A stretch of DNA of 64,000 bases from Abditibacterium sp. (GTDB lineage Bacteria > Armatimonadota > Abditibacteriia > Abditibacteriales > Abditibacteriaceae). Location of the stretch: contig CBDFFF010000001.1 in assembly GCA_965246705.1 (NCBI GenBank), positions 413,253-477,252 on the forward strand, written 5' to 3'. The notes below the pieces were generated by a model that was not told the origin of the DNA, did no database searches, and worked only from the letters and a program-made list of their open reading frames with translations. The position numbers were made by a program, and so were the translations under genes. Positions 1-64,000 of this stretch are shown piece after piece; position 1 is the stretch's first letter; each line of letters begins with the position of its first letter.

Positions 1-1419
1 TCCCGAAGTGCCCGACGCTTCACGCGGACGCATCGGCGTGTTCAGCCACACATCGGCCCCCGCGATAATCTTGAGCGCCAGATCCATGTCATAGTTCTCC
101 AGAAACACGACTGGAATCTCGCCGCCCAGCGCACGCGCCGCTTCGATGATTTTGTGAATGTTATCTTTGCCCGCGCCGTCTTTGGGGTGAGCCTTGCCCG
201 CATAAATAATTTGCAGCTTGCCGCTCGCCACTTCCAACAGCCGCTTCACGTCGCGGAATAGCAAATCAGCGCGCTTGTACGGCGTCGCGCGCCGAGCGAA
301 GCCTATGGTCAATTTATCCGGCGACATGCCAATGCCCGTGCGCTGTTTTACTTCCGCCAACAACTCGCGCTTGCACGTCTGGTGTGTCTCCCACACCACC
401 GAATCGGGCACATTGTCCACGCGCACGAACAGTTCCGGCTCCAGGCTCCAGCCGGGAATATAGCGGTCAAAAACAGCTTCCCAGAGCGGATGTGTCCACG
501 TCCGCGAGTGAACCCCGTTGGTAATCGAGCGAATATCGTAGCCGGGAAACATGTTGCGCGACACTTCGCCGTGCTTCTTCGCCACGCCGTTGTGGAAATC
601 GCTCAAATTCAGCGCGAGCGTGGACATGTTCAGTTGGTCATGCTCATTGCCAAAGCGCTTGAAGTCGGGCATCGGGAAATAATCGCCCAGCACTTCGCCA
701 ACCATATCCCACGGAAAGCGGTCATGACCAGCCTCGACGGGAGTGTGCGTTGTAAATATGCACCGGTCTTTGACGCTTTGCGTATCCCATACCAAATTCT
801 CGTCCCACACGTCCTCAATGTTCTTTTTGCTCTTGAGCAAAAGTTCCAGCACCAGAAACGCGGCGTGCCCCTCGTTCATGTGATATTTTTCGGGCGTGAA
901 TCCGAGCGCCGCCAGCATCCGCGTGCCCCCGATGCCCAGAATAACTTCCTGTTTCAAGCGATAACGGTTGTCGCCGCCATAGAGGTGGTAGGTAAGCCCT
1001 CGGTCCCAGTCGTGATTCTCAGGCACATCCGAATCGAGAAAAATCATCGGTAGCACGTGTCCGGCTTCGCCTTGCAAGTTGTAACGCCACGCCCGCAAAT
1101 GCACGTCGCGCCCATCAAGGTTCACCTTGACGCGCGCATCCTGAAGCACGAAACCCTTCTCCGCGAAGTCCCAATACACGGCCTCTTCGCTCTGCCAGCC
1201 GTCCATATCGAGATGCTGGCGAAAATAACCGCGATTATAAAGCAGCGAACAGGCAACGACTGGAACACCCAGGTCAGCGGCACTTTTCAGGGTATCGCCC
1301 GCCAACACGCCAAGCCCGCCCGAATAGGTGGGAATGTCGCTGCGAAAACCGATCTCCATCGAGTAATAAGCAATGCGCGGCGCGTTTGTTTTCGCCGAAA
1401 TGATAGGATTGGAAGCCAT
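1..1419 (-). CDS. glgP: alpha-glucan (glycogen) phosphorylase, 3'-truncated by window edge
   Basis: Not in the ORF track; translated by hand from ATG at 1419: MASNPIISAKTNAPRIAYYSMEIGFRSDIPTYSGGLGVLAGDTLKSAADLG...HMNEGHAAF...FTTHTPVEAGHD...TIGFARRATPYKRADLLF...GKAHPKD...VFLENYDMDLALKIIAGADVWLNTPMRPREASGTSG. These are classic GT35 phosphorylase motifs. Confidence 0.95.
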   Translation of the reverse strand, partial: MASNPIISAKTNAPRIAYYSMEIGFRSDIPTYSGGLGVLAGDTLKSAADLGVPVVACSLLYNRGYFRQHLDMDGWQSEEAVYWDFAEKGFVLQDARVKVNLDGRDVHLRAWRYNLQGEAGHVLPMIFLDSDVPENHDWDRGLTYHLYGGDNRYRLKQEVILGIGGTRMLAALGFTPEKYHMNEGHAAFLVLELLLKSKKNIEDVWDENLVWDTQSVKDRCIFTTHTPVEAGHDRFPWDMVGEVLGDYFPMPDFKRFGNEHDQLNMSTLALNLSDFHNGVAKKHGEVSRNMFPGYDIRSITNGVHSRTWTHPLWEAVFDRYIPGWSLEPELFVRVDNVPDSVVWETHQTCKRELLAEVKQRTGIGMSPDKLTIGFARRATPYKRADLLFRDVKRLLEVASGKLQIIYAGKAHPKDGAGKDNIHKIIEAARALGGEIPVVFLENYDMDLALKIIAGADVWLNTPMRPREASGTSG

Positions 1420-1538
1420 AAAAGCGCTATGGTTTGAACAAAAATGAGGCGAACCGCAAGAGCAATTTACCAATGGGATTAAACGGTTGCGGAAATCGGG
1501 CCACGCGGCGCACAAATTGAACTTAAACTGCCCGCCTC

Positions 1539-2132
1539 ATGAAGAGCCTCATCGGGCGCTTCCCCTTCTTCCCCGCCGCGCGCGCCAAAACTCTCGATGC
1601 GCCGCTCCCCTCCGCGTCTGCTCCTGCCCGCCAATGGCCCACACCCGTCCTGCGCTGGGTTGGCGCCGAAAAAAACATCGCCCTGCGCGCCTTCGATTGG
1701 GAACACGACGCCGACTTTATCTGTGGCTGGCAACGCGAAACCTACGCCATTAATTTCCCTGACTTCAAACTCTCTCTCGAATTCTCCGGCGCCTTCCGCC
1801 ACGATCTGCGCCGCGCCTTTCTCGACGGTAACCACGCCCTCTGGATGCTCGACGACCCCAATTCCTCGGCCTGCGGCTTTATCTGGGTGGTTCTCTGTAC
1901 CAACTCATGGACGAACGAGCGCTACGGCTACGTCAATAATGTTTTCATCGAAAGCTCCCATCGCGGCCAGCATCTCGGCGAAGAACTCCTCGACCACGCG
2001 GCGGGTTGGTTCCGTTCCCGCAAAGTCGAAAAACTCCGCCTCACCGTCACCGGCTCCAACTCCTCGGCGGTGCGCCTCTACGAACGCACCGGCTTCATAG
2101 TCGAACGCCTCGAAATGGAACGCGAATTATAA
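1539..2132 (+). CDS. GNAT family N-acetyltransferase
   Basis: GYVNNVFIESSHRGQHLGEELL (acetyl-CoA motif A) and NSSAVRLYERTGF (motif B). Confidence 0.85.
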   Translation: MKSLIGRFPFFPAARAKTLDAPLPSASAPARQWPTPVLRWVGAEKNIALRAFDWEHDADFICGWQRETYAINFPDFKLSLEFSGAFRHDLRRAFLDGNHALWMLDDPNSSACGFIWVVLCTNSWTNERYGYVNNVFIESSHRGQHLGEELLDHAAGWFRSRKVEKLRLTVTGSNSSAVRLYERTGFIVERLEMEREL

Positions 2133-2202
2133 AGCGTTTGTCAGATGAGTTGATCGTCAGGGTAAGGGGGAAAAGTCACATGATCCTGAGCCAGAGTAGG
2201 CC

Positions 2203-2315
2203 TAGAGCAACCGCGTCATCCTGAGCCTGTGAAGGATCTACACCCCCCCATTTCAGAAACAGTTCCAATTATATGAATAAGCCACGCAGCCTCATCTTCA
2301 CTAAAAGCTGCTACA
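2203..2315 (+). mobile_element. MITE-like dispersed element, copy A (TAGAGC...GCTCTA family with CGTCATCCTGAGC..AAGGATCT core)
   Basis: TAGAGCAACCGCGTCATCCTGAGCCTGTGAAGGATCT matches copies at 20448, 52300 and 53452; the right end is degenerate. Confidence 0.6.
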
Positions 2316-2452
2316 GTCGATAAATTGGCATTACACGTCGCTCTCCGAACCCATCATTTTGCACGAAGCTCAATAGATGATTAGCAACTCAACGCCGAAA
2401 TTCAAACGCTAAAGAAGAGTGGGCATTGGATGAAGGAGAGGGGCGCCTCTTC

Positions 2453-2566
<114 letters not shown>

Positions 2567-2583
2567 TTTCGCACCAAACCCTT

Positions 2584-4791
2584 TTACAGCGGAGTCGCAT
2601 TCACCTTCGTCCAGGGACTAAACGCGCCGACAGCATGGACTTTGACTTTGCGTTTCCAAATCTTGTCCACCGAAAACGCATACAGCGTATCCAAATCGCG
2701 TCCCCCCAGACACACGCCCATGACACGGCTGGTGTCCGGCAACGGCAGAATCACCTGTGTCGGCCCATCGTCCGCACAAACCTGAATACCCCAGCGCGTC
2801 GCCACAAACATCTGCCCCTCTCTGGCATAGCAAATGGCCTCGGCCCCGGCATCGTCCTCCCAATCGGCGACATGCAACCAGAAAAAGCGTTCTTTATGCT
2901 GTAGGCTCCCATCCGCATTGATCTGATAACTGTAAGCCCATTTGGAGTGTCCATCGGCAACCGACAAAAGCCACTGGTCGGGACGATAAGCTAGCCCGGT
3001 GGCGAATTTCAATCCCGAATCCACTAGAGTTTTTTTGCCGTCTTTGACAAACCAGATTTGCCCATTGTCTCCGTTCTTATCCCCCGGACCAGTCACATAA
3101 AGTCCACCCTTGGGCAACGCCAGAACGTATTTTCCGCGAATACCATCGGCGACAAGATGCCCTTTGCCCGTCTGGTCATAACTCATAATTTTTCCGGTCT
3201 GGCTCGACACCGCATAAAGTTCCCCTTGCGGCCCAAAGGAAAGGCTATTGGCATGCGCCGCATCAGCGATAAATACGCCGACCTTCCCGTCGAGATCAAC
3301 GCGATAAATGCTGTTATCTTCCGTAAAAAATACCTCACCCTTGGCGTTGCAAGTCGCCCCTCTGGGGGCATGGCGCCCCTGAGCCACGGGCTGCCACCTC
3401 TCATCGGGCAACAAGATGTCACGCGCACGCGGCGCGCTGGCCCCCGCTTGTATCGGTTGGGGCCACCCTTTCCACAGGTAACTCATCGCCTCTCGCCAGT
3501 AGTCGTAATACCCCGCGACGTGCCCGCCGTTGATAATGCGGAAAAAGGTGTCGTAGCCCGAAAATTTCAGCGCCTTGTCCATTTCCTGGTCAAGCAAAAA
3601 CCAATCTCCGGCGGCATTCTCCATATCGTGGGTGCCAGTAGTCAGGTACACACGGATGGGTTTGGCCTCGAACTTCCGCACCAGCGTAGGAAACTCGTGT
3701 CCGCCGCGAAACGCGACAAAACTCCCGCTATTGGCATAAACGCGGCTAAAAAGGTCGGGACGCTCCCACGCGGCATTAAAGGCGGTGATGCCGCCGCTAC
3801 TGCCTCCCGCGATACAACGATCATTGCCGCTATTCGATAATTTCAGGTTGAATTTCTGAGCGACAAACGGCAACATCTCTTCGGTCAGGAAGCGCACATT
3901 GTTATCGCCCATGCCGTCGTACTCAAAGTCCCGGTTGCGGCGTCCGAGGGTATCGCTCATTGGGGATGGCACGTCGCCAGAAGGAACAAAAATCCCGATG
4001 GTGATGGGCATCTCCTTGGTGGCGATCATCGTTTCCAACAGCTCTTTTTCTCTGGGATTGTAGCCGTCGGTTTTGACATACACGCAAGCGGGCTTCAAGC
4101 CATCATATTGCGCGGGGATGAAAACGGCGCCATCGCGCACGGTGCCGGGAAAAATACGACTTCCCGAAAACGAAAAAGTCTTTATCTCGCCCTGGGGAAT
4201 ATCTTCAGGCTTGATGGCGGGCGGCACATACGTCGTGTCGGGAGCGTTGTTATCGCTGGTAGGGATGATGGTGCCCGCCAACGGCTTGACCTGCCACTGC
4301 AAATGCGAGTCACCCGCAGTATTCTCCCAGATGTCAATCTTGGCTCTAGGCTCTGCGATACCCGCGAAATGATCGAGGGCCGTACCGGGAGAGTGTCTGG
4401 GAATGAGATTGAAAGCCCCACCATCGCTCCGCTTAAGCGCCCACTGTTGCCATGGCTGGTTCTGGTCGCTTTCAAGCACAACTGCTGCCCCACTGTTAGT
4501 TCCACCGCCAGCCACCGATAGCACGAGCGTAGAACTATAAGAGGGTTTGATCGCATAGAAATCATCGCCTTTGGGAACGATAAACCACTTCTGGTTGGGT
4601 GTTCCTGTTGGCTTGCCGATGGAGACGGGCGTGCCGTCAGTCGTCCCCGATTGCACAGCTTCAAGCACGAACGCTGTTCCATTGACTGGAACCAGACTGT
4701 AAGCTCCCCAATCTCCTTGCGCCTCACCTTTCGCGCCGAAAACAAAGGTACAGGCGAGCATCGCGAGACCAATGAACTGAATGGTTTGCAT
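2584..4791 (-). CDS. secreted multidomain protein: ricin-B lectin + alpha/beta-hydrolase esterase + SMP-30/gluconolactonase beta-propeller
   Basis: Signal peptide; QxW ricin repeats (NQKW, WQQW, HLQW); esterase nucleophile AGGSSGG and C-terminal GGH; SMP-30 motifs (FATGLAYRPDQWLLSVAD, LGGRDLDTLY). Confidence 0.8.
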   Translation of the reverse strand: MQTIQFIGLAMLACTFVFGAKGEAQGDWGAYSLVPVNGTAFVLEAVQSGTTDGTPVSIGKPTGTPNQKWFIVPKGDDFYAIKPSYSSTLVLSVAGGGTNSGAAVVLESDQNQPWQQWALKRSDGGAFNLIPRHSPGTALDHFAGIAEPRAKIDIWENTAGDSHLQWQVKPLAGTIIPTSDNNAPDTTYVPPAIKPEDIPQGEIKTFSFSGSRIFPGTVRDGAVFIPAQYDGLKPACVYVKTDGYNPREKELLETMIATKEMPITIGIFVPSGDVPSPMSDTLGRRNRDFEYDGMGDNNVRFLTEEMLPFVAQKFNLKLSNSGNDRCIAGGSSGGITAFNAAWERPDLFSRVYANSGSFVAFRGGHEFPTLVRKFEAKPIRVYLTTGTHDMENAAGDWFLLDQEMDKALKFSGYDTFFRIINGGHVAGYYDYWREAMSYLWKGWPQPIQAGASAPRARDILLPDERWQPVAQGRHAPRGATCNAKGEVFFTEDNSIYRVDLDGKVGVFIADAAHANSLSFGPQGELYAVSSQTGKIMSYDQTGKGHLVADGIRGKYVLALPKGGLYVTGPGDKNGDNGQIWFVKDGKKTLVDSGLKFATGLAYRPDQWLLSVADGHSKWAYSYQINADGSLQHKERFFWLHVADWEDDAGAEAICYAREGQMFVATRWGIQVCADDGPTQVILPLPDTSRVMGVCLGGRDLDTLYAFSVDKIWKRKVKVHAVGAFSPWTKVNATPL

Positions 4792-4865
4792 GGATAATTC
4801 TCTTCTGCCCTCTCAATGCGAGGATGCCCTGTAAATTAACCCCGAAAAAAGAAGGCTTTCCAGTT

Positions 4866-7460
4866 TCACGCTGGCAATTTGGCGCGAAAATTAAAGCGGT
4901 CATTGGGCGCGGCATCGCCATGCAGCGAAAAATCTCGCCATGTATGGTCGTCTTCACAGTTGTCCGTCCATTTGAAGTCAACGGCGCGCGGATTCTCGAC
5001 CCCGGTAAAAACAAGATTGCGCGGCACCGAAAATTCAATTTCTCGCGCCCCGATTTTTCGAGCCACCGCCGCAATCTTCGTCCAACCGTGGGCGCTATAT
5101 TGTTGTAACTCGTTGCCACGCACTCGCAGGTCATAACCCATCCACCCCGTCGAAGCTTTGCAGTCGGTATCGAGATAAAGCGTCATCCAATCGCCCGCGA
5201 CCGGGCTCGTCAGTTTGTCCTGCGTTTGCACATAGAAATACAGGTTGCGAGCGTCGAACGCGACCTTGGCGCTGCGAATGTCGTTGCGCCCTGTGTTATC
5301 CACATAATGACGCTGCCATGCCCAACTCCAGGCGTCGCGGTGAGCGGTATCGCCCAGCGTATCGCGAAATTCTGGCCCGACCCCATTCCACGCCGAGAAA
5401 TCGCCGTTGAATGCAATGGTTTTTGGCGAAATCGGCGCCAGTGGCCGCACTCCCTTAAAGCGGCGAATACCAGCGACCATCTGGTAATAATAGTTGTCGG
5501 AAAGTCCGGCTTTATCTGCGTCATTCTTCGTGGGTTCGAGGTCGCGCGAGAACTCGCTGTTGTACTCGTCGATTAAAAAAGCATCGTTTTTAGTCAAGAC
5601 GCGCCCGTCGAAATTCTGTCCTTCACTCGCCGCGTAAGCTCCCGCAATCCATTCGTTCCACTGGGTAATGAACAAGAATTCGGGATCGACCTGCGGCACC
5701 CGCTTCCATTGCTCGGCAAATTGGAGCCCCAATTCGGGATGTTGATTGGCCTTGCCCGGTTCAACTGCGCCGGCCATGCTTCGTCCTTTATTGGTCGAAG
5801 CATGATGCCCCGCCGTCACCACCAGTTGTTCGGGTTTGGCCGCATCTTCGTGCCAGCCGTAGCCCTGCGGTGTTTCGGCCAGCCATGGCCATTTGTCTTT
5901 GCCATCGCCGAACCAGCCATGCGGGTCAGTCCACGCCCAACTCGTCCGCAAACTGTATTTGGCGGCCAGTTCCGGTTTCACCTGTGTCGCGTCCGCCAAC
6001 ACCAGCGGTTTGCCCTTCCAGTTGAACCACAAATCGCGATAAAGTCCGGCGTCGTAAAAACGCTTGGAAACATCGGGAAAGCCATACTCGCTGGAAGCCC
6101 AGAACAAATGCGCGATGCTCGGCGTTTTTTGCCCGCTTTGGCGCATGCTTTCCAGCAAATCGGCATGGTTCAGCCACTCCGACCAATAGTAGGCGTCGTT
6201 CGATGTGTCATAGATGAGTGTGTCAACCCCAGCATCCGCCAGCATCTGAGCGTGCTTACGCAATACCCAACGGTCAGAAGAGTTGTAATAGCCGAACAGC
6301 GGTTCGTCCCACCAGTTGGTCGCCCGCGCAAACTGCGGTTTGTCGGGGTGCGCCAGAAGTTCGTCCGTCACGTTGAAAACCGGCTGCTGCAATCGCAAAG
6401 CGATGCGGCTGTGCGTTGACTGCCAGATGTAATAGAAAATCCCGACTGTTTTGTTGGGGCGTGGCCCCCCCACATCCTCGTAAGTGGGAAGCGCTCTCCC
6501 CAATCCATCGGTCGCGACCCAGGTATCGGAAAACGTGTCCCACAACGGCGCTTTCGGCGCCACAACTGGAGCGCTAATCGCAATAGAGAGCGCGTTAGAA
6601 ACCGTCGGGCTAGGCGTCAGCCGCCCATCATCGCGCAATTTGTCATGATTTTCTAAGCCAGGCCATTTGGCGGGTGTAATGATGTACCCCGACAGCGTTC
6701 CCAGCACCTTGACTGGCGAACCTCCCTCGCTACGAGCGGGCCACGCGGGGGGCGCCTCATTCCAAAACTTCCAACTCCCATCCGAGATGATGGCACTGTT
6801 ATCGGCGTCCACATGCGCCACGAAACTCGCGGGGCCAGTGCCATTATGCGCCATGACCGAAATCACATTCTCCCCGGCTCGTAATAGTGCCGCCACATCC
6901 ACAGGAGCCGCGTCATTCCAACCCATCGTCTTGCTCACTTCATTCCCGTTCACAAAAACCTGAGCATCGTCATCAGCAGCAATATATAGCGTGCCTCGCT
7001 TCGGTTTCGCGGCCAAATCAAATGTCTTTTGCAACCAGATGCTCTGCCCATCGCTCACTTCGGACGCCCAGATCCACCGTTCAGCCGGTTCCGTGTTCTC
7101 ACTGGCGAGAATCCATTTGCCGCCCCCATCTTTTTCCACGATGTCGAATTGAACAACTGCCTTCGCCGTATCGAACAGCGGCAAGAAAGTCGAAGCGCGT
7201 CCGTTGGCCCCAGTAACTATCGGGTCACCAAAGCGCTGCCCATTGACATAAGGCACCAGAAGCGCGCCGCCCACAGGCTTGCCGTTTTGCATCACTTGCG
7301 CCGAAATCAACACTGTCCGCCCCGCCGCAACGGTTTTCTTCTCACTCGTAATCCGCACCTGAGGCGAATTTTGCGCCCGCACCCCCGAAATCGGAATCGA
7401 AAGCAAAAAGGCGCATAACGCGCCTTTGATGAGTTCACGCCGCAGAATCTGAGTTTTCAT
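4866..7460 (-). CDS. secreted GH99/GH71-like TIM-barrel glycoside hydrolase with N-terminal jelly-roll sugar-binding domain
   Basis: Signal peptide; LYIAADDDAQVFVNG...LLRAGENVISV jelly-roll signature; VGIFYYIW, WWDEPLFGYY, RKHAQMLADAGVD and FLFITQWNEW motifs. Confidence 0.65.
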   Translation of the reverse strand: MKTQILRRELIKGALCAFLLSIPISGVRAQNSPQVRITSEKKTVAAGRTVLISAQVMQNGKPVGGALLVPYVNGQRFGDPIVTGANGRASTFLPLFDTAKAVVQFDIVEKDGGGKWILASENTEPAERWIWASEVSDGQSIWLQKTFDLAAKPKRGTLYIAADDDAQVFVNGNEVSKTMGWNDAAPVDVAALLRAGENVISVMAHNGTGPASFVAHVDADNSAIISDGSWKFWNEAPPAWPARSEGGSPVKVLGTLSGYIITPAKWPGLENHDKLRDDGRLTPSPTVSNALSIAISAPVVAPKAPLWDTFSDTWVATDGLGRALPTYEDVGGPRPNKTVGIFYYIWQSTHSRIALRLQQPVFNVTDELLAHPDKPQFARATNWWDEPLFGYYNSSDRWVLRKHAQMLADAGVDTLIYDTSNDAYYWSEWLNHADLLESMRQSGQKTPSIAHLFWASSEYGFPDVSKRFYDAGLYRDLWFNWKGKPLVLADATQVKPELAAKYSLRTSWAWTDPHGWFGDGKDKWPWLAETPQGYGWHEDAAKPEQLVVTAGHHASTNKGRSMAGAVEPGKANQHPELGLQFAEQWKRVPQVDPEFLFITQWNEWIAGAYAASEGQNFDGRVLTKNDAFLIDEYNSEFSRDLEPTKNDADKAGLSDNYYYQMVAGIRRFKGVRPLAPISPKTIAFNGDFSAWNGVGPEFRDTLGDTAHRDAWSWAWQRHYVDNTGRNDIRSAKVAFDARNLYFYVQTQDKLTSPVAGDWMTLYLDTDCKASTGWMGYDLRVRGNELQQYSAHGWTKIAAVARKIGAREIEFSVPRNLVFTGVENPRAVDFKWTDNCEDDHTWRDFSLHGDAAPNDRFNFRAKLPA

Positions 7461-7571
7461 GTTTTAAATCAATGCAGGACTACAATAGTTATCCCGGTAT
7501 TATTGGAAATTGGAAACAACAGGCTATAGAGCATTCCTCGGACGGGATAGTTGCTATCTAAAAAGCACCCA

Positions 7572-8102
7572 TTAAACAGACCGCTCATTACCCATATTCC
7601 AATCGTCCGGCAAATTCACATCGCAACGCGAACACACGAACCACTCGTCTTTCACCACATTAAGTTCCCCGCAGTGTTCGCAGCGCCGAAACTCAAAAGC
7701 ACTCGTCCAGCCCGCAGGATGAGATAATCCCGCCGCATCCAGAGCGCGTTCGAGGGCATCCCACGACGAAACACGCGGACAAAAGCCCGTCGATTGATTC
7801 GTTGCCCCGACAACCGTAGCCCTATTCCCACCGACCTTAAATTCAAGCTCACCTGCCGTCCGAACGTGCCCTCCACTCGCACAGGCGACATGCTCGCTCC
7901 GCCGATCTGCAATCCACAACTTGCCCTCCACGTCCACAACAAACGTCGCCACCAACTCCCCGCGTGGTTGCGTTTGCACCCACGGCCAAACATCCTCCGG
8001 TGCCTGAATCAGAAACCGCGCCGTCTGGTTCGCATGAGCAAGCAATTCCGCTGGCCCCACGTACTCATAAACCCTCTTTTTAAATCCCTCTGTGCTTCTC
8101 AT
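7572..8102 (-). CDS. conserved hypothetical protein with C-terminal zinc ribbon (CxxC...CxxC); possible ART-like fold
   Basis: SEHVACASGGHVRTAGE...NQSTGFCP core; CEHC and CSRC pairs. Start codon uncertain. Confidence 0.7.
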   Translation of the reverse strand: MRSTEGFKKRVYEYVGPAELLAHANQTARFLIQAPEDVWPWVQTQPRGELVATFVVDVEGKLWIADRRSEHVACASGGHVRTAGELEFKVGGNRATVVGATNQSTGFCPRVSSWDALERALDAAGLSHPAGWTSAFEFRRCEHCGELNVVKDEWFVCSRCDVNLPDDWNMGNERSV

Positions 8103-8161
8103 GTTCCTCCGTGTCCTCTGTGTTTAAAATGCACCCACGAGTCGTTTGCTAAATTCCTTAC

Positions 8162-8983
8162 GTGCCTTTGACCTCGCAAACGCTGAAGGGCGTTTCGACT
8201 TTTATATTTGACCTGGATGGCGTGATCTGGCGCGGCGAATCCCCTATCGAAGGAGCCGCCGCATCCGTTGAACAGCTAAAACGCCTCGGTAAGCGCTGCT
8301 TTTTCGCGACGAATAACTCCTCGCGTGCCCCCCAGTGGTTCGTAGACCGTCTGCAAAACATGGGAATTCATGCCGGTCCCGAAGAAGTCGTCACCAGTGC
8401 GACCGCGACCGCATCCTATGTCGCCCGCCACTTTTCTAACCCCCGCATCTTCGTCGTCGGCGAAGAGGGCGTGCAACATTTACTGCGAGGCGTCGGCGCG
8501 CAGGTCTTCACCGTCGAAAACGCGAATTCTACTCAAGAAGTCGAAGTCGTCATCGCGGGCATCGACCGGGCGTTCAACTACGAAAAACTCAAACTGGCCC
8601 AGCAATTCATCCTCAAGGGCGCCCAGTTCATCGCCACGAACCGCGATGCCACCTTCCCTGTCGAAGGCGGTGTCGTCCCCGGCGCGGGTTCCATCGTCGC
8701 CGCCATCGAAACCGCTTCTGGCACGGTGCCAATTTCGATGGGCAAACCCGAACCCACCATGCTCCTCGAAATCCTCGCTGACCACAATTTGCAACCAAGT
8801 GAAGTCGCTATCATCGGCGACCGCCTCGACACCGACATCGCCTGCGGTGCCCGTGCCGGAATCGGCACCATTTTAGTCGGGACTGGCGTCACCCCCCTCG
8901 AAACCGCGCGCCAGGCGAGTGGCGAACAAAAGCCCGATTTGCTCTTTGCCGATTTGCCCGCCATGATGGAGGCGCTCGGCTAA
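8162..8983 (+). CDS. HAD-IIA family hydrolase (NagD-like)
   Basis: FIFDLDGVIW, TNNSS, GKP and IGDRLDTDI motifs. Confidence 0.92.
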   Translation: MPLTSQTLKGVSTFIFDLDGVIWRGESPIEGAAASVEQLKRLGKRCFFATNNSSRAPQWFVDRLQNMGIHAGPEEVVTSATATASYVARHFSNPRIFVVGEEGVQHLLRGVGAQVFTVENANSTQEVEVVIAGIDRAFNYEKLKLAQQFILKGAQFIATNRDATFPVEGGVVPGAGSIVAAIETASGTVPISMGKPEPTMLLEILADHNLQPSEVAIIGDRLDTDIACGARAGIGTILVGTGVTPLETARQASGEQKPDLLFADLPAMMEALG

Positions 8984-8998
8984 AGACCGACTCCGATA

Positions 8999-9790
8999 AT
9001 GCAACGCATCGAAGCGCGCGTATGGACGGCTTTGGCGGGCATTCCCGTCGTTTTACTGCTCGTCGCGGCAGGAGGCTTGTACTTTCGCGGCTTCTGTCTG
9101 TTGCTCGCTCTCCTCGGTCTGCGCGAACTGCAGCGCGCCTTCAAATCGAGCGGTGATTACGGACGCGCGCCCCTTATTGGCGAAGTCGCCTATCCCGCGA
9201 CCGCCTATGCCGTGTGCTTTGGCTTTTCGGCTCTCTGGGCCATCTCGATTCTCGTCTCGTTGGGCATCTTGGCGGTGCTTTTTGGTGGGCGCGAAGGAGA
9301 AAATGGCCCGCGCCTTTCTCTCGCATCCCTCTGCACAACTCTGTTCTGCACCCTTTACGTCTCGCTTTTCGCTCTGCTCTCGCCGCTTCGCTCGCTCGAT
9401 AACGGCAAATGGTTCTGGCTGGTGCTTTTGCTCGTCTGGACGGGTGATACCCTCGCCTATTACGGCGGCAAACGCTTCGGGCGCAACCCTTTGTCGCCTC
9501 TCTCTCCCAAGAAAACTCGCGAAGGTTTTCTCATCGGTCTGCTCGCCACCACTCTGGCCGCTCCCCTGCTGGCCCATCTGTTCGGTTTGCCAACCGACCG
9601 AGCTTTGGTCATGGGCGCAGTCGTGGGCATCGCCGCTCCAGTCGGCGATTTGCTCGAATCATTTCTCAAGCGCGAACTGGGCGTCAAGGATTTAGGGAGT
9701 CTGCTCCCCGGTCACGGAGGCGTGCTGGATAGATGCGATTCTCTCCTGTTTGCCACCTTCACCGCACTTCTTGTCTTAGGAGCGCACTAA
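8999..9790 (+). CDS. cdsA: phosphatidate cytidylyltransferase
   Basis: DTLAYYGGKRFG, LSPKKTREG and GDLLESFLKRELGVKDLGSLLPGHGGVLDRCDS signature. Confidence 0.95.
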   Translation: MQRIEARVWTALAGIPVVLLLVAAGGLYFRGFCLLLALLGLRELQRAFKSSGDYGRAPLIGEVAYPATAYAVCFGFSALWAISILVSLGILAVLFGGREGENGPRLSLASLCTTLFCTLYVSLFALLSPLRSLDNGKWFWLVLLLVWTGDTLAYYGGKRFGRNPLSPLSPKKTREGFLIGLLATTLAAPLLAHLFGLPTDRALVMGAVVGIAAPVGDLLESFLKRELGVKDLGSLLPGHGGVLDRCDSLLFATFTALLVLGAH

Positions 9791-9868
9791 CGTTAACGCA
9801 AATGGGGACATTCTCAACAATTAGATGTTTGAAAATCGGCGAGATGGGGAACACTGTTAGTGTTCCTC

Positions 9869-10606
9869 ATGAAAAGCATATCTTTTTCAAAACAGAAAGC
9901 GTTTACGCTTATAGAATTATTGGTGGTTATCGCCATCATCGCGATCTTGGCCGCCATTCTCTTCCCCGTGTTTGCTCGTGCCCGCGAGAATGCGCGCCGT
10001 TCCTCCTGCCAGAGCAACCTCAAGCAAATTGGCCTGGGTTTAATCCAGTATCAGCAGGATTATGACGAGAAAACCTGCGGCGCTTGGTATGGCCCCGGTG
10101 GATTCCCCGGCACCAATCGCTGGATGGATGTTGTGCAACCCTACTTGAAAAGCCAGCAAATCTTTGTCTGCCCCAGCGCCACAGGCAATCAAACCCAATA
10201 TGCGACTGGCGTGGGCGGAACGGGCAACAACACTCGTTACGGCTCCTACGCTCTTAACGCCGCTTACTGGGATGGTGCCAATGGAGCTAACCAGGGTCCC
10301 GGCAACATCATCTCCATAGCCAGCATCCAGGCTCCTTCCACGACCATCTTGGCCGTGGATAGCGACGGAAGCTTTCAAATCGACTGGCAGTTGCCCGGAA
10401 ATAACCCTACCGTTACCGCCGCCACGCCACGTTACCTCGGCCCTACGGATGCCGATCACCTGCATGGCCCCGCAGTCGAGCGCCACTTGGACACCACATG
10501 CATCTTGTACTGCGATGGCCACGTCAAATCCGTCAAAGTCGATACTTTGATCAAAAAGGACACGACCAACACCTACTACAGCGCCTTCACGCCCACCGAC
10601 GATTGA
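9869..10606 (+). CDS. prepilin-type N-terminal cleavage/methylation protein, DUF1559 / H-X9-DG family (copy 1)
   Basis: [48 protein letters not shown]; C-terminal [16 protein letters not shown]. Confidence 0.92.
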
Positions 10607-10621
10607 GCATCACCAAAATTC

Positions 10622-10654
10622 AAAGAGCCGCACCCCCAAAGTGCGGCTCTTTTT
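10622..10654 (+). terminator. intrinsic terminator
   Basis: AAAGAGCCGCAC-loop-GTGCGGCTCTTTTT directly after the 10606 stop. Confidence 0.8.
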
Positions 10655-10725
10655 CGTCTTCGCACGAACCGCACACTACCAATGGCTCGTGAATTCTTAA
10701 AAAAATTGCGGATTCTCGGCCAAAA

Positions 10726-10736
10726 TGTTTAAACGC
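10726..10736. promoter_or_regulatory. candidate LacI-type operator TGTTTAAACGC
   Basis: Identical 11-mer at 50911-50921; both lie upstream of DUF1559 genes. Confidence 0.4.
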
Positions 10737-10955
10737 ACTACTCACAGGGGAATACTATCTCTACCAACCGCAAAAAGTGAAGGCATAAAGAGAGATCAAT
10801 GACAATTTTCGCGAGGTCACGACGTCAGTTGATTTAACGTTATCTCAACATGATTTTAGTGTCCGCCTTAAGGCGAATCTCAGGGAAATCGGCGCAAATC
10901 ACATCTGGGAAGCCTTGTATAAGCCTTCACAACGACTATCGCTATGGGAAATTTT

Positions 10956-11693
10956 ATGAACATTCGTTTTACAAACCGCAAAGGCTTTACCTTGATAGAA
11001 CTCTTGGTAGTCATCGCCATCATCGCGATTCTGGCCGCCATCCTCTTTCCCGTCTTCGCCCGTGCCCGCGAAAATGCCCGCCGTTCCAGTTGCATGAGCA
11101 ACCTCAAGCAAATCGGTCTCGGCATCATGCAGTACACCCAGGACTACGACGAGAAAATGCCCCGCGCTTGGTATGGCACCGGCCCCTTTGATAGTGGTAC
11201 CACAGCTTACTGGTGGCAGGATGCGACCACACCTTATCTGAAAAGCAATCAGATCTTCATCTGTCCAAGCGCCACTGGCGATCCTGCATCATATAGCCCA
11301 CGGGGAGGACGCTCCAACTGGGGCAGTTATGGCATGAATAGCGTCTACTGGAACGAAGCTCTGGGTATCCAGGCCCCGGCCAACAATGGAATGAGTCTGG
11401 CCGCTATTGAGTCTGTTGCCACCACGGTTGAAGCGAGCGATGGCAACGGCTCCTATCAGATTGCCTGGCGGGACAAGGCCGCCCAACCCCCTGTCTTGAC
11501 TTTAAGCAGTGGGCAAAGAGCAATGGGCATCAATGGAGCGACCGATAACGGTGAAGGTGCGGTCGTAGAGCGGCATCTGGAAACGACTAACATCCTGTTC
11601 TGCGATGGCCACGTCAAGTCAATGAAGCTCACTGCGTTGGCGGCTTTGAGCAGTGACGGCTACTACAAATACTTCACTCCTCGCGAAGATTAA
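10956..11693 (+). CDS. prepilin-type DUF1559 / H-X9-DG protein (copy 2)
   Basis: [38 protein letters not shown]; [16 protein letters not shown]. Confidence 0.92.
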
Positions 11694-11712
11694 TCCTGTT
11701 TGGCCCAGAATC

Positions 11713-11750
11713 AAAGAGCGGATGAACCAACTGGTTCATCCGCTCTTTTT
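11713..11750. terminator. bidirectional intrinsic terminator
   Basis: AAAGAGCGGATGAACCA-ACT-GGTTCATCCGCTCTTTTT hairpin between convergent genes. Confidence 0.8.
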
Positions 11751-11751
11751 G

Positions 11752-12753
11752 CTAACGTGGCACTTCGACCGCGCCCAAAATCGAGCGGATCACATCATCC
11801 GACTTCAGCCCTTCCATCTCGCTCTCAGCCCGCAACAGCAACCGATGGCGCAGCACCGGAGGCGCGACCGTTTTTACATCTTCGGGGATGATGTAATCGC
11901 GTCCGTTCATCGCCGCCAGCGCTTTCGAGCATCCCAAGAGCGCAATACCCGCGCGTGGCGAGGCGCCCAGAGTTAATGTCGCCAGATTGCGCGTCCTCTC
12001 CACAATCGAAAAAATGTAGCGAATCATCCCGTCGCTCACCTTCACGCTCTGCACCGTGCGTCGCGCCGCCAACAGTTCGTCGGGGGTGGCAATGGCCCTC
12101 ACGCCCGCCTGAGCCAAATCGTGCGCGTCGAACCCGGCATGAACCCGCTCCAACAACGCCATCTCCTCATCGGGACGCGGATAGCCGACCAGCACCTTCA
12201 TCACGAAGCGGTCAACTTGTGCTTCGGGCAGCGGGTAAGTGCCCTCATAATCAATCGGGTTTTGTGTCGCCAGCACCGTGAACAGCGGAGAAAGTTCGTG
12301 TCCTTCGCCATCAATTGTCACACGCCGTTCTTGCATCGCTTCTAGCAACGCCGCCTGTGTTTTGGGCGGGGTGCGGTTGATTTCGTCGGCCAGCAGAATG
12401 TCCGTGAAAATCGGCCCCTTTTTCAGGCTGAACTCCCCGGTGCGTGCATCGAAAACGCTGGTTCCCGTCACATCCGAAGGCATCAGGTCGGGCGTGAATT
12501 GAATGCGCTTGAATGTCGCATCGAGCGTGTGCGCGAGCGTCCGGCTGGACAGTGTTTTCGCGACCCCCGGCACCCCATCCAGCAGCACATGACCGCCGAC
12601 GAGTAGGGCAATCAGGAATTGTCCGATAAGTTCATCCTGTCCGACAACGGCCTTAGCCGTTTCTTCGCGAACTTTTTCGATGAGGTGTTGAACCGGGGCC
12701 ATTGCGCCCTCTTGAATTTCAGAAGTCATTGTATTTGAGAGGCCAGATTCCAC
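11752..12753 (-). CDS. MoxR family AAA+ ATPase
   Basis: LLDGVPGVAKT (Walker A), RIQFTPDLMPSD, LLADEINRTPPKTQAALLEAM and NPIDYEGTYPLPEAQVDRF. Start may be slightly downstream. Confidence 0.95.
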   Translation of the reverse strand: MESGLSNTMTSEIQEGAMAPVQHLIEKVREETAKAVVGQDELIGQFLIALLVGGHVLLDGVPGVAKTLSSRTLAHTLDATFKRIQFTPDLMPSDVTGTSVFDARTGEFSLKKGPIFTDILLADEINRTPPKTQAALLEAMQERRVTIDGEGHELSPLFTVLATQNPIDYEGTYPLPEAQVDRFVMKVLVGYPRPDEEMALLERVHAGFDAHDLAQAGVRAIATPDELLAARRTVQSVKVSDGMIRYIFSIVERTRNLATLTLGASPRAGIALLGCSKALAAMNGRDYIIPEDVKTVAPPVLRHRLLLRAESEMEGLKSDDVIRSILGAVEVPR

Positions 12754-12873
12754 AAGACGCAGGCCAGTTTTTAGAAATTTAAATCCAAAAAAGTGAGGAG
12801 AATACTTAGGGCAGCACCACTTCGGAACAGGTTCCGATTTCTAGCCTCCAGCCTCTAGAATCTAGCCTCTATC

Positions 12874-14106
12874 TTATCCCAACTGCTCCAAAATGCGCTC
12901 CATTTGCTGTGCGTCGCGTAGGGCTGAAGTTTCGTCGGTTGCCGGAGCGCGCGACGCGATGAGCGCTCGACTCAGCAAGTCGCGGTCAATGCCCGACATT
13001 TCGCTGGCTCTGGCCGCTAACATGTCGTCGCTATCACGCGGTGACATCCCTACTCGCCGTGCCAGACGCGTGCGAAACGAGTCGCCAATAATCTGCGCTG
13101 CCGCTTTGGGTCGGGTGGCCTTTAAAAACAGCCCCCCCATCGCGCGGGCAAAGCCCGATGCCCGTGTGACGGGTGCCGTCGAGGGCAGCGGCACCGCCGT
13201 CCCCAGACGGCGAGACACAAGGACGAGCGTGCCGAGCCCCACCAAAATCAGTTGCCACACCGCGAAAACGACGGGTTTCTGACGCAACCGGGCGGGCCAA
13301 TCGTCCGGGGTGGGCGCCACGAGGTCGTTGTTATGCTGGCGCTCATCGAAATAGGCTTTGCCCCCATTGGCGCTCGTCAAATGCACGCGCACCATGTTGG
13401 CAACTAAGGTCGCATTGGCCGGTTTCGAGAGGCCAAAATTGCACAGCATCCAGGCGTCGGGAAACACAAAAATATGTCCTTTGCCTTCATCCAACCGCAT
13501 CAGCGACCCCCCCGGCGCACTCGCAATTTGAAGCGTCCCGCGCGTCGCCAAAGGTGCCCCGCGCGAAGTGGACAGCGTTAAATTCGTGCCCGATGAGGAA
13601 GCCCCTGTAACTCCCTCGCGGTAATTGGCCACCGCATCCAGGTTCAATGGCACCATCTTCGGAAAGCCATTGGCGTCGAAACTGGGACTGCCAGTTCGCC
13701 CCGCTCCAATCTTTTCCTGGAGATGGTCAACTCCCGGATGGCTGGTCGAAGTCCCCCAGATCGGAGTGTCGCTATTGGGCGGCACCCAGAAGAGAACTCC
13801 GCCCTGGCGTACCCAGTCGAGCAGGGCATCCGCTTCGCGGTCAGAAAAAGTGGTCTGGTAATCGAGCAACAACCATACGCGCGCATCCGAGGGCATTTTT
13901 GACAGCGGAGCGTCCTGCACCTGCGTCGCATACCCCATATTCTCCATCACCAATCCCAGTGCGCGTCCTCCTCTGGGCGTGCTGTCATTCAAACGCGTCG
14001 AAGGCCACCATTCGCCGCCCTCATCGCGCGAAGCCAGTACCGCGATCACCAGGATGAACGCCACCAGAAGGCCAACGATGACTCTCGTGCGATTAATACG
14101 TTTCAT
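12874..14106 (-). CDS. DUF4350 domain membrane protein
   Basis: N-terminal TM; GGRALGLVMENMG; FDERQH; C-terminal TM followed by RRLG; position in MoxR operon. Confidence 0.75.
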   Translation of the reverse strand: MKRINRTRVIVGLLVAFILVIAVLASRDEGGEWWPSTRLNDSTPRGGRALGLVMENMGYATQVQDAPLSKMPSDARVWLLLDYQTTFSDREADALLDWVRQGGVLFWVPPNSDTPIWGTSTSHPGVDHLQEKIGAGRTGSPSFDANGFPKMVPLNLDAVANYREGVTGASSSGTNLTLSTSRGAPLATRGTLQIASAPGGSLMRLDEGKGHIFVFPDAWMLCNFGLSKPANATLVANMVRVHLTSANGGKAYFDERQHNNDLVAPTPDDWPARLRQKPVVFAVWQLILVGLGTLVLVSRRLGTAVPLPSTAPVTRASGFARAMGGLFLKATRPKAAAQIIGDSFRTRLARRVGMSPRDSDDMLAARASEMSGIDRDLLSRALIASRAPATDETSALRDAQQMERILEQLG

Positions 14107-15290
14107 CGTGCCACCGCCCGTCCGCCGACTTGGGTTTCAATCTGGTGTACGCCCGATTGAAACGAGTTCCAACCCTCTTCATCGCACGGGGCATCCCCAT
14201 AGCGCACGCGGTCAAAGGCGCGTGTAAGTTCCGAAAGTGGCGCCACAAGCGGGCGTTTCGTCTCGTCCTTCCGCAGCGTCGCGATATGCTCCCAGTTCGT
14301 GCGCCTCACATCATAACGCCATGTTCCCCGCGCATCGAGTAGCACCAGCAGCGATATGAACCGGTGTCGCAGCGCCTCACGGAAATTTCCTTGCGCCGCG
14401 AACTGGTCGGCTCGGTCGCGCAGCTCTTCGGGCGCCAGTTGAAACAGTGCCGCGTCTTCATCGCGTAGCTCGACATCCGACTTTTTCCGGCGTTTGCCCA
14501 ACCCCCAGAACGAGAACGAGCCTCCCGAAAGTGCCCGTGCCGCCAGAAACAGTAGCACCCCCAGCAAACTGAGCATAATTGCCCAGAACACGAACCACAG
14601 CCACGAAAGATCGGGCATTGTTCCCGATATCGGAGGCATTTTGGGCTTGGGCAACAGGCTAGCCAGCCACTTGAAGAAGTTACTAATGGCCGTCTCAAGT
14701 CCCTGCTTGATATTGCCAATGAATTGCTGGAGCGGTGGTGGCCCCACGCGAATCGCATTGCGCGCTATGGCATCATTCACGACTTTCTGCGCGTCCAGCG
14801 AACTATAATAGCCCCCTGCACGCGTCGTCGTCCAATCATCGAGAGCCACTATTCGCTTCTCTAATGCTCCTCGCAGTGCGCTCGTTTGCTCGCGCGATAA
14901 TTTCGACGCATCCGGCCCTGCGACCCCCGATAGCAGTCTGTCCCACTCGTCTCCCTTCACCGTCTGCGTTTTTCCATCGGCCCGCTTCACAATGAAGGGC
15001 GTGTCGAGCGGCTTGAGAATGTTCCGCACGTTGGTCGGCGGACGTTTCTCAACCTGTTTAATTTGATCGACCGCCCCTTGCAGTCGCGCTCGATAATTGG
15101 CGGCTGCAAGGGGCAGTGCGGTCGGACTGGGTGTTGGTGTTAAAAACGGCGTTGCCGTCGGAAGCGGCGTTCGCGTCGTCGTGGGTTTCGCCGTTCCTGT
15201 GGGAGCGACCGTGCCCGAAGGCAGCGCCGTTTGAGCGCGCGCCCACAGGCACGACCCGCACAGCAGCAATGCAACAAATAGCCGTTTCAT
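14103..15290 (-). CDS. DUF4129 domain protein
   Basis: Signal peptide, TM, then AAQGNFREALRHRFISLL...TNWEH...FDRVRYG motif; 4-nt overlaps with both neighbours. Confidence 0.8.
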   Translation of the reverse strand: MKRLFVALLLCGSCLWARAQTALPSGTVAPTGTAKPTTTRTPLPTATPFLTPTPSPTALPLAAANYRARLQGAVDQIKQVEKRPPTNVRNILKPLDTPFIVKRADGKTQTVKGDEWDRLLSGVAGPDASKLSREQTSALRGALEKRIVALDDWTTTRAGGYYSSLDAQKVVNDAIARNAIRVGPPPLQQFIGNIKQGLETAISNFFKWLASLLPKPKMPPISGTMPDLSWLWFVFWAIMLSLLGVLLFLAARALSGGSFSFWGLGKRRKKSDVELRDEDAALFQLAPEELRDRADQFAAQGNFREALRHRFISLLVLLDARGTWRYDVRRTNWEHIATLRKDETKRPLVAPLSELTRAFDRVRYGDAPCDEEGWNSFQSGVHQIETQVGGRAVAR

Positions 15291-16849
15291 CGCGCCCCAC
15301 CCCCAAACGACGACGGGTAATCCTCATCCTCGCTCGCCGCCCGCCGAAAGCGACGCGGCGCAAACGAGGAAGTCTCCGCAGGTGCTACTTTTACCTCAGG
15401 AACGGGTGGGGGCGCGGCAACCGCAGGTGTTTCCGGCGCCACCGGAATGGGAGGTGATTCAACTGGGACTGGCGGCGGCGCTATCTCATTCACCGGAACA
15501 CCAAACGTCGGCGCGACGTTCAACGGTACTGTCGTACCCTCAACGGGCACAGTGGGCGGCTCAGAAATAACTGGCTCCGGCTGGACGACAACTGGCGGCA
15601 TAGTCGGAGTCATCTCTGCGGGTGGCGAAGCGATTGCCTGAACTTCGATTGGCGCAGAGAAGGGGACAGTCGGAACGACTGGAGTGGGCGCGGTGTTCGG
15701 GGATGATTTTTCCGTCTCCATCTGCGACGCGAATGCAGCAAACGAATCAGGAGCCGCCTGACTGGGAGCGGAGCTTGTCGCCGCCACAACCTCACTGCTT
15801 TGTCCTTGTACGGACACGGGCGATTGCGCCACAGAAACAGGCGTCTGTGGTTGATTGGAAGTTGCGGTAGGCCCTTGAAACGACGAAGCCGATGTATAAG
15901 GCGCCCCGCCACTGGGGGGAGGAGTAGGCGAAAATGGGACGGCGGTAGCGCTTCGCTCTTGAACGGGCAGTGTTTCCGGTTTGGCGGCGTAGTTCGTCCA
16001 TTCCAAATCGAGCGCTTCCTTGCGGGTTCGCAAATCGAGGTAGAACACCGCCCCGACGACGGCTTGTAACGGCGTCCAGGCCACAAAAAACAGTGTGAAA
16101 AATCCCGAAACCGCCAGTCCCGATGCAAACGAGGTGTCAGCGCCGATGAATTTGTCCCATCCTCCGTAAAAGAAGAACATGATGAAGCCGAAAATGATGA
16201 GGAACGCCGCCAAACCCGCTAGAGCCAGAATGGTGGCCACCCCACAGGCTTTGCGCCAGTTGCCCGATAACAGCGAAAATGCCCGTGTTAGCGCGTTCGT
16301 TCCGCGGTTGGCATCTTCCAGACACGCGATAACTGGCGCCAGATTGAACCAGCCCATCACAACCGCCAACAAAAAAGACGCCCCTATCGTACCGCCGAGA
16401 ATCCCGATGATCCAGGCCACAATGGTCGCAAACCAGCCAAAATTGTAGGCCAGCGCAGCGAACAGGAGGACGATCAACGAGACGACGAACAGCAGCGCGA
16501 ACCCAACAAGGCTCATCAGAATCACCGCCAGAATGAGTACGCCCAGCAGCGCCCCGTAGCGCGGTTTGGTGAATCCCCATATCTGTTTGAAACTCACATT
16601 CTGGCCGCGCACAGCTCCCGCCACCACGCACGAAACCGCGCCAAACATCAGCGGCATCGTGAATATGTAGAATAGCCATCCCAAGATGGGAATGAGGTTG
16701 ATGAGGCTCGATAGCGCCGACCACGCCAGCAAAACCCCGGCATAGCGGCGAAACAGCTTGAAGGCCGTATCGAAAATTTCAAGCGTGCCCCGCGCTCGTA
16801 CAGGAAGCGGCGCATAAGGGGTAAGCGTGTCGGGTTGCGGTTGAGTCAT
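15287..16849 (-). CDS. polytopic membrane protein with long Pro-rich cytoplasmic tail
   Basis: About six TM segments; YLDLRTRKEALDL motif typical of the first gene of MoxR/DUF4129 clusters; ~230-aa P/V/A/S-rich tail. Confidence 0.75.
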   Translation of the reverse strand: MTQPQPDTLTPYAPLPVRARGTLEIFDTAFKLFRRYAGVLLAWSALSSLINLIPILGWLFYIFTMPLMFGAVSCVVAGAVRGQNVSFKQIWGFTKPRYGALLGVLILAVILMSLVGFALLFVVSLIVLLFAALAYNFGWFATIVAWIIGILGGTIGASFLLAVVMGWFNLAPVIACLEDANRGTNALTRAFSLLSGNWRKACGVATILALAGLAAFLIIFGFIMFFFYGGWDKFIGADTSFASGLAVSGFFTLFFVAWTPLQAVVGAVFYLDLRTRKEALDLEWTNYAAKPETLPVQERSATAVPFSPTPPPSGGAPYTSASSFQGPTATSNQPQTPVSVAQSPVSVQGQSSEVVAATSSAPSQAAPDSFAAFASQMETEKSSPNTAPTPVVPTVPFSAPIEVQAIASPPAEMTPTMPPVVVQPEPVISEPPTVPVEGTTVPLNVAPTFGVPVNEIAPPPVPVESPPIPVAPETPAVAAPPPVPEVKVAPAETSSFAPRRFRRAASEDEDYPSSFGGGAR

Positions 16850-16948
16850 GGGTGGAAGAAGAGGCTCCAGGGCAAGCGCACTATAAGCAGACGTTTAGCA
16901 CATTCGGATGACCACTTGATGTCAGCCCTCCCGAATTGAACGCATTTT

Positions 16949-18733
16949 CTACTCTTCGTCGAATCCGACGAACTTCAAAAAGCGGTTCCACATGTTCGGC
17001 TTTTCATCGGGAGTCTCTTTTTGATTAATCTCCTGCGGTGAAGGCTCTTCTTTAGCTCGTGAAACATCGCTCCTTGTGGCATCAATGCGCGGCATCAAAT
17101 CGCGCAGTCGCGCGCGCTGGGCTGCTAGCGCGTTATCTTGAACTTTGGGGACCTCTGCAATGGGCACAGGTGCAGCGGCTTCTTTAGTCTGCCCGTTGGC
17201 AGTGGGCGCAATTGGTATCTGAGGAGTGTTGCTCGCAGGCACATTCGCCGGCGTTTGTGGAACGCTCGCCGATGGAGTAACCGGAAGAGTCGCAGGAGCC
17301 GCTTCAGGTACGGGCACAGGTGTAGGCGGTGAAAAGTTCATGCGCGCCGGAAACTCCTCGCGCGCCGCCGACCGTTGCGGCGATTGCGGTGTGCTGGCAG
17401 TCGGGGCATTGCTTTGAATGGGAAGCGGAGGCGCGGGAACTGGCTCAGGAGTCAGCGAACGAGCCATCGTGACTCCCGGTGTTATTTGCCCCCACACGCG
17501 CCGCGCCTGAGGCAGCGCGATAGCCGAGGCCCTTTGCCGCGTCGCCCGCTTTTGTGCCAGCGCAAAACGACAAAGGCCAACAGCGGTTGAAAACTGGGGA
17601 GACGACACCGACTCGCTCCATCCCGAAAGTCCTTCGGGCACTCCCAGTCGCGCTGGCAATCCAAAAATTCGCTCGGCCAACTCGACGCTCCCCGGCAACA
17701 GTGCGCCCCCGCCCGACAGCACGAGGCCCGCCGGAACCATGCCCTTTAAGCCCCCATTCATCGCCATCGAAAGCGAAAGCTCGAACAATTCGCGCATGCG
17801 GGCTTCAATAATTTCACCCAGCAAAGCGCGCGGAATACGAAGTTTCGAGGCACCCCCGGCAGGTAGCACTTCCAGGGCTTCGCCGTGGGGAATCATGTCG
17901 CGCGTTGCCGCCCCCGACCCCACTTTCAACTTCTCGGCGAACTCGAATGGCGTCGAAAGCCCGATACTCAAATCGCGCGTGACGTGATTCCCTCCCACCG
18001 GAAGTGCCGCCGAATAAATCACGACCCCGTCCAGATAAGCGGCCAAATCGGTCGTCCCACCCCCAATATCCAAAACCAGCACGCCCATCTCGCGCTCGGC
18101 TCGCGTCGTTACGGCTTCGGCAGTCGCGAGTGGCTCCAACACCAACCCATCAGCGCGCACTCCCGCCCCGCTCAGACAACTGAGCGTATTGCGCAAGATC
18201 GAACTTTGGCCCGTCACGACATGGGCATCCACTTCGAGCCGTGTGCCCACCATACCCAATGGTGTTTTGATGCCGCGCTGTTCATCCACTGCAAAAGAAA
18301 GCGGCACAGAATGAATAATTTCGCGGTCGCGTCCAATTTCTAACAGCGCCGCCGAAAGCACCCTGTCTATATCAAAAAACGAAACCTGATTCCCGCGCGA
18401 AGCGACCGTCACGCTCCCCGTTCGATTTTGCGAAACGATGTGATCGCCCGTTACCCCCGCGACAACGCCTTCAATCTCAACGCCCGCCATGTGCGCGGCG
18501 CGCGCCACCGCTTCTTTGATGGCGGCCTGGGTATCGGGCACATCCACAACGACCCCTCGCCGCACGCCCTGCGAGGGCACGATGCCCACGCCCAGAATTT
18601 GAAGCGTCGGCTCACCCGCCGAGCCTTCCGCAGAAGAAATCTCATCACCTTCGCCCGCGACGAGCGCGCAAATTTTGGTTGTACCGATGTCGAGGCCCAC
18701 GACAACGGGCGGTGAAGAGAACGAGGGCGACAT
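16949..18733 (-). CDS. ftsA: cell division protein FtsA with long Pro-rich C-terminal linker
   Basis: VVGLDIGTTKI, LVLEPLATAEAV, LDIGGGTTD, VGGNHVTRDL, LSGGGALLPG and FSTAVGL motifs; terminal amphipathic helix MWNRFLKFVGF. Confidence 0.95.
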   Translation of the reverse strand: MSPSFSSPPVVVGLDIGTTKICALVAGEGDEISSAEGSAGEPTLQILGVGIVPSQGVRRGVVVDVPDTQAAIKEAVARAAHMAGVEIEGVVAGVTGDHIVSQNRTGSVTVASRGNQVSFFDIDRVLSAALLEIGRDREIIHSVPLSFAVDEQRGIKTPLGMVGTRLEVDAHVVTGQSSILRNTLSCLSGAGVRADGLVLEPLATAEAVTTRAEREMGVLVLDIGGGTTDLAAYLDGVVIYSAALPVGGNHVTRDLSIGLSTPFEFAEKLKVGSGAATRDMIPHGEALEVLPAGGASKLRIPRALLGEIIEARMRELFELSLSMAMNGGLKGMVPAGLVLSGGGALLPGSVELAERIFGLPARLGVPEGLSGWSESVSSPQFSTAVGLCRFALAQKRATRQRASAIALPQARRVWGQITPGVTMARSLTPEPVPAPPLPIQSNAPTASTPQSPQRSAAREEFPARMNFSPPTPVPVPEAAPATLPVTPSASVPQTPANVPASNTPQIPIAPTANGQTKEAAAPVPIAEVPKVQDNALAAQRARLRDLMPRIDATRSDVSRAKEEPSPQEINQKETPDEKPNMWNRFLKFVGFDEE

Positions 18734-18810
18734 AAGAGCGCGGAAAAGGGACGATCCATTTGGATGTCCCCTTCCATTTTAGCGCACCTGAGCGCCGCTT
18801 TTCGCTCTTT

Positions 18811-19236
18811 TCATTCTGCCCGCAGTGGCACCGCGCCAACGGCCTTCACGCCTCTGCGTGCGCGTAACCGTTCGATGACAATTCGACGTAGAGCCGCGAG
18901 GTTATTCAGGATGCGTCCAGAGAACAGCACGACCGCTCCAATCATCATCATCGAGATGCGTCCATCGCCAAATCCCGCCTCAAGTCCCAGCTGTTCGCCG
19001 AGAATAACTAACCCCACCGCGAGTAAAGCGTTCAGGAAAAAGCCCGAAATGAAAATGGTGTCGTCGAACTGGTCGGTCAGCCACGCGCGCACACCGCCTA
19101 ATACGGTGTCGAACCCCGCCAGTAGCGCGATAGCCGCATAGCGCGCGAACGTTTCGCTGGTAAACGAAAGTTCGCCTCCCAGCCCCCAGAACAAGCCAAA
19201 GCCAAGAATCAACGCGACAAAGGGAAGTAAAAACAT
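18811..19236 (-). CDS. DUF1290 / small basic protein (Sbp) family
   Basis: YAAIALLAGFDTVLGGVRA...FISGFFLNALLA...GRILNNLAALRR; conserved position upstream of ftsA. Confidence 0.85.
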   Translation of the reverse strand: MFLLPFVALILGFGLFWGLGGELSFTSETFARYAAIALLAGFDTVLGGVRAWLTDQFDDTIFISGFFLNALLAVGLVILGEQLGLEAGFGDGRISMMMIGAVVLFSGRILNNLAALRRIVIERLRARRGVKAVGAVPLRAE

Positions 19237-19260
19237 AAAATTACAAACTGATGCTCCACC

Positions 19261-19345
19261 GTGAAATGTCGTAGCGAAGTGGTCTTACCAGTCCCCCTCC
19301 TTTTCAAGGAGGGGTTAGGGGTGGTTCAGAAATCACTGAACCAGC
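19261..19345. repeat. dispersed ~85-bp repeat with CCCCTCCTT-TTC-AAGGAGGGG palindrome
   Basis: Its reverse complement aligns closely with 49625-49710. Confidence 0.75.
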
Positions 19346-19375
19346 CCTACGTCCTTCCTACGGCGCAGCGATTAT

Positions 19376-20263
19376 TTAAAGTCCCTTCGATTTATCCGTC
19401 GCTTCGGGCTGGGTCGTCGTGACATTGGCCGCAGAAACCCCTGATAACGACGAGTCGGCGGGCGGCAACGTCAAAGAATCTTGTTCCGTCACTTTCACAC
19501 CCACCGCGCCCTGTTCTCGTAGGTTCTCCACGATGCCTCCTGGCATCTCGATGGCCGATTGTAGTGTTTTCGCTTCGCCCACTGCTTCAATCGTGAATGG
19601 CGCGGCCACCGCGTTCCAGTTGATGAAAATAACCGGACCAACGCAGCGGATGGGAGTTGTGCCCGTCACACGAATGACTTTGCCACCGGCACCATGCACG
19701 GCAATGGCATCGGCTTTGGCGGCGCGCAGTTCGTTCACAACCTGTAACACGTCATAGTCGTGAACCAGACCCGGCAGGGGCAAAGAAGGATTGCCTCCAG
19801 CCGAAGCCGCCTGGGGATTGTCCGAAAGCACGATGCGGATGCCTTGGCCCGTCATGGGAGTCAGGCAAGCCTGAACTTGAAGACTCTTAATTTGGTCCGT
19901 CAGATTTTTGATCTGTGCTTCCGACAAACCACCTTTCGCCCTCAAATCAGTCACCAGGGCAACTAACTTCTTGCGCTCGCCCTCGGCCTTGAGCGCATTC
20001 GCCCGCGCATCCTGCTGAGATTTAATAGCGATTTGCTTTTGCAGCGCATCGCTTTTGGTTTTGTTATCACGCGATTTCTCCAGGTTCTTGATGCTCCGAA
20101 CCTGAACGGCGGCCAAAGCGCCAAAAATAAAACAGATTCCAGTAATGGTGCCCAGGAGCGAGCGGAGCGAACGGCGACGCGCGCGCACCTGACCAGAAGC
20201 GGTCGAAGTTTCGGGCACAGAATCGGACGAGGCTCGTGAAGAAGCCAGAGGCGAAGCATTCAT
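19376..20263 (-). CDS. DUF881 domain protein
   Basis: TM + coiled coil; GQGIRIVLSD, LVHDYDVLQVVNELRAAKADAIAV, IRCVGPVI and PFTIEAVGE motifs. Confidence 0.9.
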   Translation of the reverse strand: MNASPLASSRASSDSVPETSTASGQVRARRRSLRSLLGTITGICFIFGALAAVQVRSIKNLEKSRDNKTKSDALQKQIAIKSQQDARANALKAEGERKKLVALVTDLRAKGGLSEAQIKNLTDQIKSLQVQACLTPMTGQGIRIVLSDNPQAASAGGNPSLPLPGLVHDYDVLQVVNELRAAKADAIAVHGAGGKVIRVTGTTPIRCVGPVIFINWNAVAAPFTIEAVGEAKTLQSAIEMPGGIVENLREQGAVGVKVTEQDSLTLPPADSSLSGVSAANVTTTQPEATDKSKGL

Positions 20264-20447
20264 GGAAAAGGCACGCGAACGGACGCGACAAAAGATAGAA
20301 CACCCCCGTGCCTCCGCGTTTCCCCTGTTTTCCTTTCTCTTCGCTTTTCCTTATCTTTTGGACCATATTTCGCTTCAGTTGATGCCAAGATAATAACAAC
20401 GTGGTCATCCTGAGCCGTCCCCGCAGCATTCTGATTCAGAGTGAGGA

Positions 20448-20542
20448 TAGAGCAACTGCGTCATCCTGAGCTGCCAAGGATCTTTCCTACCAATTCGGAA
20501 ATCATCCCACTCCTGCCCTAATAGCAACTGAAAACCGCTCTA
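20448..20542 (+). mobile_element. MITE-like element, copy B
   Basis: TAGAGCAACTGCGTCATCCTGAGC...CAACTGAAAACCGCTCTA, with TAGAGC/GCTCTA inverted ends; the right end overlaps the ftsQ TAG stop. Confidence 0.65.
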
Positions 20543-21787
20543 AGTCGCGGGCGCTGGCACTTTTGTCGGCACAGGCGTTACTTGCGAAATAGGCGTCGCT
20601 TGCGAAGTCACAGCCCCGCGCGGCGTCCAACGCGGCAGGTCGAGCGCAACCAGATTCAATTCTGCCGCCTGTCGCTTAGTGCGTGCAAAATACACCATCG
20701 CCACGCGTGCCCTCGCCAACTTTTCGCTCCACTGGTCGTTGCCCAGCCGCAGTGTCAAATCCTCTCCGCCATCGGGTGCCTTCAGCTTCAATGTCGCGTC
20801 GCCATTCGCATCGAGTTCCATCGAACGAATTTGACCTAACCCGCCGCTGTTGCTGGGGGCGCTTTGGTCTTGAACCGCCTCCACGAGTTCCAGGGCGTCT
20901 TCCCATTTCTTGGAATCGAGTGGTTTCAGGGTTTGAATCGGCCCATTCCACGTCAGAGCGGGTAATTTCGCATCACGGTCATTAGCGCTGCGATACGGAT
21001 TTCCACTTTCATCGGCGACCCACCACGAAGTGCCATCGCCAATGCGCATGATGGGCTTGCGCTCGACAACGTGCAACTCGACATGGGGCGGCACATCGGT
21101 ACTCAATACGACCTGCGCACTCGCCACCGTTGGCAACCGCTCAATGCTTTGCACGGTAGCCCCTTTGGGAGCGCGAAATACGTTGTGTCCTATCAAACGC
21201 CGCGCGATAGGCACGACCAGAACGGGCGAAGTCGCGTGCAATCCGGTCACGCGCACGCTTTTGATATTCATTTGCGGCGCGAATAAGGCCGCCGCCCCGG
21301 CCCCGCCCATAATTGCAATTGCTGTAAACGCACCCAGGCGCTTCCAAAAGCGCTTACGCGAATCGCGAATACGTTCGAGCGTGGGCGAAACGACCTCCGA
21401 AGCCACATGCTCCGTGGGCGCAGCAACAATGGACTCCGCTGTGTCCTTTTTGTCCTGTATCTTCGAGCGCGAATGGGTGGCACGGCGCGGTGGCACATGA
21501 TGAGCCTCCCGCTCGAAACGATGGCGCTCGTGGCGCGCTTTGGCCCGCCGCCCTTGTATGGGTCGGGTAGGGGTATCGGGGCGAGCCGGATCGGGCAGAG
21601 GAACGAATGGGTCAGGAGCCGTTTCCGGCTCCGGGTCAACGGCATAGAGCGGATGAGTTCCGAATCGTTCTTCGGGTGATTGAAGGCGGCGTGACTGCGA
21701 TGAATTGGGCTGTGGTGACGGCCCGGACTGCGGCGAAGACGACATGGTTTGAGGATGCGATGCCCTGAATCGAGGCGACGCGTACAA
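20540..21787 (-). CDS. ftsQ: cell division protein FtsQ/DivIB
   Basis: Disordered N-terminus, single TM, POTRA domain (IKSVRVTG...LPTVASAQV...PHVELHVVERKP); position in the division cluster. Confidence 0.85.
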   Translation of the reverse strand: MYASPRFRASHPQTMSSSPQSGPSPQPNSSQSRRLQSPEERFGTHPLYAVDPEPETAPDPFVPLPDPARPDTPTRPIQGRRAKARHERHRFEREAHHVPPRRATHSRSKIQDKKDTAESIVAAPTEHVASEVVSPTLERIRDSRKRFWKRLGAFTAIAIMGGAGAAALFAPQMNIKSVRVTGLHATSPVLVVPIARRLIGHNVFRAPKGATVQSIERLPTVASAQVVLSTDVPPHVELHVVERKPIMRIGDGTSWWVADESGNPYRSANDRDAKLPALTWNGPIQTLKPLDSKKWEDALELVEAVQDQSAPSNSGGLGQIRSMELDANGDATLKLKAPDGGEDLTLRLGNDQWSEKLARARVAMVYFARTKRQAAELNLVALDLPRWTPRGAVTSQATPISQVTPVPTKVPAPAT

Positions 21788-21891
21788 AACGCCTTTTAAT
21801 TATTCCCCGTTTGACACGAGTTTGCCGCCTTTTTGGACGAGTTCTTCGTTTTAATTAGAGGGGAGGCCAGTCAAACTGGGGTTTTTATTCC

Positions 21892-22899
21892 ATGTTTCCC
21901 GACGTGAAAGGTTCGCCCCTCGCCGCCTTCGCCATATCTATCCTGGTCGCGCTCGTTTGCACGCTGCCCGTGCGCGCCCTCGCGTGGAAGGCTGGGGCGC
22001 TCTCAAATCCCGACGCGCGCCGCACGCAAAGTCAACCCGTCGCCCAGTGGGGCGGCTTGGCCGTCTTCATCGCGGTCCTGCTGGCAGCTATCGTTTGGCG
22101 CCAACCAGGGCCGCTCGATTTTCGCCAACTCGCCCCCTCTAAAGCCGCCGCCGGTACGGTCGGCCAGAACTTGCACCTCACCGCCACCTTCTTGGGTTGT
22201 GGCTTTCTGATGCTGCTTTTGGGCATGGCCGACGACAAATGGGAACTCTCGCCCATCTGGAAATTCGGTGGTCAATTCCTCATCGCCTCACTGGTATGGG
22301 CGCTCGGCGTAAAAATCACTACTCTCCCGTTTACATCGGGCACCTTCGTCCTCAGTTCCGGGGCATCCTACTTCCTCACCATGTTTTGGTTGCTGGGGCT
22401 TTCTAACGGCGTCAACCTCATAGATGGTGTGGACGGTCTCGCGGCGGGCGTGTGCGCTATTGCCGCCGGAAGCCTGTGCCTCATCGAAATTCCCAAGGCA
22501 CCCTGGGCCGCCGGAGCCAGTGCCGCCCTCTGCGGCGCATGTCTTGGCTTTCTTCGCTTCAACTTCCATCCCGCCAAAATTTACCTCGGCGACGCGGGCT
22601 CTCTCCTCATTGGTTTCTGGCTCGCGACTATCTCACTCGCCGCCGCCGCCAAAACCGCCGCCGCCACGACCCTTATTCTGCCCCTCGTCGTCATGGGCAT
22701 TCCCGTTCTCGATACCCTCTGGGCCGTCTGGCGCCGCACCCGCGCTCGTCAACCTTTCTGGCGTGCCGACCGGGGACACCTCCACCATCGTCTTCTCAAT
22801 CTCGGCCTCTCTCCCGTCAAAACGGTCCTGGTACTATACGCCTGTGGCATCGCCCTCGGCGGTGCCGCCTGGGTGTGGGCGCGCTGGGGCGGCGGATGA
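21892..22899 (+). CDS. wecA: undecaprenyl-phosphate alpha-GlcNAc-1-phosphate transferase (WecA/TagO, MraY family)
   Basis: GGLAVF, GMADD, NGVNLIDGVDGL, YLGDAGS and DRGHLHHRL motifs. Confidence 0.9.
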   Translation: MFPDVKGSPLAAFAISILVALVCTLPVRALAWKAGALSNPDARRTQSQPVAQWGGLAVFIAVLLAAIVWRQPGPLDFRQLAPSKAAAGTVGQNLHLTATFLGCGFLMLLLGMADDKWELSPIWKFGGQFLIASLVWALGVKITTLPFTSGTFVLSSGASYFLTMFWLLGLSNGVNLIDGVDGLAAGVCAIAAGSLCLIEIPKAPWAAGASAALCGACLGFLRFNFHPAKIYLGDAGSLLIGFWLATISLAAAAKTAAATTLILPLVVMGIPVLDTLWAVWRRTRARQPFWRADRGHLHHRLLNLGLSPVKTVLVLYACGIALGGAAWVWARWGGG

Positions 22900-23492
22900 A
22901 GCGTGCCCTCACGTTCCTCGCCACCCTCGCGATTTTAGGGCTCGTTCTCTATGTGGTTTCGGTAACGGGCGGTTTACCCGAACCCTGGGGCACTCGCGTT
23001 GGCCAGACCCTCTCCCACGCCGGCCATTTCATCTACCTTTTTTTGTGCGGCACATTTTTGCTGTTCGGCCCTCTTCGCCCCGGCGAATCACGAATTCTGC
23101 GTGGTCTCTGGACTCTGGGCGCCGTCATCTTCAACTTCGCCGTCGTCGAAGCCCTCAAACACCTTGTTTTCTGGCCCCGCCCCATTGATGTCGGCGAGAC
23201 CGCCACGACAGCCTCGCGTGGTTCGGGCTTCCCCTCCGGCCACACCGTCCCCGATTTCCTCTTCGCCGTTCTCGTTGGCACCCTCGAACCCCGCCTCCAA
23301 ATTCCCGCTCTTCTCATGGCTGGTTTGGTCGGTTATTCCCGTGCTGAAGTCACCGCCCACTTCCCAATCCAAGTCTGGCTGTCCGCCCTCATCGGAATTG
23401 TCATCGGAGTTCTCTGGACACAACTATGGTTCCGCCTCACAACAGCGCGGCAAAATCCAGAGACAAACCAGCCTCCCCTCGCCCGCCCGTAA
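22896..23492 (+). CDS. PAP2 family phosphatase
   Basis: K-x6-RP (KHLVFWPRP), FPSGH and SR-x5-H (SRAEVTAHF); ATGA overlap with wecA gives the real start at 22896. Confidence 0.85.
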   Translation: MKRALTFLATLAILGLVLYVVSVTGGLPEPWGTRVGQTLSHAGHFIYLFLCGTFLLFGPLRPGESRILRGLWTLGAVIFNFAVVEALKHLVFWPRPIDVGETATTASRGSGFPSGHTVPDFLFAVLVGTLEPRLQIPALLMAGLVGYSRAEVTAHFPIQVWLSALIGIVIGVLWTQLWFRLTTARQNPETNQPPLARP

Positions 23493-23556
23493 CCCATAGA
23501 GACGTGCCTTGGCGCGTCTTATATGCAACTCGAAAGAAGACTTCATGTTGCGTTAA

Positions 23557-23611
23557 GCCCGTGAGGGCGTCGGGCCGAAGGTCTCCCAGACGGGGCGTTT
23601 TTGCCCCGGAT
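23557..23611. repeat. dispersed ~55-bp palindromic repeat
   Basis: GCCCGTGAGGGCGTCGGGCCGAAGGTCTCCCAGACGGGGCGTTTTTGCCCCGGA; reverse-complement copy at about 53307-53361. Confidence 0.7.
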
Positions 23612-23696
23612 ACAAAGCGCCTCTTCCCCGACCTACACACATGCCTCTTCCCCGCCAAGCAACCGCATGAATGGCACAGGCGTCTGAAGTCGCGCC

Positions 23697-24767
23697 ATGT
23701 CGGGACGTGTTTTAATGGCGATGAGCGGCGGAGTAGATTCCAGCGTCGCCGCCGCCTTGTTAGTTGAAGAGGGTTACGAGGTCGTCGGCGCGACGATGAA
23801 GTTATGGGCGGGCGAGGACGATCCCTTCGCCGCGCACCGTTTTGGCGGTTGTTGCACGGTCGGCTCCTCCGAAGACGCGCGCCGCGTCGCGCATCTGCTC
23901 GACATCCCCTACTACGTTCTCAACCTCCAGGACGAGTTCCACGCGCGCGTCGTCGATAACTTCGTCGCGACTTATGCGGCGGGCGAAACCCCTAACCCCT
24001 GCGCTCGTTGCAATGAGTGGATTAAATTCCGCGCTTTCATCGAGCGCGCCGACGAACTCGACTGCGAATTCATCGCCACCGGCCACTACGCCCGCGTCGA
24101 GCGTGACGAGGATGGCACCGCCCATCTCCTACGCGGCTTCGACACCCGCAAGGACCAGTCGTATGTCCTGGGAATGCTCACCCAACGCGAACTGCGCCGC
24201 GTCCTGCTCCCCATCGGCGGCATCGAAAAGTCAGAAACCCGCCAGATCGCCGCCAAGCTCGGCATGGCCGTCGCCACCAAGCCCGATTCACAGGAAATCT
24301 GTTTCGTCGAAGATGGCGACTACGCCCGCTTCGTCATCGAGCGCGCCCCGCAAATGGCCCTGTCCGGCCCCATCGTGGATACCAGTGGCACCAAGCTAGG
24401 CGAACATCACGGATTGGCCCACTACACCGTCGGCCAGCGCAAGGGACTCGGCATCGCCGCTCCCCAGCCCCTGTTCGTCTCCAAAATAGACACTGCCACC
24501 AACACCCTCGTCGTCGGCCCCCGCGAAGGTTTGGCCCACGCGGGCCTCAGCGCCTACGGCGCCACTTGGACACAGGCTATTCCCGCCGTTGGCACCAAGT
24601 TGGGCGCCCAACTCCGCTCCCACGCCCGCGCCCACGAGGGCACCGTCATCCGCGGCGACGCAGAGGGTTTCGAGTTCCAATTCGACGCCCCCACCGGAGT
24701 CACCCCCGGCCAAATGTGCGTCCTCTACGAAAACGACGAAGTCCGAGGCGCAGGTACGCTTAATTGA
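23697..24767 (+). CDS. mnmA: tRNA 2-thiouridine(34) synthase
   Basis: AMSGGVDSS, TPNPCARCN, ATGHYAR, KDQSY, KPDSQEICF, YTVGQRKGLG and VTPGQ motifs. Confidence 0.97.
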   Translation: MSGRVLMAMSGGVDSSVAAALLVEEGYEVVGATMKLWAGEDDPFAAHRFGGCCTVGSSEDARRVAHLLDIPYYVLNLQDEFHARVVDNFVATYAAGETPNPCARCNEWIKFRAFIERADELDCEFIATGHYARVERDEDGTAHLLRGFDTRKDQSYVLGMLTQRELRRVLLPIGGIEKSETRQIAAKLGMAVATKPDSQEICFVEDGDYARFVIERAPQMALSGPIVDTSGTKLGEHHGLAHYTVGQRKGLGIAAPQPLFVSKIDTATNTLVVGPREGLAHAGLSAYGATWTQAIPAVGTKLGAQLRSHARAHEGTVIRGDAEGFEFQFDAPTGVTPGQMCVLYENDEVRGAGTLN

Positions 24768-24775
24768 GGCAATTT

Positions 24776-24855
24776 GGGAGCGCAGGCTTCCAGCCTGCAT
24801 TTTGCTGATTGTGTGGGGCACGGGTGCCTTTTCGGGGCGCGGGCGTCCCGCCCGC
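24776..24855. repeat. pair of REP-like palindromes (same two families as 2453-2558, order swapped)
   Basis: GGGAGCGCAGGCTTCCAGCCTGC and GGGGCGCGGGCGTCCCGCCCGC. Confidence 0.75.
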
Positions 24856-25048
24856 ATTTTCTCCTTCCACTATCTCTATTCTCGCCATTGATATTATTCC
24901 TCCGATGGCTTTAAGGAGTGCATGTCTTTGCTTCTGTGCCCAGCCCGCGCAGGCGGGCTGTTAACGCGAAGCGTTGCGTAGCCCCGGCTTTAGTCGGGGG
25001 ACTTGCATCCTCAGTCGAGGAATACCTTCTGTTAGACGCAAAGCATTT

Positions 25049-25441
25049 ATGCCCGAATCGCCCTCGTCTCCAATGAACCCCAACCGCGCCCGCGACCATC
25101 TCGCCAACGAGCGCACTTTCCTGGCATGGATGCGAACTTCTCTCGCCTTGCTGGGTTTCGGTGCGGTATTGGTACGCTTGCGTTTCCTGCTCCCCGCCGA
25201 CTTACAAGGCCATACCCACGGCTCCCAATTGGGTCTCGCCTTCGGTGTGGCGGGCCTCTTACTGGTCCCACTTTCGCTCGCCCAGTTACTCAGTCGCCGC
25301 CGCTCCATCGACCGCGACACCTTCGAGTCGGGAATAGCTCTCGCGCTCATTTTCAGCGCCGCCGTCTTCCTGCTCGGCATCGCCGTCTTAGGTTTTGTCT
25401 TCGCCACTCCAACCCAACCTCTGCCAATCAAAACTCCCTGA
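25049..25441 (+). CDS. DUF202 (YidH-like) membrane protein
   Basis: RDHLANERTFLAWMRTSLAL signature; three TM segments. Confidence 0.9.
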   Translation: MPESPSSPMNPNRARDHLANERTFLAWMRTSLALLGFGAVLVRLRFLLPADLQGHTHGSQLGLAFGVAGLLLVPLSLAQLLSRRRSIDRDTFESGIALALIFSAAVFLLGIAVLGFVFATPTQPLPIKTP

Positions 25442-25526
25442 GAGGAAGCCGTGTCGGGGTGCCCTCTGGGCCTGGACACCTGGGCCGAAGGCCCGGATGC
25501 TGGACATTTTACATGTCCGGTTATTG

Positions 25527-25952
25527 CGCGAAAAACTCTATTTTTGTTACTTATACCGTTACATAGTTTTCGAGTATCATAGAGGAACAGGAGCTTTTTG
25601 ACTCCTTTCCCTCGCCCATGTCCCACTCTCTCGCTCTCATCCATTTTTCATCTGTGTCCCATCCGAATTCACCTGTGGGCAAAATTCCCTCTCCCGCTTG
25701 CGGTGGTCGCCTGGCAACACCAAGGCAGTGGAGGGGTGGGGGCGCAAACTTTGAATAGTCAATCCCACGGCATTTCACGCGTGAATCTCCTCTGATTTTT
25801 CGCGATTTTGCCCAACAATCAATCTTTTCAATCTTTTTTCACGCTCAAAGCGAATTGAAAAAGATTGAATTCGCCCCCAAAACACCCCATTTTCAGGCGA
25901 ATTCAATTCCTTTCTTTCTGCTCTTCTCCCTCTCTCCTCCTCTTCTCTTCTG
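25527..25952 (+). repeat. ~400-bp non-coding dispersed element, copy 1 (with ~60-bp internal insert)
   Basis: Reverse complement of about 42713-43098; long near-identical blocks, e.g. 25531-25617 and 25780-25870. Confidence 0.9.
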
Positions 25953-26022
25953 ACTGTTGGCCTCTCATTAAGAAAAAGGTGCGACTTTTCGCTTCTCTCA
26001 ACCATCTTGTATAGAGGCCAAA

Positions 26023-27096
26023 ATGGGGGATTTAAAGCCGCGTCAGAAGGCAATTCTGGCCGCCGTCATCGAAAAATACGTTCGCACCGCCGAACCAGTT
26101 GGCTCGGCGCACCTGGCTAGCGACCCGTTTTTGGGCGCGCAGTTCGGCGCTTTGTCGGGCGCGACGGTTCGTAACGAACTCGCAGAACTCGAAGCACTCG
26201 GTTTTCTGGCGCAGCCCCACACCTCCGCTGGGCGCATTCCCACCGACGTGGGCTACCGCTTCTACGTGCGCGAAATGCTCCAACCGCGCGAGGTTTCGGC
26301 GCAGGAACATACCCAGCTCGAACGCATCGCGCCTCCTGCCGCCTCCGTCGAAGATGCTCTGCGCGAGGCCGTTCTGGTACTCACCAAGCTCACGGGCTAT
26401 CCTGCCGTCGCCTCGCTTCCCAACGCGAGGGGAGATCAGGTGCAGTGGCTCCAACTCAATCCAGTCGCTCTCCGGCGTCTGGTTCTGGTTCTTGTCACCG
26501 CGCAGGGCCGCATCGAGCATCGCCTCTTCGATGTCGGCGACGAAGTCCCGACCAGCCGACTGGAAACCGTTGTGCGCTTCTTAAATGAAACGCTTGGTGG
26601 CCAGTCGCTTTCCAAAGCGCGCTCTCTCGATTTCTCGCTCGTCTCGGCGGGCCTCCACGACGACGCAACTCTTAAACTCGCGCGTCGGGCCTGGGAAATG
26701 GTGCGCGACTCCGTCGCCGACATCAGCGACGAGAAAATTGTCGTGCAAGGCCTCATCACCCTGCTCGATCAGCCCGAATTTGCTCATATCGGTCAAGCGC
26801 GCGCTGCCATGCGTCTCCTCGAAGACGAAGCGGCTCTCGCCGACCTCATTAAAAATAGCTCTTTGAACACGCAAAACCTCGCACGGACGCGGTCGGTCTC
26901 CATCGGGGGCGACCTCGTGGCTCCCGATCACCCCGCTGCCAAAGGCTTCTCTTTCGTCGGTGTCTCCTACGGCGCGGGCGACGAAATCTTTGGCGCTCTC
27001 GGCGTGCTTGGCCCCGCGCGTATGCGCTACGCCGATGCGCTGGCCCTTGTGCCCGCCCTCGCCGCGCGTTTGCAACTCACACTGGAATCGTTTTGA
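26023..27096 (+). CDS. hrcA: heat-inducible transcription repressor
   Basis: RQKAILAAVIEKYVRTAEPVGS, SGATVRNELAELEALGFLAQPHTSAGRIPTDVGYRFYV and GVLGPARMRY. Confidence 0.97.
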   Translation: MGDLKPRQKAILAAVIEKYVRTAEPVGSAHLASDPFLGAQFGALSGATVRNELAELEALGFLAQPHTSAGRIPTDVGYRFYVREMLQPREVSAQEHTQLERIAPPAASVEDALREAVLVLTKLTGYPAVASLPNARGDQVQWLQLNPVALRRLVLVLVTAQGRIEHRLFDVGDEVPTSRLETVVRFLNETLGGQSLSKARSLDFSLVSAGLHDDATLKLARRAWEMVRDSVADISDEKIVVQGLITLLDQPEFAHIGQARAAMRLLEDEAALADLIKNSSLNTQNLARTRSVSIGGDLVAPDHPAAKGFSFVGVSYGAGDEIFGALGVLGPARMRYADALALVPALAARLQLTLESF

Positions 27097-27638
27097 ACAT
27101 GAACCAATCTGTTGAAGATCGCAATCTCTACCAAGAATCGCTCGACTCCGAAGCTCAGGCATACGGAGGCGTAGCCGAAAATAGTTCCTTGCAAGCGGGC
27201 GACGAAACGGCACAGCAACTTGCTGAAGCCCAGTCGCAGCTCGCGTATCTGGCTGCCGAATTCGAGAACTACAAGCGCCAAACGGCGCGCCGCATCGAAG
27301 AAGAACGCTTCCGCGCCCAGCGCCGTCTGCTCGACGACTTGCTGCCCGCTCTCGATAACTTCTCGCTTGCCCAGCAGTACGCGGGACAGGCGCAAGATGT
27401 CAACACCATCAAAATCGGCCTCGATTTCGTCGCCCAGCAAATGGAAACCGCCCTCCAAAACGCCGGACTCGAAACCATCGCCGCCAAAGGCCACCCCTTC
27501 GACCCCACCTTGCACGAAGCCATCGAAGAAGTCGATGTCCCCGGCGTTCAAAGTGGCACCGTCGTAGAAGAAGCCAAACGCGGCTACCGCTTCGCCGGTC
27601 AGGTCTTACGCACAAGCGTGGTGAAAGTCGCAAAATAA
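27093..27638 (+). CDS. grpE: nucleotide exchange factor GrpE
   Basis: AEFENYKRQT, LLPALDNF, FDPTLHEA and GYRFAGQVLRTSVVKV. Confidence 0.96.
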   Translation: MNMNQSVEDRNLYQESLDSEAQAYGGVAENSSLQAGDETAQQLAEAQSQLAYLAAEFENYKRQTARRIEEERFRAQRRLLDDLLPALDNFSLAQQYAGQAQDVNTIKIGLDFVAQQMETALQNAGLETIAAKGHPFDPTLHEAIEEVDVPGVQSGTVVEEAKRGYRFAGQVLRTSVVKVAK

Positions 27639-27639
27639 G

Positions 27640-27772
27640 CTGGAGGTTAGAGGTTAGAGGCTAGAAACCAGAGGCTGGAGTGCCAGAAGAGAGATAAATC
27701 AACCTAGCGTTGTCTCTCCTAACTCCGAATTCTTATTTCTAACCTCTAACCTCTAGCTTCTAGTCTCTACCC
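27640..27772. repeat. inverted heptamer tandem repeats (AGAGGTT / AACCTCT) forming a long hairpin
   Basis: GGAGGTTAGAGGTTAGAGGCTAGAA ... TTCTAACCTCTAACCTCTAGCTTCTAG; related tract at 12839-12871. Confidence 0.7.
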
Positions 27773-27775
27773 GTC

Positions 27776-28927
27776 ATGGCCAGAGATTACTACGAGGTTT
27801 TAGGCGTCCAAAAAACGGCGAGCGCCGATGAAATTCGCCGCGCCTACCGCAAGTTGGCGCGCGAACACCATCCCGACGTTAACCCCAACAACAAAACAGA
27901 GGCCGAAGCCCGCTTCAAAGAAGTTGGCGAAGCCTACAACGTCCTCAGCGACGACGATAAGCGCGCCCGCTACGACCGTTTTGGCCCCGAAGGTGTGGGC
28001 GGTCCTGCCGGTGGCCCCGGCGTCGATTTTGGCGGTATGGGGGGCGGTGGTCTCGGCGACCTCTTCGAGGTCTTTTTCGGCGGCGCTGCCGGGGGCGGCT
28101 CCCGCGCCCGCGAAGACCTGCGGCGCGGTTCCGACCTTCGTATCGACGTTTCGATGAGCCTCGAAGAGTGCTGGTCGGGCGTTACCAAAGAGCTGCGCGT
28201 CCCCTGCCTCTTGACCTGCAAAACCTGCACGGGCAGTGGCTCGGCACCCGGTACCACGCCCGAAACCTGCGTGCAGTGCGCGGGCAGTGGCCGCATCCGC
28301 GAAGTCCGTCAAACCTTCTTCGGACAGTTCGTCCAGGAGGCTCCCTGTCCTCGCTGTTCCGGTCGGGGTCGCATCATCACCAACCCCTGTCCCACCTGCA
28401 AAGGCGAGGGCCGCACACGCAGCGAACGCAACGTCACCGTTTCCATTCCTCCCGGCGTGGATGAAGGCGACCGCGTCCGCATCGTCGGTGCCGGCGAAGA
28501 TGGACAGCAAAGCTCTCCGCCAGGCGATCTGTATTGCTTCATCTATGTCGAACCCAGCGACCAGTTCGCGCGCCGTGATAACGATGTACTCTACGTCGTC
28601 AATCTCTCGTTCGCGCAAGCGGCTCTGGGCGATAGCATTTCCGTCCCCACCCTCGAAATGAACGGAGAGGAGCGCGTCGAACACCAACTGTCCATTCCTT
28701 CTGGAACGCAAAACGGCTCGACGTTCAAAATCAGTGGCAAAGGCTTTACCACGCGCGGCGGCTATCGCGGCGATCAAATCTGCGTTGCCCGCGTCGTCGT
28801 TCCCAAAAAGCTCACCGACCGCCAGAAGGAATTGCTGCGCGAATTCGCCCAAACCGAAGACCAACACGTCGAAGAACACCCACGCGGCTTCTTCGACCGC
28901 CTCAAAGACGCCATCGGCTTGGACTAA
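27776..28927 (+). CDS. dnaJ: molecular chaperone DnaJ
   Basis: J domain with HPD; four CxxCxGxG zinc-finger repeats; C-terminal domain. Confidence 0.98.
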
Positions 28928-28931
28928 CGAC

Positions 28932-28963
28932 AAAGGGCCGCTTCATTATGAAGCGGCCCTCTT
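28932..28963. terminator. bidirectional terminator between dnaJ and the tRNA cluster
   Basis: AAAGGGCCGCTTCAT-T-ATGAAGCGGCCCTCTT. Confidence 0.75.
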
Positions 28964-28968
28964 AATTC

Positions 28969-29043
28969 TGTCCATAGAGGGACTCGAGCCCCCAACATCG
29001 ACGGTCTAAACGTCGCGCCTCTGCCAGATTGGGCTATATGGAC
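28969..29043 (-). tRNA. tRNA-Leu(TAG), short variable loop, T54>C
   Basis: GTCCATA/TATGGAC acceptor; D arm GCC..GGC; CGACG-TTTAGAC-CGTCG anticodon arm; 5-nt variable loop; GGGGG-CTCGAGT-CCCTC T arm; A73; no CCA. Confidence 0.8.
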
Positions 29044-29047
29044 GAAC

Positions 29048-29120
29048 TGTGCGCGAAGGGAGTCCTCTCTTACTCTGTTGGTTTTAAATCAACTGTCTCT
29101 GCCAGTTGGACTACGCGCAC
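29048..29120 (-). tRNA. tRNA-Leu(TAA)-like, short variable loop, T-loop motif replaced (possible pseudo-tRNA)
   Basis: GTGCGCG/CGCGCAC acceptor; GTC..GAC D stem; GTTGA-TTTAAAA-CCAAC; T arm reads AAG-AGAG-GACT-CCCTT instead of AAG-GGTTC-GACT-CCCTT. Confidence 0.65.
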
Positions 29121-29129
29121 AAGTTGTAC

Positions 29130-29202
29130 TATCCGCGAAAGGACTCCTCTTTCATCTTCCAGAATCTCGTTCTGGCGCCTCTACCAGTTGGGCCACGCGG
29201 AC
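29130..29202 (-). tRNA. tRNA-Leu(GAG)-like, short variable loop, U33 lost, T-loop motif replaced (possible pseudo-tRNA)
   Basis: GTCCGCG/CGCGGAT acceptor; GCC..GGC D stem; CCAGA-ACGAGAT-TCTGG; T arm GAA-AGAG-GAGT-CCTTT. Confidence 0.6.
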
Positions 29203-29209
29203 AAAAAAG

Positions 29210-29281
29210 CAGTCGGGGTGGGGCTCGAACCCACGATAACCTCATTAACAGTGAGGCGCGTTACCGCTTCGCCACCCGACT
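29210..29281 (-). tRNA. tRNA-Asn(GTT)
   Basis: AGTCGGG/CCCGACT acceptor; G73; CCTCA-CTGTTAA-TGAGG; GTGGG-TTCGAGC-CCCAC; canonical cloverleaf; no CCA. Confidence 0.92.
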
Positions 29282-29285
29282 ACAA

Positions 29286-29355
29286 TTGCCCGACCCCGGC
29301 TCGAACGAGGAAAGAAGATCCAAAGTTTTCCGTCATACCACTTGACCATCGGGCA
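29286..29355 (-). tRNA. tRNA-Gln(TTG)
   Basis: TGCCCGA/TCGGGCA acceptor (U1-A72); GTC..GAC D stem; GAAAA-CTTTGGA-TCTTC with one mismatch; 3-nt variable loop; CCTCG-TTCGAGC-CGGGG. Confidence 0.8.
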
Positions 29356-29365
29356 GAAACACAAC

Positions 29366-29403
29366 AAAAAAGGCCCGTCGCTGAGGTTTCAGCAACGGGC
29401 CTT
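29366..29403 (-). terminator. intrinsic terminator / attenuator upstream of the tRNA cluster
   Basis: Minus strand AAGGCCCGTTGCTGA-AACC-TCAGCGACGGGCCTT-TTTT: 15-bp stem with one G.U, ending 10 nt before tRNA-Gln. Confidence 0.85.
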
Positions 29404-29425
29404 GAGAATGAAAACGAAATCTAAC

Positions 29426-29524
29426 TTATCGCTTCTCTGCGGCACGGAAACCCGAACGACGAACGGAACCTTGCAGTTGGAGTTGCAGGTTCTGGCGATT
29501 CAGATTCAGTGCTAAAGCGAACAT
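29426..29524 (-). CDS. putative 32-aa Leu/Asn/Gln-rich leader peptide MFALALNLNRQNLQLQLQGSVRRSGFRAAEKR
   Basis: ATG TTC GCT TTA GCA CTG AAT CTG AAT CGC CAG AAC CTG CAA CTC CAA CTG CAA GGT...CGA TAA; 13 of residues 4-18 are L/N/Q; lies between promoter and terminator. No clear SD. Confidence 0.7.
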   Translation of the reverse strand: MFALALNLNRQNLQLQLQGSVRRSGFRAAEKR

Positions 29525-29557
29525 AAGGGGCGGCGCCCACGCGCCGAACTCATAGAA

Positions 29558-29586
29558 ATTATAAACGCGCTTCGATAAATATGCAA
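29558..29586 (-). promoter_or_regulatory. sigma70-type promoter driving leader + tRNA cluster
   Basis: Minus strand TTGCAT (29586-29581), exactly 17 nt, TATAAT (29563-29558). Confidence 0.8.
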
Positions 29587-29635
29587 CTCGCGCATGGCAC
29601 ACCATCTGCAAAAGCCTCTACCAGAGGAAAGAACA

Positions 29636-29845
29636 ATGGCAAAAGATCTAAAAAAGGGCGATAAAGTCGAATGGGATTCATCGGGCGGCCACTCAACCGG
29701 TGAAGTCGTCGAAAAGGTGACCGAGGAAAGTAAAGTCAAAGGCCACACCGCCAAAGCATCCAAAGACGAACCGCAATACAAAGTCAAGAGCGACAAAAGC
29801 GGCAAAGAGGCCATCCACAAGCCCGAAGAACTCAAGAAGCAGTAA
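29636..29845 (+). CDS. DUF2945 / hypervirulence-associated TUDOR-like small protein
   Basis: KKGDKVEWDSSGG...GHTAKASKDEPQYKVKSDKSGKEAIHKPEELKK; AGAGGA SD upstream. Confidence 0.88.
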   Translation: MAKDLKKGDKVEWDSSGGHSTGEVVEKVTEESKVKGHTAKASKDEPQYKVKSDKSGKEAIHKPEELKKQ

Positions 29846-29849
29846 AGCC

Positions 29850-29883
29850 AAACGCCCCACGAGCTAACTCGCGGGGCGTTTCT
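29850..29883. terminator. intrinsic terminator
   Basis: AAACGCCCCACGAG-loop-CTCGCGGGGCGTTT between convergent genes. Confidence 0.7.
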
Positions 29884-29886
29884 TCT

Positions 29887-30459
29887 TCAGTGGCGAGAAC
29901 AAATGATGCCATGCAAAAATTTGAGTCCTACCGCCGCTTTCCTCCATCGTAATTCAACTTTGGCAAATAACATTCTGCGTTGGGGCGGCAACATCTGATT
30001 CAAAAGTCCAAGCCCCCACCGCCCGATGTCAAAATACAACCAATCCAACCAGCGCGGAAGGTAGTATTGTGCTTGAGGAAAGGGGGGAGGTTTTTGTCCA
30101 AATTGTTGAAATACTTCCCGCTTCCGTCGTCGCTGCAACTCCTTCCAGGCCCCGGACTCAAAAAAATCGTTGCTAACTGGAGCGTCCGCTTCCATTCGTT
30201 CCAGATTACCTCGCGCAATATGACTCAATCGCTTTCCTTGTTCCTGCGGTGAAAGTAATAAGTTGGCTCTTCCTGCTACCAAATCTCCTTCGTATAAGGG
30301 AAAAACTGCAAGAGGCGCCTCCTCTTCTTGGCCTCCGTAACGCGCCAGCAAAAAGCGGTAAACCCGCGTTTGCCACGACGGATCGCCTTGCGCCTCATCC
30401 AATCGTCTCTGCCACCGCTCACGCAACGAAAGGCTCATTTTGGTTGCATCCTGAGCCAA
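29887..30459 (-). CDS. hypothetical protein
   Basis: 190-aa ORF filling the gap downstream of xylB; no motif recognised. Confidence 0.5.
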   Translation of the reverse strand: MAQDATKMSLSLRERWQRRLDEAQGDPSWQTRVYRFLLARYGGQEEEAPLAVFPLYEGDLVAGRANLLLSPQEQGKRLSHIARGNLERMEADAPVSNDFFESGAWKELQRRRKREVFQQFGQKPPPFPQAQYYLPRWLDWLYFDIGRWGLGLLNQMLPPQRRMLFAKVELRWRKAAVGLKFLHGIICSRH

Positions 30460-30473
30460 AGTTTACGCCAGAA

Positions 30474-31991
30474 TTAAATCCCACTCAAGCGCGCGAACGT
30501 GTCCTTAAGAGCTGGATAAAGTTCGACGTAATTGGCATAGAAGCGGTCATAGAAGGCGGCATTTTCTTCATTGATGTGCGTTGACCCGCTCGTTTTCACG
30601 ACCGCGTCGCACGCCTCTTCGACGCTCGAATAGGTTCCATCCCCGACTCCTGCCAGTAGAGCGGCCCCCAGCGCTGGCCCCTCATCGATGGCCATGGTCG
30701 AAAGTGGCAATCCGAACACATCGGCCTGAATCTGCCGCCACACCTCCGATTTGGCTCCCCCCCCACTCGCGCGTGCGCTACCAATCGAGATGTTCATGCT
30801 TTTCATAATTTCCAGGCTATCTCGCAGCCCGAACGAAACTCCTTCCAAAACGGCTCTCGCCATGTGCGCTTTGGTGTGCCGTAGCGTCAGCCCCACGAAG
30901 GCACCGCGCGCCAGTGGGTCGGGGTGAGGTGTGCGTTCTCCTGTCAGGTAAGGCAAAAACAGTAGGCCCTCGCTGCCCGCAGAAACCTGTGCTGCTTCGC
31001 CCGTAATCAGCTCATAAGGGTCTACGCCCAACCGCGCAGCGACCGATTTTTCCTGGGTGGACAGCGTATCGCGGAACCAGCGCAAGCTCCCGCCCGCCGA
31101 CAGCATAACGCCCATGACGTGCCATTTGCCCGGAACCGCGTGACAAAACGTGTGCATCCTCAACTGCGGGTCAACGGCGGGCGTGTCAGCAAAGGCAAAC
31201 ACAACGCCCGATGTGCCCGAAGCCACCGAAATAATGCCGCTCCGAACAATACCATTCCCAACGGCCCCTGCCGCCTGGTCGCCGCCCCCACCTACAACAG
31301 GGGTCCCCTCGCGTAGCCCCGTCGCGCGGGCGCCCTCAGTGCTAATGTGCCCCGATACCTCGAACGACTCATATACGCGCGGCAAGCTATCCAACGAAAT
31401 ATCGAGCGCACTGCACACCGCCTCACTCCAGTTTCTCTGCGGTACGTTGAGCAGCGAAGTCCCCGATGCATCCGAGACTTCGGTTGCATATTCCCCCGTC
31501 AACTGGAAGCGCACGTAGTCCTTGGGCAGCAAATGCATCGCGGCGTGTTCGGCGACACCGGGTTCGTTCTCGCGCACCCACAAAATCTTGGGGGCCGTGA
31601 AGCCAGTCAGCACAGGATTCGCGGTCTCTTTCACAAGAGTCTCGCGTCCCACCCGCGCCACGATCTGGTCGCACTGCGATTGCGTGCGCTGGTCGCACCA
31701 CAAAATAGCGTTACGCAGCACCTGCCCGTTCTTATCCAGCATGACCAGACCATGCATTTGTCCCGAAAGACCAACAGAAGTAATATTCTCGCTACCGATC
31801 TGTGCCACAATCTGCTGGCACACTTGGCATGTCGCCGTCCACCAATCGAGTGGACGCTGTTCGGCCCATAGTGGTTGAGGAGTCAACAGCTCATATTCGG
31901 CACTCGCCGATGCCACCAATTTACCGCCTTCATTCACCGCGATGGCCTTAGTACCGCTTGTGCCAATATCTATACCCAGAAGTAGTCCCAT
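30474..31991 (-). CDS. xylB: xylulokinase
   Basis: LLGIDIGTSGTKA, GLSGQMHG, ILWCDQRT, TEVSDASGT, GGGDQAAGA, PYLTGERTP and GGGAKS FGGY-family motifs. Confidence 0.93.
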   Translation of the reverse strand: MGLLLGIDIGTSGTKAIAVNEGGKLVASASAEYELLTPQPLWAEQRPLDWWTATCQVCQQIVAQIGSENITSVGLSGQMHGLVMLDKNGQVLRNAILWCDQRTQSQCDQIVARVGRETLVKETANPVLTGFTAPKILWVRENEPGVAEHAAMHLLPKDYVRFQLTGEYATEVSDASGTSLLNVPQRNWSEAVCSALDISLDSLPRVYESFEVSGHISTEGARATGLREGTPVVGGGGDQAAGAVGNGIVRSGIISVASGTSGVVFAFADTPAVDPQLRMHTFCHAVPGKWHVMGVMLSAGGSLRWFRDTLSTQEKSVAARLGVDPYELITGEAAQVSAGSEGLLFLPYLTGERTPHPDPLARGAFVGLTLRHTKAHMARAVLEGVSFGLRDSLEIMKSMNISIGSARASGGGAKSEVWRQIQADVFGLPLSTMAIDEGPALGAALLAGVGDGTYSSVEEACDAVVKTSGSTHINEENAAFYDRFYANYVELYPALKDTFARLSGI

Positions 31992-32080
31992 GATTTCGGA
32001 AGTGCGGCCTAATTTTAACACTCGCCGAAAAAGGGCTTCATCCCATTAAAATCTTGTTAGGGGCTTTGCAAGGAACTTTT

Positions 32081-33235
32081 ATGCCCCATCCCAATTCCAA
32101 TTTTATGTCCATGTCCCATTTCACTCATCGTTTCCTCGCTGCCTGTGGCGTTTTGCTCTTTTGCACTGGAGCTATTAGCCATGCCCAGCCCCAAACTCCG
32201 GTCCCCACATCGGCTTCGGGTACCTCCTCGCAAACCCTGCAGGTGGCCACCCGCGAAATCGCGCCTTTCGTGATGAAGCGCAACGGGCAGTTGACTGGCT
32301 TTTCCGTAGAACTGTGGAATCACATCAGCGACAAATTAGGAGTCAAAACGACATGGGATGTAAAGCCCAATGTAAAAGCCCTCGTCGCCGATGTTCAAAG
32401 TGGTAAAGCGCCTATTGGTATCGCGGCCATTTCCATCACGGCTAAACGCGAACAAGTGATCGACTTTTCGCAACCGATGTTCGACTCTGGTCTGCAAATC
32501 ATGACCAAGGGACAGGCTGCCCAGCCCATGCTCATTTCGGGTGTTATCACCATGCTACAATCGCCGCTCATGATCCAGTTCGTCATCGCGATTTTGCTGC
32601 TTATCTTTATACCGTCCAACATTTTGTGGGTTATCGAGCGGCGGCATAGCGAGGGCATTATCCGCTCGAAAAGCTATTTTCCTGGCATCTTTGAAGCGGT
32701 CTGGTGGACTGTGACGTGTTTGGCGACCCAAGCAGAGGAAATGCCTCGCTCCGTTTTTGGGCGTGTTATGGCAGTTGTGTGGATGTTCTTCGCCATTTTG
32801 TTCACGGCTTACGTTACAGGTACCCTCACTGCTAGCCTCACTGTGCAGTCGCTGCGTGGCGACATTCAAGGGCCAAGCGATTTACCGGGAAAAAAGGTCG
32901 CCACCGTGACGGGGTCCACATCCGAAGACTACCTGAAAGAAAACAATGTGCGCTCCATGCCATTCGCCACTATAGACAAGGCTTTTGAAGCACTCGAAGC
33001 TGGAAAAGTACAAGCTGTTGTCTATGATGCGCCTATTCTCGCTTACTATGCCAACAACGAAGGAAAGGGCCATACACAGCTCGTGGGCCCCGTATTTCGT
33101 CCCGAATCTTACGGCATCGCGTTTAGCAACATGTCACCCTGGCGTAAAAACATCAATCTGGCGTTGCTTCAACTCCGCGAAGATGGTACCTACGACGATT
33201 TGCGCACCAAATATTTCGGCGACGGCACAAATTAA
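32081..33235 (+). CDS. prokaryotic ionotropic glutamate receptor-like channel (S1-TM-pore-TM-S2)
   Basis: Signal peptide; PBP2 lobe (APFV, ISITAKREQVIDFSQP); M1; pore helix WWTVTCLATQ; M3 AYVTGTLTASLTV; S2 lobe (TGSTSEDYL, VVYDAPIL, YGIAF). Confidence 0.85.
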   Translation: MPHPNSNFMSMSHFTHRFLAACGVLLFCTGAISHAQPQTPVPTSASGTSSQTLQVATREIAPFVMKRNGQLTGFSVELWNHISDKLGVKTTWDVKPNVKALVADVQSGKAPIGIAAISITAKREQVIDFSQPMFDSGLQIMTKGQAAQPMLISGVITMLQSPLMIQFVIAILLLIFIPSNILWVIERRHSEGIIRSKSYFPGIFEAVWWTVTCLATQAEEMPRSVFGRVMAVVWMFFAILFTAYVTGTLTASLTVQSLRGDIQGPSDLPGKKVATVTGSTSEDYLKENNVRSMPFATIDKAFEALEAGKVQAVVYDAPILAYYANNEGKGHTQLVGPVFRPESYGIAFSNMSPWRKNINLALLQLREDGTYDDLRTKYFGDGTN

Positions 33236-33391
33236 TCGCGAAATTTAAAAAAGGCCAAAACCGTTCTAGATAAAGATCAGCAAGGTCGAGAAGAAGAGGG
33301 AAGCCAAGGCCGGGGGCAAACAACGCACTGACTCCAATCTTAAGACTCGATGCTGCGCAAATTTCACAAGGAAAGACAGACACACATCATC

Positions 33392-33556
33392 ATGATCAAA
33401 CAGTTTTTGCAAGAAGAAGAGGGCCAGACCCTCGTTGAGTACGGCCTCTTGATTTCGCTCATCGCACTCGTTGTTATCGGCGTTCTCACGCTCTTGGGTT
33501 CCAAGATCAAGAACACCTTCAACAAGGCCGCTGACTCCATGAACACAACCACCTGA
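33392..33556 (+). CDS. Flp family type IVb pilin
   Basis: MIKQFLQEEEG^QTLVEYGLLISLIALVVIGVLTLLG (Flp motif G-x4-EY). Confidence 0.92.
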   Translation: MIKQFLQEEEGQTLVEYGLLISLIALVVIGVLTLLGSKIKNTFNKAADSMNTTT

Positions 33557-33568
33557 TCTTCTTCAGGG

Positions 33569-33613
33569 AAGCGCAAAGGCCCTTCGCCCCAGGCGAAGGG
33601 CCTTTGCGCTTTT
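33569..33613 (+). terminator. intrinsic terminator after flp 1
   Basis: AAGCGCAAAGGCCCTTCGCC-CA-GGCGAAGGGCCTTTGCGCTTTT. Confidence 0.8.
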
Positions 33614-33850
33614 AACAACTCTTCATAACGCGGTCTACGCAGGGTTATCATTCTTCATCTACGCGCTTCCTTCAACAGGGAGCGCTATTGACCACTCTCA
33701 TTACTACTGATTGAGTCCCAAAAAACTCTCAATTTATTTTTATGATGAAGTGGCGAAGATGATGTATATGAAGGACGTTAATAATAGGTCGCGCCGCCAT
33801 CGAATTTTTCCGCTCTGGCACTTGTGACTATTTAAAGGAGTTCATGAGCT

Positions 33851-34018
33851 ATGATTTATAATTTTTTGAGTGACGAAGATGGGCAAACACTCGTTGAGTA
33901 CGGCCTACTCATTTCGTTACTGGCCCTGGCTGTGGTTGGAGCTGTCACCCTCATGGGAGGCCGTGTCAAAAACATGTGGGGCAACAACGCTAACCGATAC
34001 CCCGATCCGCCCACGTGA
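33851..34018 (+). CDS. Flp family type IVb pilin (second copy, not in ORF track)
   Basis: Manual translation MIYNFLSDEDG^QTLVEYGLLISLLALAVVGAVTLMGGRVKNMWGNNANRYPDPPT; AAGGAG SD upstream. Confidence 0.9.
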   Translation: MIYNFLSDEDGQTLVEYGLLISLLALAVVGAVTLMGGRVKNMWGNNANRYPDPPT

Positions 34019-34029
34019 ATATCATGACC

Positions 34030-34068
34030 AATACGCCAGAACCACAGGGTTCTGGCGTATTGTCTTTT
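34030..34068. terminator. intrinsic terminator
   Basis: AATACGCCAGAACC-loop-GGTTCTGGCGTATT followed by TTTT. Confidence 0.75.
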
Positions 34069-34075
34069 CCTTGGC

Positions 34076-35053
34076 CTATTCCGCTGAAACGTAAAGTTGC
34101 GCCATGACGCGACTTTCGCGGGCGGCTTCCTCAACGCTCACAAGGTCGGCCTTCTTGCCTTCCAATTTGTCCCAGAACAAAGAGAACGCGTGGGGGGCTC
34201 CCTCAGGTAATTGAGTCCACTCATCGCCATCGGCGCCATCGACCAGTTCAGAAAAATAGAACACTTTGCTGCCGTGAACCAGGATTTGGCCGCGTGTGCC
34301 ATGAACTTCAATGGGAGCGGAGTATTTCGGGTCAACCCATCCGGCTTCGATGATGGCAACAGCTCCGTTGGCAAATGTCACCATGCCCGCGCCCCATTCG
34401 TCAATATCGCCGTAGCGATGGGTGGCGCTACCCAAAGTGGCACAGGTTTTTATGGCTTCGCCGCATGTCGGCACTAAGCACCACAGCACAATATCGAGGG
34501 CGTGAGCGCCCAGATCGGCGAAACCGCCGCCGCCGGCCTCATTTTTGTCGGCAATCCAGCGCCATTCGCCATCGAACCAACCCGCAAGCGCTCCTTGGTG
34601 GCAGTTCGTGTAGCGCATGCGCGTTACCGTCCCTAAATGGCCCGCCTCGATTTCTTGTTTGATGAAGCGGTTTGCCGCCGAACTGCGCATGAAGAATCCG
34701 GTCTGAAATTCGATACCCGCCTTTTTGATTTCGGCTTCCATGAGGTTTGCCTCTTCTTCGCTGGTAGCAAGAGGCTTCTCGGCGAAAATGTGTTTGCCCG
34801 CCTGCGCCGCTTTGGTCACGAGTTCAAGGTGGTGGCGAGTTTCCGAACAGATAACGACCGAGGTCACTTCTGCATCGCCGAGGATGGTATCTATATCGGC
34901 GACTTGGGCATTGAGTTCGCCCGCCCGTTTTTGCGCCCGTTCGTTGTCGTGGTCATAAACGTATTTGCACAAAATATCTTCGCGCTTGTTGATAGTCGAG
35001 ATAAAACCGGGTGTGTGGATGTGGGCCACGCCCAGAAAAGCCGTGATTTGCAT
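34076..35053 (-). CDS. Gfo/Idh/MocA family oxidoreductase
   Basis: AGKHIFAEKPLA; GGGGFADLGAHALD. Confidence 0.92.
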   Translation of the reverse strand: MQITAFLGVAHIHTPGFISTINKREDILCKYVYDHDNERAQKRAGELNAQVADIDTILGDAEVTSVVICSETRHHLELVTKAAQAGKHIFAEKPLATSEEEANLMEAEIKKAGIEFQTGFFMRSSAANRFIKQEIEAGHLGTVTRMRYTNCHQGALAGWFDGEWRWIADKNEAGGGGFADLGAHALDIVLWCLVPTCGEAIKTCATLGSATHRYGDIDEWGAGMVTFANGAVAIIEAGWVDPKYSAPIEVHGTRGQILVHGSKVFYFSELVDGADGDEWTQLPEGAPHAFSLFWDKLEGKKADLVSVEEAARESRVMAQLYVSAE

Positions 35054-35200
35054 AGAACCCCCTTATTTTGCAGAGCGCACCACAACACTTCAAGGTGAGT
35101 CTGTTCTTACTGACATCTTGCCCAGACAATTCCACGCATTTAGCGGTAACAAAAGCAAGAAGTTTCTAATGTCAAGGACAAAACTTTGAACTAAGAGCCT

Positions 35201-36490
35201 ATGGCAACGCGCGGATCGCAGTCTCATCGAATTAATTTTGGTCACAGCCGTCAACAACAACGCATCCCAATGGAGTCTTCCGCCACTACTTCGCCCTCGC
35301 GCCGCCAGGCTCTCTTGCATAAGGTGGTGGAGTTGCTGCGTGACCATCCCACGTTCGATGTTCCAACTCCTGGCGAAAGTGTGGCGGTGCTGTCTCCCGA
35401 AGAGCGCGAAAAAGCATGGAGCGAAGAAACCCTGCACCTCATGCGGCGGCGCATGAAGATGGTGGCACTGGTCGTCTTACTATTTGTGCCACCTCTGTGG
35501 GTGTTCTATACGCTTACCTCGCCTGAAGCGCGAGGGGACATTTCTTTTATAGAGGGCATTGTCGTTTTTTTCTGCTTTGCTCTCATCTTTGTGGCGCGAC
35601 GTATCAGATCAATTCATGCTTCGCGCCTGTTCGTGATGTGCGCGTATATGGTGTTCGGCCTTGCGGCATCGGCAGTGATGGTCGAATCGAAAGACCCGCG
35701 CGTGCTGGCATTTTCGGGACATGGACAAATCATCGTCTCGATTTTATTTATTCCCTTGACCGTTGTTGAGGCTGGTTTTTGTGCGTCCATTGTAATTTTC
35801 GCTTTTAGCCTTGGTCTCTATTACGCCCTGCCTGATGCCCAGCACAATTTAATTCTGCCGCGCACGCTTTCCGTCGCGTTTTCTGGCGCCTTGATTACTG
35901 CTATGGCCTACATTCAGGGCATGGTACGTCGCCGCGCTTTTGACGTGGCTTTCGATATGGCGGTTTCCGCATCCCAGAGCGCACTGCTTTCCCAATCCGA
36001 TTTTCTTACAGGAGGAGCCAATCGTCGGCATTTTGAAGCGGTAGCGGCTGTCGAGTTGGCGCGTAGTAGGCGCACGAAACGCCCGTTATCGCTTGTTCTC
36101 TTCGATCTCGACGGCTTTAAACGAGTTAATGATACCTGTGGGCACGCTGCGGGCGATGAAGTTTTGCGTGAAGTCTTTCGGGCCGCCCAGAACACAGTGC
36201 GTGGTTCGGATATTCTGGCGCGATGGGGGGGTGACGAGTTCGTGTTGGCCCTTCCTGAAACCGATTGTGAAGACGCGAAATATACAGCGACACGTATCGG
36301 CGAAGCCGTCGCCCACCGTTTGCAAAAGCTGTGGGGAGATGGCTCGGTGCAAGCTGAGGTCACTCTTTCTATTGGCATCTCGTCCATTATTGAGGGGGAA
36401 GCGTGTGAACTGCGCGATTTAGTCGAGCGTGCCGATGCCGCTCTGTATCGGGCCAAACGCGAAGGTAAAAATCGCATTCTTGTCGCGTAA
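35201..36490 (+). CDS. membrane-anchored diguanylate cyclase (GGDEF)
   Basis: Five to six TM segments; DFLTGGANRR, FDLDGFKRVNDTCGHAAGD, ARWGGDEF and ADAALYRAK. Start may be 35270. Confidence 0.9.
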   Translation: MATRGSQSHRINFGHSRQQQRIPMESSATTSPSRRQALLHKVVELLRDHPTFDVPTPGESVAVLSPEEREKAWSEETLHLMRRRMKMVALVVLLFVPPLWVFYTLTSPEARGDISFIEGIVVFFCFALIFVARRIRSIHASRLFVMCAYMVFGLAASAVMVESKDPRVLAFSGHGQIIVSILFIPLTVVEAGFCASIVIFAFSLGLYYALPDAQHNLILPRTLSVAFSGALITAMAYIQGMVRRRAFDVAFDMAVSASQSALLSQSDFLTGGANRRHFEAVAAVELARSRRTKRPLSLVLFDLDGFKRVNDTCGHAAGDEVLREVFRAAQNTVRGSDILARWGGDEFVLALPETDCEDAKYTATRIGEAVAHRLQKLWGDGSVQAEVTLSIGISSIIEGEACELRDLVERADAALYRAKREGKNRILVA

Positions 36491-36507
36491 ATGCGGATAG
36501 GACGACG

Positions 36508-36549
36508 AGTAATACCCCGCTCGTATTTACGGGCGGGGTATTACTTTTT
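36508..36549. terminator. bidirectional terminator
   Basis: AGTAATACCCCGCTCG...CGGGCGGGGTATTACT-TTTT. Confidence 0.7.
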
Positions 36550-36558
36550 GATTGGAAT

Positions 36559-39500
36559 TTACTCCGTGATGCTCACTCGCATTTCATCGCTGGTGGCGCG
36601 CACTTCGGGGGCATACATGGCATAGCCGTTGGTGGGCAAGGCATGGAATGTTCCCGGCACTTCGGCGCGCACTCGATAGCGTAGCACGCGACGGCCTTGC
36701 GGCAGGTTGCTCACGAAGAACGCGGTTTTGTCGTCGCGCATTTCGACGTAGTAGCTCAGGCTATCGTTCGAGTCGTAGCCGCTGCGCACGTCCACCGGCT
36801 CGAAGCCCGCCGCCTTCATGTCCTCGAACAGCAGATATTCGTAGTCGTTTTTCGCGTTGACCACGAGTTCGACTTCGATCAAATCGCCCGATTTGACCGT
36901 CGCGCCGTCTTTGATCGCTTCGCGTTTGTATTCCGGTGCGGGCGGAATGCTGTCGCGCGGCGGGAATGGCGGCCTGATGCGCGGCATCATTGCGACCCCT
37001 ACCTTGCCTTGCGTTTGCGGCTGTCCCTGAGTGGGGTTAGCGTCGGGTTTGGTTTCGGCGCGCGTCAGCTTGTAGAAAGTGCGGCTCACTTCGAGTTCGT
37101 TGCCGCTACCCTTGATGGGGTCTTCGCGCGAGAACGAGTCTTCGTAGGCGCTGAAATACAGCTTGCCGCGACCCTTCTTCTCGATGGTAAGGGTGTTCGA
37201 CTTGTCGCCCGATTCGAGGAACAAGTCGCCCGCACGGAAGCGGTTATCGAACCACAGCGCGTTATCTGCCGTGATGTGATAGGTGCGCGCCAGTTGACCG
37301 TTGAGATTGACGTTCACCGTCATATCCACATCGAGTTCGTGGTGATGGGCCACATAAGCGGCGAGGGTGTACACGACTTCGGCGGTTTCTTTGGTGCTGC
37401 GCCAGTGGTTGCCGCGCGAGTTGAGCGTGAGCCACTTGGCGAACATCGGCACCAATCTGTTGTCGGGTTCTATCTCGTCGAAGGCGCGAAGCGCGAGCGC
37501 CACGGTTTCGACATCGTTGTTCCACCAATACCAATAGCTCGCCTGGGTCTGGTAGCGCGCTGTGCCGTTGGCGGCGTCCACCTTGACGGTGTTTTCGAGG
37601 TTGCGAACCAATACGTTCGCTTTGTCCTTTTCGTTCGCCTTGAACAGCGTCATCGCCAGATACGCTTTGGAAAGTGGGGTCAGGCGGTCGCGCTGTTGGA
37701 ACAAACGTCCTGCGGCGATGCCTTTGGTCGTGCCGTCTACGTTGATTTGGGCCAGAGCGTAGGCCATGTAAGCCAGCAAATGCAAGTTATCTTCGTCCTT
37801 CATTTGCTTTTGCAGATAGGACCGTCCGCGATTCAACATGCTCTGGTCGCCTTCGATTTTCGCCAGTCGCGCCTGAGACAGGCCGTAGACGACGTAGGCC
37901 GACATATATTCGTCGCTTTCCGAGGCGCCGGGGAACCAGCCCCAGCCACCATCGGAGCGCTGCATCGAAGCGAGGCGTTGCAAGCCTTCCTTCGTCATCT
38001 GCTTAATCTTGCCGCCGTCATAAATCGGGTTGTTGCTGCGGTTGTGATACCACATCTGCGAGGCCATCTCGTCTAGATCGCGCCCGCCCGGTTCACCTTT
38101 GGGAAAGGTGTAGCCCGAATTTTTGACGCGAGTTCCCACCGATTCGGCTTTGGCTTCTTTGGAGTAGGCCTGAGCGCGGGCGCGAAGCGTTTGCAGGTTC
38201 ACACCCGACGTTTGTAACGAGCGCTCGACCAGAGCCGAGGGCAGGAAGCGCGACATGGTTTGCTCGACGCAGCCGTAGGGATAGTCGGACAGGTAGGGCA
38301 GGGCATCCAGTGCCGTCGCCGCCAGCGACGGGTTCATTTGCACGTTGAGTTGCGTGGCGCCGAACTGCCGCTGTTTCGGGAAGGTAAGCGGAATTTTCGT
38401 GGTGCCGTCCACTGTAATGACGCCGGTATGGGCGGCGAACTGCGGCGCTCCATGCGTGAGCACAGGAAAGCTGAGTCGTACCGCATCGGAATCGGTGCCC
38501 GTTTTGGCCGATACCTGAATGGAGGTTTGGCCTTCCTGCGTGACGTTAAACAGCCAGTCAATGCGCTTTTCGCCACCAGCGGGAATGAGAGTCGTGTTTT
38601 GCGCGCGGGCTCCCGCTGCCTCGCTCGAAAGTTCGAGGCCGGGATGCGCGGCGGCCAGTGCGTAGGACACGCTCTGCTCTTTGTCGGTGTAGTTGTGGAT
38701 GTTCGCCGAAACCACGACTTTGTCTTTTTCAACAAAGAAGCGGGGGGCTTGAAGGCGAACCAGCAAATCTTTCTTCGTCGCGGCGTCGGTATCGGCGCTG
38801 CCGACTTCGACGGTGTTGGTGAGGCCGCGCGCTGTCGCGTGCCACTGCGTCAGGCTGTCGGGGAAGGTCACTTTGACCGTTGCCGTGCCGTTGTCGGTGA
38901 TGACCGCTGGCGACCAGTAGGCGGTTTCGGCGAAGTTGGTTCGCACCTGTCCCGAATCGCCGGTGCCGGGGGCTTCTGCTGCTGCACTTTTAGCCATCCG
39001 CAGTTGAGTGGATGGCGCCGCTGGTGCCATCATTGGCATCGGCGCGGCGGCATCGGCAGCCATAGTGCCATTAACTACCGGGGTGGTGAAGAAGGAGCGG
39101 GAAAGGCCTGCTGTGCTGCCAGGTAGACCACCACCTATACCATACGGATACCAGCCGAAGTTGCCGGGTTGGAGTTGCAATTGGCCGAAGTCGTCGGGCA
39201 ATTCCCAACTGTGGGTTTCGATGTTCGGGTCGGTGGGGGCTTCGCGGCGCGGGTCGATGTTTCCTGAACGACTTGAATCGAGGTTGACCGAGTTGCCGCG
39301 ACGGTCGCCGTAGAAGAAGGAGCGCACATCGGGGGTGGAATCGCTTTGGATATAGAACAGGCTGGCGTCGATGAGCGCGAGAGAAACCTCGGCGCGGGCC
39401 GGAGCGCCGCTCCAATCGCGGGCGCTGATCTGGAAGGTGCCGGTTTCGCCCGGTTTGTAGGTCGCTTTGTCGCTTTTCACGTTTAGCTTCAACAACTGGC

Positions 39501-42500
39501 GTGTCGGTGGCACGATGACTTCGGTTTGCGCTTGCGCGACCTCGTAGTCCTGCACCACGGCGGCGCCCAGGAAGAAGTTGGGGACGTGGGTTTTATTGAT
39601 CGGGATGTTGACTTCGACCGACTGCCCAGGAATCGGCACAATCTGGCGGCTGAGAATCTGGCCGTTGGCTTCCTGCGTGAACAGGACGTTGGCGCCCGGT
39701 TTATCGGCGACCAGGCGCGCGTGCAGCGTTTGGCCTTCTTCGTAAGATTCCTTGTCGAGCAGGATGGTGACGCCGCGCAAGCGGATTTGGCCGACGCTTT
39801 CGCCCACGACCCAGATTTCTTGCGATGCCATCGGCTTATCGCCCCAAGTGGTCTGGCCTTCAAACTCGACGCGGAATTGTCCCGAATCCGTCGCTTCCCA
39901 TGTCCAGGTGGCGCGGCCAGTGGCGTCGGTGGTGATGGGTTGTTCGAGAACTTTTTCTTCTTTGTCGTTGGGGAGCAAGCGGAAGACGCGCATGGTGCCC
40001 GTCGCTTTGACGGGGATTTCGTTAGCGTCCTGCGTGCGCAGTTCGATGGGGACACGGTCGCCTTTCTGGAAGTAGCCGCGCTCGACGTTCAAGAAGGCGA
40101 AATAGGGCTGGTTGGCAACTTTGACTTGGCCTTGCGCTTCGATAGTGCGCCGCGACGAGTCGGTGATTTCCGCTTCGATGGTGTAGAGCGGGTTCGATTT
40201 CCAGACGGGGTAGAAGCCGTAGCGGACCTGGGGCTGTGAATCGGAGTCGGTGATGGACTGGGTTTGGAAGGCAATTTTCGCATTGCCCTGCGCGTCGGTG
40301 GTGGTGGTGCCTTCATAGACGACTTCACCACTGCCCTCGCCGCCGATGTTGCGGCGATTGCCGTAGTCGTTCATACCCCACGAGGTCATCAACCAATCAT
40401 AGGGTGTGGGGAAGTTGAAGCTGGCCCACCAACTCGATTTGCGAACCGTGTATTTCACCTTCGCGTTCGGGACGGGGGCACCGAAGTAGTAGTGCGCCGA
40501 AAGCTGCGCCTCGACATTTTCGCCGGGGCGTTTGACTTCTTTGGGGGCTGTGACGACCACTTCAAATTCGGGGCGTTTGTATTCTTCGACGCGGAAGCTG
40601 GCGCTGCCGTCCATATCCTTGTCGTCGGTGATGTTCAGGTTGCAGACGCCCAGCGTTGATGAATCGGGGATCGGGAAAGAGCCCGACAGCGAGCCGAACT
40701 CGTTGGTGGTGGCGCTGCCTTCCCACAGCTTTGTGCCGCGCGTGTCGGTGGCGGTGATAGAGAATTTGTGGTCTTTGACGACCTGACGGTCGTTGCCTTG
40801 AGCGCGCGTGGTGGCGACGAAGCGGAAATTCACCTTTTGGCCGGGACGATAGACCGGACGGTCGGTGTAGCCCAGCACTTTGGGCTGCGCGCCGGAGTCG
40901 TTGTTCCACCAGCCGCTGCCCTGAGCGCTGGTGAGCGCGTAGCGGTTGCCGACGAAGGCAAAGGCCGCGAAGCTGGAGTTATTATCGCCCGCCCGCTTTT
41001 TGTCGAAGAAGCCGTCCGCGTCGGAAGCGCCGCGCGCGACACTGATTTTGCGCGGGTTATAATCCCAGGTTTCTTTGATGACAACGCTGGCGCCGGGAAC
41101 CTTCTGGCCCGATTTCGCATCGCACGCCCATACGAAGGCGCCGTCCACATCGCTCTTTTTGAGCAGGGCCAAATCGGAGATGACGACGATTTGGCCGAAG
41201 CGCACGTCGCCCGCGCTCGCCACCACAACGTAAGCGCCCATGTCTGAGACGGGCACATCGAGTTTGGTGTCTTGCTCGGTGTAGTCGCCGTTGTCTTTGG
41301 TGGTGATTTTCCAGCGCGCGGCGGGATCGCCCAGTTTGCCCGTCAGGTCGGAGAACGAGCCGAAGTTGCGGTCGAAGGACGTGAAGGTCGTGTCGGCATC
41401 GCCCAGGGGCTTGGGCGCGAGCAGGAAATCTTCCAGCTTAACGCGATAAGCCGCGAAGAACACGTCTTTGAGGTTGCGGCTCGTCATTTCCAGGTGCGGT
41501 TTGTCGCCCGGTTTGGTCGTGCCGTTCACGCTAAAGCCAATTTCGCGCTTCTCGATCTGGCGGATGGCGGCGCGGGCATCATTGGCCCATTTCGACCTGG
41601 GATATTTGGCCAGTAGTTCGAGCCATATCTTGCGCGCTTCTACCGAAGTGGTCTGGTGCTGGGCCAGCAGTGCCAGCGTTTGTGGGGCGAGAGGCGAGGT
41701 GGGGTAGGTATCGACCAGTTTGCGAAGCGGCGCGTTGGGGTTCAGGCTCTGGAACGGGTAGGGGCGCTTAATGGTTTTCTGGGTCTGGTCGTCATATTTG
41801 GGAGCCCAGGCATCCATGCGCTGCTTGTAGGCGCTGAGGAAGAAGCCTTCGCCGAGCAGCGAACGCTGCGATTTGGCTTTGGCATCATCCCCATCCAGTG
41901 TTCGGATTTGCGCGTAGAGAAAGAGCACCTTTTTCGGCAGGCTCCAGCCCGTCGAATAGGGCACGCTGGGGTCAATGGCTTCATCGAAGGGCGCGTCGCC
42001 GGTTCGTTTGTCGAGAGCAGGGAGCCAGTCGTTGAAGGTGGCCTGGGGCAAGAAGGCGGCGAGGTCGAGATTGAGGTCGCATTCTTCGTCCCACGAAAGG
42101 GGATAGATGGGCGCGAAGTAGCGGTTTTGCTTGGCGTCGCGCCGCTCTTTTTCGGCGGCGACTTTGGCTTTTTCGAGGTTATCGAGTGCGGCCTTCTGAT
42201 CGCTGTCGTTCAGATACACCGCTTGCGGGGTTTCGCCGTTTTTGACTTCCGGGTACTCGTCGCTGCGGGTGGTCTTATCGCCGATTTTCCAGGCGCGGTG
42301 GGGTGCTTTGACGTAGAGTTGGCCGAGCAGATAGTAGAATCGCGCTTTCCAACTGGCGTTCAAAACGCCATCGTTGGCAGCAGCGATGGCCTCGTCCCAC
42401 TTTTCGCTCTTGAAAAGGGCAGTGGCGAGTTCGTAGTTCACGCGCTCTGGTTCACGCACGGGGCCAGCCGCCTTCGCCGCACGAAAGAGTTCGATGGCTC

Positions 42501-42639
42501 GCCCATAGGATTTTTCGACCAGAGCTTGGCGTGCTTGCGCGAGGGTATCGGGTGTGTTCTGCGCCCGCGCCGGAAGCGAGGCCGCGCAGAGCAGCGCGCC
42601 GAGCAGGAGCGGTAACAGAGGTTTGCTTGGAAATCTCAT
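36559..42639 (-). CDS. bacterial alpha-2-macroglobulin (MG2 domain) with N-terminal TPR-like region
   Basis: TDRPVYRPGQ, FRVEEYKRPEF, VRTNFAETAYW and FPDSLTQW; thioester motif PYGCVEQT; QRSDGGWGW. Confidence 0.93.
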   Translation of the reverse strand: MRFPSKPLLPLLLGALLCAASLPARAQNTPDTLAQARQALVEKSYGRAIELFRAAKAAGPVREPERVNYELATALFKSEKWDEAIAAANDGVLNASWKARFYYLLGQLYVKAPHRAWKIGDKTTRSDEYPEVKNGETPQAVYLNDSDQKAALDNLEKAKVAAEKERRDAKQNRYFAPIYPLSWDEECDLNLDLAAFLPQATFNDWLPALDKRTGDAPFDEAIDPSVPYSTGWSLPKKVLFLYAQIRTLDGDDAKAKSQRSLLGEGFFLSAYKQRMDAWAPKYDDQTQKTIKRPYPFQSLNPNAPLRKLVDTYPTSPLAPQTLALLAQHQTTSVEARKIWLELLAKYPRSKWANDARAAIRQIEKREIGFSVNGTTKPGDKPHLEMTSRNLKDVFFAAYRVKLEDFLLAPKPLGDADTTFTSFDRNFGSFSDLTGKLGDPAARWKITTKDNGDYTEQDTKLDVPVSDMGAYVVVASAGDVRFGQIVVISDLALLKKSDVDGAFVWACDAKSGQKVPGASVVIKETWDYNPRKISVARGASDADGFFDKKRAGDNNSSFAAFAFVGNRYALTSAQGSGWWNNDSGAQPKVLGYTDRPVYRPGQKVNFRFVATTRAQGNDRQVVKDHKFSITATDTRGTKLWEGSATTNEFGSLSGSFPIPDSSTLGVCNLNITDDKDMDGSASFRVEEYKRPEFEVVVTAPKEVKRPGENVEAQLSAHYYFGAPVPNAKVKYTVRKSSWWASFNFPTPYDWLMTSWGMNDYGNRRNIGGEGSGEVVYEGTTTTDAQGNAKIAFQTQSITDSDSQPQVRYGFYPVWKSNPLYTIEAEITDSSRRTIEAQGQVKVANQPYFAFLNVERGYFQKGDRVPIELRTQDANEIPVKATGTMRVFRLLPNDKEEKVLEQPITTDATGRATWTWEATDSGQFRVEFEGQTTWGDKPMASQEIWVVGESVGQIRLRGVTILLDKESYEEGQTLHARLVADKPGANVLFTQEANGQILSRQIVPIPGQSVEVNIPINKTHVPNFFLGAAVVQDYEVAQAQTEVIVPPTRQLLKLNVKSDKATYKPGETGTFQISARDWSGAPARAEVSLALIDASLFYIQSDSTPDVRSFFYGDRRGNSVNLDSSRSGNIDPRREAPTDPNIETHSWELPDDFGQLQLQPGNFGWYPYGIGGGLPGSTAGLSRSFFTTPVVNGTMAADAAAPMPMMAPAAPSTQLRMAKSAAAEAPGTGDSGQVRTNFAETAYWSPAVITDNGTATVKVTFPDSLTQWHATARGLTNTVEVGSADTDAATKKDLLVRLQAPRFFVEKDKVVVSANIHNYTDKEQSVSYALAAAHPGLELSSEAAGARAQNTTLIPAGGEKRIDWLFNVTQEGQTSIQVSAKTGTDSDAVRLSFPVLTHGAPQFAAHTGVITVDGTTKIPLTFPKQRQFGATQLNVQMNPSLAATALDALPYLSDYPYGCVEQTMSRFLPSALVERSLQTSGVNLQTLRARAQAYSKEAKAESVGTRVKNSGYTFPKGEPGGRDLDEMASQMWYHNRSNNPIYDGGKIKQMTKEGLQRLASMQRSDGGWGWFPGASESDEYMSAYVVYGLSQARLAKIEGDQSMLNRGRSYLQKQMKDEDNLHLLAYMAYALAQINVDGTTKGIAAGRLFQQRDRLTPLSKAYLAMTLFKANEKDKANVLVRNLENTVKVDAANGTARYQTQASYWYWWNNDVETVALALRAFDEIEPDNRLVPMFAKWLTLNSRGNHWRSTKETAEVVYTLAAYVAHHHELDVDMTVNVNLNGQLARTYHITADNALWFDNRFRAGDLFLESGDKSNTLTIEKKGRGKLYFSAYEDSFSREDPIKGSGNELEVSRTFYKLTRAETKPDANPTQGQPQTQGKVGVAMMPRIRPPFPPRDSIPPAPEYKREAIKDGATVKSGDLIEVELVVNAKNDYEYLLFEDMKAAGFEPVDVRSGYDSNDSLSYYVEMRDDKTAFFVSNLPQGRRVLRYRVRAEVPGTFHALPTNGYAMYAPEVRATSDEMRVSITE

Positions 42640-42712
42640 TGTGTGGCCTTCGACTGAACAAGGCGAAAATTTGTTTCATGGTGCGTTCCCGCGCAGATTT
42701 GCGGCCCATTCG

Positions 42713-43098
42713 CAGAAGAGGAGTGGAAGAGGGAGGGAGAAGAGGAGAATTTGGGCATAGTGGTTCGGCAAGATTGAATATGCCCTCAAATGGGGTATTT
42801 TTGAGGCAACTTCAATCTTTTTCAATTCGGGTTGAGCGTGAGAAAAGATTGAAAAGATTGATTGTTGGGCAAAATCGCGAAAAATCGGGGAAGATTCACG
42901 CTCAACTGAGGGAAAGATTGACTATTCAATGTTTTCGATTTTTATCCACAGATGAACTCGGATAGGGACACAGATGAAAAGTGGGTGAGGGCGAGAGAGT
43001 TATTCATAGGCGAGGGAAAGGAGTCAAAAAGCTCCTGTTCCTCTATCATACTCGAAAACTATGTAACGGTGTAAGTAACAAAAATAGAGTTTTTCGTG
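42713..43098 (-). repeat. ~390-bp non-coding dispersed element, copy 2
   Basis: Reverse complement of 25527-25952 without the insert. Confidence 0.9.
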
Positions 43099-43153
43099 AG
43101 GAGGAGTTACATTGGGAAAAACCGTGGGGCGACTGCCCCTTCTTCAATCAATA

Positions 43154-43388
43154 ATTCATGTTACGCAGTGGAATGTAGTAGGCCATGCACGAATGTTGGA
43201 ACTCCCAATTTTAGACACACGAAACACGGATTACTTCGGGGGCATGGCCTGCCGTGTCTGCGAGATATAATTGCGCTTACGCGCCCTTCATGTGACAGCC
43301 TCTCGCGGACACGGCAAGTTATGTCCCTACTTTGGTCCCTCATAATGCGTGTTTTCTTGCACACATTACAATTCAGTGAGTAATGAAT
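43154..43388. mobile_element. TIR-bounded element carrying a REP-like inverted doublet
   Basis: Left end ATTCATGTTACGCAGTGGAATGTAGTA matches 49597-49623 at 24/27; inverted pair at 43238-43265 and 43301-43330; degenerate right end. Confidence 0.5.
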
Positions 43389-43415
43389 TATTGGTTGGGA
43401 GGGGCGGTAGCCCTG

Positions 43416-43465
43416 CAACAAAAGCAAAGAGCGCGAACATTTGTTCGCGCTCTTTGCTTTTGTTG
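43416..43465. terminator. intrinsic terminator
   Basis: CAACAAAAGCAAAGAGCGCGAACA / TGTTCGCGCTCTTTGCTTTTGTTG long inverted repeat. Confidence 0.8.
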
Positions 43466-43469
43466 CCCA

Positions 43470-45194
43470 TTAGTGGGCGGGTGAGATTTTGACTCCGGGC
43501 GGGAGTCCGCCGAAGTTGAGACCACCCATGCCATTGGGGGCAGCGGGTTTGATCTTCTTCTGCTCGGCTAGCGCGAGTGTTGGTTGCTTCAAGGCTGTGA
43601 ACTGGGCCACGAGTTGCTGGCGCAGAGCATCGTCGGGGTTGCCGCCGCCGAAGGGTGAGGGCGTCGAGGGATTGTCGTCTAGCGCTTTGGAGGCTGCCTT
43701 GAACTGTTCTAACGCTGGTTTGGGCTGGCCCGAATCGTTGAGGGCTTGACCGTAAGCGACCAGAAGGCCCGCATCGTTTTTGGCTTCTTCGGTGGCGGCT
43801 TTGAGCGCTTCCAATTGAGGCTGCTTCTGGCCCGCGTCGCGGTAGAGGGTCGATTTCTGGAAATTGATGGAGGCCGCTTCCATGCCTTTGCCCGCCGTTT
43901 TAAGAGCGTCGTCGTAGCGTCCCAGAATATCGTCACGCATTTTCTTCTGGTCGTCGCCAGTTTTGGTGTACAGGTCTTTGGTTTGAAGCTGGTAGGCCGC
44001 CAGTGCCGAATCGCTCACATCGGGCGTCACGGCCTTTTGCAGTTCTTCCTGTTTTTTCTGCCATACCGCATTGTCCTGTTGCGTTTCAAAGTCGGCCAGA
44101 ACTTTTTTCTTGGTCTTGGCGTAATCGGGGGGCAACTGGATTTTGCGGGCTGCGACGAAGTAAATCGTTTGCGAACCATCGAAGTCGCTTTTGAAGGGGC
44201 CGTTCACTGGCTGGGCCGATTTGCTGAGGGCTTCGCCGACATCGGGCGGCGAGATTTCAGCCGGCAATTTCAAACCGAGCGAACCACCTTTGGCTTTGGT
44301 GACGGTATCGGCGCTTTGCTTCATGGCGATGGCTTTGAAGTTCGCCAGTGTCGGGTTGGCTTTGAGTTGCGCGAGCAGCTTGTTGGCTTTGTCCTGATTC
44401 ACACCTTGCAGACGGGTTTGTTCGGCCTTGAAATCTTTGACGTTGCCCTTGGGCAGGTCGGGGCGCAGCACGATTTGATAGAGGTCGAGCTTGGTGACGC
44501 TGCGTTTATAGTCGTCTTCTGTCGAGGTCGCCGCGTCCTTGGTCTGCTTTTCGAGTTTGTCTACCAGCAGTTTCTTCTGGACTCCGTCGCGGGCGTCCTG
44601 AGTGAGCTTGCCCTTTTCTTGCTGGACGGCCTCATCAATCGAGCCGACTTTGTACTGGGTTTGCACCAGGCGCAAAAACGCCGCTTCGCTTTGGCCGGGC
44701 TGCGGTTTGAACTGGTCGCGGAGTTCTTTGTCCAATTCCTTGTCGATATCGGCGTCCGAAACCGTGATACCCGCTTTTTTAGCGGCCACGATGAGCGCGG
44801 CGTTGTCGGTTAGTTGCTTGAGCGAGTCCTGCTTTTGCGATAAATAGGTTTCGGCGCTGAGTTTGGGACCCATACCGTATTGAGTATTGAATTGAACTGT
44901 GCGCCCAAAAGCGTTGTCCAGTTGGCCCGCCGTGACGGTCTCGTCGCCAACAGTGGCCACGGCATCGGTCGGGTTTTGCTGCGAGCCACCATTGGGGGCT
45001 TGAGGAATACCGCTCGGTGAAAAGCTCGATATAGCGAAGGTGCCCGCCATGATAATGCCCGACATCACGATCATCACTTTGACGATGCGTGACGAGACGG
45101 CACCCGACCGGATGCCCTCGATGGAAAAGGGCGAGGGTTTGTCAACATAGTCCGGCTCACGCTTCGCCGGAGTCTTTGGTTCTTTTACAGCCAT
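43470..45194 (-). CDS. SurA-N / PpiD-like membrane-anchored chaperone with C-terminal TPR-like region
   Basis: N-terminal TM; AVATVGDETVT; AAKKAGITVSDADID; parvulin-like segment SAD..TKAKGGSLG. Confidence 0.7.
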   Translation of the reverse strand: MAVKEPKTPAKREPDYVDKPSPFSIEGIRSGAVSSRIVKVMIVMSGIIMAGTFAISSFSPSGIPQAPNGGSQQNPTDAVATVGDETVTAGQLDNAFGRTVQFNTQYGMGPKLSAETYLSQKQDSLKQLTDNAALIVAAKKAGITVSDADIDKELDKELRDQFKPQPGQSEAAFLRLVQTQYKVGSIDEAVQQEKGKLTQDARDGVQKKLLVDKLEKQTKDAATSTEDDYKRSVTKLDLYQIVLRPDLPKGNVKDFKAEQTRLQGVNQDKANKLLAQLKANPTLANFKAIAMKQSADTVTKAKGGSLGLKLPAEISPPDVGEALSKSAQPVNGPFKSDFDGSQTIYFVAARKIQLPPDYAKTKKKVLADFETQQDNAVWQKKQEELQKAVTPDVSDSALAAYQLQTKDLYTKTGDDQKKMRDDILGRYDDALKTAGKGMEAASINFQKSTLYRDAGQKQPQLEALKAATEEAKNDAGLLVAYGQALNDSGQPKPALEQFKAASKALDDNPSTPSPFGGGNPDDALRQQLVAQFTALKQPTLALAEQKKIKPAAPNGMGGLNFGGLPPGVKISPAH

Positions 45195-45213
45195 GATAAT
45201 GGGAGGCGCGAGT

Positions 45214-45864
45214 TTAAAGGTGTTCGAGGTGCGCCGTTGAATTGATGTATGAAATCACGACGGGCGGGCCTTCAAGTTGCCCTCCGAGGACGGTTTTTGC
45301 GTCCCCGATTTGAACTTTTGTCAAGGAACAGTTTCCGATTTGCAAGCGGCGCGCGTTCGCCGGAGGCGCATCGAGCAATTCGCAGAGCAAGACACGCAGA
45401 CTCCCGTTATGCCCGACGACGACCACGGTCTTGCCGATATTGTCTTCGATGATGCGTTTCCATGCCGGTTCGAGGCGTGCCCACAGCATCGAATAGGACT
45501 CGCCATTAGGCGGCGCGATGTTCCACGGATCGGCCACGCGCTCCTTCCAATGGTCGGCATAATGTTCGGCAATATCGCGTTCGGCCAAGCCTTCCCAGTC
45601 ACCGTAATTCACTTCGCGCAGAGCATCCATGCCGATGACGGTGAGACCATGCCGGGCGGCGATGGCTTCGCCGGTTTTGAAGGCGCGTTGCAAAGTGGAG
45701 GCATAGACCACGTCAATCTTCACATTCTCGAGGGCTTTGGCGACGGCCTCTTTTTGCTGGAGTCCCACTTCGGTGAGGGGGAGGTCGCGCGCACCAGCGA
45801 AGGTGCGATGCTCGCCCGTATTTCCGGCCACTTCGCCGTGCCTTACTAAATAAATGGTGGTCAT
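45214..45864 (-). CDS. histidine phosphatase (phosphoglycerate mutase) family
   Basis: LVRHGE, STLQRA, LREVNYGDWEG, PNGES and VVGHNG. Confidence 0.92.
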   Translation of the reverse strand: MTTIYLVRHGEVAGNTGEHRTFAGARDLPLTEVGLQQKEAVAKALENVKIDVVYASTLQRAFKTGEAIAARHGLTVIGMDALREVNYGDWEGLAERDIAEHYADHWKERVADPWNIAPPNGESYSMLWARLEPAWKRIIEDNIGKTVVVVGHNGSLRVLLCELLDAPPANARRLQIGNCSLTKVQIGDAKTVLGGQLEGPPVVISYINSTAHLEHL

Positions 45865-45883
45865 TGTTCCCTTAATGCAGGAA

Positions 45884-46906
45884 TCACTTCAATTTCGCCG
45901 CCAACTCCGCGTTGCGTCGTGCCTTTGACTTGAGCGTTTCGAGTGCCGTAGTTGAGGGGGCTTTTGCCGCTTCGATAAGTTGTGGGAGCGCCTTCAAATC
46001 GGTTTCGGAAGGCGAGGCGACGAGTGGGGCGCCAATGATGCCCGCGAGGGCTTTCACTTTGGGGTCGTAGTCGAAGGCGACGACGGGAATACCGACCGAG
46101 GCCGCGAAAATGAGGGCGTGGAGACGCATGGCCAGCACCCGTTCGGCGCCCGCCATGCGCGCGATGATTTCGCGCGGATGCAGATCGCGGGTATCCAAAA
46201 TTTCGTCGGCGCGCACGAGCGAACGCAGCAGCACATCGTCTACTCCGGTTTGCATTGCCAGAAAACGCAGGGTTTTGTTCTTCGCTTTGGCTTCGGTCTG
46301 GATTGCTGCTACCAGTCGTTTGAGCGCGTCTTCGCCCTGTCCTGGCCAAGTACGAAGGGCGGCAATCCATTCGCTCGATTTAGATGCAGTCGTGCTATTG
46401 GCGCTGGCTAAATCCCAGACTGGGTCGGCGGTGATTTCGACGGCGCGGGTGACGCCGATTTCGCGGAGCAATTTCGCCGAATCGGGATCGCGCACTGTGA
46501 CGACTTTGGCGCCCTGAAAGGCTGCGCGCGCCACTTTACGAGCCGTCTGGCTATTCAGTGGCCCGACGCCCTGCGCGTACACCATCGTCGGCTTGCCGAA
46601 GGTTTTCGCGGTGCGAAGCAGAGTGGTGTAATAGACGGCGTTGCGAACGCTGGTGACATCCTGAACCAAGCTGCCGCCACCGCTGAGAAACACATCGCAT
46701 TTGCGAATGGCCGGGAGCAAATCGCGCGGATTCTGGCGCCCGATGGCGTTGATGCCATGCATCTTGCGGGTTTGGGCCGGGTCGCCCGAAGTCGCGGTGA
46801 AGGTGGCGCTCGAATCCAAAACGTGCAAATGAGCGAGCATTGCCGCCAAAACCGCCTCGTCGCCCGCGTTGGCATAGCCGAAATAGCCGTTAATTAAATA
46901 ATTCAC
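45884..46906 (-). CDS. csaB: polysaccharide pyruvyl transferase
   Basis: GYFGYANAGDEAVL, SGGGSLVQDVTS, AQGVGPL, TVRDPDS, TADPV, MRLHALIFA and YDPKV. Confidence 0.88.
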   Translation of the reverse strand: MNYLINGYFGYANAGDEAVLAAMLAHLHVLDSSATFTATSGDPAQTRKMHGINAIGRQNPRDLLPAIRKCDVFLSGGGSLVQDVTSVRNAVYYTTLLRTAKTFGKPTMVYAQGVGPLNSQTARKVARAAFQGAKVVTVRDPDSAKLLREIGVTRAVEITADPVWDLASANSTTASKSSEWIAALRTWPGQGEDALKRLVAAIQTEAKAKNKTLRFLAMQTGVDDVLLRSLVRADEILDTRDLHPREIIARMAGAERVLAMRLHALIFAASVGIPVVAFDYDPKVKALAGIIGAPLVASPSETDLKALPQLIEAAKAPSTTALETLKSKARRNAELAAKLK

Positions 46907-47673
46907 GCGCCAGAGATTTTACTTTCACTGGTGAAAATGGCTTCGATCTGGGTGACGATTTCGCGCACCTGCTGTTCAGAGAATCTGGATTTGACGAAGG
47001 TAACGGTAACAAAACCTCGCTGTTGGGTCTTGCGGAAAATCAACTTTCTTACCAGGATATTTCCCTTGTAGTCGAAAAACTGTTGGAATTCGGCCTCTTT
47101 AATGTCGGTCCATGGAATCCCTCGCGACCAGAAATGTTGGGCACTGGTAAAGACACCATGCGAGTCCAACCGAAGTAAGGGCGGATTAGATAGCCGAAAC
47201 CTGACTTGCAACAAGCACACGGCCAGCATACAAAAAAGTAGGGCGAGCATGGGAAGAGGAAACGCATTCTGGCTAACTTGCACCCAGATCAACAGCACAA
47301 AAAAGACTGCGAGAACGGCGACACCCCACCATGCATCGCGTCTTGTCGCATTGGAATGTAGTTCAAAGGGTGTCCCACTGTATGTTGTGATTGTTTTGGG
47401 AATCAGGTGTCGTTCAACTCGATCTAGGGAGAGGCCCGCATTACGCACCTGACGTGTCGCAAACCAATTGGCGTAAAGGACCACTAAAATGGCGATTCCG
47501 CCAAAAACGCCGGAATTGATTTCTTTATGAAAGATGCGACTGGTTATGTAGTCGGTCGCTATCATTAGGCCCATGAAGGCGCAAAATCCGACTGCCCCTC
47601 CGATCCGTAAGCTGGCTTTGAAAATTTTGTCCGCTTCTTCGCGTTGTTCCGGTGATAATTGGGAAGAGGTCAT
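46903..47673 (-). CDS. hypothetical membrane protein (tandem paralog 1)
   Basis: Four TM segments; N-terminus QLSPEQREEADKIFK shared with the upstream gene. Confidence 0.75.
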   Translation of the reverse strand: MTSSQLSPEQREEADKIFKASLRIGGAVGFCAFMGLMIATDYITSRIFHKEINSGVFGGIAILVVLYANWFATRQVRNAGLSLDRVERHLIPKTITTYSGTPFELHSNATRRDAWWGVAVLAVFFVLLIWVQVSQNAFPLPMLALLFCMLAVCLLQVRFRLSNPPLLRLDSHGVFTSAQHFWSRGIPWTDIKEAEFQQFFDYKGNILVRKLIFRKTQQRGFVTVTFVKSRFSEQQVREIVTQIEAIFTSESKISGA

Positions 47674-48440
47674 AATACGCCTTCTTGGGAATCACCACTC
47701 AATTTAGCTTCGATTTGGGCGACGAGGCTGTCTATCTGGTCGGTTTTGACGGTGAACGAGGAGAGGGGGACTTTGATGAGAATGGCATTGGCATGATCGC
47801 GGAAAATTAGCGTTTTGAGTTGAAGGGCGCCTTTATAGTTGAATGCATCGCGGATTTCCATTGTGGCGACTTTCTCCCACGAGACATGGTGGGACCAAAA
47901 TCCATTCTTGCTGCCTTGAATGCCCTGGGAATCTATCAGTAGCGCGGCTGGGTCGGTCATCAAATAGAGTGCGCCAAGGCACATGGCAATGACCAACACC
48001 AGACAAATAGCCGCGAAAAATGGTGAAAATGGCTCTACGCTTTTTTGGAGGGACCAGAGCCCAAAGAGCATTACACAAGAAAGAACTAGCCCTAAGATGC
48101 CTAGCCACTCTGAATGGGGAGAGTGAAGGGCAATTGGTTCACCCTGGAAATGCGTGGCAGTTCTGAGAATGCTGTGACTCTCGACGTGATCTAAGGAAAG
48201 ACCTGCACTGCGCACCTGGCGAGTGGCAAATGCATTCGTGAAAACACCTACTAATACTGTCAGGCTTCCTATCCATCCCCCGCTACCTTTGGCGTGAAAC
48301 ACCCCTCGGCTCACGAAGATAATGATGACGGTGAGCAACATCAGGACACCAAAGGCTAAAAACCAGCCTGTCCATAAACCGCGTTTGAAGATTTTGTCCG
48401 CTTCTTCGCGTTGTTCGGGTGAGAGTTGAGGAGAACTCAT
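47670..48440 (-). CDS. hypothetical membrane protein (tandem paralog 2)
   Basis: Same length (256 aa) and topology; shared FATRQVRxAGLSLDxVE motif. Confidence 0.75.
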   Translation of the reverse strand: MSSPQLSPEQREEADKIFKRGLWTGWFLAFGVLMLLTVIIIFVSRGVFHAKGSGGWIGSLTVLVGVFTNAFATRQVRSAGLSLDHVESHSILRTATHFQGEPIALHSPHSEWLGILGLVLSCVMLFGLWSLQKSVEPFSPFFAAICLVLVIAMCLGALYLMTDPAALLIDSQGIQGSKNGFWSHHVSWEKVATMEIRDAFNYKGALQLKTLIFRDHANAILIKVPLSSFTVKTDQIDSLVAQIEAKLSGDSQEGVL

Positions 48441-48449
48441 AACTGAAGA

Positions 48450-48716
48450 TTAGTGCAGTTTGCCGCGCCAGCGCTTCCAGAAATAGACGCCGACAGCCCA
48501 CAGGCTGGAGAATTTGAAGGTGGGGTCAACGTATTTTTCGATGACGTAAAAGGCGAAGTAGTAGAAGCGGCAAAAACACCAGATCGCGACGACCAGTAGG
48601 AAGGCGTTGCGCCAGGAGAAGTTCTCGCCGAGCAGAACTGAGGTGGCGACTGCGCCCGCGAAGAGGAACAGGAAGCCCTTGAGGATGATGAGGCGGGAAG
48701 ATTTGAGGTCGCCCAT
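48450..48716 (-). CDS. small hypothetical membrane protein
   Basis: 88 aa with two TM segments; RFYYFAFYVIEKYVDP. Confidence 0.7.
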   Translation of the reverse strand: MGDLKSSRLIILKGFLFLFAGAVATSVLLGENFSWRNAFLLVVAIWCFCRFYYFAFYVIEKYVDPTFKFSSLWAVGVYFWKRWRGKLH

Positions 48717-48734
48717 TACGGTTTGGCGGACATC

Positions 48735-49478
48735 TTACTGAGGTTCTGGTTCGTAGCGCGAGAGGAGGGGCAAAATCGCTTGAACTGTGGTGGCTCGTTC
48801 GTACTCCCAGCCTTTTTGCCGGGCGTTGGGTTTGAAGGCGGCGGGTATTTCTCCTGGTTGATGAAACACGAAGCTTTCCCCTAATCCCAGAACCCACCAT
48901 GACAGGCTGATGTCGCGGAAATAGAAATCGGGTAGGTCGTGGAGCGAAGCCTTGAGTTTGTTGTAAGCAGCGACCTTCTGTTTTTCCTGGTCGTTTTTGG
49001 GGAGGTAGCTATCGAATTTGTGGCGGATGTCCTTCATCCCCACGGCCATGTGGCTGAGTTGTCCATTGATAGTCGCATTTTCGGCTTTGAGTCGGGCGTA
49101 CTCTTCGGGTGAGATAAACGGTTCCACGCTCAACAAAAAGTTGGGAGGGCCTAACGTGGGGGCGTGTGGTTCAGGACTATCATTGAGCATAGGTTCGTGC
49201 GTGATTAGAACCTCGTCTTCGCGTTGCACTTGGATGAGGTTGTATTGGGGCTGGTAGGTGACTTCCCAACTTCCATAGGGCGTGTTAGGAGATGCTTTCC
49301 AGGCATCGTCTTTAGTTTTGTCCAAGTGGGAAGAGATGAGGCGCACCAGAGCCGCAGCGGTCGCGTCGCGGTGATGGAGGAGTTCTTCGTCGGGGTTTAC
49401 AGGTGCGGTTTGGGCATTGGCCAACCAAGGCGTCACCAGTAATAGGCCCAGCATGGAGAAGAAAATGGTGCGCTGCAT
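48735..49478 (-). CDS. hypothetical secreted protein
   Basis: Signal peptide MQRTIFFSMLGLLLVTPWLANA at 49478; no motif recognised. Confidence 0.6.
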   Translation of the reverse strand: MQRTIFFSMLGLLLVTPWLANAQTAPVNPDEELLHHRDATAAALVRLISSHLDKTKDDAWKASPNTPYGSWEVTYQPQYNLIQVQREDEVLITHEPMLNDSPEPHAPTLGPPNFLLSVEPFISPEEYARLKAENATINGQLSHMAVGMKDIRHKFDSYLPKNDQEKQKVAAYNKLKASLHDLPDFYFRDISLSWWVLGLGESFVFHQPGEIPAAFKPNARQKGWEYERATTVQAILPLLSRYEPEPQ

Positions 49479-49596
49479 TGTGTTCGTGTAGTGTGAAATA
49501 AGTTGGGTTCCAGCACAAAAAATTCTGGTCAGGAGTTCGCGAGGCGGGCGCGAAGTTGTTCGGGAGGGAGATTGCTCGTAAATCTGCACTAATATG

Positions 49597-49725
49597 ACTC
49601 ATGTTTCGCAGTGGAATGTGGTAAGTGCTGGTCAAGTGCTTCCTGAACCACCCCTAACCCCTCCTTGAAAAGGAGGGGAACTGGTGAGGTCACTTCGCTA
49701 CCATATCTCACTGCATAACATGAGT
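49597..49725. mobile_element. MITE-like element with 27-bp imperfect terminal inverted repeats
   Basis: 49597-49623 versus reverse complement of 49699-49725: 22/27 identical; internal CCCCTCCTT-GAA-AAGGAGGGG palindrome shared with 19261-19345. Confidence 0.6.
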
Positions 49726-49838
49726 AACATGATTCGCGACGAATTCTCGAAAAAGTGGTGAGACCAGTCGCCGAGGAGATGTGCGGTAAAATAACTGCTG
49801 ATTCATCTTCGCGTCGCCACCAAGAAAATCTGCAAGCT

Positions 49839-50888
49839 ATGACCCCTGACCTCAAGAAACGACAGCCCAAACGAGAGGACGGGCGTCTCAAAACAGCGAC
49901 TTTAACCGATGTGGCCAAAGTCGCCGGGGTGACTGCCATGACGGTTTCCAGGGTTATCAAAGGCAGCGGCTATGTGGCTCCCGCCACGCGCGAGCGGGTG
50001 ATGCACGCCGCTCAGGAATTGAACTACACAGCCAATCTGACGGCGCGCGCTCTGGTGACGGGACGAACAGGCGCTATCGCGATCATCAGCGGCAATCTGA
50101 ATATGCCGTACTGTGCCAACATCGTGCATTTGTTCGATTCGTTGCTGTCTTCGAGTGGCTATCAAATCCGGCTGTTGCACACACGCGGCGAACTGAGCGA
50201 CCTTATCAATTCAACAAATTCGGCCTCCGTTGATGGCGTTATTGTCGCGGGTATGCATCACTTCGTCGAGGAACTCAGTTCCATCAACCGCCACATTGTT
50301 CCGCCCTCCGTTCATGTTGGCATTACGAAGCCGGTGCAGGGCGATTACGTTTTTATCAACTTGCGCCCTGCCGTCGAAGATGCGCTCGAACGGATGCTGG
50401 CTGCCGGACGCAAACGCATCGCTTTTATCGGAGTCGGGCAGAACATGTCCATCCATGACCGCGAAATCCGTCCGCAAACCTACGTGTCGGTGATGCAAAA
50501 GGCGGGACGCACTCCTGAACTCGTGAGCGCCTGCCCACGGTACGATGTGCCGGGAGAGGAGCGGGTCGCCATCATTAAGTCGTACATCGAGACCTACGGC
50601 TGCCCCGACGGTATGCTGTGCGTCAATGACGACATCGCTATCCAAACCTATCGCGCCTTAATGGATTTGGGTTGTCGCATTCCCGAAGATGCGCTGCTGG
50701 TCGGGTGCGACGGCTTACCTATCCTGCAATATTTCGAGCCACCGCTCAGCACCATCGCCCAACCGATGGAAGAGATGTGCGCGCTGGCGTGGCAATTTTT
50801 GCAGGCCCGTATCGCCAACCCCGATCTGCCGCCGCAATGCACGAATTTCGACGCGAAGTTAGTCGCGCGTAAGTCACTCCAAAACTAA
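49839..50888 (+). CDS. LacI family transcriptional regulator
   Basis: ATLTDVAKVAGVTAMTVSRVI HTH; YTANLTARALVTG hinge; CVNDDIA, LVGCDG and PPLSTIAQP. Confidence 0.95.
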   Translation: MTPDLKKRQPKREDGRLKTATLTDVAKVAGVTAMTVSRVIKGSGYVAPATRERVMHAAQELNYTANLTARALVTGRTGAIAIISGNLNMPYCANIVHLFDSLLSSSGYQIRLLHTRGELSDLINSTNSASVDGVIVAGMHHFVEELSSINRHIVPPSVHVGITKPVQGDYVFINLRPAVEDALERMLAAGRKRIAFIGVGQNMSIHDREIRPQTYVSVMQKAGRTPELVSACPRYDVPGEERVAIIKSYIETYGCPDGMLCVNDDIAIQTYRALMDLGCRIPEDALLVGCDGLPILQYFEPPLSTIAQPMEEMCALAWQFLQARIANPDLPPQCTNFDAKLVARKSLQN

Positions 50889-50948
50889 CTCGCCAAAATT
50901 TTCTCGATGTTGTTTAAACGCGGGAAAAACTGGGTATAATAAAGTTCG

Positions 50949-50960
50949 GTTAACGTTAAC
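50949..50960. promoter_or_regulatory. candidate LacI operator GTTAACGTTAAC
   Basis: Perfect 12-bp palindrome with central CG, just downstream of TATAAT (50935-50940) and upstream of the DUF1559 gene that follows lacI. Confidence 0.6.
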
Positions 50961-50972
50961 ACAAAGGACGAT

Positions 50973-51692
50973 ATGAAAAGATTCCTACAATACAAAGCAT
51001 TTACTCTCATTGAGCTTCTCGTTGTTATAGCAATCATTGCTATTCTCGCTGCGATTTTGTTTCCAGTTTTCGCCCGCGCGAGGGAAAACGCCCGTCGTGC
51101 CAGTTGCCAGAGCAACCTCAAGCAAATTGGTTTGGGACTGATGCAGTACACCCAGGATTACGATGAAACGATGGTCATGGTGTATTATGGAACCGCCGAT
51201 TCGGCCTGGATGTCCACGCTTCAGCCCTATGTCAAGAGCTACCAGGTCTTTGTTTGTCCCAGCGACACACGGACTATTAAGCCCAGCAACACCACGACCG
51301 ACACCAGTTACGGCATCAACATGGGGGGCTGGGGCGAAGGCGCCGGGTCGCGCAAGGGACCGCCACTCAGTACAGGAACTGCCCGCGTCAATCTGGCATC
51401 CATTGATTCTGTGGCAACCACAGTGTTTGCGCTGGATTGCAACGGCTACGAGGACACGACCCAGTGGAACGATATTGGTATCTCCAACGGGCAAAGATTT
51501 ACTTCCACCACCTCGCCGCGCACTTTGAATGGTGGAGGTATCGAACGCCATCTGGAAACTATTAATGTTCTCTGGTGCGATGGTCACGTCAAAGCCATGA
51601 AAGGAGAAAACTTGCTCCGTGGCACCAGTGGCACTTTCGGCGATACCACACTGCGAGCCACCTACTTCACCTGCGCTGCCGACCCCGATTGA
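50973..51692 (+). CDS. prepilin-type DUF1559 / H-X9-DG protein (copy 3)
   Basis: [38 protein letters not shown]; [16 protein letters not shown]. Confidence 0.92.
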
Positions 51693-51860
51693 TAGCGCTG
51701 GCATTTCTCAAGTGGTCTCGCGCTTTGTGAAGGGCACAAGGGTAGTGGGATGGCAACTGAAATAATATGAATTGCCAGCCTCATCGGAAAAGTACCGTTT
51801 CGTTGATGCGAGCTATAATCGCGTTCATATCACGTTCTACTTGGCTTCGGCTGAGCATGG

Positions 51861-52271
51861 TTAATCCTCCATATCGTCGGGTGGGAAGCCTTTGGCCATC
51901 GCGGTTTTGAGGGGGCGAAAGCCGAACTTGCGGTAGAGCGGCTGGTTCGCCTGTTCTGCGGTGAGCAGGAGCGCCATGTGGGGGCCGAACGATTCGAGGA
52001 GCGATTCCATGAGGGCGTGGCCGATGCCGCGCCCCTGGAAATCGGGGTGGACGCAGAGGCCGTGAATGGAGGCGTCGAGTTCACCATCGGAGAAGGCATA
52101 GACGCCGCCGACAATTTCGCCGTTGAGGAGGGCGAGACGGGTTGCGTAGGAGCGGCGAAAGACGCGCTCGATGAGGTCGGCGGTTTGGACGCCTTTAAAG
52201 GCGAGGGCATACACCTGGGCCAAGCGCTCCCAGTCCACATCTTCTAAATCGGCTTGAATTTGTAGAGGCAT
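51861..52271 (-). CDS. GNAT family N-acetyltransferase
   Basis: IHGLCVHPDFQGRGIGHALM; LYRKFGF. Confidence 0.88.
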   Translation of the reverse strand: MPLQIQADLEDVDWERLAQVYALAFKGVQTADLIERVFRRSYATRLALLNGEIVGGVYAFSDGELDASIHGLCVHPDFQGRGIGHALMESLLESFGPHMALLLTAEQANQPLYRKFGFRPLKTAMAKGFPPDDMED

Positions 52272-52299
52272 AGTCTCACCAAGTCGCAAACCGGGCGCC

Positions 52300-52404
52300 T
52301 AGAGCCGTTTTCAGTTGAGATGGGGACGCACAATTGGAAATTTTTCCGAACTGGAGGTGGAGACCGTTCGCAGACTGCAGACTCAGGATGACACGGTTAT
52401 TCCA
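52300..52404 (-). mobile_element. MITE-like element, copy C
   Basis: TAGAGCCGTTTTCAGTTGAG ... CTCAGGATGAC; same family as 20448-20542 in reverse orientation. Confidence 0.55.
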
Positions 52405-52439
52405 TTCTCATTTGGCTATTAACTCAACTGGTATTCGCC

Positions 52440-53228
52440 TTATCTGACGCTGTAGCCGACAGTGACAATCGCTGTGATTTTCTTTTCGAGACTGGAGGTG
52501 TCGTCGGTGCCGCCATCGTCGTCCGAGTTGGAGTATTGAGGGGTGATGGAAGGCGCCGTCATGCGTGCCCAGCGCACCTCGCCCAGGCGGGCGCCCGCCG
52601 CTTCCGCGATGCTTTGCGCGCGTTGGCGGGCATCTTTGGCGGCTTCGGCTTGCATCGAGACCTTTAAATCTGAGAGCTTGGTGTAGAGGAAGCGCGGCGC
52701 GGCGGGCGCAAAGGGGACGCCCTGACCGATAAGTTCGGAGGCCTGGCGCGACAAATCATCGAGCAAGTCCACTTTTTCGGAGCGCACTTCGATGGACTGC
52801 GTGAGTTCGTAGCCCGCCACCTGGCGCAAAATCGAGGTGTCGCTGGCGCTGGCATCGGTTTCACCGGGGGCGCGCTGATAGAGGGTGCGTGTGGCAATCG
52901 CTTGCGGAAAAATCTCTTTATCGGTGATGCCCTTGGCTTTGAGATAGGATTCGACTTTGGTAAGGTCGGCCTTTAATTGCGTGTAGGCTGTTCCCACCTG
53001 AGGGGCTGTCCGCGAGACTTGACCGCTCCAGATGATGAAGTCCGAGCGAATGGGTTTGCGGGCGCTGCCCACGACGCGGATGATGTCGTCGCCCGACCGC
53101 GAACGCACCAGGGCACTGCCCAGAGTTTTCAGACCAATAACCCAGCCAATCCCCAAAATGACGGCGATCCAGATACCGCGCCCGACAGCAATTTTCCGCA
53201 CCCTCACAGCGTACTTCTCAGGCGACAT
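52440..53228 (-). CDS. SIMPL (DUF541) domain protein
   Basis: TM; IRVVGSARKPIRSD; AAKDARQRAQSIAEAAGARLG; EKKITAIVTVGY. Confidence 0.88.
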   Translation of the reverse strand: MSPEKYAVRVRKIAVGRGIWIAVILGIGWVIGLKTLGSALVRSRSGDDIIRVVGSARKPIRSDFIIWSGQVSRTAPQVGTAYTQLKADLTKVESYLKAKGITDKEIFPQAIATRTLYQRAPGETDASASDTSILRQVAGYELTQSIEVRSEKVDLLDDLSRQASELIGQGVPFAPAAPRFLYTKLSDLKVSMQAEAAKDARQRAQSIAEAAGARLGEVRWARMTAPSITPQYSNSDDDGGTDDTSSLEKKITAIVTVGYSVR

Positions 53229-53306
53229 TGATGTTGTGCATTTTTGTATCGGTCGCGGCTTTAGTCCATTTTTACAGCGAATCTGGGAGCCGTATTCCCC
53301 ATTTGC

Positions 53307-53361
53307 GTCCGGGGCAAAAACGCCCCGTCTGGAAGGCCTACGGCCCAACGCCCTCACGGGC
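53307..53361. repeat. second copy of the 23557-23611 repeat
   Basis: TCCGGGGCAAAAACGCCCCGTCTGGAAGGCCTACGGCCCAACGCCCTCACGGGC. Confidence 0.7.
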
Positions 53362-53451
53362 TTCACTTTCGCGGGCTTCACTTCACACCAACTCTGCTAT
53401 CTCGTTTTAGAGCAGGACATCCAGAATGGAACACTTCTTTCGGATTCGCCA

Positions 53452-53550
53452 TAGAACAGCTTTCAGCTGAGATAATTGATCGTTGACCGTAGTGTTATCC
53501 GAACAGTTTGTGTAGATCCTTCGCAGGCTCAGGATGACGACGCTGCTCTA
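53452..53550 (-). mobile_element. MITE-like element, copy D
   Basis: TAGAACAGCTTTCAGCTGAG ... GTGTAGATCCTTCGCAGGCTCAGGATGACGACGCTGCTCTA. Confidence 0.6.
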
Positions 53551-53742
53551 GCCTTGCCCTAGCGTATAGCCACTCTTTTGATGTTTGATTTTGTAATCCG
53601 CAAGTAGTAGGGAACTGTTTGAGGGCGAACACAAGGAAGCTCCTGCAGGGTCATAGGGTCATAGGGAACTCGAAAAATGGACCGAATTCCGAGTTGCGGA
53701 TTAGATTCTCAAATATCAATATAGTAGAGAAAACAAGCCTTT

Positions 53743-53780
53743 GAAAAACAAAAGAAGGACGCACTCTGTGCGTCCTTCTT
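53743..53780 (-). terminator. intrinsic terminator of the helicase gene
   Basis: AAGAAGGACGCAC-TCT-GTGCGTCCTTCTT with a minus-strand U tract. Confidence 0.75.
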
Positions 53781-53795
53781 CCGGGTATTGACTGT

Positions 53796-55421
53796 TTAGT
53801 AGCGGCGTGAGCGGCCATTGCCGCCGCGCGACGGGCCGCGCCCGTTGCCACGACCTCCGCCGCCGCTGCGACGTTGGCCGTTATTGGCTGCGTGTGTCGC
53901 GGCCATGGGGAACTTGCCCTCGTTGTCGGTTGCGAAAGGAATGGGAAGCCCCATCGTTTTCTCGATGTCGCGCACATCGCGCCACTGTTCGGGAGCTGCG
54001 AACGAGGTGGCGATGCCACTGCGTCCGGCACGAGCGGTGCGACCGATGCGGTGAACGTAATCTTCCGCCGAATCGGGCAAATCGAACTGGAGGACCACTT
54101 CGATGCCCGTTACGTCGATGCCGCGAGCGGCGATGTCGGTGGCGACCAGAACGCGGTAGTGACCCGCCTTGAAGCCATCAAGGGCCTGACGGCGCTGGGC
54201 GAGGGTACGGTCGGAGTGGATTTCCGCCGCGCGAATACCGATGTTGTTCACGAAGCGAGCGACCTTGTTGGCACGGCTACGGGTGCGGGCGAAGACCAGC
54301 ACACTGCCGGTGTTTTCGCCGAGCAAACGCTCTAGCAACACGGTTTTCTCTTCCTGATCGACGACATAGAGGCGCTGGTCGATATTTTCGGCGGTGGTTC
54401 CGGCGCGTTCGATTTCGACGCGCTGCGGATCGCGCATGAACTGTTTCGTGATGCTCACGATCTCGTCGGGCATGGTTGCCGAAAAGAGCAGGGTCTGGCG
54501 ATCTTCGGGCACCTGTTCCAAGATGCGACGAATTTGCGGCGCGAAGCCCATATCGAGCATGCGGTCGGCCTCATCGAGAACGACGCAGTCAACGGCGCGC
54601 AAGTCCACGTCGGCATTGCTGAGGTAGTCGTTTAGACGGCCCGGCGTGGCGATGATGATGTCCGGGTTGCGGCGCAACTGCGAAAGCTGCGGGCGAACCG
54701 GGGCGCCACCGATGAGAACCGCCGTGCGGAGACGGAACGGATGACCGACATTTTGCAGGGCTTCATCGACCTGAAGCGCGAGTTCGCGCGTTGGGAGCAG
54801 GATGAGTGCGCGGCCTTTCGATTTGCCCGAAAAGATGCGTTCGAGGATTGGCAAACCAAAAGCCAGGGTTTTGCCGGTTCCGGTCTGGGCGATGCCGAGC
54901 AGATCGGCACCCGATGCGACGACCGGGATTCCCAGCGCCTGAATCGGTGTCGGTGTCTGAAAGCCAAGCTCGTCCAGAACGGCGAGCATCGGCGGCGACA
55001 GCGGCAGTTGGTGGAACGAGGTCGCGACTTCGCCCTCGGCTAAGGGCATGACGGGCAATTGAACTTCGGTGGAAGCGACTTCGGGGGCAGATGCCTCGAT
55101 GGCGGCTTCAACTTCGGGCTCGACTTCTTCGGCTTCGACGCTGGGGGCAACGAACTCGGCAACTTCGCCTAATTTTTCGGGCATAACCTTGGCGACTGCT
55201 GCGCGCGCTGCCTCTTTGGGCGACACGGGCTTGGTGACTTCGGCAGAAGCGGTGTCGCTCGCGACGGTGTTCAGTTCGGCTAACTCGATGGCGATAGCTT
55301 TCTTGCGCTTAGGGACCGGGGATTGGGCGGCTGTCGTAGATTTCGGCGCGGTTTTGGTCGCGGACGCGACCGAGGACTTGACGGAGCGCTTAGGCTTCGT
55401 CGCTGTATTTAATTCGTTCAT
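53796..55421 (-). CDS. DEAD-box RNA helicase (RhlE-like) with low-complexity N-terminal extension
   Basis: Q motif GFQTPTPIQ, AQTGTGKT, PTRELA, DEADRMLDMGF, SAT and HRIGRTARAG. Confidence 0.95.
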   Translation of the reverse strand: MNELNTATKPKRSVKSSVASATKTAPKSTTAAQSPVPKRKKAIAIELAELNTVASDTASAEVTKPVSPKEAARAAVAKVMPEKLGEVAEFVAPSVEAEEVEPEVEAAIEASAPEVASTEVQLPVMPLAEGEVATSFHQLPLSPPMLAVLDELGFQTPTPIQALGIPVVASGADLLGIAQTGTGKTLAFGLPILERIFSGKSKGRALILLPTRELALQVDEALQNVGHPFRLRTAVLIGGAPVRPQLSQLRRNPDIIIATPGRLNDYLSNADVDLRAVDCVVLDEADRMLDMGFAPQIRRILEQVPEDRQTLLFSATMPDEIVSITKQFMRDPQRVEIERAGTTAENIDQRLYVVDQEEKTVLLERLLGENTGSVLVFARTRSRANKVARFVNNIGIRAAEIHSDRTLAQRRQALDGFKAGHYRVLVATDIAARGIDVTGIEVVLQFDLPDSAEDYVHRIGRTARAGRSGIATSFAAPEQWRDVRDIEKTMGLPIPFATDNEGKFPMAATHAANNGQRRSGGGGRGNGRGPSRGGNGRSRRY

Positions 55422-55656
55422 ATTGTGTGCAATTGTGGCGCGTTGACCCCAACAACCGAAACGGGCCAACAAGCAATTGCAAACCAAACGGAAGACGGAG
55501 CCTAATTTTTGCCCTCTGAAATGGGCTAACGCAGAACGCGCGTTTCAATTCTACCAGCATCAGACGCACAACTGCGCCTCGCGTCCCCTCGACTTCACAA
55601 ATGGCTCTAAGAAGGGATTCGCATTATGTGCAACTCGTCTTTAACCGAATTGTAGG

Positions 55657-55732
55657 GTGAAGAGCAGGAAGACACTCTGCAAGAGCCTCTCGCGGACATG
55701 ACAACACCTGCAAGCGGGTACCCAGTCCCTAC
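55657..55732. repeat. degenerate REP-like doublet
   Basis: GTAGGG...GCCTCTCGCGGACATGAC...GTCCCTAC, related to 43298-43330. Confidence 0.45.
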
Positions 55733-55847
55733 AATCGCCTCGCTCCTATTAAATAAGTCAAGCATCTTGGCCTGATGGCCTTCGAGAAGGGAAGTGCTGC
55801 TCTATAACGTGACGTAACTTCTGGGCCTGATTTCCCTCTAAAACTCG

Positions 55848-56756
55848 ATGTTCTTCCTCCGAATTTCTCTGTTGCTTCCGCTAGCTGTGGTTGGGCTCGT
55901 GGTGCCCGCGCGAGCGCAAGGTCCGATCACTTTTCCGCTTGATATTCCGGCTGGCAGTGCGTCGGCCTCTAAAACTGCCTATCTGCTCGATCCCGCTCAT
56001 AACCCGGCTCCCAATGGCGCGTTCGCGTTGTGGCCGGGGCTACCGTTATTGAAAGATTTGAGCCCTCAGGCGGCTCGCCTGTTCGTGCCCCCGCCCGCCT
56101 TCGCTTATCATCTGCCCGCTGGGATTGGGTCGGTAATGCCGACGCAGGGGAATGAGGAACATGCTGTCACGGCGATATATACGACCAACTCGCCCAATGT
56201 GGATATGGGGCCGGGAACGCCGCTGGGTAACATTCTCAGTGAAGTCGCTTGGTTGGGGCAGACGGATAAGCCCACAGAAGTCGCCGCAACACTGTGGCGG
56301 TTTACAGATGAAATTCAGGAACCTTTTGCCGGGATGCTCAAAGACTGGGATGGCAAAACGCCCCTCATTCGACAGGTGGACCGCGAGGATGTTTGGAAAG
56401 TCCCGATTACCGGAAATTACTATAAAAGTTCACCAAAATACCATCTCACTTCAGGCATGTCTGTGGATATGGAATTCCATTCGGCGCTCGCGTCCGAACA
56501 TAGGAATCCGGCATTGCCTCAAGACCATGTGCGTATCACGGTAGTGCGGCCACTTCGTGAAGGCGAAAATGAGATGAGGCCAGAATCTCGACTGTCGGCT
56601 TTGATTGATAGTCCGGGGCAATTCTGGGAGCCAGTTCTAGTGCCGCAATTTTCGCCGGATAAAGACCTCGTGGTGCTGTTGCCTGAAAATCATGACAAAG
56701 ACGGAGTCAAAGCGACCTTTCTTCAATTTCATCTGTTTCTTCCGGGACGCGGTTAA
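55848..56756 (+). CDS. hypothetical secreted protein
   Basis: Signal peptide ending PARA; no motif recognised. Confidence 0.6.
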   Translation: MFFLRISLLLPLAVVGLVVPARAQGPITFPLDIPAGSASASKTAYLLDPAHNPAPNGAFALWPGLPLLKDLSPQAARLFVPPPAFAYHLPAGIGSVMPTQGNEEHAVTAIYTTNSPNVDMGPGTPLGNILSEVAWLGQTDKPTEVAATLWRFTDEIQEPFAGMLKDWDGKTPLIRQVDREDVWKVPITGNYYKSSPKYHLTSGMSVDMEFHSALASEHRNPALPQDHVRITVVRPLREGENEMRPESRLSALIDSPGQFWEPVLVPQFSPDKDLVVLLPENHDKDGVKATFLQFHLFLPGRG

Positions 56757-56822
56757 AAAGTGAAGATCATCTTGGGCTCCCGGTGTTGAATCATGGCGCA
56801 TCATTGGCCCTGAATCTCCGGG

Positions 56823-57662
56823 TTGATGTTTGAGGAACTGTTTATCCCCGATTTTTCGCCCGCCTGGAAAACGCTACAGGGCATGGCCCTTGATGCGACC
56901 GCGCGGGCTCCTTATTTCGTCGTCGCGCTGCTCATTTTTGGCATCGCTTATCTCATCTCCAAAAGGGTGCGACGTTTGCTGACTCTGGGCGCAAAGCGAA
57001 CACATCGCGGCGCCAACTTTTCGGCGTTGGTGGCCCGGCTCGGCGGATGGGCTGTTTTAGCGGGAGGCGCTCTGGTCGCTGCCACCATTGCCTTTCCCTC
57101 GTTCAGCACCGCGACATTGGTTTCGGTGCTGGGGTTTGGTGGCGTGGCGGCGGGCTTTGCCCTGCGCGACATTTTGGGCAACCTGTTCTGTGGCCTCGTC
57201 ATTCTGGCGAGCGAGCCATTTCGTATCGGCGACCGCATTGAGGTCAAGGGCTTTCAGGGCGAAGTCGAGGATGTGCAAACCCGCGCCACCACGATTCGCA
57301 CGCGCGACGGTCAGCGCGTCGTTATTCCCAATACCGTCGTTTTCAACGAACCCGTCGAGGTGGTGACGGCTTTCTCCAAGCGCCGCCTCGATACTTCGAT
57401 CACGCTGTATGGCGACGATTGGGAGAAAGACAAAGCGCGTGTCATCGAAGCGATGAGTCGGGTGGAAGGAGTCGAGAATGACCCCGGACCATGTGCTTTT
57501 ATCCTCGAATGGAAAGATAAGAACGCGATTTTGGGGTTACGCTGGTGGATTAACAACGAAAGCATCGAAGTCGAGTCGCAATCGCGCGACGCGGTATTGA
57601 ACGCCGTGGCCAAAGCCCTGAACGCCAAGACTCCCTCGAAACCTGAGCCGTCCGAAGCCTAG
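56823..57662 (+). CDS. small-conductance mechanosensitive channel (MscS family)
   Basis: Three TM segments; GFALRDILGNLFCG; PFRIGDRIEV; RATTIRTRDGQRVVIPN. Confidence 0.92.
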   Translation: MMFEELFIPDFSPAWKTLQGMALDATARAPYFVVALLIFGIAYLISKRVRRLLTLGAKRTHRGANFSALVARLGGWAVLAGGALVAATIAFPSFSTATLVSVLGFGGVAAGFALRDILGNLFCGLVILASEPFRIGDRIEVKGFQGEVEDVQTRATTIRTRDGQRVVIPNTVVFNEPVEVVTAFSKRRLDTSITLYGDDWEKDKARVIEAMSRVEGVENDPGPCAFILEWKDKNAILGLRWWINNESIEVESQSRDAVLNAVAKALNAKTPSKPEPSEA

Positions 57663-58015
57663 TCGCCATTGCGCCGTGACAACAGCACCGCGACGATCTC
57701 GAAAATGGCGAAGGCCAGAAAGGTATTGCGAGCCTTCTTGTTGTTCTCAAACCCAAGTAGCCAGGGCGCCGCCATAGTTGGGATAGCCGCGAGAAAATCG
57801 AGTTTCAAATGCAAGTTGAAGGGGATTAAGGGAATGAGACTGATTTCATAGCGCGTTAGCAGCGAGGCTAATACGGTCGTTCCAGCGAGGGCACGCGCGA
57901 CAAAGGCGGCGTTTTCCTCGTCTTCAAAACCGACGACGGACGGCGAGGCTGCAAGCGCGGCGGCATACAGATAATCAGTGGCGGCGTGAACCGGACGGGG
58001 AATGATGCGAAACAT
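57659..58015 (-). CDS. SPW-repeat-like small membrane protein
   Basis: HAATDY...LLTRYEISLIPLIPFNLHLKLD...APWLLGF. Confidence 0.7.
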   Translation of the reverse strand: MFRIIPRPVHAATDYLYAAALAASPSVVGFEDEENAAFVARALAGTTVLASLLTRYEISLIPLIPFNLHLKLDFLAAIPTMAAPWLLGFENNKKARNTFLAFAIFEIVAVLLSRRNGD

Positions 58016-58062
58016 AAGCCCCGGTTGTGGCAAAGGAAATGCCCCTGAGCCGGGGCGACCTG

Positions 58063-58431
58063 TCAGGAATAAACCGTCTTCCGTCTCTTTCGTGGTTTGG
58101 GCGGGGGCTGCGACAGGATGAAATGCACGCTCTGGGCCACCCATTCGGCCAACTTGTCCTCATCTTTGATGACAGCCGGAGGGACGACGATATGCGTCTT
58201 GAAAATCGGCCCGTCGGGGTCGAATTGGAGTGCTTTCGCACCATCCTCGCCCCAGAACTTCGCGGTTTCCCCATCAATCTTGAGCGCCAATCCGATTTTA
58301 AAGAGCCATGCGAAGACACGCCCATTGACATAAGCACACGCGCCCCCGAACATGGGAACGAAAGTCAATTCGCGGGCGGGGCTATCATCGAACGCGGCGG
58401 AGAGATGGGATTTGAGTTCGTTAACGGTCAT
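58063..58431 (-). CDS. TfoX/Sxy N-terminal domain protein
   Basis: PMFGGACAYVNGRVFA; LAEWVAQS. Confidence 0.8.
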   Translation of the reverse strand: MTVNELKSHLSAAFDDSPARELTFVPMFGGACAYVNGRVFAWLFKIGLALKIDGETAKFWGEDGAKALQFDPDGPIFKTHIVVPPAVIKDEDKLAEWVAQSVHFILSQPPPKPRKRRKTVYS

Positions 58432-58432
58432 G

Positions 58433-59020
58433 TTACAGTTCGCCTTCGGTGAGAGTATCCAAACGGCGGTACAATTCTCCTAAAGAAAACTCGATGCCCC
58501 GTGAGTCCAATCTGACACGCGAATTACGAGTCAAATGGCGATGGAGTTCAGGCTGATCTGTTGGATTAGCGGCACGCACGAACTGGTCGAGTCGAATTTT
58601 GTCCTGCCACACAATGAGATAGTCTGTAAGAGTAGGCAGTTTGAAGTAAGCCGTCCGCTTCGTCGTCAAATCGACGTGCTTTGTGGATGGCGACAATACT
58701 TCGATCAGAGCCAGAGGTTCTGTCAACGTATCGGGAAAAAGAGAATCAAACGCGGCGTCTTCGCAATATATGACGACATCGGGGTAAACGTCCATATCGT
58801 CAGCTTCGATTCGCACCATCTGGGTGCATGGAACGGCGAAGCATCGCGTATCCAAGAGCGCATCACCGAGAACTCGTATGGTTGACGCAACGATGCGACC
58901 ATGAATTGGACTCTCACCGCCGACGGCGAAGATATGACCTCCATGAAATTCATGACGAGTGAAGGAGAGACTTACGAGTTCGTAAAATTTTTCGCGTGAG
59001 AGGGTGAGGAGTTTAGGCAT
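58433..59020 (-). CDS. Uma2 family (PD-(D/E)xK) endonuclease-like protein
   Basis: HEFHGG, YPDVVIYC, IEVLSPST, K..AYFKLPTLTDYLIV. Confidence 0.9.
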   Translation of the reverse strand: MPKLLTLSREKFYELVSLSFTRHEFHGGHIFAVGGESPIHGRIVASTIRVLGDALLDTRCFAVPCTQMVRIEADDMDVYPDVVIYCEDAAFDSLFPDTLTEPLALIEVLSPSTKHVDLTTKRTAYFKLPTLTDYLIVWQDKIRLDQFVRAANPTDQPELHRHLTRNSRVRLDSRGIEFSLGELYRRLDTLTEGEL

Positions 59021-59939
59021 CTTGTGGGGGCTGGTTAGGGCGATGAATTGTAACCTTGCATCCTTGTTGCTTCCACTGTTGGACGAGATAATTTTCAAAG
59101 TCTGCGACTGGTTTTGGAGATGACAGCCTCGCTATCTGAGTTCCTATGTCTGTGAACATTACATTGCCCCTTTGGAATTTTCCATTCCATCGCTCTTCCC
59201 ATTCAATAATAAAATATATATCATAATATTGAAGAAGCAAGGACTCTGTTTTTTCTATACCATACATGTAGAATCCTATGGGATTGTGCTTTAGTAGGCC
59301 TATTCCATCAAGATTTTCTAATGTATTGAAACTTAAATCAGTGTCGTTGGAAGAATCGCGATCTGTATTATACATCATTGGAAGGAGAGGTTTTTTGTCA
59401 ATCGTACATGAACGTTGGCAGACTGATAAGAAGTCGTTTGCGTCTTTTTTATCGAAAGATGAAAGAAAGTTGATAGCGCGTCGCGAAAAAGTCCCTGGCT
59501 GATTGATTTCACCCGCTAGTAGTTTGCTCCAAAGCATTTGCATCTCCTGATCAGAAATCAGGCGGCTTCTGTCGAAGAAATTGGCGAACCAGTCGTCTTC
59601 GACTTCTTCGGGCTTAGCGTCTTCCTTGACTTCAGGCAAAGCTTTCAGCAAGATAGATTCGTTGTTGTGTTGTTCGCGAATCGTCCTGTTGGAATCAGCC
59701 AAAAGCCCACGCGCTAAGAGCCGTTCTCTATGTGTTGCATTATGATTGAGGCTTTGCTTGATGAGTAGTGTTTTCGCATCAGCAATGGCTTGTGCCTCGC
59801 CCTCGCGCAGAATTTGGTCTGGGCGGCGAACAATACCGATGTGGTCGGCTACCCGATCAATGACTTTGATTAGGACAGCGCTACCACTAATAGCTTGGGC
59901 AATCGGAGCGGCGGCACCAACGAAAGGGAGAATGTCCAT
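59013..59939 (-). CDS. DUF2806 domain protein
   Basis: VEDDWFANFFDRSRLISDQEMQMLWSKLLAGEINQPGTFSRR motif; locally AT-rich. Confidence 0.85.
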   Translation of the reverse strand: MDILPFVGAAAPIAQAISGSAVLIKVIDRVADHIGIVRRPDQILREGEAQAIADAKTLLIKQSLNHNATHRERLLARGLLADSNRTIREQHNNESILLKALPEVKEDAKPEEVEDDWFANFFDRSRLISDQEMQMLWSKLLAGEINQPGTFSRRAINFLSSFDKKDANDFLSVCQRSCTIDKKPLLPMMYNTDRDSSNDTDLSFNTLENLDGIGLLKHNPIGFYMYGIEKTESLLLQYYDIYFIIEWEERWNGKFQRGNVMFTDIGTQIARLSSPKPVADFENYLVQQWKQQGCKVTIHRPNQPPQDA

Positions 59940-59954
59940 GAGAACAAAGAGAAC

Positions 59955-59993
59955 AAAAAAAGCGCCCCGCGAAAATTTCGCGGGGCGCTTTTT
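59955..59993. terminator. intrinsic terminator after leuC
   Basis: AAAAGCGCCCCGCGAAA-A-TTTCGCGGGGCGCTTTT with T tracts on both strands. Confidence 0.85.
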
Positions 59994-60004
59994 ATTTTAC
60001 CTAT

Positions 60005-61435
60005 TTATTTGCCGAATTTCTCTTTATCCCACTGGCGCACGTCCACCAGTTTGCCTTCGATGGCGGCGGCTACGGCCATCGGGATGCTGACTAAGTGGGT
60101 GCGTCCGCCTTTGCCCTGGCGACCCTCGAAGTTGCGGTTGCTGGTCGAGGCGCAGCGTTCGCCGGGTTGGAGGATGTCGGGGTTCATGCCCAGGCACATC
60201 GAGCAACCGGCTTCGCGCCAGTCGAAACCGGCGGCTTTGAAGATTTTGTCGAGGCCTTCGGCTTCGGCTTGCATCTTCACGAGGCCCGAACCGGGAACGA
60301 TCATGGCGTTCAAGGTCGAGGAGACCTGTTTGCCTTCGGCGAGGTGAGCGGCCAAGCGCAAATCTTCGATGCGCCCGTTGGTGCAGGAGCCGATGAAGAC
60401 ACGGTCGATTTTCAGGCCTTCGAGCGGGGTGCCCGCTTCGAGGCCCATGTATTTTAGGGCGCCCGCGCAGGCTTTTGCGTCGGTTTCGTCGGCGAAATCG
60501 CTGGGCGAGGGCACGACCGAGTGAATCTGGCTGGTCTGGCCGGGGTTGGTGCCCCACGAAACCATCGGCGCCAGTTCCGCTTCGGTGATGACGATGCGGG
60601 TATCGTAGCTGGCGCCTTCATCGGTTTTCAAGGTGCGCCACCAGGCGATGGCTTCCTCCCATTGCTCGCCTTTGGGGGCGTATTTGCGGTCTTTGAGGTA
60701 AGCGAAGGTGGTCTCGTCGGGAGCGATCATGCCCGCGCGCGCGCCCGCTTCAATGCTCATGTTGCAAATCGTCATGCGGGCTTCCATGCTCAAATGACGA
60801 ATCGCGGCGCCGGTATATTCGACGGCATAACCCGTCGCACCCGCCGTACCGATTTTGCCGATAATGGCGAGGATGATGTCTTTGGCGGTCACGCCCGTTG
60901 GCAAAGGCCCGTCGCCCTCGACGTGGATCTCCATCGTTTTGGGGCGCGACTGGGGCAGGGTTTGCGTCGCCAGAACGTGTTCGACTTCCGAAGTGCCGAT
61001 ACCAAACGCGAGCGCCCCAAACGCACCGTGCGTCGAGGTGTGCGAGTCGCCGCACACAATTGTCATACCCGGCTGAGTAATGCCCTGTTCCGGCCCGATA
61101 ACGTGAACGATACCTTGACGCACATCGCCTAAATCGTACAACGTGAGGCCAAATTCCGCGCAGTTCTTGCGCAGCGTTTCGATCTGCTTCGCCGAAATCT
61201 GGTCCAAGATGGGCAACGAGCGGTCGGTGGTGGGCACGTTGTGGTCCATCGTGGCGAGCGTCAAATCGGGGCGGCGCACGGGGCGACCCGACAGGCGAAG
61301 TCCTTCAAAGGCTTGCGGAGAGGTGACTTCGTGGACCAGATGCAGGTCGATATACAGTAATGCGCGGTTCTCGTCTTCGTGAACGACGTGCGAGTCCCAC
61401 AATTTTTGGAACAATGTGGTCGGTTGGTTTGACAT
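60005..61435 (-). CDS. leuC: 3-isopropylmalate dehydratase large subunit
   Basis: [53 protein letters not shown] and [12 protein letters not shown]. Confidence 0.98.
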
Positions 61436-61548
61436 AAGGATGGGCTTTAGTTTGGCGTATCGAGCCCTCTGTGGGTTCCATAAAGCCTACTAATGGAGCG
61501 TATGCCTGGAGGCAATAGCCTTTTCCATGAGCGCGGTCATTCCCGGTT

Positions 61549-63879
61549 TCACCGTTGCTGGGAGGCGGGTGGGTTCTGGCCCGCTTGCAGTTGAGCGATG
61601 CGTTCGTTCAGCAGCTTTTTCATTTCGTCCGAATAGGCGGCTTGCAAGGGTGTGCGACCGTTGGCGTCGGGTTCGGTTGGGTCGGCGCCCGCATCGAGAA
61701 GGGCGCGCACGATTTCGATGCGCCCACTGCTGATGGCTGATGTTAGTAAGGGGGAGCGGCGGGCGCTGGATTGTAACGAGAATTTCTTGGTTGCCAGCAG
61801 AGTTTTTAACAGAGCGGCGTTACCGCGCTCGACGGCGATTGACAGCAAATCGCCTCGCTCGATTTTGACGGTGGGATCGGCGCCTTTGGATAGCAAGAGA
61901 GCCACCATATCGGTCGAGCTATCGGCGCTACCGTTATAACCAGAGAATGAGACCGCGACTGCCAGTGGGGTTTTGCCGCTTCCATCAAGAGCATCAATCT
62001 TCGCGCCCTTTTCCAACAAAGCCGAAACCATCTCGGTGCGTTGCGCTAACACCGCGCGGTGGAGAGGTGTTATATTTCCGGCGGAAGCATTATAGGAAGG
62101 ATAATAACGGGAAGGGAGAAAACCCTGGCGAAAGCCATAAGACGCGGCGGAAGCGATTGCGCTACTGGTGCCCGCATTGGCATCGGCCCCTTGTGTCAGT
62201 AGTGCTTTGTATAAACCAATGGGTGTGCTTTTATTGGTCAGGATGAGAAGAGGTGTTTCACCATTCGCACCGCGCGCGTTGATGCGGGCGCCTTTACCCA
62301 AGAGCAGCGTTATGAGTTCCATGTCGCCCGTGCGCGCGGCCAGATGAAGTGGGGCATCGCCAGTTGGCGTTGAGATGTTGGGATTGGCACCCTTGCCGAG
62401 CAAAAGTGTGGTCATATTGACCGCACGGCGCGCAAAGCGTCCGGTGGGATTACGAAGCGCGTAATGCAGTGGGGTCAGACCCTGCGCGTCGCGGGCGTTC
62501 AGGTCGGCTCCGCGCTTGATGAGTTCCTGGGCGCTACTGAGCGTGCCCCATAATGCGGCGATGTGTAGTGGCGTTGAGCCATCGGGCAAGCGGAAAAAGG
62601 CGAGATAGGGTTTGACTTTCAGGATGGCAGCGACTTTGATCGATTCGCCGCCCGCGACGGCATCGAACAAATCGGTTGTCGAGTCGTTTTTGGGAGTGCG
62701 GTCGCGAATCAGGTCGCGGCTTTCGGCATCGCGCGTCGTGATCGCCAGCATGAGGGGCGAAAACCCGCCGCCATCGCGTATATTGATGTCAGTCTTATCA
62801 ATGAGCGGCACCAATTGAGTGCCGCGCGGAATGGTATTCGAGTCGGCCAGGGCCGGGTAATCGCCGGTTTGCGGGTTGAAGGTGCGGTCGAGCGCAATGT
62901 CGCGGCGCAGGGCAATATGAATCGGCAAATCGCCGCGCGCGTTCGCCAAATTCGCGTTGGCGCCCCCGTCCAGGAGAGCTTTGAGCAAATCGCTGTTGGG
63001 AGTGCCACTCGCATCGCCCCTCGCCGCGATGTGAAGCGGAGTATCGCCATAGAGGTTTTGGGCGTTGATTTCGACGCCGCGATCTAACAACGCGCGGACT
63101 GTCTCCACCTTGCCCGAACGCACTGCTGCAAAGAGTGGAGTCTGGCCCACATCATCGCGCCGTTTGAGGTCGGCTCGCGCCACAATGAGCTTTGTGGCCT
63201 CGGTGTTATAGCTGGCGAGGGAAATATCAAGAGCCGAGGCGCCGCCACGGGCCGGGGTATAGATGTTGGCGCCGTGATCGAGCAGCCAGACTATGCGGTC
63301 TTTCTGACGCTCACCGCCGTTTTGCAACACGCGCTGTAGGAGTGGGGCGCCGGATTCGTCAAGGACATTGACATCGGCACCTTTGGCTGCGAGTAAGTCG
63401 GCTAGAGGCTTCCATTTATCGTCGTAGCGGGCAATGGCCTGAGCGAGTGGCGTTGAATTCCAGTCACCGACATTGGGATTCGCGCCGTGTTCCAACAGGA
63501 AGCTGGCAATTTCGACCTGTCCACCAGTTACCGCCACACCGAGGGGCGTTTGCGATTCAGTACCGGACACGAACTCTGGATTCGAGGTAATGATGGCTTT
63601 GACTCGCTCGATATTGCCGCTTGAAACCGCGTTTATCAATTCATTGCGAGTCGGTTTGGGGGCGGTGGGAGCAGTTGCGGGAGGAACAACGGGAGGTGGA
63701 ACCTGGGCTAATGCGGGAACAGACGATAATGTGGCGGCGACGCCCAGCAGAATTGGAGTGCGGGAGAACATCTCGCCAGCTATCTTAGCAAAGCGTCTTC
63801 TTTTGGCAAGGGATATAGAGCCCATTATCCACCGCGATTCGAGGTTTACAGTGGTAGATGCCGATTTTTCAGGCAACAA
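61549..63879 (-). CDS. secreted ankyrin-repeat protein
   Basis: More than 12 TPLH/GA.VN ankyrin repeats; signal-like segment near MFSRTPILLGVAATLSSVPALA, so the real start is probably downstream of 63879. Confidence 0.9.
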   Translation of the reverse strand: MLPEKSASTTVNLESRWIMGSISLAKRRRFAKIAGEMFSRTPILLGVAATLSSVPALAQVPPPVVPPATAPTAPKPTRNELINAVSSGNIERVKAIITSNPEFVSGTESQTPLGVAVTGGQVEIASFLLEHGANPNVGDWNSTPLAQAIARYDDKWKPLADLLAAKGADVNVLDESGAPLLQRVLQNGGERQKDRIVWLLDHGANIYTPARGGASALDISLASYNTEATKLIVARADLKRRDDVGQTPLFAAVRSGKVETVRALLDRGVEINAQNLYGDTPLHIAARGDASGTPNSDLLKALLDGGANANLANARGDLPIHIALRRDIALDRTFNPQTGDYPALADSNTIPRGTQLVPLIDKTDINIRDGGGFSPLMLAITTRDAESRDLIRDRTPKNDSTTDLFDAVAGGESIKVAAILKVKPYLAFFRLPDGSTPLHIAALWGTLSSAQELIKRGADLNARDAQGLTPLHYALRNPTGRFARRAVNMTTLLLGKGANPNISTPTGDAPLHLAARTGDMELITLLLGKGARINARGANGETPLLILTNKSTPIGLYKALLTQGADANAGTSSAIASAASYGFRQGFLPSRYYPSYNASAGNITPLHRAVLAQRTEMVSALLEKGAKIDALDGSGKTPLAVAVSFSGYNGSADSSTDMVALLLSKGADPTVKIERGDLLSIAVERGNAALLKTLLATKKFSLQSSARRSPLLTSAISSGRIEIVRALLDAGADPTEPDANGRTPLQAAYSDEMKKLLNERIAQLQAGQNPPASQQR

Positions 63880-63936
63880 AAAGCGCTGGATGATGTTTCC
63901 ATCGTCCAGCGCTTTTTGTTGTCGTTGGTTAGTTAA

Positions 63937-64000
63937 TTAGTAACGACGGTCACGACCGCCGCCACCGCCACCGCTGCCGCCGCGACGATCTCCACCGCGT
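63937..64000 (-). CDS. 3' end of a gene with a Gly/Arg-rich tail (RGGDRRGGSGGGGGGRDRRY*), product unknown
   Basis: Manual translation up to TAA at 63937-63939; such tails occur on RNA-binding proteins. Confidence 0.5.
   Translation of the reverse strand, partial: RGGDRRGGSGGGGGGRDRRY

Follow-up and report, generated by a model that had tools for sequence, protein, structure and literature searches.

Does the short open reading frame in front of a small tRNA array in an Abditibacteriaceae bacterium control the transcription of that array, and, if so, through what signal? Bacterial tRNA genes are usually seen as promoter-controlled, via growth rate and the stringent response. Leader-peptide attenuators are known as trpL, hisL, leuL and pheL, as the multivalent thrL and ilvL, and as pheM in front of the pheST synthetase operon. 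In the window analysed here (the whole stretch of 64,000 nucleotides), the leader is followed by five tRNA genes in 387 nt and then by the operon terminator; tRNA genes alone lie downstream, with no biosynthetic or synthetase genes among them. We consider it likely that the leader is a ribosome-mediated (leader-peptide) transcription attenuator controlling a spare tRNA operon. It would be an attenuator of the trp type that has tRNA genes as its targets, and the cell probably makes the array tRNAs only when its ribosomes run short of them. Attenuation had been proposed in the preliminary description of this DNA, and this interpretation is supported at the level of sequence.

The preliminary description had placed a TTGCAT-17-TATAAT promoter, a 32-aa leader ORF and a 15-bp-stem, U-tailed terminator on the minus strand, and all three were found where it had put them (Table 1). 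The promoter was not listed by a consensus scan because its -35 element fits the consensus at just three of six bases; across seven aligned homologous loci, CTTGC and TATAAT stand out as conserved islands. The leader had been expected to be conserved in frame, and the frame and an invariant ATGTTY are indeed kept in six same-genus loci, whose DNA is 69-89% identical to the query where aligned. The same-genus leaders MFALALNLNQQNLQLQLQ.., MFTFSLRQSFLQNLHLLQNL.. and MFVFALNLNQLALQNLQ.. each precede a Gln-Asn-Leu(n) array. A recount of codons 4-18 of the focal leader agreed with the composition claimed earlier, the Leu codons being TTA, CTC and four CTG, and under simple wobble rules the five array anticodons read all 13 Leu, Asn and Gln codons. 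These three residues together make up 17.6% of the long ORFs of the focal genome; according to the proteome composition, the probability of at least 13 of them in a given run of 15 codons is 1.2e-8, or 2e-7 when corrected for 17 such runs.

Table 1. Features of the leader and the tRNA operon, with positions counted in the window.
Feature	Position	Strand	Details and evidence
-35-like hexamer TTGCAT	29581..29586	-	direct reading; 3/6 consensus bases; CTTGC kept in 7/7 homologous loci
-10 hexamer TATAAT	29558..29563	-	17 nt after the -35; direct reading; invariant in the 7-locus alignment
5' hairpin CGGCGC-GUGG-GCGCCG	29531..29546	-	just 5' of the start codon; MFE and centroid folds; 7-locus consensus structure, one compensatory pair
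Leader ORF, MFALALNLNRQNLQLQLQGSVRRSGFRAAEKR	29426..29524	-	32 codons and TAA; in frame in G012, G002, G006, G007, G004 and G009
Control codons 4-18	29471..29515	-	15 codons, of which 6 Leu, 3 Asn and 4 Gln
Segment 1, 5' strand of the long leader hairpin	29484..29512	-	codons 5-14; leader MFE fold
Segment 2, 3' strand of the leader hairpin	29442..29475	-	includes the antiterminator 5' strand GGUUUCCGUGCC
Antiterminator 5' strand GGUUUCCGUGCC	29452-29441	-	codons 25-28; compensatory changes in the antiterminator helix
Intrinsic terminator (attenuator)	29364..29403	-	5' arm 29403-29389, loop 29388-29385, 3' arm 29384-29370, U tract 29369-29364
tRNA-Gln(UUG), 70 nt	29286..29355	-	ARAGORN; Rfam RF00005 42.2 bits; one anticodon-stem mismatch
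tRNA-Asn(GUU), 73 nt	29209..29281	-	ARAGORN; Rfam 66.6 bits
Short tRNA-Leu(GAG)-like, 73 nt	29130..29202	-	Rfam only, 29.8 bits; T loop AGGAGUC, C33
Short tRNA-Leu(UAA)-like, 73 nt	29048..29120	-	Rfam only, 36.5 bits; degenerate T arm
Short tRNA-Leu(UAG), 75 nt	28969..29043	-	ARAGORN; Rfam 52.4 bits; without long variable arm
Two-way terminator hairpin	28934..28960	.	12 pairs; terminates the tRNA operon and convergent dnaJ alike

The terminator, whose 15-bp stem includes 9 G-C pairs, closes a 4-nt loop and runs into TTTTGTTGTG, has a hairpin energy of -28.0 kcal/mol and shows compensatory changes at four stem positions among seven loci. The stem ends 14 nt before the first tRNA gene, tRNA-Gln, and no promoter-like site was found in this gap, where, according to the preliminary description, a separate tRNA promoter would have spoken against attenuation. 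This bears on the idea that the ORF is a gene for a small protein with its own function, the hairpin being the terminator of that gene and the tRNAs being expressed through leakage past it or from a promoter that escaped recognition. Such a protein would fit the fairly high peptide conservation within groups (e.g., LYLWLHRRPxLSxRKVRV), but between groups the peptides share only composition rules tied to the downstream tRNAs, the 14 nt leave a promoter no room, and the antiterminator, which shares sequence with the ORF, co-varies with the terminator; we regard this explanation as extremely improbable.

The antiterminator belongs to a set of alternative helices with a predicted 1:2 / 2:3 / 3:4 layout. 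Three elements are predicted in the focal leader fold (-74.1 kcal/mol, z = -4.1), namely the 5' hairpin, the terminator and a 1:2 hairpin. Both the MFE and the centroid structure contain the predicted 1:2 helix, which pairs 29512-29484 with 29475-29442; its 5' strand overlaps the control codons, and part of the helix appears in the seven-locus consensus fold. For the antiterminator helix of the focal group, 84.8% of cells are paired, against 71.0 +/- 3.6 for shuffled sequences (0/500) and 35-52% when the helix is slid, and three pairs have changed on both sides. The antiterminator beats shuffles in 17 of the 26 loci, with a group mean z of -2.28 (p = 0.002). Taken alone, the focal antiterminator gives a net stabilisation of ddG -4.0 kcal/mol, which does not improve on shuffled sequence (z = +0.8); its bare duplex has an energy of -12.5 kcal/mol.

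A conserved CUGCA..UGCAG hairpin overlaps part of the LQNLQ signal within the Leu/Gln run, and the constraints of RNA structure and of coding are therefore entangled there. Together with the strong fold and with the absence of an evident Shine-Dalgarno sequence before the ATG in the focal leader or its same-genus homologues, such hairpins would suit a non-translated structured RNA (serving, for instance, as a riboswitch, as the binding site of a protein, or in processing or stability), the ORF composition being a by-product of the structure. We find this reading very unlikely, because the frame is open in 26 loci, from a conserved ATG to a stop that lies 15-34 nt before the terminator in every cassette, and because leaders that cannot be aligned as RNA between groups obey the same composition rule, in frame 0 only. 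The leaders also match no Rfam family, T-box and known leader families included: the focal leader was not matched by Leu_leader, His_leader, Thr_leader, Trp_leader or others, and a search of 20 related loci returned tRNA matches only, with no leader, T-box or sRNA family. The sole Thr_leader match (18.5 bits against a cut-off of 55) falls on the dnaJ terminator. 6S RNA, tmRNA and SRP RNA were also considered for the leader transcript of ~185 nt and dropped, since neither Rfam nor ARAGORN gave a match.

If the leader is an attenuator read by ribosomes, its composition should follow the tRNAs behind it, and co-variation of this kind in related genomes had been anticipated in the preliminary description. 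It was found in a set of 26 cassettes that form 9-12 independent groups. The ..CRCDRRSDRSDR.. leaders precede Cys-Asp-Arg(-Ser) arrays, the ICRCDRRSDRSDR leader an Arg-Cys-Asp-Ser array, the RDCACDCRR leader a Cys-Asp-Arg array, the HPDHPFHNAHDLCRADDRRR leader an Arg-Cys-Asp-His array, the SPKSENSRNS..NQPRNEKRNDQSQ leader an Arg/Glu/Asp/Gln/Ser/Lys/Pro/Asn array, and the MSRSMFMSF leader a Phe-Met array; in front of a 14-tRNA array (R, C, H, Q, S, L, W, M), those residues account for 80% of the leader. With nine conservative groups, the leader-array match was 0.399, against 0.280 +/- 0.022 after permutation, a value reached by none of 50,000 permutations (p ~2e-5); with 12 groups it was 0.437 against 0.300 +/- 0.023 (0/20,000). 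Frames +1 and +2 showed no match in the nine-group permutation (p ~0.99). The match persisted under an objective longest-ATG-ORF rule (p = 2e-5) and with one random representative per group (p <= 0.0004). Compared with the proteome expectation, 22 of the 26 leaders are enriched for array residues, and the cognate residues concentrate in the middle of the leader (0.49, versus 0.17 in codons 2-5 and 0.27 in the last ten). Of the Ser codons, AGY accounts for 42% in the presence of a GCU tRNA and for 18-19% elsewhere. The match is poor in L022 (0.09) and L030 (0.14), reaches P = 0.19 in L032, and the upstream ORF of two Tyr-only loci has just 1-2 Tyr codons.

The same comparison weighs on a general translation-stress sensor, whose terminator would be bypassed at any slowing of the ribosome (by antibiotics, cold or ribosome damage) with codon identity of minor importance, in the manner of erm/cat/vmlR-type leaders and the stress-induced Anabaena tRNA array. 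The leaders of all groups share an N-terminal M-x-x-F-F/L-like motif, whatever their array content, which could work independently of codon supply, and in Anabaena, antibiotics that target the ribosome switch on the L-array, which contributes to survival (PMC8421152). A general sensor gives no reason for leader composition to follow tRNA content, yet it does. Moreover, the gain of a His tRNA is accompanied by His codons in the leader (L035), the three arrays of the focal genome have a different leader each, and no mid-leader arrest motif conserved across groups was found. We rate a general stress sensor as quite improbable and keep codon-specific attenuation as the preferred reading.

Five tRNAs (Gln, Asn and three Leu) had been listed for the array. 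Of these, ARAGORN calls three, Gln(ttg), Asn(gtt) and Leu(tag), and misses the GAG and UAA genes, which were recovered with the Rfam tRNA model alone (cut-off 29 bits) and are marginal, with non-canonical T loops. The three tRNAs with Leu anticodons, at 73-75 nt, are all short and have no long variable arm. Elsewhere, the genome has housekeeping genes of different sequence for Gln(ttg), Asn(gtt), Leu(gag), Leu(taa) and Leu(tag); the array tRNAs are supernumerary, duplicating housekeeping isoacceptors.

The degenerate T arms of two of these tRNAs and the mismatch in tRNA-Gln suggest that the focal copy may be decaying, i.e., that the design is real in the family and that this copy is a relic which no longer switches or gives working Leu tRNAs. 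The two Leu genes, close to the Rfam cut-off in score, have lost the GGTTCGA T-loop motif kept by their orthologues; the G012 orthologue of the tRNA-Leu(UAA)-like gene has the canonical GGTTCGAGTCC. The focal antiterminator is also the weakest of the family, and leader codon 10 is Arg, versus Gln in the two closest relatives. Set against this, the promoter, the ORF, the full set of cognate codons and the terminator are intact and share 85-89% identity with their counterparts in two other species, and G012 has the same T-loop change, which favours retention over random decay. A relic is, in our judgement, unlikely.

In the proposed attenuator, a strong constitutive promoter would give a transcript that starts with the 5' hairpin and the ORF. 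When no ribosome is present, segment 1 would pair with segment 2 (codons 17-28), the terminator would form and transcription would end before tRNA-Gln; when a ribosome has reached the stop codon, segment 2 would be covered and the terminator would form again. When charged Leu, Asn and Gln tRNAs are scarce, the ribosome would stall on the Leu/Asn/Gln run and leave segment 2 free, and the freed GGUUUCCGUGCC would bind the terminator at its distal 5' arm and loop, allowing RNA polymerase to read through. The five tRNAs would then be made and processed, and would relieve the stall, forming a negative feedback loop on decoding capacity. We infer leader translation, stalling, termination and read-through from comparison of sequences and predicted folds. 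Candidate physiological triggers are loss of tRNA to toxins or damage, starvation, and general translation stress; extra tRNA would not cure amino-acid starvation, so the benefit hinges on the proposed trigger.

The cassette resembles the trpL-type attenuators in its constitutive promoter, in its short ORF carrying a stretch of regulatory codons, in the intrinsic terminator that precedes the first gene and, as predicted here, in its mutually exclusive 1:2, 2:3 and 3:4 helices; like the thr and ilv attenuators, it would sense several amino acids together. Unlike them, it regulates tRNAs and not enzymes or synthetases, so that its output would directly replenish the sensed molecule. It also differs from trpL-type attenuators in having no sequence or Rfam-model similarity to them, in the lack of a Shine-Dalgarno sequence in the focal group, and in leaders (25-85 codons in the 26 loci) that extend to 85 codons and sample up to ~10 amino acids. 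The T-box binds one uncharged tRNA directly, without a ribosome, and controls synthetase or amino-acid genes. Both systems oppose a terminator to an antiterminator, with tRNA status tipping the balance, whereas the signal of the cassette depends on the reading frame; the T-box model gave no match to the focal locus up to E = 10, nor to the 20 related loci.

A further comparison is offered by the tRNA L-array (trn operon) of Anabaena sp. PCC 7120, which is inducible, comprises 26 genes and is located on a megaplasmid (PMC8421152). It has promoter repeats and a protein repressor, TrcR (PMC10272220), and the words leader, attenuat- and terminator are absent from PMC8421152. Both systems consist of supernumerary tRNA genes apart from the housekeeping set, and both are, as proposed or shown, silent by default and on when translation is impaired. 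Unlike the L-array, the cassettes are chromosomal, hold 1-15 tRNA genes each (15 being the largest seen), and would be controlled in cis, each tuned to its own codons. Under the definition of a tRNA array unit or L-array (a minimum of 20 tRNA genes, with 2 or more per kb; PMC4758250, PMC8421152), the focal array is dense enough and, with five genes, too small.

For the family as a whole, the evidence leans towards a constitutive housekeeping tRNA set accompanied by several self-sensing backup operons, in which each leader ORF would gauge the decoding speed of its tRNAs' own codons and transcription would occur on demand, leader and tRNA content would co-evolve by module, and an unusual family of short tRNA-Leu without the long variable arm would decode Leu codons. 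We know of no description of feedback from codon-specific decoding speed to the transcription of the matching tRNA genes. The preliminary description had likewise known of none for a tRNA array, and literature searches on leader-peptide control of tRNA arrays found none. If the proposal is true, tRNA genes would be an added target class of leader-peptide attenuation, and the cassette would be a simple tRNA homeostat, acting in cis and transferable to reporters. Its leader would also provide a sequence-only readout of the codons that a spare tRNA set should serve, and the scheme may explain how costly spare tRNAs are kept silent in bacteria and phages until tRNA pools are damaged or outpaced.

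The cassette lies in the core chromosome, adjoining hrcA-grpE-dnaJ. A prophage or mobile-element setting was rejected, since mnmA, hrcA-grpE-dnaJ, a sugar kinase gene and ordinary regulators surround the cassette, with no phage genes nearby. Such cassettes occur in at least 17 of 27 Abditibacteriaceae genomes. In the focal genome, the leader-terminator design is confined to its three cassette arrays and was seen at none of the ~45 other tRNA loci; the housekeeping tRNA genes are without it. The class-level relatives G026-G028 have ordinary tRNA clusters, with a long tRNA-Leu and a promoter directly upstream, and no terminator. A metagenome scan with the focal leader start ATGTTYGYTTTNGSNYTGAAYYTRAA gave three chance matches, none with tRNAs, and a scan of a genome collection with the common terminator found only Abditibacteriaceae MAGs and one ordinary Pseudomonas terminator without a tRNA. 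In a BLAST search of the cassette against phages and plasmids, the leader was unmatched, and the sole match was the short tRNA-Leu(UAG), at 82% to tRNA-Leu genes of Mycobacterium prophage arrays.

The focal tRNA array lies on the minus strand behind a promoter, a short leader ORF and a terminator, each element falling exactly where the preliminary description had placed it, and the arrangement is probably best explained by ribosome-mediated attenuation with codon-specific sensing. The promoter was unlisted in a promoter consensus scan because its -35 element agrees with the consensus at just three of six bases; CTTGC and TATAAT are nevertheless conserved islands of the homologous-locus alignment. 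Five tRNA-like genes start 14 nt past the terminator stem. Among the five tRNAs originally claimed, Gln(ttg), Asn(gtt) and Leu(tag) were called by ARAGORN, while the GAG (29.8 bits) and UAA (36.5 bits) genes were recovered by the Rfam tRNA model only (cut-off 29), and the T loops of both are non-canonical. The genes with Leu anticodons, all three of them short at 73-75 nt, have no long variable arm. As had been claimed, leader codons 4-18 include six for Leu, three for Asn and four for Gln, and each of these 13 can be read by one or other of the array's five anticodons. Given that Leu, Asn and Gln together account for 17.6% of long ORFs in the genome, the probability of such a codon window is 1.2e-8 (2e-7 corrected for 17 windows).

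Features of the focal cassette and its surroundings (window positions)
Feature	Position	Strand	Remark
-35-like TTGCAT	29586-29581	minus	read in sequence
-10 TATAAT	29563-29558	minus	17 nt past -35
5' GC hairpin	29546-29531	minus	between promoter and ORF
Leader ORF	29524-29426	minus	peptide MFALALNLNRQNLQLQLQGSVRRSGFRAAEKR
Segment freed in stall model (predicted)	29452-29441		GGUUUCCGUGCC
Terminator	29403-29364	minus	15-bp hairpin + U tract
Short tRNA-Leu genes	28969-29202
Leu genes with replaced T-loop motif	29130-29202, 29048-29120		adjacent; loops AGGAGUC, AGGACU
mnmA	23697-24767	plus	4.5 kb from array
2026-codon ORF	36559-42639	minus

The identical layout (promoter, 5' hairpin, ATGTTY start, ORF, terminator and Gln-Asn-Leu(n) array) is present in six other species of the genus, whose loci share 69-89% DNA identity with the query over aligned parts. 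Their leader ORFs are L/N/Q-rich and comprise 31-36 codons (e.g., MFTFSLRQSFLQNLHLLQNL.., MFSQSLRLAVNLGLQLQNLN.., MFVFALNLNQLALQNLQTN..), and in-frame conservation, as anticipated for a genuine leader, holds in all six. At locus L007 (G011, contig C74), a leader (464-700) 84% identical to the Gln-Asn-Leu leader of genome G004 precedes an Asn-Leu(taa) pair (1501-1650) by about 800 nt; as no terminator adjoins those tRNAs, this is possibly a disrupted cassette.

Cassettes with other tRNA sets occur in at least 17 of the 27 Abditibacteriaceae genomes in the collection, and 15-34 nt separate the stop codon from a strong terminator in every family cassette. Arg-Cys-Asp-Ser arrays follow leaders with ..ICRCDRRSDRSDR.., Cys-Asp-Arg arrays ..RDCACDCRR.., an Arg-Cys-Asp-His array ..HPDHPFHNAHDLCRADDRRR.., and an Arg-Glu-Asp-Gln-Ser-Lys-Pro-Asn array ..SPKSENSRNSGGAQGNQPRNEKRNDQSQ..; the leader of a locus with Asn tRNA alone is rich in Asn, and 80% of the leader of a 14-gene array with R, C, H, Q, S, L, W and M consists of those residues. 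The genome of the window holds three cassettes, each with a different leader, namely the focal one, Cys-Asp-Arg (contig C17) and Phe-Met (contig C21; MSRSMFMSF..), the latter two also amid ordinary chromosomal genes, and the design was found in none of its ~45 other tRNA loci. A 115-nt tRNA-like match (35.2 bits, insert of ~40 nt; C21:1740514-1740628) follows the Phe-Met cassette at a distance of 2 kb. Two loci (L033 in G006, L036 in G008) are back-to-back, with a Tyr tRNA on one strand and an Arg-Cys-Asp-Ser cassette diverging on the other; upstream of this Tyr tRNA are a separate terminator and a conserved ORF (..RRPSSAPKSGSYR..), in which Tyr codons number only one or two. An N-terminal pattern M-x-x-F/I/L-F/L (MTNFF, MQNFF, MFQIFF, MFALAL, MLSFLSQ, MRAFTSLQSG, MTHFISLQSG) recurs in leaders that are otherwise unlike in composition, and array content does not explain it.

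A check proposed beforehand was whether leader composition co-varies with tRNA content in related genomes, and it does. With the match scored as the share of residues in a leader for which the array carries a tRNA, the 12 homology groups gave 0.437, which none of 20,000 permutations of arrays between groups attained (0.300 +/- 0.023); with related groups merged into nine, the match was 0.399 against 0.280 +/- 0.022 (p ~2e-5), whereas frames +1 and +2 of the same regions gave no signal (p ~0.99). The result held when leaders were chosen objectively as the longest ATG ORF (p = 2e-5) and with one random representative per group (p <= 0.0004). Enrichment above proteome expectation was found in 22 of 26 leaders, and 17 of 19 testable amino acids were equally or more frequent where the array has that tRNA (ratios: Cys 6.4, Met 3.4, Trp 3.0, Asn 2.9, Asp 2.9). 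Matching residues form contiguous mid-leader runs (0.49, versus 0.17 at codons 2-5 and 0.27 in the last ten), of 539 codons matched at the amino-acid level, 440 can be read with wobble by anticodons of their own array, and AGY makes up 42% of Ser codons with a GCU tRNA in the array versus 18-19% elsewhere. Leaders of L022 (0.09), L030 and L032 match poorly, and at two Tyr-only loci the ORF upstream contains no more than 1-2 Tyr codons.

The focal leader is predicted to fold at -74.1 kcal/mol (z = -4.1) into the 5' hairpin, a long hairpin of codons 5-14 with 17-28, the terminator and, across the stop codon, a further small hairpin. When RNA under a ribosome stalled at codons 8-17 was removed, the freed segment was predicted to base-pair with the terminator, at its loop and the distal part of its 5' arm; homologous antiterminator segments in relatives are predicted to do so with other sequences (CAUCUGGC with GCUGGAUG; ACUUCCG with CUGGAAGU). 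In a 7-locus alignment, compensatory changes occur at four terminator positions, and the antiterminator helix has three pairs altered on both sides and is 84.8% paired, versus 71.0 +/- 3.6 shuffled (0 of 500) and 35-52% slid. The antiterminator outperformed shuffled sequence in 17 of 26 loci (group mean z -2.28, t-test p = 0.002), the focal one alone being the weakest (-4.0 kcal/mol net, z = +0.8). With two degenerate T arms, an anticodon-stem mismatch in tRNA-Gln and this weak antiterminator, the focal copy may have degenerated in part.

The sequence comparisons show the anatomy, a co-variation of leader and array confined to the reading frame, and co-variation of the helices. Under the proposed mechanism, the leader would be translated, a ribosome would stall within it, and transcription would read through the terminator into the tRNA genes. 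We speculate that loss or damage of particular tRNAs fits this logic better as a trigger than amino-acid starvation, because additional tRNA would not cure starvation.

Apart from the kind of gene that it controls, the cassette has the defining parts of trp/his/thr/ilv-type attenuators, the alternative helices being predicted; its leaders matched no Rfam leader or T-box model, and our literature search found no tRNA array or operon described as controlled by a leader peptide or attenuator. Closest in biology is the Anabaena L-array, likewise a spare tRNA operon, silent until induced by translation stress; unlike the cassette, it is governed by promoter repeats and the TrcR repressor (PMC8421152, PMC10272220). 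Sequence similarity search found no cassette outside the family. Among four more distant genomes whose tRNA clusters were viewed directly, the three class-level relatives show ordinary clusters, in which tRNA-Leu is long and no terminator lies upstream, and in the fourth, from a sister family, a similar terminator precedes an Asp-Glu-His-Ala array, with an upstream frame ..ENEDDDEDEDDF..EHAIRRH...

The focal locus belongs to the core chromosome. Its neighbours, mnmA, hrcA-grpE-dnaJ (convergent with the array and sharing its operon-end terminator), a divergent Hva1/TUDOR protein, an FGGY kinase and a solute-binding protein, rule out a prophage setting. The array is supernumerary, since the genome (64 tRNA genes by ARAGORN) has separate Gln(ttg) and Asn(gtt) genes, unlike the array copies in sequence, and ordinary long tRNA-Leu genes (taa, cag, caa, gag). 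MnmA is the tRNA 2-thiouridylase for U34 of Gln, Lys and Glu tRNAs, and its closeness to the array is probably coincidental.

The short tRNA-Leu genes form a family (73-78 nt, no long variable arm, D arm GCCCAAYTGGYAGAGGC, A73) covering all five Leu anticodons, seen in the window, at C21:1060360-1060432 of the same genome, and at L004-L006, L011-L018, L023 and L024. In several family members, a short Leu(UAG) beside tRNA-Gly is apparently the sole Leu(UAG) gene outside arrays, those of class-level relatives being normal (85-88 nt); in the window's genome, the D arm of the non-array copy is that of the long tRNA-Leu genes found there. In two adjacent focal Leu genes and one of G012 (L002, 1918-1990), the T-loop motif GGTTCGA, retained by orthologues in other species, is replaced by an AGAGGA-type sequence, which could reflect gene conversion between neighbours or decay. 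The tRNA array of Mycobacterium phage prophi86-1 (L069), adjoining tmRNA, an RF-1-like gene and RtcB ligase, carries 76-nt tRNA-Leu(tag) and tRNA-Leu(caa) genes, and one of these (64211-64286) is 82% identical to the window's short Leu(UAG); short tRNA-Leu genes may thus be characteristic of mobile tRNA arrays. Finally, ARAGORN called a tRNA with a four-base anticodon (ctgg) at C22:584206-584282 of the window's genome, where the Rfam model scored 47.6 bits.

Follow-up and report, generated by a model that had tools for sequence, protein, structure and literature searches.

Loss of the T loop in two adjacent type I tRNA-Leu genes of an Abditibacterium tRNA operon: a plausible templated mutation followed by copying

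Two adjacent leucine tRNA-type genes in a 64,000-nt stretch of DNA from an Abditibacterium sp. (referred to as the window) carry AGAGGA where their relatives have GGTTC(G/A)A. We lean toward an account in which a single templated lesion arose in the Leu(GAG) gene and was later copied into the Leu(UAA) gene, with the GAG gene being kept as a functional tRNA-Leu lacking the elbow. The evidence for this account comes from the orthologous genes of related species, the match between the altered bases and nearby sequences, and the slow divergence of the altered GAG gene.

The window lies in a 91%-complete genome of 8.0 Mb in 27 contigs (G000), which we compared with its nearest species representative, Abditibacteriota bacterium IAD-21 (G012; complete genome AP024152.1, from a cultured bark isolate), and with further Abditibacteriota genomes (G002, G004, G006, G007, G009, G010, and G011). 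The minus strand at 28969–29355 holds five consecutive tRNA-type genes in the order Gln(UUG), Asn(GUU), GAG, UAA, and Leu(UAG), with the following features.

29286–29355, minus strand: tRNA-Gln(UUG); Rfam 42.2 bits, vs 50–67 bits in relatives
29210–29281, minus strand: tRNA-Asn(GUU), canonical; Rfam 66.6 bits
29130–29202, minus strand: type I tRNA-Leu(GAG)-like gene, 73 nt, C33, T loop replaced; Rfam tRNA 29.8 bits
29138–29153, minus strand: altered T arm of the GAG gene, GAAAG-AGGAGT-CCTTT, read from the sequence
29048–29120, minus strand: type I tRNA-Leu(UAA)-like gene, 73 nt, T loop replaced; Rfam tRNA 36.5 bits
28969–29043, minus strand: type I tRNA-Leu(UAG), 75 nt; called by ARAGORN, Rfam 52.4 bits
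28930–28962, unstranded: hairpin terminator common to the tRNA operon and the convergent dnaJ, from hairpin prediction

Arrays of this kind occur in seven other genomes of the genus besides G000, and the order Gln, Asn, Leu(GAG), Leu(UAA), Leu(UAG/CAG), Leu(CAA) is common to G012, G002, G006, G007, G004, and G009. All Leu genes in the arrays of the genus are 73–74 nt long with a short variable region. Single Leu genes are missing in places, namely UAA in G002 and CAA in G000, G012, and G002; the UAA gene has been cleanly deleted from the G002 array (L004/L028; G002:C170, about 36750–36760). No Gln gene was detected in the arrays of G007 and G011, the latter being reduced to Asn and Leu(UAA), and the nearly complete G010 yielded no array. 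The array is flanked by mnmA, hrcA-grpE-dnaJ, a Hva1_TUDOR gene, and an FGGY sugar kinase, and dnaJ is likewise its syntenic neighbor in G012 and G002. Since a class II tRNA-Leu set (UAA twice, CAG, CAA, and GAG) and second Gln and Asn copies are present elsewhere in G000, the array is supernumerary.

The other three genes also vary among species. Specifically, the array Gln(UUG) gene (29286–29355) has an A30×C40 anticodon-stem mismatch and a 4-nt variable region in G000 only, and acceptor pair 4:69 of Asn(GUU) is C-G in G000 and U-A in G012 and G002. Leu(UAG) has C54 (loop CTCGAGT) and a one-base D-loop insertion, both specific to G000; an earlier reading of the window from its letters alone (the sequence-only reading) had pointed out this T54>C change, and G012 and G002 do have T54.

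Both altered genes keep most of the tRNA body. The GAG and UAA genes each have a 7-bp acceptor stem, A73, G18G19 in the D arm, a 5-bp anticodon stem, and a 5-nt variable region, in line with the earlier description of their acceptor and D stems as intact. Their T loops are of 6 nt (AGGAGT and AGGACT, respectively), as opposed to the canonical 7 nt, and have no T54-Psi55-C56. The T arm of the UAA gene reads AAGAG-AGGACT-CCCTT, and in both genes the T stem is paired at four of its five positions, with an A52×C62 mismatch. The ancestral T arms deduced from relatives are GGAGG-TTCAAGT-CCTCT for GAG (as in G002) and GAGGG-TTCGAGT-CCCTT for UAA (as in G012), and these states agree with the GGTTC-to-AGAG (5-to-4 nt) replacement that the sequence-only reading had proposed for both genes. 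In an alternative register, the GAG T arm has a 5-bp stem (AGAGG/CCTTT) and the triloop AGT; RNAfold gives four or five pairs for both registers in all three lesioned genes (GAG and UAA of G000 and GAG of G012). The canonical register keeps pairs 49:65, 50:64, and 51:63 in all three, and these are the pairs contacted by EF-Tu.

ARAGORN, the use of which had been suggested along with the original observation, calls only Gln, Asn, and Leu(UAG) of the five genes and neither the GAG nor the UAA gene. Both of the latter pass the Rfam RF00005 gathering score of 29 (29.8 bits for GAG and 36.5 bits for UAA), while their orthologues score 47–59 bits; the canonical UAA orthologue in G012 has 50.4 bits. 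In four species (G000, G012, G002, and G004), the GAG gene has C33 instead of the near-universal U33. Judging from the aligned copies, C33 is a family trait separate from the lesion, as it is also present in copies with a canonical T loop.

The altered genes have the attributes of type I tRNA-Leu, namely a Leu anticodon, a short variable region, A73, U8/A14, and orthology to canonical members. Specifically, the GAG gene has canonical orthologues in G002, G006, G007, and G004 and a lesioned one in G012. An alignment of 29 type I Leu genes from 12 genomes has 97.4% of its cells paired and double changes in 17 of 20 pairs. Genes of this type occur throughout the phylum, in long arrays and singly, and have ~80% identity over 60–72 nt to annotated tRNA-Leu genes of Streptomyces phages and Mycobacterium prophages; in Streptomyces coelicolor, type I tRNA-Leu is leucylated (PMC6614811). 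A covariance model of the family matched every tRNA at ≥60 bits and did not separate the family by score; the family was mapped with ARAGORN and a D-arm motif on fetched loci.

Across the phylum, ~100 distinct D-arm-matched genes were inspected, and the only type I Leu genes in that set without GTTCRA were the GAG, UAA, and UAG genes of G000 and the GAG gene of G012. The T loop was lost altogether only in the GAG and UAA genes of G000 and the GAG gene of G012. Within G000, 60 of the 64 ARAGORN calls have GTTCRA, the exceptions being the array Leu(UAG) and three calls that are apparent false positives. When one genome per GTDB species was scanned with a pattern combining the lesion and the acceptor stem, the matches were IAD-21 and four chance sequences that do not resemble tRNAs, with no other case; metagenome scans with a 38-mer of the UAA gene and a 30-nt piece of the terminator found no close relatives.

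The sequence-only reading had advised looking for the AGAG T arm in orthologous arrays of other strains, and this proved informative: the arm is also present in the GAG gene of IAD-21, where the UAA and UAG genes are canonical, while the GAG gene of G002 is canonical. The GAG lesion is known from G000 and the independent complete genome AP024152.1, and the UAA lesion from the G000 assembly alone.

Other tRNA genes came to light in the course of this mapping. A 73-nt type I tRNA-Leu(UAG) lies at G000:C21:1060360-1060432 (L050:8361-8433), with an identical copy in G012 (L051:2008-2080); it has a class II Leu-like D arm and a canonical T loop. ARAGORN found no class II Leu(UAG) in the 91%-complete G000, and this type I gene may thus serve as the housekeeping tRNA for CUA; other species of the family also have type I Leu(UAG) genes that stand singly. 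Located 6 kb from it, at G000:C21:1054299-1054374, is a gene of the tRNA-Ile(UAU) type whose D arm is unusual (Rfam 41.8 bits). ARAGORN also calls, at G000:C22:584206-584282, a tRNA of 77 nt (Rfam 47.6 bits) in which the anticodon has four bases (CTGG) and the T arm is canonical. In other genomes of the phylum, apparent lone tRNA 5′ halves (GTAGCTCAG..GGTAGAGC) without a 3′ half lie beside long tRNA arrays (L036:1342, L046:1352, and L048:3619; minus strand).

The form of the altered GAG arm suggests how it may have arisen. In G012, this arm, AGAGGA-G-TCCTCT, is a perfect palindrome, and a single template switch on a G002-type ancestor, anc[:52] + revcomp(CCTCT) + anc[58:], yields the G012 sequence exactly. 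The switch swaps G52–A57 for AGAGG, the complement of the 3′ T-stem strand CCTCT, and covers four substitutions and one deletion at once. From templates inside the T arm, 42 of the 1024 5-mers (about 4%) can be reached; the fit would be only moderately improbable by chance and suggests a template switch, short of proof. The model assumes a G002-like ancestor and leaves a nearby T to A change in the variable loop unexplained.

A comparison of three flanking genes (1233 codons) groups G000 with G012 to the exclusion of G002, on 97 shared derived sites vs 66 and 57. Because of this sister relationship, we infer that a single origin of the GAG lesion in the ancestor of G000 and G012 is the most economical reading. 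The lesion would thus go back to one event in the GAG gene of the ancestor shared by G000 and IAD-21, a templated multi-base mutation that put the complement of CCTCT in the place of G52–A57 and turned the T stem and 7-nt loop into a palindrome. Templated mutations at imperfect inverted repeats and RNA hairpins are well documented (PMC7202029, PMC8794818, PMC8604942). As a source of the GAG lesion, an intra-hairpin template switch would be simpler than any of the origins listed by the sequence-only reading.

The UAA gene appears to have acquired its altered arm by a different route, and the relevant segment is as follows.

29061–29076, minus strand: 16-nt patch of the UAA gene, from the variable region to the T loop, delimited by comparison with the G012 orthologue

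All differences between the UAA genes of G000 and G012 fall inside this patch, with 0 in the other 58 nt. The segment GAGAGGACTCC of the UAA gene is identical to the ancestral GAG T arm when the latter is reverse-complemented, and the AGAGG in this segment complements CCTCT of the GAG gene and not CCCTT of the UAA gene. Because its own 3′ strand is CCCTT, the UAA lesion was not self-templated. An inverted copy leaves 3 point changes over and a direct copy leaves 4, vs 8 substitutions and 1 deletion with no copying, and the inverted copy also accounts for the center base C in the UAA arm. The GAG donor is 82 nt upstream of the UAA gene, with a match of 11 nt if inverted or of 6+3 nt if direct. 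No donor accounts for G44A, C45G, and G49A in the patch, and the inverted and direct versions are one base apart. A whole-genome BLAST search for a second copy or donor of the altered arm returned chance 12- to 13-mers only.

The hallmarks of copying between paralogues are found together in the UAA gene: an identical tract nearby, a canonical orthologue in G012, and clustered changes. Since the patch matches the GAG arm and the G012 UAA gene is canonical, the shared lesion is attributed to copying. In the proposed sequence of events, 7–11 nt of the altered GAG arm would have been copied into the UAA gene later and in G000 only, through an inverted template switch or else through a short gene conversion accompanied by a single point change. 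The direction of copying, from GAG to UAA, and the recent date of the UAA lesion are what the distribution among species points to. The sequence-only reading had reasoned that random decay would rarely produce the same lesion twice; the two lesions do appear to be non-independent, with a template switch in the GAG gene followed by a UAA patch that matches the GAG arm. Its suggestion of gene conversion likewise holds in the broad sense of copying between paralogues, given the match of the UAA patch to the GAG T arm and a UAA gene in IAD-21 that has stayed canonical.

We next considered whether the altered GAG gene has drifted since the two species separated. Between G000 and G012, 260 of 630 fourfold sites (0.41) and 20 of 44 array-spacer positions (45%) are different. 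In comparison, the lesioned GAG genes differ at 5 of 73 sites (binomial P = 4e-11), and the intact array neighbors at 2–4 positions per 70–74 nt. The GAG changes comprise a 6:67 change (U.G/C-G), a joint change of loop positions 32 and 38, and a compensatory change at 50:64 (G-C/A-U), and none of the five breaks a pair. The 10-nt AGAGGAGTCC of the altered gene is the same in both species. With 5 of 73 sites changed against 0.41 of fourfold sites and no pair broken, the GAG gene does not look like a freely decaying pseudogene, which would show a neutral rate and broken pairs.

From this comparison, the lesioned GAG gene appears to be under purifying selection and probably specifies a working, if odd, RNA. 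The argument for selection holds only if the lesion predates the split of G000 and G012, the two genomes that carry it; a recurrent hotspot mutation, separate and recent in each of these two lineages, would undo it. Under the preferred account of a single origin, the altered GAG gene would have stayed under selection, evolving as slowly as the adjacent intact tRNAs.

In G000, four of the five array genes have potentially damaging changes (Gln, with its mismatch and short variable loop; UAG, with C54 and the insertion; and the two lesioned genes). Relaxed selection on the whole G000 array, as gauged by lineage-specific change counts, was also considered; it was weakened by outgroup polarization, which made several of the “G000-only” states ancestral.

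A conserved −10 box, a leader ORF, and a strong terminator occur together at 29366–29586 on the minus strand, directly upstream of the tRNA operon, with conservation across seven species. The latter two are as follows.

29426–29524, minus strand: 32-codon leader ORF (MFALALNLNRQNLQLQLQ...) with many Leu, Asn, and Gln codons, ahead of the array, where 7 species conserve it
29366–29403, minus strand: intrinsic terminator, putative attenuator, directly upstream of the first tRNA; 15 pairs and a T run

Of the first 18 codons of the leader ORF, 14 are Leu, Asn, or Gln. The terminator is identical in G012 and G002, and an equivalent hairpin is found in G006, G007, G004, and G009. The Leu codons of the leader co-vary with the anticodons of the array: G002, which has lost the UAA gene, has TTT at the position of the single TTA in the other species; the leader of G009, which has no GAG gene, lacks CTC and CTT; and all genomes with a GAG gene, lesioned or not, have a CTC or CTT codon in the leader. 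Together, the leader and terminator look like ribosome-mediated attenuation of the tRNA operon, and their codon content points to an operon that would be switched on when decoding of the leader codons slows. Because the leader codons follow the content of the array, the Leu genes of the array would act through their anticodons. To our knowledge, no case of ribosome-mediated attenuation of a tRNA operon has been described.

As for the product of the altered GAG gene, the most likely reading of our analysis is a type I tRNA-Leu that has no normal elbow but would still be processed and leucylated. Such an elbow-less tRNA-Leu would decode with altered, probably reduced, ribosomal performance. In S. 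coelicolor, deletion of U55 and C56, deletion of G18 and G19, and the U54C:A58G change hardly affect leucylation of type I tRNA-Leu(CAA), a tolerance of elbow changes in which the type II species differ from the type I (PMC6614811). Because leucylation in Streptomyces tolerates elbow mutations, charging could extend to a type I tRNA-Leu that lacks the T loop; E. coli LeuRS, according to work cited in the same paper, depends on the elbow (PMC6614811).

The array could instead contain ordinary tRNA pseudogenes, dead and drifting in a redundant operon, the identity of the two lesions reflecting only templated mutation and copying. This is unlikely in our estimation. ARAGORN misses both genes and their Rfam scores are at the threshold; housekeeping class II Leu(GAG) and Leu(UAA) genes are present elsewhere in G000; array genes have been lost in relatives; and G000 has other damaging changes. 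Moreover, in the Anabaena trn operon, 3 of 26 genes are regarded as pseudogenes, no tRNA from them being detectable (PMC8421152). Such decay is nevertheless at odds with the GAG gene, in which 5 of 73 sites changed (against 41% at fourfold sites and 45% in spacers), the pairs are unbroken, and the new loop is the same in both species; the UAA gene, with a lesion that appears to be recent, has 0 changes in the 58 nt outside the patch. The sequence-only reading had named ordinary pseudogenes as the outcome that would overturn its view, and the strong conservation of the lesioned GAG gene argues against that outcome.

A purpose-built non-decoding RNA is rather unlikely as well, a shade more so than pseudogenes: the altered genes would serve as a decoy for, or an escape from, a toxin, as an uncharged mimic in leader feedback, or as a donor for a non-ribosomal transferase, and would have spread because they are useful. 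In staphylococci, the non-proteinogenic tRNA-Gly departs from the usual form in its D and T regions. In favor of this reading, conservation covers both the lesioned gene and its new loop, a second gene has gained the same arm, the operon looks stress-inducible from its leader ORF and terminator, and some known toxins cleave the T loop, or else tRNA-Gln and tRNA-Asn (PMC9086364). Against this, Pfam showed no toxin or aminoacyl-tRNA-using enzyme in the seven neighboring ORFs with matches (two others had no match), the variant is found in two genomes only while ~100 relatives are canonical, and conservation of the anticodon is equally expected of a decoder. A use of the purine-rich arm as a Shine-Dalgarno sequence for a downstream ORF was rejected, since neither strand has a start codon suitably spaced from it. 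More speculatively, and to us doubtful, the AGAGGA arm might be an adaptive redesign that is charged by LeuRS but invisible to elbow readers or toxins, or a decoy or regulator, produced from a stress-inducible operon with a leader peptide and spreading by templated copying.

Both remaining explanations had been raised by the sequence-only reading. That the lesion is an error of sequencing or assembly in a repetitive tRNA array is highly improbable: the locus is inside a 501-kb contig and occurs once in the genome, the three Leu genes differ too much from one another to collapse, and the GAG lesion is found in two independent assemblies, one of them a complete genome, which disposes of the proposal for the GAG gene; in its favor is the UAA lesion, seen in one assembly. 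Integrases use tRNA 3′ halves, and nothing beyond this general habit favors a scar of an integrase or mobile element targeting tRNA T arms, which we regard as the least probable of all. No integrase or mobile-element domain was found with Pfam in the nine flanking ORFs scanned (two of them without matches), no duplicated tRNA 3′ segment was seen at the locus, the flanks are housekeeping genes with dnaJ syntenic in G012 and G002, and the replaced bases are fully explained by local templates; with no integrase, no duplicated 3′ end, and synteny kept, this suggestion fell away.

The preferred account, in which one templated lesion in the GAG gene was copied into the UAA gene, bears on a loop that is among the most conserved features of cytoplasmic tRNAs. 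If true, a loop-less gene under selection would show that the body of a type I tRNA-Leu is useful without the elbow. The locus would also be a clean natural example of one template switch rewriting a structured RNA in a single step, and the movement of the product to a paralogue mimics convergent evolution.

Type I tRNA-Leu and accessory tRNA operons are already known, and on its sequence the T-loop-less natural variant would depart from their known members. The window genes resemble type I tRNA-Leu (S. coelicolor tRNA-Leu(CAA), Fan et al. 2019, PMC6614811; phage and prophage genes) in their 5-nt variable region, Leu anticodons, U8/A14, and Leu-like D loop; however, known type I tRNA-Leu has a normal 7-nt T loop, whereas the window genes have a 6-nt purine-rich loop or, in the other register, a triloop. 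As a whole, the array recalls L-arrays such as the Anabaena sp. PCC 7120 trn operon (Santamaria-Gomez et al. 2021, PMC8421152), which are likewise supernumerary, duplicate housekeeping tRNAs, and have some odd or non-functional members. Conditional expression, a property of L-arrays, is suggested for the window operon by the leader ORF and terminator. L-arrays have at least 20 genes, whereas the window array has five, with no RNA-repair genes seen, and, unlike L-arrays, it adjoins dnaJ in the three closest species. The window operon is also apparently controlled by a leader ORF and a terminator, with codons matching the array, a control that the available part of the L-array report does not describe (PMC8421152).

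The loss of elbow contacts and the manner of the mutation have parallels elsewhere. In animal mitochondria, tRNAs whose T loops are reduced or missing function together with factors that have co-adapted to them. Like them, the altered genes have lost the elbow contacts between G18G19 and T54-Psi55-C56 and kept the acceptor and anticodon arms; unlike the mitochondrial case, 60 of the 64 ARAGORN calls in G000 are canonical. The GAG lesion is comparable to quasipalindrome template switches (PMC7202029; Monttinen and Loytynoja 2022, PMC8794818), in which a substitution cluster and a one-base deletion come from one copy of the opposite arm, and the center base differs between the GAG and UAA genes (G/C), as in the spacer inversion described along with inverted-repeat homogenization (PMC8604942). 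However, quasipalindrome cases end with a perfected stem, whereas the event in the window would have destroyed a functional tRNA loop, with its product then moved to a paralogue.
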